From contig JAWQFM010000011.1 of NCBI GenBank assembly GCA_033442325.1, positions 1,318,201-1,382,200 of the forward strand: a stretch of DNA of 64,000 nt, read 5' to 3'. Below the pieces are notes generated by a model. That model was not told the DNA's origin. It ran no database searches and saw only the letters and a list, made by a program, of their open reading frames with translations. Made by a program: the position numbers and the translations under genes. Below are positions 1 to 64,000 of this stretch, in pieces; position 1 is the first letter of the stretch; each line of letters starts with the position of its first letter. This DNA is from Salpingoeca rosetta (lineage: Eukaryota; Protista; Choanoflagellata).

Positions 1-172
1 CGCAAACAACAACAATAACAGTGCCAGCATGGAGCATTCTCGTTTGTGAGCACAAGGATGAAGAGATGTGGGTGCTTGTAATTGGTCAATGCAGTTCCGA
101 CACGCCGCCATGAAGTTGCACCCCCCCCCCACACGCACGCGCACACACATACACACACACGCGCGCGCTTAC

Positions 173-562
173 TCTTCCATTTGTTGCTGCAGTTCTGTCT
201 TGTGTTGCTTTTCCGCTTGCAGTTGTCGCTTTGCTTCTTCCATCGCCTCCTGACGCCTGTACACGCACGCACGTATGTGTGTGTGTGTTCGAAAGAGAAT
301 AGCGTCATATGAGCTTGTGATGGGTGTGCACTGACAACACAGTGAGCAGAGTGCTGTTACGCACATTCAAAGACATGTGCGCGTGCGTGTGTATGTGTAG
401 ATGTGCGTGCGTGCATGGTGCGTACGCTCGTTCGACATCACGGTTGATCCTCTCTGCTTCGAGTGCGGCCTGACGTTGTGCCGCCTCCTCCTCCTGTCGC
501 TTCTCCTCAACCTACACAGCACAACGAGCAGTTAACAGTGCACAATGCGTTCATTGAGCAAA

Positions 563-656
<94 letters not shown>

Positions 657-858
657 CTGTGGGTCAATGGGGGGGGGGGCGAGCGATTGCGCGGTGTGAA
701 CGCCCTGGGTCTCGGGCCACCCAAGCCCTGTCTCCTCCCTTCCCTCTTCCTCCTCGTCCTCAACGGAAATTGCAGACCTGCTCGTCGCGTTCCTTCTCAT
801 ACAGCCGCTGCAGCCGCGCAGACTCAAACCGCCGAATCTCCTGCACACATGCACACAT

Positions 859-913
<55 letters not shown>

Positions 914-1337
914 TCACATATCAGCTCGCAGATAGGTGGAGGTGTGTGCATGTGCCGTTCTTGCGTGTCGTGTTCGCGCATGTGCCATTTGTGCATGTGT
1001 ACGAGTGACTAGGCGCCACCACCAGCGTACCGGGTGGTCCTGTGCCCACGCCTGGTGCAGCTGCTGCTGGGCAAGGTTCTGTCGCTCTGTCTCCCTCTCT
1101 GTTCGCAATGTCTGCGCACGCGAGCGCATCTCTTGGTATTTGTCGTGCATCGTGCGTGGTCGTCCTCTCAGCTCCGCCTCATATTGCTCGCTGCACACGA
1201 AGGGTGCATTTAACAACAAAATGCCATCGTGCACGTGTGAGGGAGGGAGAGAGAGTGTGTGTGTGTGCGTGTGTGTATTTTTTTTTGGGGGGGGGAAGAG
1301 AGCAACAGCGATGAGTCCATTGTGAGCAGTGGTGAAT

Positions 1338-1395
<58 letters not shown>

Positions 1396-2003
1396 TCAAA
1401 CGGGACATATCAGGATCAGCACTGACTTTTCCTGATTGAGTTGCTTCAGGAGGCGTCGCTTACGGTCCTCGAGGCTGAACAGCACGCCAAGAAACGAAGG
1501 ACCAAGCCGCCGTGCACGGGGATGATGATGATGATGAATGAATGAATGAATGAATGAATAAATGAATGAATAATGTGCACCGCAATGCACAAATCAAAGA
1601 AACGTCTCGTTTTGCTTTGCTGAAGCGGCATACCGCTGTGCTTTGTCGTCCTTCTCTGACATGGCCATCCAAGATCGCATGCTCGACTCGAACGAGCTGC
1701 GTGAGCTCCATTGCTGCAGATGTGCAGGCAGTAAGACACATGGGTGAGCCAGCCAGTACCACAAGCCAGTGGGTGTAGGACTACGCTTTCACGCTTTCGT
1801 TTGGGAATCAGCACGAGTGCAGGTTCAGCAAGTCGAGCCGACACACCCTTTGCTTCGCGGCAATGGCTGTGTTGTGTTGGAAAAAGCGTGCATCCCGCTC
1901 ATACTGGCGCTGCCGCATGGCATCTTGCTCCCTTCGCAAAGCAATTGCTCGCTCCGCGTTGAACTGAGTGCAGTGTGTGTAGCGAGTGAAGTGTGTGTGT
2001 GTG

Positions 2004-2042
<39 letters not shown>

Positions 2043-2264
2043 GTGCGTGTGCGTGTGCGTGTGTGTGCGTGCGGGTATGTTCTCGTGTGTTCTTGTCGTT
2101 CATGATGATCAGCGGATCCAACCGCCGAAAATGACCAAACAAAAACAAACTTACCAACCACACACACACACACACACACACAAAAGCACACAAACACACA
2201 CAAAACTACAGCGCTGACACACCTTGCTGGCAAAGCGGCCAGTTCGCATCGTTGGCAAGGCCAT
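173..2264 (-). CDS. TCHP: Trichoplein keratin filament-binding / centriolar coiled-coil protein (5' part; gene continues past the left edge)
   Basis: Spliced exons: 2264-2223 [14 protein letters not shown]; 1963-1847 [39 protein letters not shown]; ~1714-1633 [15 protein letters not shown]; then [17 protein letters not shown]; [15 protein letters not shown]|EIRRFE; ...ELQQQMEE. These are colinear with human TCHP as recalled (MALPTL..., [70 protein letters not shown]). Confidence 0.85.
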
Positions 2265-2481
2265 CCCGTGTCACCCGCTGCTGCTTCTGTGTTGCCACTG
2301 CTTCGTGTCGTCGTGGTGGTGGTGGTGGTGTCACCGTTCATCAACCAAACAGCACACTGCAACGGCTTCGAAATTCGAATTTGCGCGTCGCCGCCAAACC
2401 AGCGAAAATTGTTTAATATCATTCACAAATCGTTCGGTCTGACAAGACGCGACAACAACGACAACCACGAAGAAGACGAAG

Positions 2482-3887
2482 ATGAGGACGAAGCAAGCGG
2501 CGCTGCTTGTGCTGGCGCTTGTTGGCGTGCTGGCTGTCGTGGGCTGCATGCAGGGGATGACTGGTGCACATGCTGCACCCGTCCGCACCGCTGTCGAGGA
2601 CACGGACACAGACAACGCTGCTGCTGCCGATGCTGCCGATGCTGCCGAGAGCACCGCCCCACCTGCAGATGATGCGCCAGTGGACGCAGACAGCGCGCAA
2701 GACACGACCGACGCTGGCACAGACAACGGCGCAGCCAAGCCTGTTCCCGTGAGCAAGGATGAGCCCTACAAGGCCTACGACCCGTACGACCCTTACGACT
2801 ACGACGACTATGACTACGGAGAGTATGAGGAGCTGTACAACGAGCAATATGACCTCTACGCCGACGAGCAGCTCGACCTGTACGTGTGCTTGGCGTTGCA
2901 CTGCCGCCAATGTAACATGGCCGCGTGGACTGCTCTAATGCACGACGATACACATTGTCCTTTCACTTGCACACCATGTTTTCGCTTGTACATACTCTTG
3001 GTTGCTTAACGGCACAAACGTGTGCGTACACACACACACGCATGCTCTTCGTACCGCCGTGTCCGCTTTCTGCCTTTTCACTCACAATCGACGTGTTGGT
3101 GTTCGTGCGCTCGTGCCATGCATGTGAAATCCCATGCAGGAAGGATGAAGAAAGCTATGTTGGCGGTGATGAGGATGACGACGCAGACCCAGATGTCATG
3201 TCCGTGCGCAAGGAAGCTGCCGAGAAGCGCAGAAAGGGTCCGTGCTCTTGTTGTGTGACACACCCGCTCGCGCTGGCGCGTGCGCGCACACACACACACA
3301 CAACACGCAACACACAACACACAACACACAACACACACATGCACAGAGCATTTGGTTGTGCTTGAATCTTGTGCTCGCCCACGTACTCTTGAGCTTGCAC
3401 CTCACCACCTCCTCACAGTCAACCAACGCTTTGCGTCCGCTTCCCTGGCTCTGCATGACACACCACCAACCTCCATCGTGGGCAGCCGATGAGGAAGAGT
3501 ATCAGCGGTATCTTGACGAGATGATGGAGGAGATGGCGCGTGACTCAGACCTCCGTGAAGACCTCATTGAAGACATTCAGGGGGTGCAGGAGGCCGAGCG
3601 GGCGCCCGGCGATAAGGACATTCTCAAGATTGCCCTTCGCCTCAAGAACGAGGAGCGCGTGCGGAACATCATCGAGGAGAAGGTTCGTTTTCATGCTTCG
3701 GGCGTGGCGGTGGTGATGATGATGATGATGCATGTATGTAAGTGTGTGTATGTGTGTGTGTGTGTGTGCGTGTGTGTGTGTGTGTGTGAGAGAAAGAAGA
3801 GTTGACAGAAGTGAATAACCGGAGGAGAACGTGTCACACATTCGCTATTCTCGCTTTTCATGTACCATTCCGTGTGTTCGCTTGGTG

Positions 3888-3943
<56 letters not shown>

Positions 3944-4694
3944 AGGAGCGGCAGTTGCTTGAGGCGCAGCGCCACGAAGCGCGACGGCGGGCAGAGGCGC
4001 GGATGCATGTTCCGCGGCCGCATGATGCAATGCCAGAAGGCGGAGAGGTGAGAACACATGGTCTGTTTTGCTTTCGTGCATGCGTGCATGTGTGTGTGTG
4101 TGTGTGTTTGTACACTCGCGTGCACATTGCATTGCGTGTGTGTAGCACGCCAGTCCACCCTCACCACTGCTTCCGATCACGACCTCGCCCACGTGCACAG
4201 GAGGAAGACGAGGATCTGTTTCTTGACCCCGAGGCCGCGTTTGACAAACTTACCGAGATTGTCAAACGCAGGGCCGCTGTTCTCGGCGAAATCGACACGA
4301 AGCGCCGTGCAGCATTCTTGCAGAAGGAGGTGCGCTGTTGTCCGTGTGTGCGTTGTCGTGTGTGTGTGTGTGTGTGCGTGTGTGTGTGTGTGTGTGCGTC
4401 TATTTGTGTGCGTGCGTGCGTGTGTGTGTGGGGGGTCTATTTGTGTGTGTGTGTGTGTGTGTGTTTGTGACACACGCGTGTGTTGACTCCATATCCACGC
4501 CTCCCCCTTGGTTTCACGTGTGCGTATGTGCAGATGATGCGCGAGTTGGAGTTTCGGCGCTCCGTTGCGCACGAGAAAGATCCCGAGAAGAAGAAGCAGC
4601 TCATCAAGAGCCACAAGCAAAAGATCGTGCGTTACGTGTTACTTTGTGCACTCACCGTGTGCGTGTGTGTATGTGTATGTGTGCGCGTTGTGTG

Positions 4695-4773
<79 letters not shown>

Positions 4774-4950
4774 GTGTGTGCGCGCGTGATGTGTGTGTGT
4801 GTGTGTGTGTGTGTGCGAGCGTGAGTTGAGTCTGTTTGTTTTGCCGCTCTCACCCTTCTTTGCTTTCCATTCCTTGCCGTGGGTCCATCCTTTGCTGCTT
4901 CAGGCCCAACTCAAGTCGCGAACAGCCAATCTGCCGGTTTGTCCACACAG

Positions 4951-4984
<34 letters not shown>

Positions 4985-6364
4985 ACACACACACACAATG
5001 GCGTTAACCAATGCCTGTGACCTGTCATGACCTGCTTCTTACATTGGCATGTATATGTTGTGCGCGTGTGTGTTTGCAGGGTCACGCCAAGCAGCTGAAT
5101 GAGGTGTGGGAGAAGCAGGACGGCATGCAGTCGAAGTTCAACCCAAAGGTGTGAGATGCGAAATCGTGTTGTGTCACGGGAGGGAGAGGCGTGCGCACGT
5201 GTATTTGAAGCAGGCCATGCTGTTTTGTGTGGAGACAATACAAGTTGCCATCACACCCACATTACGCAGCCCACATGACATTCCCACACCCCATATGACA
5301 TTGTGCGTCTCACCCCACTGTGTGTGTGTGTGTGTATGTGTACAGGTGTTCTTTTCGCTGCACGACATCAACGGCGACGATTTCTGGGACCACAAGGAGC
5401 TGGAGGCCATCTTCCACCGCTCAGCCGTCAAGCTGCACACCATGTACGTTTGTGTATGAGAGAGAGTGTGTGTGTGTGTGCATGTGTGCACATGCTAGTT
5501 TGTCTTGTTCGCATCTGCACACAGCCACTTCAAGCTCTCCCTCAAACCATGGCTTTATCAACACTGCACCACCACCACCACCATTCCTCCACCACCGCAC
5601 CACTACCGCTGCGGCAGCGACGGGGAGACGGATACGGATGCCGTTGAAGAGGAGATGCTCGACATGCGCGCTTGGGTCATGAAGGAGGTCGACACAGACA
5701 AGGTCTGTTGAATGTATTCGTGTGTACACGTGTGTGCATGTGGACGTGTGTTTGTACGTGGACGCGTGTGTTGACACCATGTCGCGGGCCACTTGGTTGC
5801 TGTTTCTTTGCGTGGACCATCTCTACCTCTGCTGCTCACACAACCACTACCACCACCATCATCCATCCATCCATCCATCCATGCGTTCGTCATCAGGATC
5901 AGCTTGTGTCACGTGACGAGTTCATCACATTTGCAAACTCGCCCGAGTTCCAGACCAACCGTGACTGGAAGGCCGTCTTCGTGAGTCCATCGCACATGTG
6001 CACGTGTCGATGCCGGCTGCTGTTGTTCACATGCACACACATGTACACACACACACATGCATACACACACACATGCATACACATGCACACACATGCACTG
6101 CGTGCTCATGGCAAGCCCCTGTCACACATGTGCCCACATGTACTGCTGCCTGTCCCCCTCTCTCCAATATGCCATGACTGCTGCAGCCGGACTTCAACGG
6201 CACGGAGCTGAAGGAGTTCAAGGACCGCGCGAGAAAGGCAGGCGACCCGCGCCAGGAACACGTCCAAGCACGCGTACGCGACCCCCTGTTGTGCGTGTGT
6301 GTGTGTGTGTGAGTGAGTGAGTGTGTGAGTGTGTGTGTGTGTGTGTGTGCGTGTGTGTGTGTGT

Positions 6365-6416
<52 letters not shown>

Positions 6417-6699
6417 CATACCATGCGACAAACGAACCTCGTAGAATTGTACCACTCACCTGGTCTGCCCAACCCCCTCCCTCCCTCCCTCCCAAAACTG
6501 CGTGCGTTAGGTTGCTGAGGCGAGCAAGCGGTTCAAGGACAAGTTTGCGAAGACGATGAAGCTCGGCACCAACGCGCTCAAGGAGGCCATCAAGCCGTTT
6601 GCGAAGGTCGGCGGCAATAAGAAGCCGGCTGCTCAGGGCGATGAGGGCGCCGCTGCCAACGAACAACAACAGCAGCAGCAGCAACAGGAGCAGAAGTGA
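2482..6699 (+). CDS. NUCB: Nucleobindin (NUCB1/NUCB2 family), secretory-pathway EF-hand Ca2+-binding protein
   Basis: Signal peptide MRTKQAALLVLALVGVLAVVGC. Later exons read [88 protein letters not shown], matching the NUCB core (HPGS..QLKEVWEE.DG..FNPKTFF.LHDIN.DG..DEQELEALF; EEERLRMREHVM..VDTN.DRLVTLEEF). Two EF-hands. TGA at 6697-6699. Confidence 0.92.
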
Positions 6700-7131
6700 A
6701 GTTACATTCGTGCGTTGCGGTGCAGAGCTGCACACACTTAAGCGCCCCACTTGTGCACGTTGTGATGGCGTGATGGCTTGCTCGCTTCCTTGTTTGAGTT
6801 GGCTTGCTTTTTTGCGGGGCTGCGAACCTGCCCTGCTGTTAGCTTGATGGTGTTTGGGTGTTGGTTGTTTTCAATTTGCAGTACACACGCACGTGCATGC
6901 AAGCAAAGCAAGCCCAAGTGGCGGACAAGAAAGCAGCTTAATTACAGTTACACAAAAGCATGAACATTGCACGAAACACGAGGGTTGTAACGTATCAAGT
7001 GATCATACAAACGGAGCAAGAAAGGGGCGGGATGGAGGGATGGAAGGGTGCTTGCATTCAACTGAGTGCGCAATGTAACAACAACGACAACGTAAGGTGT
7101 GGAAAACCGGCTTTTATCATCACATCCTTCA

Positions 7132-13096
<5,965 letters not shown>

Positions 13097-14446
13097 GGAT
13101 CGCACACACAGCGCACGCTTCTCGCTGAAAAAAAGCAACCACCACCACCACCACCAGTAACGGTTTCGATGCAAGCTTTGGCGATTCGCGATATCTTCAG
13201 TCTAATTTCCTCCGGAACACTGACGCCTCAAATCGAGCAGAGTGCGGTGACGAAGACGGACGAGATGCATGCGCCTAAATGCCCTGACGAACGCCTTCGC
13301 GTAACCAACCGCACGTTCGGAACGCTGACGAGGGCAGGGGTTGCCTGGTCAATGTTGCCACGACGCTCCTGCGCCGTGTTCAGCTTGAGGGTAATGTGGT
13401 GATGTTGGGGCGGGCCCACGCTGTTTCCCACCAATAGACGACTTGACGTGTTCCTTGTTCGTTGTGTTGTGACGACCGCCGTTTTGACGCAAGTCGGTCG
13501 TGGCTGCACGCATGCACATCACCACAACCACACACCAACCAAAACCTGACTGCTTCCCCAGCTAAACATGTTCACCCAACCAGTGCGTGTTTCGTTCCCA
13601 AACGTGCCTGACGCGCTGCGCCTGCGAACAAATCACGAATCATGCAGCGTGTGTTGGTTGGGTGCTTTGGTTGCTGCACGCATACCAACAAACGCAGACC
13701 AGGCACAACGGCGAGCGGAAACGAGCAAGGCTAAGCAAATGAGGCAACGACTCGTGCAGCACGAGCTACGCAACACTTTGCGCCATCAAGCAAGCAGCAA
13801 GGCAGGCTCGAAATCCATTCCAACAACCCCACCAAGCAGCCCATCCACCAAACCCACCACTTTTCACATACCTTTGCATCGGCTCATCCATCGCCAGCGC
13901 AGACCTTTGCGTCGTCAGTCTGCCAGCCCTCCTTTCCCATCATCAGGCTTTGTGCTTTCGTCGGTTCCGTTGGGTGGAAGGCAGCCAAGCAAACCCTAAG
14001 CCTCAGCCAACCAACCCCGAACCAACCAGCCACGCATACCCACGACCGCAGCCAACGCAAAAACCCTTGCCTCGGCAACGACAACAACCACAAACAGCAG
14101 AGACCACGCAGCACTTCACAACTCGATCAGTCGACGAATTGCAACCATAAGCAAAACCAAGTCGAGCACACCCAACGCAAGCCAGCAGCAGCCTCGCCAG
14201 AAACGCGAGCAAAACCCCCCTCATCCTCGTCGTCCCCAGCCACAGCATCGCTTACAAACTCGCTCCAGAAACACTCGCACACCACCAGCCAGCGCGTGAG
14301 CAGACACCAGACACCACCCACCGATCCACCCCACACCACACGAGCACGAGCCAAACACGAGCCGAAGACGGAGGGCACCCCTTTATCTCATGTGGAGGTG
14401 CTGCCAATCGCTACAACAGCACCAACACACGAAACAGCAGACAGCC

Positions 14447-25774
<11,328 letters not shown>

Positions 25775-25836
25775 AAGCAAGCGACGTATGTGTGTGTGTG
25801 TGTTTGTTTGTTTGTTTGTGTGTGTGTTTGTTTGTT

Positions 25837-25872
<36 letters not shown>

Positions 25873-26072
25873 TGTGTTTATGATTGTTGATTTCAACCAT
25901 CGAGTTTTAGCTTTGATCGCCTGTGTTGTTGACGTTTTATCCGACAGTACATGCCGTGTCATTGTGCCTTGTCCACCTTGCGTGTTTCTCCTGTGCCACT
26001 AGAACAACCCCCCCCCCCCTTGTCTCCTCTCATTGCCTTTCATGTTGTGTGACCTTTGTCCATATGTGTTTG

Positions 26073-26240
26073 NNNNNNNNNNNNNNNNNNNNNNNNNNNN
26101 NNNNNNNNNNNNNNNNNNNNNNNNNNNNNNNNNNNNNNNNNNNNNNNNNNNNNNNNNNNNNNNNNNNNNNNNNNNNNNNNNNNNNNNNNNNNNNNNNNNN
26201 NNNNNNNNNNNNNNNNNNNNNNNNNNNNNNNNNNNNNNNN
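26073..26240. other. Assembly gap (N run), probably hiding the IFT54 terminal exon
   Basis: 168 Ns. Confidence 1.
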
Positions 26241-26306
<66 letters not shown>

Positions 26307-26449
26307 TGTGTGTGTGTGTGCGTGTGTGTGTGAAGGGGGCATTGGGAACGAAAGCATGGGTGGACCAGAGGCCAGATACGGCGCAACAACCCGACCACCC
26401 AGAGCACACCTCACACCACCCACCTCCTTCTCTGCACACACACACACAC

Positions 26450-26643
26450 CTGGATCTTTTCGTCGTTTTCAATCGTTTTGGCTTTGAGTGCAAGGATGAC
26501 CGAGTGCTTCTGTGCCACCTGCTGCTCCAAATCCATCAACTGCGCACGCAGTGGTGCCAGCGAACTCTGCACCTTGCTGTAACGCGGTCAACACAAGCCA
26601 AGGGTGCGTGCGTGCGTGCGTGCGTGTGTGTGTGTGTGCGTGC

Positions 26644-26717
<74 letters not shown>

Positions 26718-27025
26718 GCAGAGGACACGTATCAAGGATCAAATTGCCCAAAGGCTCAATCACGTAATGTCTCGATGACTTACGCTTCCTCCTCTGCGAG
26801 TTTTGAGGTGAGGGATTCCTTCTCCTCCTTCCACGACTGCAGGTCTTTCTTCATGCTGTCAACGTCTTCCTGGATGTAATCCACCACGCGACCTGCACAT
26901 TGCACAAGACACGAAATGGAAGTGTGTATGAGCAGTTGGGCGAAGACCAGAATTGATTTGGGGGGGGGGGGCGCAGGCACGCGTAAAAGGGGTGCACACC
27001 TGCAAACACACACACACACATACAC

Positions 27026-27093
<68 letters not shown>

Positions 27094-29266
27094 GGCAGGA
27101 AGGCGTGTACCAAGTGGGTTTGTTGATCGACAGAGTGCCTGGATTGATGACCGCAGGTCTGAAATCTGAGCAGTTCACGTGCAAACGACGTCGGAAAGGA
27201 GTCAGCAGCGAACAACCACGTGTCACCACATCACACATACACGGGTGAGGCCAGGGGTCACACACGCCCACGCGAGCACAGCACAGCACACGCACACACA
27301 CACACACACACGCACACACACACACACACACACGCACACACACACACACACACGTTCAGTGAGCAAGATGTGCGTACAAGGTGATGATCGCACCTCCTTC
27401 TCTGTTTGTTGTCGGTCAATCCTTCTCTGCAAGTTGTCCTCCTGCTGACCGCCTGCTGGTCCCGCAGCATCCTTGGCTTCTTCAGCCTGCAATGTGGCGT
27501 GTGCGTGTGTGTGTGCGCGCGCGTGTGTGTAAATAACTGTGACCGCTTTCCTGATATGCGTTGTATGTGCATGCGTGTGTATGTGTGGTGCAATACTGCG
27601 GGGGTTTTCGAAGCACGGCGTGGTGCCGACACCTTCTTGGCCATGATTTTTCGCATGAGGGCGCCTTGTTCGCCGTCGTCGTCCTGCTGCTCATCGCCGC
27701 CAAACGACGTAGGACCCAGATCCTGATTTCACACACATATGCGCGCGCACATGCATGAGCATGTACAGTTACCGTGTCGGGGAGCACGCATGACGAGAGG
27801 GACGTACGGAGAACGAAACAGAAACCCAGACGCCACGTGCGCAATTCTATACACACGCACGCACGCACACACGTACACACGCACACACGCACACACGTAC
27901 GCACGCACACACGTACACACACACGAACACAAACACGCACACCCACACACAAACACGCACACCCACACCACCAGCACCGCGCTGCGCCGCACCTGTGGCT
28001 GTTCGGGCATTTCGTCCGGCTTGTCCGAGACAACAAAGGTATCGTCTTCGTCATCGGCGCCGTGGGTCGCAGTGATCACATTCACCGCTGGCGCGTGGTC
28101 GCGGGCAGACGCATTCCTGGTGTGCGCACACATGAATGCAGTGGGGTGGTGGGTAGGTGGCATGGGGTACACGTGAGGGGGGGGGGTGAGATGAGCGCAA
28201 TACACTGTCACATTCACACGCATGCACACACACAACTTGTGGCGAAAGCAGGAGCCAAGAAAGCGGGATGTGGATGCAGAGACGTGCATGAATGTGTGAG
28301 CATGAATGTGTGAACATGAATGTGTGAGCATGAGTGCGCATGTGTGTGTGTGTGTGTGCATGAATGTGATTGCACCTGCTGCTGATTGTATCGTCGAGGC
28401 CGGAGCCGGGCCGGCGGATGCGCGGCGGTGCGGGACGAGCACTGCCGACGCACACACACACACATACACACACACATACACATACACATACACACGCACA
28501 CACATGCACACACATACACATACACACGCACACGCACACACACACACACAGACACACACACACACACAAGCAGTGATCACGTGCAATTGAGGACGAACAA
28601 GGTGAAGGGCAAGTATAACTCGACAGACAGGCGGAAGCAGCCAAACGGTGATCACACACACACGCACGCACGCACACACACACACACACGCACGCACGCA
28701 CGCACACACACACGCACACACACCTGCTCGGGCGCTCACGTCGTCGCACGGCCTTCTGAACGTTTCCGGGCAGCGGGGCGTCAGGAAGGGTTGCAGAAGG
28801 TTCACGGTCCACGCTGGCAGAAGCAGCTGCTGCACTCCGCTCACTGCTGTCGTCGTCTTGCTGTTGTTGTTGTTGCTGCTGCTCTGGCTGGGATTGTGCC
28901 TGCGGCTGTGCGGGTTGTTCCTCTTGCTGTTGCATCTGCTGCTGTTGTTCTGCCGCTGATGTGTCGTCGTGTTCCTCGGGCTCTGGCCTGCTCCGTCATG
29001 GTACAGACGACGATGCACACGAGGTTGCCACGGAAACAGTGAGACACAAACAATACGAATTGGGGCGGGGGAGAGGAGATGTAAGGAAAAGGACGAATCA
29101 TTCACTTGCTCAACAGTAGCAAAAACAGAGCGCACAGCCGGTACAATACGACCAGAGAGAACAACAACACGGGCAGCAGCAAAAGCACCAGCACATGGTC
29201 ACGGCACCAGTACCTGGACGGCTCCTGCTGTTCCCGTGGCCGCGAGCCATCACGCTGCATCGCCAG

Positions 29267-29342
<76 letters not shown>

Positions 29343-31144
29343 CACGCACACACGGGATGAAATTGGTGTGGGGTATGTGTTGATGGTGAGGTTGTGGTGC
29401 ATATGTGAGTTGTGTGCGCATGTCATGGATGAGCACACGCGAGCTCATACGTACTTTTTTTGTTGTACACACATAAACACGAGTATCTGTGCGCCCAACA
29501 TGCCCCCTTTCGGGAAAAAAAAAACAAGGACGAGTGACTGCATGCAGGCTGGAAAACGCACCGTTGCGGGGCGATGAGGCCGTTGCTGCTGCTCCGCCTC
29601 CATTTCCTGCTCCTCTTCTGTGACAACAGAGAACAATACACACAACCACACAACCACGCGCACAGATGCACATGAGCACACGCACACACACAAATTAAGC
29701 ATGTTCTCCAAACCAACAGCAACAACCACAACAATCTCTCTCTCGCCCTCCTTCGCTTCCTGCGCCACCGTACGTTCGCGGCGAGCAGAGCGGCGGTCGC
29801 GTGTGCCGCGTGCCGACGGCTGTCTGTCTGCACGTGCCGATTTGTCGCGCGTGCGTTCACGACCGCCCTTGGTTGCGGAGCGGGCGGAGGCAGCGCGGGA
29901 GGAGCGGTGGCGTTCGTCGTCCGTCTTGCTGCTTGCGCTCTCACGCGAGGGCTTTTTCTTGGCAGCCGACTTGCTGCTGCTCTTGCTCGCCCGGCTCGAC
30001 TTGTCCCCTTTTGGTCTGCAACATAATGAAAAGGGTGACGGTGAAGGTGGTGGTTTGTGCACGAGTGATGTGGGAGCAGGTGGTGGGGTGAGCAGGTGGT
30101 GGGGTGAAGAGGTGGGGGGGGGGGGCTTGAGCACTGAAATTCGGCCATGAGGCAGTGGCAGCATCACCGGCAAAGAGCGCCTACAGTAGCCACCACAACA
30201 ACTGCAACAACTGCAACAACTTCAACTGCAAACAAAGGCAGCTGGCGCACCGTTCACCGGCAAGCACACGCTGAACTGCATCTGTTGAGTCCACCTGAAC
30301 ACACAACAAACAGCACGTTAGGCAAACGCAAACGCAGCAGTGGTGCGGCAATTGAACACGATTGTACCTTTGCGCATGCATCTGCATCTGCTTGATGCTA
30401 ATGTGCCATCACAGCCATGTGCACGTGCACAACAAAACATGCACAGCCCATAGAGTCAAGCCCCCCCCCCACACACACACACCTCTTCGAGGACAGCATG
30501 TGCCATGGCTTGGAGCCATTCGTTGGTGTGTACGGCATCACGACCTGCGACAATCTTGCTTGGCCTTGCCTTGAGGGATTTGCCTGTGGCCATGACGGTT
30601 GTGTCAATGGCCTTTTGCAAGAAGGTTATCTTGGCTTCCTTTTCCTTCACCTTGCCGGAATCCTGTACAAAACGAAGCCAGTCCAACATGTTTGAGATGT
30701 TCGATGCTCACACGTCACACGCACGCGATAAGCGCGAGAGCACAACCAGCACACACGCATACGACGTACGAGTCGCTTACCACACACACACACACACGCA
30801 TACGACGTACGAGTCGCTTAACACACACACACACACACACACGCATACGACGTACGAGTCGCTTACCACACACACCACATACACACACCACATACACACA
30901 CATACACACACCACATACACACATACACGCCACACACGCACGCACGCACGCACACCTTCTCGTCTGCTGCGTAGAGACCCTCGAGAAATGCAGAGGACTT
31001 CATGAGGTTTGTGACCACATCGTGGAGGAAGCGAAAGGGAGGCTTCTTCAGCAGCTTTGCCGTCAACGGTGGTCGCTTGATGACCTTTCCCAGCGTGGCG
31101 ATGGTCTCTTCCACGGCCGCGTTCAGCGCCTCATCGTCACTCAT
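26450..31144 (-). CDS. TRAF3IP1: Intraflagellar transport protein IFT54 / TRAF3-interacting protein 1 (MIP-T3); last exon probably in the N-gap at 26073-26240
   Basis: N-terminal CH-like domain MSDDEAL..TLGKVIKRPPLTAKLLKKPPFRFLHDVV..FLEGLY..|KEAKITFLQKAID..LKARPSKIVAG..TNEWLQ. Charged linker. RRPGSG and RPRASG motifs. C-terminal coiled coil IQALCRSTNPL|GRVVDYIQEDVDSMKKDLQSW..LAPLRAQLMDLEQQV..IENDEKIQ. Confidence 0.95.
30750..30866. repeat. Three-copy intronic minisatellite (ACACACGCATACGACGTACGAGTCGCTTA) separated by CA runs
   Basis: The unit is seen at ~30751, ~30793 and ~30837 in IFT54 intron 1. Confidence 0.9.
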
Positions 31145-31212
31145 GGTGATGGTTGCAAAACAGGTCGCTTTCGTCACAAACCAGCCGAGACAACCAATGA
31201 TGCGTTCACAGC

Positions 31213-31265
<53 letters not shown>

Positions 31266-33103
31266 GTCGCAGTTGAACAAGATCCGTGACAGCGCTAGCT
31301 TGCTAGCGAGCGAGCAAGTCCGACAAGTCCAACAAGTCAAACAAGTCGCTCGCTGGTTGCTCGAAGTTGTGGTGCTGCTGGTGTTGTGTCGTTGATGGTT
31401 GTTTGGTTGGTGGTCGTTAGCCGAATGTAACCGATACGGACGATTCACCGTTTTGCCCGTGACTTTTCTACTGTGGTAAATTCAAGTCAATCCTGTTTAG
31501 TGCCAATTTCAAGGGGCGAAATTCGGTGCACCGATTGTCGCCTCAACGCGCGTTCGTTGCGAACACAAGCTGAAGCCACATCCACGAACGACGATAGCGG
31601 TTATGACGCGCCGACGCGTGCGCAGCGGCACGAGCAACAGCAGCAGCAGCAGCAGCAATCGGAGGCGAGGGAGGAGCGGAAGCCGCAGCACCAGCAATGC
31701 TGTCGGTGTTGCTGCTGGTGCTATCAGCAGCAACGGCGGCGGCGGTGGCGGCGACACAAAGAGTAAACGGGCGTCGAGGTCTGCCAGTCGAAACAGAGGC
31801 GCAGCCACCACTGCTGACACATCACAACACACAGCAACACCAGCAACAAGCACACGCGCAACAACGGCAAGCACAGCACACGCAGAGGCGCGAGGCCGAA
31901 TTGGGAGCAGAAGTGCTGCAAGTCGTGTGGGCAGATCGGCGGCAGCAACAACAACAACAACAACAACAACAACAGCAACACCGCCACGCCGCGGGCTGTC
32001 CTTCTTCACCCGCCGCGCCCTGCGCAAGAAACGGTGCGTTGTCCCTGACAAAACCCACAACACACAACGCCACCCAACTTCGCCACCCTGACATGCATTC
32101 CTTTGGTGGCGTTGTTGTCGTTTTGAAAGCAAAGCAGCCGCAAACCGTTTTGCGACCACCGCCACCATTACCCAAACACAGACCAAGCCTACGAGCAAGG
32201 CTGACCTTGTTTGGTGGTGGTTGTGGTGGTTGGTGGTGACCGCGTGTGTGCTTGTGTGTTTGGTTCTGGTGGCTGACCAAATCTCCCCGTCTCCGTACTC
32301 TCTCACGCACACTGTGTTGACAACGCGCGCTCTTTGCTTTGCTTGTTCCTCCACTCGCACCACACGCGTCAATTGCGCACTTTTTCCCTCCCTTGCTTTG
32401 TTTGGGTGCTGTTTCGTTTGCTTCTGAGCCACCACCTCCTCCTCCACCTCCTCCTCTCTCCTGCACCTGCTTTGTGTTGGTTGCGACCGACCACCCTTAT
32501 TCTTCGACGTCGCCTCATCTCCACAACATCCCTCACACTTCACACGCCAACCAAACACTCACTCTCGCGGGATTATCATCGACACGGGGATTCATCTCAC
32601 CTCACCCACCGGACCTTTGATCTTGCTCGCCGTGTTGGCTCCGTGTGACTTGACTTGACTTAACTTGACTTGACCGACTGTGGCTGACCGACTGACTGCT
32701 CTTCCACCTCATAGGTGAGTGAGTGTGTATGTGTATGTGTGTGTGTGTGTTGTGATGCGGTTTGTTGGTGTTGGAGGAGCGGAGGGGGGTGCAGAAGGGC
32801 GTCGGGGAGAGGCGGGAAGCGAAGGCTGTGGTGGTTTCGTGGTCTTTCTCCCGTCCCGAACGAGCCACGCACGCAAGGCGGCAAACCACTTGCACCCCAC
32901 AGACACATTCATTGGTAGCGCGCATGTGCACACACTCACACACACACTCACACTCACGCACACACACGCATACATACATACACATACACATACACATACA
33001 CATACACGCACGCATACACATACATTAACACGCACACGCACGGATACATACACATACACATACACATACATTCACACACGCACGCCCCAACAGGAAAGCA
33101 ATT

Positions 33104-33296
33104 ATGCAGGCCGGGATCAACGCGCACGCGAGCGCCGACGAAAGCGAAAACCGCTTCCACACAGAAGCATCGTCAGGCACCAGCAAGCAGACTGACCAGC
33201 TGCCAACATTTCTTGATATGCAGCTTCCCCAACAGGGGCAGCAACACCACCACCAACAACAACAACAACAACACACAGAGAACCACCACCAACAGC

Positions 33297-33375
<79 letters not shown>

Positions 33376-33382
33376 GCAGCAG

Positions 33383-33423
<41 letters not shown>

Positions 33424-33652
33424 CTCAGATCAGCAGCAACAACAGCAGTCGCTGCCCACACTTTCACACGAGGCATTCTCCAATGCACTCACAGACACAG
33501 ACGTACGTCCATGATACTGGATGCTGCTTGATCTGCGCTTCCTTTGTTGAATGCGATTTTGTCGTGCTGTGTATGTGTGTGTGTGTGGGTGTGTGTGTTG
33601 AGGTTGTTGTTGCTTGTTGTTCTCTTCACGTCCCATCCTGTCTCACGTAGCG

Positions 33653-33707
<55 letters not shown>

Positions 33708-35960
33708 GATCTCATCTGTTTATCTGTTTCATCGATACAACACCAACACCCCACTTCCCTCCCCAACACTTGCAACCCACACGCGTGTGCAGACGGCCGA
33801 GTTTGAGATGGCAACTGCGCCGTCGCAGCCACGCCCGCAGTCTCCAAAGCGGCCCACACTCAAGATCCGCTCCCGCTCCAACTCCCCCAGCCCGCGCGCC
33901 GTCCCATATGCAGACGTGCACGCGCACAGGAGACGTGCCCACTCGTCCTCGCTCGCCAACAGCACATCTGCTGGCAGCGCACGCAAGCCGCCGAACAAGG
34001 AGTTCCGCCAGCGATGCTACACGACGCCAGACAACGCGTACGTCCAGCACGTTAATGTGCAATTGTGTATGTGTCTGTCTGTCTGTCTGTCTGTGTGTCT
34101 GTGCGTCTGTGTGTCTGTGTGTGTCTGTGTGTGTGTGTCTGCGAGCAACTGCATGCACAGTTGCAGCGCGACAAGTCCGCACCCATGTGACATCTGCCTT
34201 CAACAGTGCCCTCACACCTACATCACTGCCGCGTTTTGTTCCATCCACCCCCCCCCCCTTTTCCTTCCCCCTCTGTACAACAACAGCAACCTGCCTGACT
34301 ATGCAGCCAAACCAGTGCTCCGCTCGCCTTACGATGACAACGAGTTGATGCCACCGCCGCCGCCGCCGCAGCCACAGAATGTGCGCTATGTTGTCAACAC
34401 GAAGATTGAGGATGATCTCGCAAAACTCTTCAACGTCGCCCTTGGCGGCCTGGCCGCACCCACATCCCGTGAGTGTTGTTTTGGTCGCGCATTGCGTCAA
34501 ATTGTGTCTGCCTGTGTGTGTGGGTGTGTGTGTCTGTGTGGGTGTGGGTTTGTCTCTGCGTGTCTGTGTGTGGATGTCTGTGTTTGTCTCTGTGTGTCTG
34601 TGTTTGTCTCTGTGTTTGTCCGTGTGTGAGTCTGTTTGTGTCTGTGTGTGTGTGTGTGTGTCTGTCTGTCTGTCTGTATTTGTTCTTGTGTGTCTGTGTG
34701 TCTGCTTTTGAGAGGGAGGGGTAGGTCTCCAGGTACGTGATAGCATCCATATTCACCGTGTCCACCCCCTTCACCATCGTCACCAACCACATCAGAACCG
34801 CCACTGCGCAACCGCGATCTCCCCGATTCCTTTTGGAACCCGGCCAGCAAATCGGTTCGTGGCAGCGCCGTCTTGGTGTTCTCAAGTGATGGGATGACCA
34901 AGTCGATCACTGCAACAACTCGCATGTACTTGCACACAATCGCAAACACGCACACGCACACGCACACGCACACGCACACAATCGCATACACATACACACA
35001 AGAACCCCTCACTCCCCACCTCACCAAAACCTCCTTTCACGTTGCAGATGGTGGCCACGCTCGGCGAGCAGCTGATGCAGCCCAACAGCAGCAGCAGCAG
35101 TAGCAGCGCTGCGCCCGCAACATCAAACCTGGGACGCACCGTGTACACCCCCGAGAAGGGTGTGGTGGTGACATCGCAGTCTGTGTCGGCGTCACCGCAG
35201 CAGTACTCGCGCAGCAACACCATCTCCACGGCCTCCCCCGCTGGCGCGCGCTATGTCAGCAGCAGCAGCAGCAGCAGCAACAGCATGCAGGGGGTGCGGC
35301 AGTTTCCTCACCGCCATAACAGCGCCAGCCACCACCATAGCCATCAGCATCAGCAGCACCGCGCGTCGTCATCGAGTGTGCATGCCACGCCGGTGCGTTC
35401 CGCGACACAGCCTGCGAGCTCCCTGGCCAACTTCCGGAGCGGCAGCTTTGGTGGCCCCAGCTCATCGTCCGTCAAGCAGTCGCTGTTCCAGCCCATGTCC
35501 ACCTCCGCCAGCACATCCGTTGCCACCAGCACATACAACACGGCCACGACGGTGTCCAGTGCACAGGCCACGCGCGCCTTCACCTCCACCATCCCGGCGT
35601 CTTCGTCGTCCACGTCGTTCCAGCCGGCCGACGACCACACTGTCAGCAGCACCGTCACATGCACGTCAACCGCCCTCCCCACGGCAGGGCACGGCCAGAA
35701 CCAGCGCACGCACGCGCTCAACGCAAGCCCAGAGAGCATGCAGAAGCACGAACTCAACACGGCGTTTGTTCGCCCGTTTGACAAGAGCGCGCACCACACA
35801 GCGGACGCCCCACGCGAGGCAGACATCACACCCCCGGATATGCAGCTTCTGCATGACACGAGCGACCCTTTCGCTCTCACTGCCGGCCGCTCCAACACGC
35901 ACTCGCCCTTCACTCTCCCAGACTTTACCGGCATGAACGGCTCCCCCAACAACTCAGACG

Positions 35961-36021
<61 letters not shown>

Positions 36022-36681
36022 TGGGTGTGGGTGTGGGTGTGGGTGTCTTGTGTTAGTGTCTTTTGTTAGTGTCTTTTGTTAGTGTCTTTTGTTCGTATCT
36101 TGTGTCTTGTGTGTGTGTGTGTGTGTGTGCTCGTGTTGTGGCGTTTGGTTACGTGTGTGTGCGTACATGGCAGACCAAACGTGCACTGCGCTGCGTTGTT
36201 AAATATGCGCGCAGTTGCACTGTTTCAGGCCTGGCTTCCTTCCCACGCTTTTCTTCTGGTGCCCTGTGTATCCAACTCTTGCACGGCCTCACACACACCA
36301 TCCACCCACCATGGTTACATCCACTCGCATGCGCCACGGGGTATCCAGCTCCCTGCCTTGCCTGATTTCACGGGCTCCTTCGAGGGCACGGACGACGGCA
36401 TGGATCTGTTTGGCAACGTGGGCGACCTCATTGACGCAGAGCTCACGCTCCTCGGAATGCCGGACGCGAACCCGGGCCTGTTTGAGGACTTTGCTCGCCC
36501 GTTTGCACAGCACAGCGACAGCCAGCAACAATCACACCAGCAGCACCAACAACAGCAGCAACAGTCGCAACAGCAATCACAACAACAGCAGCAGCAGCAG
36601 CAGCCGCGTCGTGCGTCGTCAACGCAGCACATGCATCATTATCAGCGCCACTTCAACGTGCAGCACACAACAACCCTGTAG
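33104..36681 (+). CDS. YAP/Yorkie-like TEAD-binding-domain protein without WW domains (~710 aa, polyQ and Ser/Thr-rich)
   Basis: Six exons with consistent phases: 33104-33502, 33793-34037, 34287-34468, 34796-34854, 35048-35962, 36349-36681 (2133 nt). Exons 3-4 encode [45 protein letters not shown]; YAP has [22 protein letters not shown]...VPMRLRKLPDSFFKPP. A likely 5'UTR intron spans 32715-33093. Confidence 0.8.
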
Positions 36682-37310
36682 AGATGGGTCGCCATCCCGC
36701 TTTCACTCACCACACGAGGCCAAAGCGTTTGCGTTGCGGTCCTCTGTTGCGGTGCCTTTTGTTGTGTGTCTTGTGCCGGTGTCGGGTTTGGTGTTGTTCT
36801 TTACAGTTCCGTTGGCGGCCCGACAAGAACAGGGTCTATGTGTGCACACACACACACACACACACGCAAACACACACACACGCAAACAGACAGTCACGTT
36901 CACACACACACACACACTATAGCACATGGACGCAGTGCAGTGCTGTGCGTGTGATGCTGTTGTTTGATGTTGACAGGTGCACGCTGCTTGACTTTGTCGT
37001 GCTTGTGGCTGCGCTCATCATCCATCACCTGACTTCGTTTTCACTTCTTTCCACCTTTTTCTTTTCCCTCCTTCTTCTTTTGTTTGCCTTTTCGTTGTTG
37101 TTTGAAGCATTCATTGACTTGTTTACAACACATCGCTCGCCCTCACTTGAGTTTGTTTGCCCCCCCCCCCCTTACATCTTCGTGTCGCAGTTGGTTCTGT
37201 CTCCTCGCACTGTTTGTCACCTTCGGTCAACTCACTCACCCATTTCACCAGCGTTGAAGAAAGTTTGCATTGTTACCCATTAAACTTCACGAACAACAAG
37301 CAGCAAGACG

Positions 37311-40296
<2,986 letters not shown>

Positions 40297-41664
40297 GCAT
40301 ACGCTCAAGTACCATTGCGCTTCCGCCAACCAATCAATCGTATTTGTTTCTTTCACAGTCTTGCTCTGCCCTCTTCCATTCCTTCCAACACACACACGCG
40401 CACACATACACACACGCAGACATACACACACACACACTGCGCATGCAAGCAAGTACGGCATTTATTCCCTTTGTTACTACATTTCTTGCGTTTTAGTGGC
40501 TGACGTGCTTTGGAGACGGATGTGTATTGGCTGTGTGCGTGTGTGCAATGATGACGGTCGTAAACCAGCCCCATCAGCACACTTATGCGCGCACAACGCA
40601 CGAATACATGCACCGTGAAATGCAATTGCATGAAACTCAAGGATGTTTCGAAGAACGAAGCGAGCCAACGAGAGGAAGAGAGAGAGGGGGGGGGCACTGA
40701 AACAGAGAGACAATAAAGACACAGAGCTAATAGGAAACTGTGTCCGTGTCGACATTGCAAACGCAGTAACGAGGCTCGCTGTCAAAGGACATGCATGAAA
40801 CTACACAACATAAACAAAAATAGATGGACTGAGGTAGAGAAGTGTCACAACTGCTGCTGCTCCAACAAATAACAAACGAAAACACACACACACACACACA
40901 TGGCACACGTACTGCTCAGTTGGTCAAAACATCACCACAACCAGACAACTGTTGCAAGATCAATCCGTCGTGGTAACAACACTCCATCACTGACACACAC
41001 ACATACAGAGAATGCTGCAACTACAGAAGTGACATAATCGAAACAAAAGCAAAGCAATCGAACGAATCAAAACCAACTGGTGGAAGGGAATCAATACCAA
41101 ACGTAGTGAAAAGGCCCATCGCCCCCGTGAAACGGACAACGCCCCCCAGCATGTCTGAAACACGCAAGGGGGGGGGGAATACAATGATTGTGGTCACCAT
41201 GCACGCATGCAGGAGTGCATGGCGTACTAGTGCGACTTGCAAACGCTTAAACTCCAAAGAGGGGGGGGGGGAGGGGAAGGAAGGGGGTGTGTCAAACAAA
41301 AACACAATACGACACCAGAAGAGGTGGATGGGAGACAAGACGGGACAGACATGAGTGTGATATACTCGTGCGAGTGCGCCACCTTCCGCACAGGCATGGC
41401 TGTCGGTGGACGCTTGGGGGTCAGCAAATCAACTTGGCCAAAGCCAACAAGAAGGGAAGAGGAAAATTGGGGCAAAACCTCACCAAAGGGAGACGCAACA
41501 CAAGCGAATCATACACGCCATACCACAAGGCGGCAGCTTAAGGTCGCTGTAGCACGGGCCGTGTGCGTGTGAGATAGCCCTTTGCATGTCTCAGTGCTGT
41601 TGTCGATAGCGCTCTAACACGAATCATCATCATCATCATCATCACCACCACACCATCACCATCG

Positions 41665-44082
41665 TCACGCGTCTGATTGCTCGAGAGCAACGTCGCCCTT
41701 TGCCGCCGAAGTGGCCGGCCGCTTTGGAACAGGTGAGCTTGGCGGCGATGATGCAGTCGTTGACAACGCGTGACCACCCTTGCTGGTACTGATGCTGGTA
41801 GTGGTGCTGGTAGTGATGTTTTTGCTGGTGGTGGTGGTGTTGTTGTTGTCGTTGTTGCTGCTGCTGCTGTCGCCGTTCGCTGTTGCTGTTGTGGGCGTGT
41901 TGCGGTGGGTGTGCAGCTGCATGCAGTGGGCGAGGAGCGTGGTGACACGGCGCTCAAACGCGTCCAAGAACGTGGCGGGGTCAATCTTGCCCTCCAAGTA
42001 CTCAGCGCACATGTCTGCTGCCTCGTGCACGCCTTCCTCTGTCACAAGCGCCTGGTGCACGTAGAGACTGGTCATGTCCGCGTCCACATCAAACTCGGCC
42101 TCGTAGCCCGTGCCAAGCTCGAGCAGAACCTCGACGTAGTCGTACGACGGCACGAGCAGGTTGGTGAAGAAGTGGTCGTCAACAGGTGGCAGCATGCTGC
42201 GTCGCCGCATTGCTGCTGGGGAGGGCAGCGAGCTCTTTCGCCTGCCCACCTCCGTGAACGACGAGCCGACACACGCGCTGCCGCGGGGTGTGCGGGGTGC
42301 AGATGTGGCCAGCGTGAAGGGCGCCAGCGTGTATGAGCCGCGTGGGTTGCCTGCATGCATCGCTACGCCGTTTGCGAAATGGCCGGGCGCGGTTGCGGAG
42401 AGGCGGGATGCTGCGGTGGTGGTTGTGCTGTGCTTCATCGCCGGGTTGATCGCTGGGTTGCATGAGCGCCGGTGCTGGTGGTGCTGGTGGTGGACTTGGT
42501 GGGACGACCGCCTGCTTGGGTCACTGCTGCGGCTGGCGCTGCTGGTGGTGGTGGTGGTGGTGGTGGTTCGTTCAGCGAGGCTGCTCATGGCAATGGCGTG
42601 GACGCTCGCACGGGTGCGTGGCGCTGCCGTGCCCTTGGGCGTGCAGAGGCTGAGGGAGGGGCGGCGTGCTGCTGGCGAGGACGACGACCCCGACGACTGG
42701 CGCTTGCGTGCAGACCAGACGACGCGCTGGCGGCCGCAGCCGAGCATGTCGACACCGCAGCCGGGCTGCTGCATAAACCACGACGCCGGGCGATGGGCGA
42801 GCCCTTGCTGGCGCGCGAGGGCGTCCAGGATACACGCGGCAATGAGCTTGGTGCGGCCATACTCCATGCCAATGTTGAGGTTGCGCGTGGTGAGGCTGAG
42901 CAGGCGCTGGTACTCCTCGCGCGTGCGGCAGCTCTCAAACTGGTGGAACACGCGGGAAGGGTCTGACTGCAGGAAGAGGTAGAAGCGCACGTTGGCCAGC
43001 ATGGCCTTGGCGTAGTCGGCAAAGGTGAAGGCGGCTGCGTCACGCAGGGAGCGGTGGATTTCCGGAAGCAGCTTCCACGAGTTGGTGAGGAACCAGCGGG
43101 TGTCTGTGGACGCAAAGTTGCCCACGTCACGCTCGGCAACGAGGCAGGCCACCTCCACGGCAAGCTTGGCCTGGTGGCGCGTGTATGTGTCGCTGAGACC
43201 GGGCACAATGTCGGTGGCGGCGAGCGCGCGCTCAAGGAGGTCGTTGTAGACGCAGGGGCCGCGAAAGGGGATGGTGGCCTCAATGCAGATGACAATCTCA
43301 AAGAGCGCCGCGGAGGAGACGAGTGCCTGCAGGCACTGTGCGGCGAGGAGGGCGCTGAGAAACTCGTTGACGCCTTGCTGGCCCGTCTTGAGGAGTGTGG
43401 CGTCCTCCCAGCCGAAGATGGCGCGACACAAGCGCAGCGGCAGCGGCTGCTGGTCTGTGGCGAGGGTGTACATGGGCCTGTCCTCGCCGCTGGGCCCGCG
43501 TTCCGCTCCCGATGTGGTGACGCCCGCGCGGGAGAGCTCGCCCATGACGAGAGGATGCACGCCATCGTCAATCTGCAGGTAGACGACGTCGTGGAAGACA
43601 CCAGCGAGGCAGGAGATGGGCTGCGTCTCCGCAGACACGAAGAGATCAAACACGTGCCGTGTGGCGTGGTACACGCGATTTGGTGTGCCCATAGCGGAGC
43701 AGATGATGGTGGCGAGCCTGTCAATGTGCTCGTCTGTGACGTCGTTGCACTCGAGTGCATCAAATGCCTGTCGCATGGCCACCGTAACGCGCTCCTTCTC
43801 CGCGAGCGGGGGCATTGCTGTTGCTCTTGTGTTGGGCTCTGACTTTGCAAATTGGTGACATGATGTGGGTGAGGTTGGCTTATCGGCCATGTTGTTGTCG
43901 TTATTGCCGCTGTTGTTGTTGATGCAGGGTTTGCTGTTTGTGGCGGACACGTTGTGTGCGATGATGGTGTTGGTGGAGTTGTGGCGTGAGGACGGTTTGC
44001 TCGCCCTGGCGATCGCCGGCTGGGTTGCGGTGGTGGCGGCTTGAATGGTACTTGCGTTGGCGTTCATCCCAAGTGTTGACAT
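41665..44082 (-). CDS. HD-superfamily metal-dependent phosphohydrolase-like protein (805-aa uninterrupted ORF; small upstream exons possible)
   Basis: Long, non-repetitive ORF with RVYHATRH...LAGVFHDVVY...GVNEFLSA...CIEATIPF...AERDVGNF...WKLLPE, i.e. H...HD...D spacing. An AG acceptor lies just before GT-ATG at 44082, so an upstream exon may exist. Confidence 0.8.
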   Translation of the reverse strand: MSTLGMNANASTIQAATTATQPAIARASKPSSRHNSTNTIIAHNVSATNSKPCINNNSGNNDNNMADKPTSPTSCHQFAKSEPNTRATAMPPLAEKERVTVAMRQAFDALECNDVTDEHIDRLATIICSAMGTPNRVYHATRHVFDLFVSAETQPISCLAGVFHDVVYLQIDDGVHPLVMGELSRAGVTTSGAERGPSGEDRPMYTLATDQQPLPLRLCRAIFGWEDATLLKTGQQGVNEFLSALLAAQCLQALVSSAALFEIVICIEATIPFRGPCVYNDLLERALAATDIVPGLSDTYTRHQAKLAVEVACLVAERDVGNFASTDTRWFLTNSWKLLPEIHRSLRDAAAFTFADYAKAMLANVRFYLFLQSDPSRVFHQFESCRTREEYQRLLSLTTRNLNIGMEYGRTKLIAACILDALARQQGLAHRPASWFMQQPGCGVDMLGCGRQRVVWSARKRQSSGSSSSPAARRPSLSLCTPKGTAAPRTRASVHAIAMSSLAERTTTTTTTTSSASRSSDPSRRSSHQVHHQHHQHRRSCNPAINPAMKHSTTTTAASRLSATAPGHFANGVAMHAGNPRGSYTLAPFTLATSAPRTPRGSACVGSSFTEVGRRKSSLPSPAAMRRRSMLPPVDDHFFTNLLVPSYDYVEVLLELGTGYEAEFDVDADMTSLYVHQALVTEEGVHEAADMCAEYLEGKIDPATFLDAFERRVTTLLAHCMQLHTHRNTPTTATANGDSSSSNNDNNNTTTTSKNITTSTTTSISTSKGGHALSTTASSPPSSPVPKRPATSAAKGDVALEQSDA

Positions 44083-45859
44083 ACCTATGCATGGTGGTGT
44101 GTGTGGTGGGGGGGGGAGGGTAGGAGGGGAGAGGGAGGGAGGAGGAGGGAGAGAGGAGGGGGAGAGAGAGCGCAGCCAACGAGCAGAAGGAAGTTGAGGT
44201 GAGTTGGTGGGTCAGATGGGCAACGTGATGTGTGGGGGCGGGAGGTGGTGGTGATCGTGCGTGATGGCAGTGTTGCAACAGCAAAGTGGCTAATGGCAAG
44301 TGGCTGATGGCAAGTACGTAGTGGCACAGCAAGCATGCAGTGCCATAAAGTACGAAGTCGCTCATCGATGCGCACACGCACACGCACACGCACACGCACC
44401 ACGCACACAACAACAATGACATGTGGTGGAGACACAATCATCCCCTCGCTACATGCACACCCTCGACTCACGTCAACTCACCAAGCAATGGCAATGCTTG
44501 CGCGCGTGTATGTATGTGTGTATGTGTGGTGATGTGATTGGAGTGTTGGGGAGAGGCTTCACGAAGCACAAGCGTGGGTGGCACCGCAGCAAGGGTTGGT
44601 GGTTTTGGTTGCTGCTTGATGGAAGTGTTTGCGTGTGGGGAACGTGAGGGTGGTTGGAGAACACGGTTGCTCTTGTGTAAATGATCGTGGAGGCGTGTGC
44701 CGGTGTTGCTCGTGTGCGCTATGCGTGATGTTCTGCTTACCGAGCTTCGACGGCCTGTTGCTGCAAGCTTGGGGTGGCTGGATGCCTCTTTCCTCAGGCC
44801 GAGACGTTCTTGCACAGGGCACGGAGGATGGTCGGGTTAAGTAGGTGGACCTTGACGTCGTCGCTGTTGTCGTCGTCGTGTGCCCTTGCGTTGAATGTTC
44901 CAAATGAAGGCAGATGACGCTGCTGGCGGCGATGATGAAAAGGAGGAAAGGGTGTCTGGGTCGTGTGCTGGGATGGGGTTGGTATGCGTGAGCCAACACG
45001 AAGAAGATGTAAGATGTGTGCAAACCGGTCCTGCTTTGCGTCAACGGCGCGCGCGTATATGGCCTGGCTGGGTGGTTGGATCAATCGGACTGTGGAAGGA
45101 GAAGAACATGAAAGTAGAAGAACAAGTCGAAGAAGAAGCAGCAAGAAGTCGAGGGAGAAGTGGAAGAAGAAGAAGAGGGAGCGAGCAGGGCGCAGAAGTA
45201 CCCCGAACACGGAGAGAAACAGTGAGTGGGTGAGTGAGTGAGTGGTGATCCTCCTTTTCTTGCACGGATGTGGATTGTGTGTTGTTGTGTGGCCGCGTGC
45301 CTTCGCAAGAACGCAAACGCGCGAGGGATGTGGGAAGGAAACAGCGCAGGGTGCGATAGTCGTCGTCGCAGTCGTGGCCGCAAACAGCATGTGCGTACCT
45401 CTTGCGCGGTTGTGTGTGTGTGTGTGTGATTGGGAGACGCGCAGAACAACCGCACGAACAGAACAGAGGCACAAACAAAACACTCTGGCTTTGGAATGCC
45501 TTGCTTGAGGGAACAGGCAATTGGAATGAAAAGGCGGGCTCACCAATTGCCGGTATCGCAGCAGCCGCCCAATCCAGTCTCTCGCACCACCACCACCACA
45601 GCTGTGTTGGGTTGTGTGCGGTGGTTGTTGGTTGGCTGGTTGGTGTTGGGTTGTGGTGGGGTGGCATGCATGTAAAATGGTCAAAACACCACGCATGAGC
45701 CAGAAGAAGCAGCAAGCACAATCAAGCAAACAGAACACCAAAGGCATCCATTCAGAACATACCAGCCACTGAGCCACGCACGACTTGCTTCTTGGCTTGC
45801 TGTGTTGTTGATGCTGTGTGTGGAGTCTGGAATGTTGGGATCGTCAAGGCAAAGCAGTG

Positions 45860-45898
<39 letters not shown>

Positions 45899-46740
45899 GT
45901 TGTTGTTGTTGTTGTTGTTGAGAGAGACGCAGGCACATAGCCAGTGAAATCCCTTACGACAGCGCACCCAACCACGCTCGCCACCTCCCAACCACCACCC
46001 AACCCAACCTCGGCCAAGCCCACAATATGCGGTGATTCGGTGGCGATGGTCAGGGTTTGGCTGGTTTTTTGAAACAGTGGTAGCTGGCCTTGGGGTTTCG
46101 TCATGCGGTTGGAATGCGAGCGGGTGTGCGTTGTGTGTGAGAGGTGTGAGATGTGGTGTGAAAAAGGAAACGACGACAACGTGCATGCAGTGTGTTTTGC
46201 CCAGGCAGACGAACGCAAGCATGCACGCATAGCACAAGCACATACAGAACAGACGCACGCGCGTTCACACAACAACCACAAGGCACGTGGAAACGATGAC
46301 GACTGACCTGCCCTGAAGCCAGCTCACTGACCAATCGTATGCAAGCAAGCTGAGCGTCGGAGAAAAAAAAAGGATGAACAGCAATGCATTGCTGACCAAC
46401 CCGCCCGCCGCTGGCCCGTGGTTTGGTGGGATGATGGGAGGGCAGGCAGGCTGACTTGCTTTTGACGGTTGCGCGGCTGGTGCTGCTGGTGGTGGTGTTG
46501 CAGATTGCCGGACACCAACGTCTGGATTGTAGAAAGTTTGATGAAAATTTCTCATGATTATCTACAACCCTGACGAATAATCCACCAGGATGACGAACGA
46601 GAAGCTGCAAGCAAGCAAGCTGTTTGTTCGGGGGGGCTTGTTGTGGTGTGCCCTTGTTGCAGCCGTGTTTGTGAATGAGAGAAGACGGGGAGAGCGCATG
46701 GGACGATGAAAGTGGGGTGCAATGTGTGTGTGTGTGTGTG

Positions 46741-46781
<41 letters not shown>

Positions 46782-46971
46782 GTGTGTGTGTATGGTGTGT
46801 GTGTGTGTGTGTATGTGTGTGCCAATGAGGCGTAGGCTCTCGTCTTGCTTCACTTCCTTCCTTGTTTGGAAGCCGAAATCATGGCAAAATTGGTTGGGGT
46901 TCACTATGTTTTCATCCGAGGGCAAGGGTCATCAGCATACACACACATCGACCAGTCTACACACACACACA

Positions 46972-47004
<33 letters not shown>

Positions 47005-47146
47005 TCACACACACACACACCCTCTCTCTCCCCGCGGCTGCCATCCCATCCCATCCCATCCCATCCCATCCCATCCCATCCCATTCCCCCAACCACCACC
47101 TTCTTCCTCTTCGCTTCCATGTTGTTTACATTACAGCCCATGTCTG

Positions 47147-47724
47147 TCATCGGGCGGTGTGTTGCGCCGCTTGCACAACAAAGTCGGCCAGGGTGCCGAG
47201 AACGGCATGGGCATCTAGGCCCGGCGGTAACCGCAGCCGCGACACAGCCTGCATATCGCCTACGCATCACATGACGTGTGGGTGAGACCCACGAGAACGG
47301 AACGAAGCAAGGTGAAGGTGAGAATCAGAGTGAACAACATGAGCAGCGTTGCTAGGCCCCGTAGGCTCACTTCATGCACAACAAAGAAAAAAACAAAGAC
47401 ACTCAAAACCAGGCAAGCAAGCACGTGGAAACAACTAGAGATTGCAGAAGACAGTTGAAGAAGAAGTGGCAACAACAATACTCAAAGCCCACATTGTGTG
47501 TGTGTGTGTGTGCTGTACGTACAAAAGAGAATGTGGTCTGTGGAAGATGACAATGTCGCCGACGACGATAATGATGACAGTGATGAGGGTGGGACGGTGG
47601 CTACTGCGCGTAGCTCAGGGGCCAACGTGGCCGGCACGATGCAGCACTCCACACTGGCCACGTCAACGCCAGTGCATTGGATCACCCGCCGCGCACAAGA
47701 TACAGCTTCACGCGGCAGCTGTGC

Positions 47725-47802
<78 letters not shown>

Positions 47803-48449
47803 AACTCAGTGCGTGCGTAATCATAACCATGACAGGCAGTGGATCCATGTACAGGCACACGCAGCTGCACATGTGCACACGCGTACACGCAAGTAGCGCA
47901 TACGTCTGTCTCGTGTAGTATCTCTGATCGGAAGGCCATGTGTTGTGTCGGTGGCAGGATGGGAAGACAGGCTGGTTGGATCCCTGTCGATGGGGAGACA
48001 GGCTGGTTGGATCCCTGTCGATGACAATGTCCATGTCCATGTCGATGACGGAGCATCGCAGAAGTTGCAATACATGAAGGGTGGTACACACACACACGTA
48101 CTTACAGCACACACACGCGCACGCACACATAATTACAGCACACACACAGCACACACACACACACGCGCGCACACGCACACACACACACATAGCATACACA
48201 CGCGCGTGCGCACACACCCATAGCCCAGGCATACGTTCGCTATCGTTGTTGGTGGCATGGCTCGGGTGGATCCTATGCGCAAACAGCAATTGATCTGGCA
48301 GCAAGCAGCAAGCAAAGGCGAAAAGTTAGGCGCACGTGGCCACAAAGATCTGTGAACATTGCAGCCCAACACACACACACACACACGCACGCATGAGACA
48401 TGCCGATTGCGATCCCGCTACAAAACTCCCCGATCCTGAAAGAAAGCAC

Positions 48450-48524
<75 letters not shown>

Positions 48525-50028
48525 CACACACACACAATGCACACACACACACGCACACAATGCACACACACAATGCACACACAAACACTTCACACACACA
48601 CACACGCACACACACGCACACACGCACACGCACACACACAGCCCGTTTACATCGCATCCCAGACAACAGTGACGTGTTCCGTGTTGAAACAGCAAGCGTG
48701 GTGGCTTCAGCTCAACACAATACCTCTGGCGAAGACCATGCGAAGAATTCCATCGCGCAGGACAGCCGGCGGCAATTGCGGCTGGTCATGGTGGGGGTAC
48801 GGGATGGTGGTAAGTGGTGGCAAGTGGTGGCAGTGAGCATGTGGTGGTGATATGTGCCTATATGGCGGTGATGATCGTGCTGTGGTGGTACAAGAGAGAG
48901 TGAGGGGAATAACATGATGAGGAAAAGAGAATCATCAGCAAACAGCAGCGGATAGAAACATGCATAGAACCCCAGGCATGGGCAGCAATCAAGAGGCTGG
49001 TATGTTTACGGGCGAACCTGCAGTACGCAGCCATCAGCACGAAATGAGGGATGCTGTTCGACATATGCATCCAAATCGTCGACGGAACGGACCTGTTGTT
49101 GAGGTGCAAGCGGGGTAAGCAAGAGGGGGGAGAATATGAGAGAGTGTGTGTATGTGTGCGTGTGTATGTATGGACGCAAATGAGCATCGACAGAGGTCAT
49201 ACATGCACACAAATGCACACACACAAATGCACACACACACACACAAATGCACACACAAATGCACACACACACACACACAAATGCACACACGAAACAACAT
49301 CCACACACCCACAAGACGACACATAGACGGAAAACCTGTTGAGCGTTGGAGTCAAGGCTGCATGGATTGGTTCGAACTACGGCAGGGAAGGGAAAGGAGC
49401 CCAGACGCAGGCGAAGCGCGTCGACAGAGCGAAACAAGAGAACTCGTGGGTGCGCCATGTGCAGCTGTCGCATGACGCGGAATTGATTAAGGCGGGTGGC
49501 CCCCAGCTCGAGCGCTGGGGCACCGTTGATGATCGTCGTTCCGTCGTCTTCCAGGTCGTACAAGCGGCCAAGCACCTCCTGCAACCGCGATGGCCTGTCC
49601 CGCAAGTGCGCACACGGGCGCGCCAGGTTGAGGATGATGCGCGGGCTCAGTCGGGCCAAGGCGCCATGCTCCTCCGTCCACGCGTTTCTCACACAGCACT
49701 GCAATCCCCGTGCGCGCAACAACGTCAGCAGCTCGTGCACTTCATCGTCAACCTCATCCTCGCCAGCCTGCAAGTGGTGGACAGTGGAGGGGGGGATGGC
49801 GAATTGGAGCGTGAGGGAGTGGGTGAAGGAGCACAAAACAACATGAGGAAATGATGCCAGCGAGCTCAAACACATGCGGAGCAGGACAGCCAAAGAGCGA
49901 GAGGTAGACATACACACACACACTCACACACACACACACTCACTCACTCACTCACTCACTCACTCACTCACTCACTCACTCCCAAACGCGCGCACCTCTG
50001 CCAAGACGCACACATCCATCATCGTCAT
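47147..50028 (-). CDS. RimK/glutathione-synthetase-like ATP-grasp fold protein (degenerate)
   Basis: Phase-consistent exons give MTMMDVCVLAE|AGEDE...LYDLEDDGTTIINGAPALELGATRLNQFRVMRQLHMAHPRV...FPFPAVVRTNP...|VRSVDDL..GCVLQ|PQLP..DGILRMVFAR|DQLLFAHRI..|ILHETD|LPREAVSCARRVIQCTGVDVASVEC..ILF|CDMQAVS..LADFV. This follows the ATP-grasp pattern (IN.., P, FP.V.K, LQ, R, D...VE, DIN). Confidence 0.65.
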
Positions 50029-50152
50029 GTCATTTGCAGTCGTCACTGGCAACGACACCATAAACAGTAGTCCCATATCAGCACAGCTGTTTTGCTTGCT
50101 TGCTGCCTACTGGCTTTCCGCCTTGCGTCAAACAAGGACTGCAGCTGGCGAC

Positions 50153-50292
50153 ATGGCTCCACCGTCCCCTAACATCAAGTACAACCCCATCGCCTGGTCC
50201 ATGTGGGCCAACGTCCTTGGCGTCTACGGAGGCTTTCGTACGTACTTTCATGAACGTGTGCGTCTGTCTGCGTGTCTGCGTGTGTGTGTGCA

Positions 50293-50335
<43 letters not shown>

Positions 50336-52074
50336 GTCTGTGTGTGTGTGTGTCGTGTGTGTGTGTGTGTGTGTGCGTGTGCGTGTGTGCGGTGGCACAC
50401 AAATGCATGTCACATCCGCCGCTCCTTCCCCTGTCCCATGTTCTCTCCCTCCTCGCTCACTCCCAAACCCACTCACGCACTCATTCGTGCGCTCTCGCCG
50501 ATAGTGCTGCTGTTGGGCGGCATCCTGTCCCAGTTTGATGACTTCAAAGTCAAGGGCATCGGCACCTTTGCAATGTACGACACTGCTGTTGCTTGTCGCT
50601 TTCTACCAACGCTTGTGTTGTCCCTCCTCCTCCTCCTCCTGTTGTCAATGTTCTCACCAATGCTTGCACAATTTGGTGGATGCACCACGCATGCCAACTC
50701 CGACCACGGAACAAAGCGTGGCTTCCATCTTCATCATCCTCTTCGAGTGGCCTCGCTCCAAGAGGAAGAAGGGCTACACCATGCCACGCGAGTATCAGCA
50801 TCTCATCACCCCAATCGTGGCCAAGCTCGGGTTCCTCGCATCAAACTACTTTGCCCGATTCGTCCTTCACCTCATGTACGGTCTCGTGTTTGCGGGTGTG
50901 TGCCTGTGTGTCTGTGTCTGCGTGTCTGTGTCTGTGTCTGTGTGTCTGTGTCTGTGCCTGTGTCCGTGTGTCTGTGCCTGTCTGCTTGTGTGTCCGTGGT
51001 AGGACTCATAGCTTGTTCCAGTGTGGCCTGTGCTTTGTTTCTCCTCCCCCCTGTTGTTAAGGCAACCCACCTCGCACCGTCTCCGGCACGTTCACTGTTC
51101 TCTCCAATTTCCTTGACTGCACCCCACGCACCATCTTGGCCCTAGGCTGTGCATCCCCACCTACTTCTCTCTACCGACCATCGTTGGGGGTGTGACCATC
51201 TCCATTGCTGCGTGAGTTCCAGCGACAACAAAGCAGAATCATGCGTCGATAACGCACATGCATCGCTTCTTCTGCTCACGTCTTCCGCTCCACTCACACC
51301 CAGCTCTGTGTGTGTGTGTGCGTGTGTGTGTGTGTGTCGGTGTGTCTGTGTGTGTGTGTGCCTGCACTTCTGCGTATGTGGCTGCACTGTACTTCTGCGT
51401 GCGTTTGCCTGTGTATTTGTGATGGGGGCTGTCCAACAACAGCATCGTGTACTTGGTTGCCGCCATCAAGGGGGAGTCGTGGGTTCCGCTTGCGAAAGAG
51501 CAGCCGCGCACGCGTCGACCAAAGATCACCGCGGCCCCAACAAAGGCCCCGCCACGCCGACCACAGCACGTGCGGCAACATGGGCCATGCGCTTGTGTTG
51601 TGCTTCTCCTCCGAAACGCGCTACCGCCCACATTCAACTCTGCTTCCCGTCACACACACACACGTAAACACACACATACACGTAAACACACACATACATA
51701 CAACCATTGCACTCACGCACACACATCACACACGCACATGTACGTGTGCACCTCAGGCTGAGCGGAAGTACACGGCTGTTGGCGGCGGCGGCGACGAGGC
51801 GCCACTGCAGGCATCGAAACTCGTTCATGCAACAGCAACAGGGGGCACCACCGTCCAGCGACCCCATGTTGCCACGCGACCCACCGTTGCCACACGGCCG
51901 ACAGTGGCAGCCAGGCCCAGCGTTGCGGCGAGGCCCGCACAGCAGAGGAGCAAGTTTGAGGTACAACACGAAAGAAGCAGGGATGGGGAGAGGAAGTGGA
52001 ATAACATAACTCAAACTTGTGCACACGCGCATGCATACATGCACACACGCTCTTCCCTCTTGTACCACTGACAA

Positions 52075-52116
<42 letters not shown>

Positions 52117-52428
52117 GATGCACGTGCAGGACTATCCTTGGGAGCATGCGGTGGACGATGTGTCTGGTGAAACATACTACATCAACACGCAAACAAGCGA
52201 AACGTCGTGGGAACCGCCGGAGGACTGGGAAGAGGTGGGTGTGTCTGTGTGTGTGTATGTGTGTGGGTGTGTGCCCGCTCGTTTGTGATCACTCAATTGT
52301 CCCTGCAACTGCATGTATCTCACACATAACCCCTCTGTCCCCACCCCCTCTCGCCTCTACCCGCCATGCCTGCCACCCCACAGTTTGTTGCGTTCCACAA
52401 CGGGAATCCCCCCACGTCCTTTGCATGA
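50153..52428 (+). CDS. CYBA: Cytochrome b-245 light chain (p22phox, NADPH oxidase subunit) with an extra C-terminal WW domain
   Basis: IAWSMWAN, LLLGGI, FEWPRSKRKKGYTMPREYQ, NYFARFVLHL, YLVAAIKGESWVP and APTKAPPRRP match human p22phox (IEWAMWAN, LEYPRGKRKKGSTMERWGQ, NYYVRAVLHL, YLLAAVRGEQWTP, PPSNPPPRPP). Exon 52130-52234 encodes PWEHAVDDVSGETYYINTQTSETSWEPP. The final exon 52384-52428 is inferred. Confidence 0.93.
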
Positions 52429-53112
52429 TATGGACTCGACAACCGCCCACCACAAACACCATAGTTCCATCCCCTACTATCCCCTCCCTTACCAACACCA
52501 ACGCCCTTGCTGCTTCTGTGTTAATCTGTGTGACATATGTGACATGCCACACCTGTCCCTCCCCCTTTCCACTTCTTTTCCGCTGTTTTCGTTTGCGCGG
52601 GCTGGCTGGCCCAATTGGCTGTGCACTGGGACTCCAACATTGCTGCCCACTGCTTGGTGGCTGCTTCTTCTTCTTTTGTGAATTCGTGCCACCGCTCTCC
52701 TGTTGCTGCCATAACACGCAGGTACTGCCCCCCCCCCCAAACACACACTCACACATATATAGTTGTTGATTTGCCCTGTTGCCCCGTTTCTCCAGTTTGG
52801 GAGATGTTTTGTATACTTTCCACGCATGAACTGCTGCACGCCCACAGGCGAGAACAACAAACGCAATCATCAATCAAACAGGGTTGGACTGATACATGCA
52901 CCAACAACACTGAAACACAAAACATCCAACAACACAACACAATCACCCAACGTGAAGCACACAACAAAGAGGAGCCACCATGCACCCACAACAGCACAAA
53001 GCGACAACAGCGGCAAAGTGGTCTGCCGTTGCTTCTGCTCCTGGTCGTGACGATGACTGTCGTGTTGGTGGTGGTGGTGATGATGATGATTCGTCGTGAC
53101 TTGGATGATGGT

Positions 53113-53351
53113 TTAGTCTGCGGTGGTGGCCATGGACTGCTCCTTCATTGCCTCGTACTCGTAGTGCAGCGGGCCGACATCCTGCATGTTCAGGATGCGC
53201 TCCCATCCCGTCTCCTTCATGTGGTACACTGCACATTAACAATGATGGTGGTGGTGGTGGTGGATGGTGGATGGTGGATGGTGGATGGATGAGGGCATGC
53301 AACACAGCGACAGCAATGTGCAGCCGCTGACGCAATATGCTTCACATGATG

Positions 53352-53422
<71 letters not shown>

Positions 53423-55157
53423 CGCCACCACCGCTCGAGAGGTACGCATTGCATTGGACGCACGGTTGATGTGGCCGCCAGAGTATGCGTCCCTGAACGT
53501 GGCATGGTAGATGGCGCGGCGTGCAAGCTCATGCGCCTCCTCAACGCTCAGGTCCCAGCGGTACCCCTGCACACGCAGCGATGGCGAGCAGACGCAATTT
53601 GGGAAGGGAGGGGGTGTTGGACGTGTGAGGAACGCATGTCATGGTGTGCATACAATTGCACACAAACAAATAAACAATCAAACCAAACAAGCACGCAAAA
53701 GCAAACAAACACACAAACAAGCAAGCAAACACACAAACAAACAAACAAACAAACAAACAAACAAACAAACAAACAAACACACACACACACAAACAAACAA
53801 ACAAACAAACAAACAAACAAACAAACAAACAAACAAAACAAACACGCAAGAGCCAACAAACACACACGAACAAACAAACACGCACACACATACACACAAG
53901 TTAGCGCACCGCGTCGAGAACGCCATAGGCGTAGGTTGAGCCCGAACCGACGGAGAAGAGGTTGTTGGTGAGACGCGTGCCGTCGCTGTCGACGTAGAAG
54001 AGACCAGGGCCCTTCTTGTCCCACCCGCAGATCATCGTGCCCTGCAGTCATGGGTACGCACACGCACACGCATAAACACACATACGCATGTGTAGGTGTG
54101 TGGTGAGCATTGAAAATGAGGGAAGAGAAAGCAACGGCTGCCAACGCAACCAAACGTTAACACACACATACGCACGCACGCACACACATCCACACGCACC
54201 ATGGAGAGGCCCATGCCGCGGTAGTGGTAGACGATGTTGGCCAGGATCTTGGAGGCGGCGGCAACAGAGATGCGCTCCCCATTGCGCAGCTCAAACAGCC
54301 TGCATACGCGCAGTTGTGTGTGCGTGTATGTGTGTGTGTATGTGTGTGCGTGTGTGTGCGTGTGTGTGTGCGTGTGTGAATGCAACAGACGGGCAGACAC
54401 ACAGCCAGACAGACAGACGAGAGTGCGTGCATGAAATGCTGTTGTGAGAGTTGACTGAAGAGCGAGTGTCCATCATCCGCGCACACATTTACACATGGCT
54501 CAACCACGCATGTATTCACGCAAGTGCATGCGCACCAAAAAAAAAATATATATATAGCAAAGTCGCCAGCATCTCCAACAGCTCACTGACCTGCACTCCT
54601 TGGCAAGGACGCGCTCCCAGTAGGAGCAGTCTGCGGCACCACCAGCCATGGTGCCAAGCAGGTATGGGTTGATCTCAATCACCTTCTTCACAGTCTGTGA
54701 GGCTGCAAGGTGAAACACAGCACGTGTGAGATACCACAAACGGGCATTGTTTCTCCGATAGAGACAAACTCGCATTCAATCAAAGGCCCAACACGCATCC
54801 AAGCATGCGCACGACAACCACGGCCTCATCTCGCGACTGCCCTCTTCGCTTTTTTGTGTTTTCTTTCACCCGCTCCTTGCTTACACCTTCTTCTTTCCTC
54901 CCACATGACGAGCAACGAACCGATGTAGGAGCCCGCAGAGGCGCGGGAGTCGACAGCGATGATGACGCCATGCTGGAACTTGAAGCCAAGCGTGGTGGTG
55001 CCGTGGGCAAACTGGATCTTCACCTTGCTGTCTGGGTTGGCATCCGAGTACTGGTGCAAAAACTCAGAGGGCTGTACAGAATCACGGCAATGGTTGCAAG
55101 GTGAGCAAGCGATGCGGGATGCTATATCCAAATACGGTGGCATCACGTGCACAACTG

Positions 55158-55201
<44 letters not shown>

Positions 55202-55514
55202 GCAAGTTGAGAGCAACAGATAAAGAGACAAACACAAACACAAACACACACGCACACACAGAAACACGACCACACATGAACACACACAACATTGACACAA
55301 CCACACAACCACAAACCCACAACCACAAAACACACACACACGCACGAACGTTGTCTGTGCGAGGGAGGGAGAACATGGGCACAGGTCCCGTGAACTGTTG
55401 CTCGTCCTCATCCACGTCTGCGCCAGCGTTGTGCTTGACAAGCGCCTTTGATGTGCTGCGGTGAGCACAGGTTGCCGCCTCAAACTGCGGCATTCCACCA
55501 AACTCAAACGCCAT
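53113..55514 (-). CDS. PSMB5: 20S proteasome subunit beta-5 (chymotrypsin-like catalytic subunit) with propeptide
   Basis: HG|[116 protein letters not shown] at 53115-53113. Confidence 0.98.
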
Positions 55515-55896
55515 CGCTGCTGATGCCGTGTGTGTGATGTGTGTGCCTGTGTGTGTTTCAGTCAAGCTGAACTTTGGTTCTGTAAGAGTGAGCGATGGAG
55601 GGAGTGCAGGCGAGCAAACAACGCGTCTCTTGTTGATGATGGTCAGATGGAAACTGGTCGACACAATCGAGTGTGTGAAGCAACGGCAGAGCAGCAGAGC
55701 AGCCTTGGATTGACGAAAATTTGTTGAAATTTTCAATGAATTGTCGTGTGCCCCAACAAAAAAACCACAACAACGCAGCACGTCTGTGCTTCCTGCCCTC
55801 ACTCTTGCCTCTCGCTGTTTGATTTGCAGCGGCAGTCGAACTGAGGAGGATACCCGTCCCTTGTGCCTCCCCCCTCTGACTGGCTGCACCGGCGTC

Positions 55897-56362
55897 ATGG
55901 AGAAGGCCGTGCGCACGTTGTACGACTACGAGCGGGTGTTCAACGAGAACCTGCGCTTGCTCTCTGAGCGTTTCTTCCTCCCGGTGCGTGAATTCCAATC
56001 AATGATGATGCGTATGGACAGCAACACAGAACGAGGAGGACTATTCGCTGTGCTTGATGCCAATCGACACAGCCCATTGGGGGGAGAGGGCTTGGTGTGC
56101 ATGGCTGCACTGCATGATCTCAGAAACTAAGCCATTACAAATGGCTCGGCCCTCATCCATGCATATGTGTTTTCTGCATGTGTGTGTGTGTGCGCGCGTG
56201 TGGTTGTTGCTTGGTTCTGCGTGTGCCAATGCCAACAGTTGAAACGAACGGGCACCATTCAGGGCGATGAAGCCTCGCTTTTGTTCGACATCTTTGATCA
56301 ACTGATGGCAGCTTCCAAGCGTGCCACCAACTCGCTTGGGCCGGCTGTGGATCACGAAGATC

Positions 56363-56414
<52 letters not shown>

Positions 56415-57061
56415 GGTGTGCCTGTGTGTGTGTGTGTGTGTTGGTGTGCCTGTGTGTGTGTGTGTGTGTCTGTCTGTCTGTCTGTCTGTCTGTGTTGGTG
56501 TGTGTATGTGTGTGTGCGTTTCCTGTCTGTGTGGCCGTGTATGTGTATTTGTATTTGTGTGTATTTTTGTGTGTGAGCATGCATTTCATATACGTGTTTC
56601 CTTTCATGCGCGTGTATTGTGCGCTGTTTGTTTGCGTTGACACATTCACATGTCTCTCTGCCTGCCTGTCTGCCTTGCTGCCCTGCTGCACGTGTGTCTT
56701 GCCACGAACCCATTATCTCGTTATACTTGCCACGTTTTGCTCGTGTCGCCATGAACGCGCTCACGCTTGTGTTGCCACGCGCGCCTTGTTCAATCCTCAC
56801 CCCTTCCCTCTATCCCACTGCCATCTTTCCCGCCTTGCACTCGTGACAGCATGCCATATGTCTCAGAAGTGTTCTCAGGCCCGCTGTTGGAGGCGTTTCG
56901 CGCGTATGTGCAGCAGTTTCTGTCAGCGCACCGGGCGTGGGCCCGGGCCGTGGCCTGCAACGACCGATTGGGCATGTTTCTTGAGATCCAACGGCGTGAG
57001 ATCAACACCAGCATGGACGAGCTCCTGCGACAACCGGTATTCATGGATTGGCCGCGCGCGC

Positions 57062-57109
<48 letters not shown>

Positions 57110-59828
57110 GTGGCGGGCGGTGTAGGACGGCAGTGACGTGTGGTGCACGTGCCTGGCGCTGCTGTATCCACGGAACCAATGTGTTTGTGTGCGTATCTTG
57201 TGCCACTCCCTTTTCTGTGCGGTACTCATGCAACTGTGCGCACAAACAAACACAAACACGCATATTGCACATCCACACATCCACACACACGCATCCACGA
57301 CAGTTGCAACAACTTGCGTTCCACTACGAGACACTACAGAAGATTCTTGAGCTTGCGCCGAAAGACCATCGCCTCTACTCTGTGCTGCAGTCCACAGCCA
57401 GCCACTGGGCCTCCATCTTCGAAGGTGCACACAGCAAAAGCATCTCCACACATCAACGTGTTAATGTGGTTGCACGCCACACACACACACACATGCATAC
57501 TCTGTTATCGTGCGACAGTCCACAACATGGGTCATGTAAACGTGCCCTTTGCTGTTACATTACGCTTCCCACTCATCTCACCATCCACGCCTCCTCCACA
57601 CCAACCCCCCATCAATGTCCTTCCCAACACCCCCACCCACTTTCCTGGTTGCGCCTGACGGCAGACCAACTGCGGCTGAAGGATGCACTGGAGAACGACA
57701 ACAAGCTGGCGGACATTGAGGCGGCCTTCCCACACGCAACCCTCAACCTCATGCTGCCACTCGACGATGCTGATGCCGACGACAAGTCCAAGCGCGCGCA
57801 TCTCCGCAAGCGCTTCTCCTCCCCCGGTGGCATCTTCAAACGCGTACGCACACGTGCTCTATGGCTTGTGATGTGTGTGCTGAGTATGTGCTGTGTGTGT
57901 GTGTGCGTGTGCTGTGTGTGTGCTCTGTGTGTGTGCGTGTGCTTGTTTGTTGTTCTGTTTGTGTTTGTTCGCATGTTTGACTCCATGGCTTCGTGTGTCG
58001 TTGCACGTTGCACTTCGCTCACGTATCCCGCGACTTGGGTCTTGTCCTCTGCTTTGTTTCGCAGCGCGGCCGCCGCAGTAATAGCCATCAGGGCTTTGAC
58101 GTAAGCACACACCATATGCCAGTGCCCGCTCGCGCTGTGATTTGATCTTTAAACACACACACACACACACAAATATACACGCGAGCGACAAAAAAACACT
58201 CACACACGCACATACTCACTCACTCACTCACTCACTCACACACGCACATACTCACTCACCCACTCACTCACTCACTCACTCACTCACATACTCACTCACT
58301 CACTCACTCACTCACTCACTCACTCACTCACTCACTCACTCACTCACTCACTCACTCACTCACTCACTCACTCACTCACTCACTCACTCACTCACTCACT
58401 CACGTTCCCCCCTTCATGTGTGCAGACGGGGTGGTCGCGGTTCTTCGTGCGGGATGGGCCCTGTCTTGGCGTCAAGACCGAGCGCACGCCACGCCACCTG
58501 TTTCTCGTGTCTGACATGCTGATTGTGGGCAAGCACAAGTCGCTCAACCACTACTCGCTCAAGGCGCGGGTGAAGCTGAAGCACGCCTGGCTCGTTGACG
58601 AACCGCCCGTCTCCGGCGGCGACCGCGAGGTGACGCCGCCACGACACACACACACACACACACATGCACACATGCACACATGCACACACGAACACACACA
58701 CATGCACACACACACATGCACACATGCACACACGAACACATGCACACACGAACACATGCACACACACGAACACATGTTCACGCACTGGCTTCGAAAGCAT
58801 TTGGGACATCGTGGACTGCTGCGTTGTTGTGAGAGATTGCGACATGTATACCCTCGTCCTCACTTTGGTTTCCACTTCTTTCGTTTTCAACTTCTTTGTG
58901 TGTGTCTGTGTGTGTGTGTGTGTGCACCAGGCTGGCCGTGCGTGTCTCCTCGTCGGATCGCCAGCCCACAGATCGCTCGGTGCGTCAACGTGCCTGTCTC
59001 CGCATGCATGTGATTTTCATTTTGCGTGCGCGCTTGCGTAAACTTTGTTGTGTACGCACGAACTCCAACCCCCCCCCAAAAAAAATGTCACCCACCTTTC
59101 CTCTCTCCTTCATTCCCTCCTCTTCATTTCCCGCAGTGTTCCAGTTTGCGTCTGCAGCGGAAAAGGACACCTGGTTCCAGGACCTCAACAAGTATGACAT
59201 GCCCTCTGTTTGATTCTCCGCGCGCACATGGTCGTGCGTGTGCGTGTGCGTGTGCGTGCGAATGTGCTTGCGGTCACATCTTCCCGCCACCGGTGTTGTT
59301 TTGCAGATACATTGTGGATGCAAAGGCGATGCTTGACCAAACAGAGGGCGCAACGAGCCGTATATCTGCCCTGCCCCTCTTTCCAGGACACATGCCCAAA
59401 TCAGAAGTGTAAGCACGAGCAAGGTCGCCAAAGTTGTGCTCTGATCCTGTTGTCCTACAGCACATCTCGTGTGCGTTGTTACGTGTGCTGCTGCTCACTG
59501 CCTGGCCGCGCATTGCTTCGCTTATTCGTGCATTTGCTGCGTGCGTCTGTGCAGGGAGCTTGGCATCCTGTATGTTGACATCAAGAGCGACACGACTGTG
59601 AAGGCGCTCATCACGGCAATGCTTCAGCAGCTCAAGCTCGATAATCACGAGGCCAAACACTACGTCCTCTACGAACGCACGCGCAAGGGACTCGTCAAGC
59701 TCAAGGGTCTGTCTGTCTGTCTGTCTGTGCGCGCGCGCGTCTGTCTGTGTCTGTGCATGCAGTGGACGCATCCGGCATTTTATGCCAGTTTGCATGTTTG
59801 CGTGCGCATACCCCATGTGTGTGGGTGT

Positions 59829-59889
<61 letters not shown>

Positions 59890-61027
59890 GTTTGCGTGAG
59901 ACTAAAACCAACCTCATGTGCTGCCCCACCGCCTCGTCCCCCCCCCCTCCCGGGTCCGGTCCTCATCGCCACTGCAGAGTACGAGTGTCCGCTGCCGATT
60001 GCGCGGTGCGGCATGCGCTCGAAACTGCACGATGGGACGTGCTCGTTTATCCTTCGCCACATCATGAGCCCCGAGCTCACAGGTGCAACAAGCCGCTTTT
60101 CGTCTCATTGCTCTGTGTGTTCGCAGGGTGAGGGGAGGAGAGCACTTGTGTGCGGTCAAATGGGTGAGGGAGAGATGTAAAGGCGTTCGCCATGTGTGTC
60201 CAGAGCACACCAAGTTAAGATGATCGATTGTTCACCGTTGTACACACTCACATGCACACACATACGCACACGCATCCCCCGCTCTCGCTCATGGCAGATG
60301 ACGACCTCCCGGCGTCGCTGCGCGTGTTCAAGTCCCTCAAGCGCGGCATTGAACCAAACGCACAGAAGGGACAGGGACACCAGCAGGGTCACAAACATAA
60401 GCACAAACGCCGCCACGGCAAACACAAATATGTTCGTTTGGTTTGTGCGTGTGTGTGTGTGTGTGTGCGTGTGCGTGTAGTGCTACTTGCATGCAACTTG
60501 CTTGCTGCTGTGCCCGCTTTTGGGCTTTGCTTGAATGGCACATCATTCACCTCTCTCTCTCCCCCCGAAAGCATGCCATGCAGCTCATTTCCCTTGCTCT
60601 TCGTTGCTCATGTGTGTGTTTGCGCTTTAATATGTGTACGCATGTGTGTGTGTGTGTGTGTTCTGTCCTTGATGCGTACCAGCCTGGCTCGCTTCCCCGC
60701 AAGGGCTCAGGGACTTCGCTCTTTAAGAAAGTGAGCCCATGAACGTGTGTGGATGGGAATGCGCTGTCTCCGTAGAAAATACATTCTTTGCTTGTTTGCT
60801 TGTTTGCTTGTTTGGTTTGCGTTGCTTCTGATGCGCTTTGCCCGTTGGCCTCTTCACGTGACTCACGTTTGCATTCATGCGTGTGTACACGTCGATGTCA
60901 CTGCCAGATGTCTGATGCGCTGAAGAGAACTGGGAAAAGCACTCCCCGCTCCAAGTATGAGCAGCAGATTGAGGCCGCCAAGAAGAAGGGGTGAGTTGAT
61001 GCACGCGGCGGAGGTGTAGTCATGCGC

Positions 61028-61078
<51 letters not shown>

Positions 61079-61478
61079 TGTGTGTCTGTGTGTCTGTGTG
61101 TCTGTGTGTCCTCGCACTTACTATGGTTCAATGTCACGTCACAATTTCCCGTCCCTCCTGGCTGTCATTTATTGTGCAGTGCACTGTATGGGCAGCCGCT
61201 CGATGCAACGTTCATCAACGGTGAACCCCACCCGGCAGTCGTGGTCAGTACGCATGCACGCACTCGCTCGCCACGCCACCCTCTCGCTGATGCGTTGACG
61301 CGCAGCCGGTGCCACCTGCCCATGCACGCGTGTATTGATGTCCCATATCGTTCACACATGCACACACACACATTCATCGCGGCCTTTGGTGTGACCATGC
61401 TGTGCTCAGGCAATGTTGCAAGTGCTCTACTTCCGCGGTCCACAAACCATGGGCGTCTTCAGGCGAAACGCGCACGCA

Positions 61479-61519
<41 letters not shown>

Positions 61520-63122
61520 GTGAATGGATTTGTGTGCGTGCGTGCGTGTGTGTGTGTCTGTCTGTCTGTCTGTCTGTCTGTCAGTGTGTGTGTGTGTGTG
61601 TTTCTGACTGCCACTCCGAACCCAACCCCTCCAACTCATCAGCATCGCACATCAGCAATGAAAGTCGCACACCAACGCTCTTCTGACCTCGAGTTGCTCC
61701 CACCTGTGCATTGCATGTGCAGGCTGGTCAAGAACGTCCGTGAGAGCCTTGACAAGGGCGATGAGGTGAACGTTGCTGAGCTACCGCTTCTTGTCGTCGC
61801 GAGCGCCTTCAAGGAGTATCTCCGCTCCCTTCCAAACTGCCTCATCATGCCCGCCCTCTACGATGGTCAGTCTTTCGTTTGTTTGTCTGTTTGACTTGTT
61901 TGTTTGTGTTGTGTGTGCGCATGCGTGTGCACGTGTATCGCCTTGTTTTTGCTTCCATTTGGTTCCCTTTCCTGTTTTCTTTTCCCTGAGTTGCTTGTGT
62001 TGTTTCACGAGTGTCGTGCACTTCCTCACCTTCCCCCATCACCACCACCACCACCACCACCACCACCACCACCACCACCACCACCACCACCACCACCACC
62101 ACCACTACTACACACACACACACACGTTTTCCATGGCGCATGTGACGCCGCTGCCAGGTCTGCGCCACGCGCTGACGCATGAGGACGTTGACCGGTGCGC
62201 GTCTGAGCTGCACACCGTGCTTGCAAGCAACTTGACGGATCACCACATGTATCTGCTGCGTGCCGTCATTGGCATGCTCGCCAAAGTCGCGCAAAACTCG
62301 GAACACAACCAAATGACATGTAAGTGCAGCTGCTTGGCCGTTCTGCACTCGCCCTGCGTATTTATGTGTGCGTCTTTGTGCGTATTTATGTGTGCGTCTT
62401 TGTGCGTATGTATGTATTTTTGTATGTATGTATGTATGTTTGTATGTATGTTATGTATGTATGTATGTATGTATGTATGTATGTATGTATGTATGTATGT
62501 ATGTATGTATGTATGTATGTATGTGTGTGTACATGATGGCACCTGGAAGCGTGATTGCTTGCGGGGCGCGCGCATATGTGCTGTGCTTTCGACCAAGCAA
62601 ACAAGACGCCATCTCATTTCATTCACGGCTCTACTCGCTCATGCTGCATGTTACGTGCTTGCCAGCCTCCAATTTGAGCGTGTGCATTGGCCCAAGCATG
62701 CTATGGCCGCGCCGTGCAGAGGACGTGCTGAAGAACGACGTGCCGCAGATCATCGAGGTAACATGATTCGATGCACAGCATCGGGTTACACTCTTCCGTG
62801 TTTCCTTTTTTCTACAGCCTCCACTCTCTCTGGCTTCCGCTGTCTTTATTTCTCTCCTTCCACACGCTTATGCACTCACACTCACATTCACACTCACACT
62901 CATACACTCACTCTCACTCTCGCACTCACACTCTCACTCTCACTCTCACACTTATGCATCCACGTACATATGCGTACCTCACTTGTCCCCACCCCTCTAC
63001 CCTTGCGCACGTGTTTGGGACAGTTTATGGTTGATCATCCGACCAAAGTGCTGGGGACGGTGGACCTGCCCATCTACGATGCGGCGCGAAAGCTGATGCT
63101 GTTTGGTGAGGAGAACGACGAG

Positions 63123-63153
<31 letters not shown>

Positions 63154-63677
63154 ACGAGGATGACGAGGATGACGATGATGATGTGCGCGGTATGGACGAC
63201 GACGACGATGATGATGATGATGAGGACGATGATGACTCGGGCAACCCGCTCCGCCCGAGCGACTACAGGGAGAGCCCCTTGCGTGCGGTTGACAGTGTTG
63301 ACGATCGGATGCGAGACCTGTCATACTCCGCATCAGAAACGCCGGGGCTGCCTTCAGGACATGGCGCGGTAAGCAGCTCCCGTCTTCGCAGCACTCAGAG
63401 CGAGTGCGGCACCGCATCCACGCGCGATGAGCCGCAGGACAGCCCGACCGAGAGCAAAGCGCACGCATTTCATGGTCAAGGCAGCAGCGATGGCGATGGC
63501 AGTGGTGATGGTGTTGGAGGCGACGAGCCAGCGCCCGTGGTGCCCGTGCGTCGGCGAAGGCGGGAGACAACAGAACCGTCGTCATCGAGCAGAGGAAGCG
63601 GCGTACACCCCAGCACCAGCGCGCCCTCAGCAACCATAGCCAGGGCCATTGAAACCGAGTTTAACATTGACATTTGA
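55897..63677 (+). CDS. ARHGAP20: DH(RhoGEF)-PH-RA-RhoGAP protein, ARHGAP20-like (the start may extend to an ATG at 55636 via an extra exon)
   Basis: DH-like motifs [25 protein letters not shown]|[43 protein letters not shown] resembles ARHGAP20. RA-like [25 protein letters not shown]. RhoGAP LYGQPL, GP.TMGVFRR (arginine finger), [15 protein letters not shown]|[14 protein letters not shown]. Acidic tail. Confidence 0.85.
58195..58402. repeat. (CACT)n tetranucleotide microsatellite, intronic
   Basis: Direct reading of the sequence. Similar simple repeats: (CAAA)n 53700-53880, (TATG)n 62420-62524, (TTTGTCAC)n 22747-22806, (CCCAT)n 47041-47085. Confidence 0.95.
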
Positions 63678-63707
63678 CCGCTGCTGCTGCTGCTGCTTGT
63701 CTTGTGC

Positions 63708-63774
<67 letters not shown>

Positions 63775-64000
63775 TATGTGTGTGTGTGTGAGTATGTGTG
63801 TGTGTGTGAATATGTCTGTCTGCTCGCCTGTTCTTCATGTACGAGAAACGAACTTGGTTTCTCTTGCTGCCGTCATGCCTTGTTGCGATGTTGCACATTA
63901 TCGGCCCTTCTTCAATTCCACCACGCACGTCACACGCGTGTTTTGTGTTTGTATCACCCATTGCTTGCGTGACGCCTCCGTTTTCTTTTCTCTTCTCCTG

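What the first reader, a model, noticed from the sequence alone, without database searches (positions are those of the whole stretch)
33104..36681. Hidden YAP/Yorkie-type TEAD-binding protein with no WW domain
Seen: a 59-nt exon (34796-34854), not translated in this frame by the ORF track, splices in phase to the previous exon. The join reads [23 protein letters not shown]...[16 protein letters not shown]. The 710-aa model contains only one Trp, so it has no WW domain. Known: YAP/TAZ/Yki bind TEAD through a beta-strand, an LxxLF helix (DLEALF) and an Omega-loop (PMRLRKLPDSFF), and use WW domains to bind PPxY partners. FAM181A/B carry a similar Omega-loop (e.g. LPASFW) without WW domains. Inference: this is a second, WW-independent TEAD/Scalloped cofactor in a probable unicellular relative of animals. 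It has all three YAP TBD elements, a FAM181A-like FW ending, polyQ tracts and an acidic-hydrophobic putative activation segment ([21 protein letters not shown]). It could be an alternative coactivator or a competitor of canonical Yorkie. I cannot exclude that it is the annotated Yorkie itself.
Basis: partly seen in the sequence, partly recalled or inferred. Interest (0 to 1): 0.88.

Follow-up and report, generated by a model that had tools for sequence, protein, structure and literature searches.

The report
Choanoflagellate YAP-like TEAD-binding protein without WW
This Salpingoeca rosetta gene encodes a long disordered protein with a complete YAP/Yorkie-type TEAD-binding motif and no WW domain; it is separate from the published "Yorkie" gene, but a 2020 paper already reported this same protein and feature, and its function is still untested.

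Summary
The spliced protein reads [19 protein letters not shown]...[16 protein letters not shown].

- **Species.** The genome is Salpingoeca rosetta. All published yorkie (PTSG_06057) CRISPR reagents match exactly, but on contig C15. This window lies on C11, so the gene is not the annotated Yorkie.
- **The two genes.** PTSG_06057 has two WW domains and no TEAD-binding domain (TBD). This gene has the TBD, one Trp and no WW.
- **Specificity of the TBD match.** The nine best Protein Data Bank (PDB) hits are all YAP TBD chains. The exon is the best Omega-loop hit in the 55-Mb genome. Smith-Waterman against human YAP beats 5000 of 5000 shuffles.
- **Not hidden or new.** Mesrouze et al. 2020 (PMC7784741) reported S. 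rosetta XP_004994687.1 (TBD residues 402-439, no WW) and a Monosiga counterpart. Adding an upstream exon (31603-32033) gives 857 aa and places the TBD at exactly 402-439, so this is almost certainly that protein.
- **Still open.** TEAD binding is untested; the complex prediction gave no verdict. No HxRxxS Warts site is present.
- **Unexploited lead.** The S. rosetta "yorkie" knockout, which had no phenotype, targeted the TBD-less gene.

The parts
31603..32033 (+). Probable first coding exon (143 codons + 2 nt), basic and Ser/Thr/Arg-rich, with donor GTGCGT at 32034. It is inferred, not seen spliced.
   Evidence: Open frame from the ATG. Joining it to 33094 keeps the frame and adds 147 residues, which places the TBD at residues 402-439, exactly as published for XP_004994687.1. 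The stretch is held by the same RNA runs. The joint 32033/33094 is not listed.
33094..33502 (+).
   Evidence: Joint 33502/33793 in X4, X6 and X5. Acceptor ...ccccaacag|G at 33093/33094. X6 contig 13 starts at 33093.
33793..34037 (+). Exon with a basic Ser/Pro-rich segment, including RSRSNSPSP and RRRAHSSS (residues 326-333 of the 857-aa model).
   Evidence: Joints 33502/33793 and 34037/34287 in three studies. Motif scan.
34287..34468 (+). Exon with LPDY, a polyPro run and the N-terminal half of the TBD. The putative beta-strand VRYVVNTK starts at 34381. The alpha1 helix [12 protein letters not shown] is at 34408-34443. The linker follows.
   Evidence: This exon has no paralogue in the genome.
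34796..34854 (+). The 59-nt exon encoding the Omega-loop (Q)[19 protein letters not shown]. The Omega-loop core is at 34798-34842.
   Evidence: Joints 34468/34796 and 34854/35048 in X4, X6 and X5. Pfam TEADIR3 gives 21.3 bits, E 3e-4. It is the best TEADIR3 hit in the whole genome, at C11:1353001-1353042 = window 34801-34842.
35048..35962 (+). Long Ser/Thr-rich, probably disordered exon (305 aa).
   Evidence: RNA contigs cover 35047-35249 and 35291-35954. No Pfam family. No homologue among 1.84 billion representatives.
36349..36681 (+). Last exon. It has an acidic-hydrophobic, activation-domain-like segment [38 protein letters not shown] (36391-36504), a polyQ tract, and the C-terminus ...HTTTL followed by the stop.
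   Evidence: Contigs X5 record 9 and X6 record 15 bridge 35954->36347 with 6 unplaced letters, which fits 35962/36349. Translation.

Best explanation
This is the S. rosetta gene annotated as XP_004994687.1. It encodes a mostly disordered nuclear-cofactor-like protein of about 857 aa (710 aa if translation starts at 33104). Its only recognisable module is a complete YAP/Yorkie-type TEAD-binding domain.

The domain consists of a short strand, an LxxLF helix (LAKLF), a 13-residue linker and an Omega-loop ([13 protein letters not shown]). Most likely this domain docks onto the YAP-binding domain of the single S. rosetta TEAD/Scalloped protein, at the same helix and Omega-loop interfaces (2 and 3) that YAP uses. 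The C-terminal acidic-hydrophobic segment and the polyQ tracts would then recruit the transcription machinery, making the protein a WW-independent TEAD coactivator.

The gene model, the motif, its specificity and its separateness from PTSG_06057 are shown here. TEAD binding, activation and any control by Warts are inferred.

The likely evolutionary origin is a YAP/Yorkie ancestor carrying both a TBD and WW domains, as Capsaspora Yki still does. In choanoflagellates its two modules ended up on separate genes, either by fission or by duplication followed by complementary loss.
For: - **Gene model.** It is confirmed by spliced RNA contigs from three studies.
- **PDB search.** A phmmer search of the 61-aa TBD against 177,635 PDB sequences returns nine YAP TBD chains from TEAD complexes as the top nine hits, with E from 1e-3 to 2e-2. 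Each alignment spans the helix through the Omega-loop with one 1-residue gap. Vestigial and FAM181A Omega-loops come next.
- **Hot-spot residues.** Using the residues named by Mesrouze 2020: L65, L68, F69, R87, R89, L91, P92, S94 and F95 are identical. M86 is Leu and F96 is Trp, and the paper describes both substitutions as occurring in natural YAPs (FAM181A also has Trp at position 96).
- **Pfam and genome scan.** Pfam TEADIR3 is the only family hit for the TBD peptide (E 3e-4). In a six-frame scan of the 55-Mb genome this exon is the top hit at 22 bits; the next hits score 15 bits.
- **Shuffle test.** Smith-Waterman against the human YAP TBD scores 70, and 0 of 5000 shuffles reach it (maximum 51). 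Against the Trichoplax TBD, 0 of 5000 shuffles reach the observed score; against Capsaspora, 2 of 5000 do.
- **TEAD partner.** S. rosetta has one TEAD gene, with TEA and YBD domains. Its YBD aligns to human TEAD1-4 and to Scalloped at E 1e-17.
- **Published precedent.** Mesrouze 2020 independently found the same S. rosetta protein and a Monosiga counterpart.
Against: - No binding data exist.
- The complex prediction gave no verdict.
- The Pfam TEADIR3 score is below the curated cut-off (21.3 versus 26 bits).
- The motif is short, and the rest of the protein is low-complexity with no detectable homologues.
- There is no HxRxxS Warts/LATS consensus and no WW domain to dock PPxY partners, so a link to Hippo signalling is not evident.
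- The isolated Capsaspora Omega-loop peptide bound human TEAD only weakly, with IC50 of about 110 uM.
- I could not retrieve orthologues myself, so conservation of the TBD rests on the published Monosiga hit.
Confidence: 0.68

Rival explanations
1. The protein binds TEAD through the same TBD but acts as a competitor or repressor of another coactivator, in the manner of Vgll4, rather than as an activator.
For: The TBD evidence is the same as for the main explanation. The protein lacks the WW and coiled-coil modules through which YAP recruits many partners.
Against: No other YAP-type or Tondu-type TEAD cofactor was found in the genome for it to compete with. There is no second TEADIR3 hit and no Vg_Tdu hit, and PTSG_06057 has no TBD. 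The C-terminal acidic-hydrophobic segment and the polyQ tracts look like activation regions, although this is only a compositional argument.
Confidence: 0.15
2. The TBD-like stretch is a chance or convergent short linear motif in a fast-evolving polyQ/Ser-rich protein that has nothing to do with TEAD.
For: The match is below Pfam's gathering score. PDB E-values are only about 1e-3. The rest of the protein has no homologues.
Against: Two separate elements, LxxLF and the Omega-loop, occur in the right order with YAP-like spacing, and every hot-spot residue is kept. The hit is unique in the genome. No shuffle of 5000 reaches the observed score. A Monosiga counterpart has been reported.
Confidence: 0.12
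3. It is simply the already described S. rosetta Yorkie (PTSG_06057), either with missed WW exons or seen at a second locus.
Against: The published yorkie crRNA, both 50-nt homology arms and both genotyping primers match contig C15 exactly and give the published 357-bp product. This window is on C11. RNA contigs show no extra exons. The only WW hit in the window is at 52136-52219, in another gene about 15 kb downstream.
Confidence: 0.01

Closest known systems
YAP/TAZ/Yorkie TEAD-binding domain (human YAP residues 50-100; PDB 3KYS, 3JUA, 5OAQ)
   Same: An LxxLF helix, a short linker and an Omega-loop in the same order and register. L65, L68, F69, R87, R89, L91, P92, D93, S94 and F95 are identical, and M86L and F96W are tolerated variants. 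The C-terminal end ...TTL fits the same class I PDZ-binding pattern as YAP's ...TWL; the YAP ending is from my own knowledge, and this is weak evidence.
   Different: No WW domain, no HxRxxS Warts/LATS site and no PxxPhiP linker motif. The TBD sits about 400 residues from the N-terminus rather than near it. The rest of the protein is polyQ/Ser-rich and unrelated.
S. rosetta XP_004994687.1 and M. brevicollis A9UXI0 as described by Mesrouze et al. 2020 (PMC7784741)
   Same: [quoted passage not shown] The published TBD residues 402-439 coincide exactly with I402-A439 of the 857-aa model built here.
   Different: Nothing substantive; this is almost certainly the same protein. I could not fetch the accession to compare the sequences letter by letter.
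S. rosetta 'Yorkie' PTSG_06057 (contig C15), the gene knocked out by Combredet & Brunet
   Same: It is the other half of a YAP-like architecture in the same genome, and its remainder is also Q/H-rich and disordered.
   Different: It has two WW domains, no Omega-loop and no LxxLF TBD. The C-terminal regions of the two proteins show no significant similarity.
Capsaspora owczarzaki Yki (coYki)
   Same: The Omega-loop is very similar: PPLRDRNLPASFF in Capsaspora against [13 protein letters not shown] here.
   Different: Per Mesrouze 2020, coYki carries WW domains in the same protein but has no LxxLF helix. The S. rosetta protein has the helix but no WW.
FAM181A/B and PERCC1 (Pfam TEADIR3)
   Same: WW-less proteins that use an Omega-loop to bind TEAD. 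FAM181A also has Trp at the position of YAP F96.
   Different: In FAM181B the LxxLF motif lies 54 residues from the Omega-loop. Here the helix and loop have YAP-like spacing, and the PDB search ranks YAP far above FAM181A (E 1e-3 versus 0.33).

Membership tests
YAP/TAZ/Yorkie | Omega-loop with the conserved Pro85, Met/Leu86, Arg89, Leu91, Pro92, Ser94, Phe95 and aromatic residue at 96 | tested here: met
   [13 protein letters not shown] aligns residue for residue to YAP 85-96. The residue roles are taken from PMC7784741.
YAP/TAZ/Yorkie | LxxLF alpha-helix a short linker upstream of the Omega-loop | tested here: met
   L406-A-K-L-F410 lies 13 residues before P424, in the same alignment as the Omega-loop.
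YAP/TAZ/Yorkie | At least one WW domain (W-x21-W), the criterion used by Mesrouze 2020 to call a protein YAP | tested here: not met
   There is one Trp in 857 aa and no W-x(19-23)-W. The six-frame PF00397 scan finds no hit inside 31603-36681. RNA contigs show no extra exon.
YAP/TAZ/Yorkie | HxRxxS/T Warts/LATS phosphorylation site(s) | tested here: not met
   No H.[RK]..[ST] motif is present. Only RxRxxS sites occur, including RRRAHS331, which shares RAHSS with the human S127 site.
YAP/TAZ/Yorkie | Physical binding to the TEAD YBD | tested here: inconclusive
   Complex prediction gave no verdict. That job used the TBD as two exon pieces and a related choanoflagellate TEAD as a stand-in. A biochemical test is needed.
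Pfam PF15238 TEADIR3 (Omega-loop; FAM181/YAP) | Score at or above the gathering cut-off of 26 bits | tested here: not met
   21.3 bits, E 3e-4, profile positions 2-15 of 16; 22 bits in the genome scan.
Vestigial/Vgll (Tondu, PF07545) | Tondu motif | tested here: not met
   No hit in the protein or anywhere in the genome at E<=10.

The most novel reading that the evidence does not exclude
In choanoflagellates the ancestral Yorkie is split across two genes, and this TBD-only gene, not the WW-only PTSG_06057, is the real TEAD coactivator. That would explain two published results: the S. rosetta 'yorkie' knockout has no phenotype while the warts knockout gives giant rosettes, and Monosiga 'Yap' drives growth in flies only after a human TBD is grafted on. 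It would also mean that the complete helix-plus-Omega-loop TBD predates animals.
Probability: 0.25. Interest if true: 0.75.

Novelty: already known. Interest (0 to 1): 0.4.

Why it matters
Two papers used the WW-containing gene as the choanoflagellate Yorkie. The functional study of Monosiga Yap is Ikmi 2014. The S. rosetta yorkie knockout is the Combredet & Brunet preprint. In the library searched here, I found no paper that follows up the 2020 observation that the TEAD-binding module sits on a different gene.

If this protein is the true TEAD partner, two conclusions need revisiting: the null phenotype of the yorkie knockout, and the view that the complete TBD arose only within animals. The experiment is now easy to do with the published knockout cassette. 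The sequence observation itself is not new.

Tried and rejected
- **Complex prediction.** I used the TEAD YBD of a related choanoflagellate (P0004, about 80% identical to the S. rosetta YBD exons). The TBD went in as two unaltered exon pieces; the Omega-loop piece carried 11 non-native intron-encoded residues to reach 30 aa. The result was no verdict (score 0.00).
- **Representative-protein search.** Exon 5 gave 0 hits, not even itself.
- **Homologue searches.** There were no relevant hits. Intron-derived CVCV words swamped the first search. The second, restricted to exon 3, found nothing among proteins of 199-632 aa. S. rosetta's own proteins appear not to be served: the TEAD search also returned only other species. 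An 857-aa protein is also outside the length window. These blanks therefore say little, and I could not obtain the annotated protein or EukProt orthologues.
- **Metagenome scan with the TBD peptide.** No relatives were found.
- **Capsaspora Omega-loop peptide against the own genome.** Nothing rang, which is uninformative.
- **Weak TEADIR3 hit on C1 near a WW hit.** It looked like a second YAP-like gene, but it lies antisense to the real reading frame and is spurious.
- **Paralogy test between the C-terminal regions of this gene and PTSG_06057.** No significant similarity was found.
- **WW hit inside the window at 52136-52219.** It belongs to a separate gene about 15 kb downstream.
- **Sebe-Pedros 2012.** The paper could not be read because it is not held.
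Full report
**Observation**

The region 33104-36681 contains six exons with canonical GT..AG borders. They splice into a stop-free 2133-nt reading frame encoding 710 aa with a single Trp.

The 59-nt exon (34796-34854) joins in phase to the previous exon.

Laying public runs on 32000-37500 gave these results:
- The joints 33502/33793, 34037/34287, 34468/34796 and 34854/35048 each appear in Logan contigs from three separate studies (X4, X6, X5).
- Single contigs run from 33793 to 35249 across the small exon.
- Contigs X5 record 9 and X6 record 15 bridge exon 5 to exon 6. They leave six unplaced letters, which fits 35962/36349 exactly, because the two letters 'ag' occur on both sides of the joint.
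- No read or contig skips the 59-nt exon, and no additional exon appears.
- In the stranded raw-read run X21 the first mate lies on the - strand. By the tool's note this means + strand RNA.

**Organism, and whether this is the annotated Yorkie**

The assembly has 55.4 Mb in 68 contigs, and the window is C11:1318201-1382200.

The S. rosetta knockout paper by Combredet and Brunet (bioRxiv 10.1101/2024.07.13.603360) names Yorkie as PTSG_06057 and lists its reagents. The crRNA, both 50-nt homology arms and both genotyping primers match contig C15 exactly, and the primers span the published 357 bp. The genome is therefore S. rosetta, and the described Yorkie lies on a different contig.

At the C15 locus:
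- The N-terminal exon (MDVKNFLRHQL...) has no Pfam hit.
- Two WW domains follow, one of them split by an intron.
- The remainder is Q/H-rich and acidic.
- No Omega-loop is found there.

This agrees with two papers. Ikmi et al. 2014 (PMC4032125) found only an alpha1-like motif in Monosiga Yap. Mesrouze et al. 2020 (PMC7784741) found no TBD-like region in the Sebe-Pedros Yki sequences of S. rosetta and M. brevicollis.

**Is the TBD resemblance more than chance?**

- **PDB search.** A phmmer search of the 61-aa spliced peptide against all PDB chains returns nine YAP TBD chains from YAP-TEAD complexes as its nine best hits (E from 1e-3 to 2e-2). Each is aligned from the helix through the Omega-loop with a single one-residue gap. 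The Vestigial and FAM181A Omega-loops come next.
- **Pfam.** Pfam gives one hit, PF15238 TEADIR3 ('Omega loop, TEAD interacting region 3'), at E 3e-4 and 21.3 bits. This is below the 26-bit gathering score.
- **Genome scan.** A six-frame scan of the whole genome with that model puts this exon first at 22 bits. The next hits score 15 bits. One of those lies antisense to a real gene and is spurious.
- **Other cofactor types.** There is no Tondu (Vestigial) motif anywhere in the genome. Exon 3 has no paralogue.
- **Shuffle test.** Smith-Waterman of the human YAP TBD against the protein scores 70. None of 5000 shuffles exceeds 51. The Trichoplax and Capsaspora TBD peptides taken from Mesrouze's Table 3 behave similarly.
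- **Hot-spot residues.** Using the residue roles given by Mesrouze et al., L65, L68, F69, R87, R89, L91, P92, S94 and F95 are identical. M86 is Leu and F96 is Trp. The paper describes both as natural variants, and FAM181A also has Trp at position 96.

The putative beta-strand (VRYVVNTK) is plausible, but it lies outside the statistically aligned region.

**Prior publication**

Section 3.5 of Mesrouze et al. 2020 reports two BLAST results:
- A search with the Capsaspora Omega-loop region found one S. rosetta sequence, XP_004994687.1.
- A search with 'residues 402-439 from S. rosetta' then found M. brevicollis A9UXI0.

It has the same length (38 residues) but is offset by 147.

Splicing 32033 to the acceptor at 33093/33094 keeps the frame and adds exactly 147 residues. 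The result is an 857-aa protein in which I402-A439 is the TBD.

This numerical coincidence, together with the uniqueness of the motif in the genome, makes it almost certain that this locus is XP_004994687.1. The annotation therefore already contains the 59-nt exon.

The upstream exon is held by the same RNA runs, but the joint itself was not seen. One contig in X6 reads through the donor unspliced. The true N-terminus remains open.

No other paper in the searchable library mentions either accession or follows up the observation.

**How it most likely works**

S. rosetta has a single TEAD gene (C7:609669-612325) with TEA and YBD domains. Its YBD exons align to human TEAD1-4 and Drosophila Scalloped at about E 1e-17.

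The most economical reading is that the TBD of this protein docks on that YBD as YAP does. The rest of the protein would supply activation functions. It consists of polyQ tracts, a long Ser/Thr-rich disordered region, and the acidic-hydrophobic segment [34 protein letters not shown].

All of this is inference; nothing shows binding. A complex prediction gave no verdict and is not counted either way. It had to be run with the TBD as two exon pieces and with a related choanoflagellate TEAD as a stand-in.

Several features argue against simple Hippo control:
- There is no HxRxxS site.
- There is no WW domain to dock PPxY partners.
- Only RxRxxS sites are present. One of them, RRRAHS331-SS, shares the five residues RAHSS with the human S127 site, but it lacks the His at -5 and lies N-terminal to the TBD.

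**Evolutionary reading (inference)**

Per Mesrouze et al., Capsaspora Yki has an Omega-loop and WW domains in one protein but no LxxLF helix. S. rosetta, and reportedly Monosiga, have a full helix-plus-loop TBD on one gene and the WW domains on another.

Either the ancestral gene split, or it duplicated and each copy lost one module. I found no residual similarity between the C-terminal regions of the two S. rosetta genes.

**Why it still deserves attention**

Ikmi et al. showed that Monosiga Yap (the WW gene) drives proliferation in flies only after the human TBD is grafted on. Combredet and Brunet found no growth or rosette-size phenotype for the PTSG_06057 knockout, while the warts knockout doubles rosette size. 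Their preprint never mentions TEAD or Scalloped, and a term search for paralogs, redundancy or effectors found nothing.

A knockout of this gene, alone and in the warts background, is the obvious test.

**Verdict**

- The claim 'not the annotated Yorkie' is established.
- The 'hidden' and 'new' claims are not supported, because the protein is annotated and its TBD-without-WW architecture was published in 2020.
- The function is untested.

Noticed in passing
window 52136-52219 (+): The only WW-domain hit in the window (38 bits) is the C-terminal exon of a different gene about 15 kb downstream (...DYPWEHAVDDVSGETYYINTQTSETSWEPPEDWEE).
   Followed up: partly
window 32184-32735: This stretch, inside the putative first intron, is transcribed (contigs in X4 and X6). 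The few stranded reads have the first mate on +, hinting at a - strand transcript nested in or overlapping the intron. Too few reads to be sure.
   Followed up: no
window 32357: RNA contigs from two studies carry a 22-nt CA-rich insertion relative to the assembly. This is probably a microsatellite length difference between cultures or an assembly collapse.
   Followed up: no
window 36546 and 35083-35107 / 36538-36560: C>A at 36546 in about a third of reads, plus many 'joints' between the two CAG/CAA tracts. These are most likely cross-mapping between polyQ-coding repeats, not real variants or splicing.
   Followed up: no
window 36667-36678 (protein C-terminus ...HTTTL): The C-terminal T-T-L fits the class I PDZ-binding pattern (S/T-x-hydrophobic), like YAP's ...TWL. 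It could easily be chance in a Thr-rich protein.
   Followed up: no
window 33900-33925 (residues 326-333, RRRAHSSS) and 34296-34307 (LPDY, residue 364): RAHSS is identical to the core of the human YAP S127 site, but Arg replaces His at -5 and there is no Pro at +2. A single LPxY motif about 30 residues upstream of the TBD could in principle be a WW ligand, for example for the WW-only 'Yorkie'. Both points are speculative.
   Followed up: no
L037 (G000:C15:1243000-1252999), minus strand, about 2100-6270: The published S. rosetta yorkie (PTSG_06057) has its first WW domain split by an intron, so the six-frame Pfam scan sees only one full WW. Its N-terminal exon has H-A-R-V-L-P-S, with the Ser one position off the HxRxxS consensus.
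   Followed up: partly
window 37311-37931 (+): The next gene downstream starts with a signal-peptide-like N-terminus and looks like an alpha-galactosidase-type glycosidase (…GWNSYDSFG…DEGWF…). This is judged by eye only.
   Followed up: no
protein databases: Neither this protein nor S. rosetta TEAD was returned by the large protein searches, although close choanoflagellate TEADs from EukProt were. S. rosetta's own proteins seem not to be served, so blanks for this genome are uninformative.
   Followed up: partly
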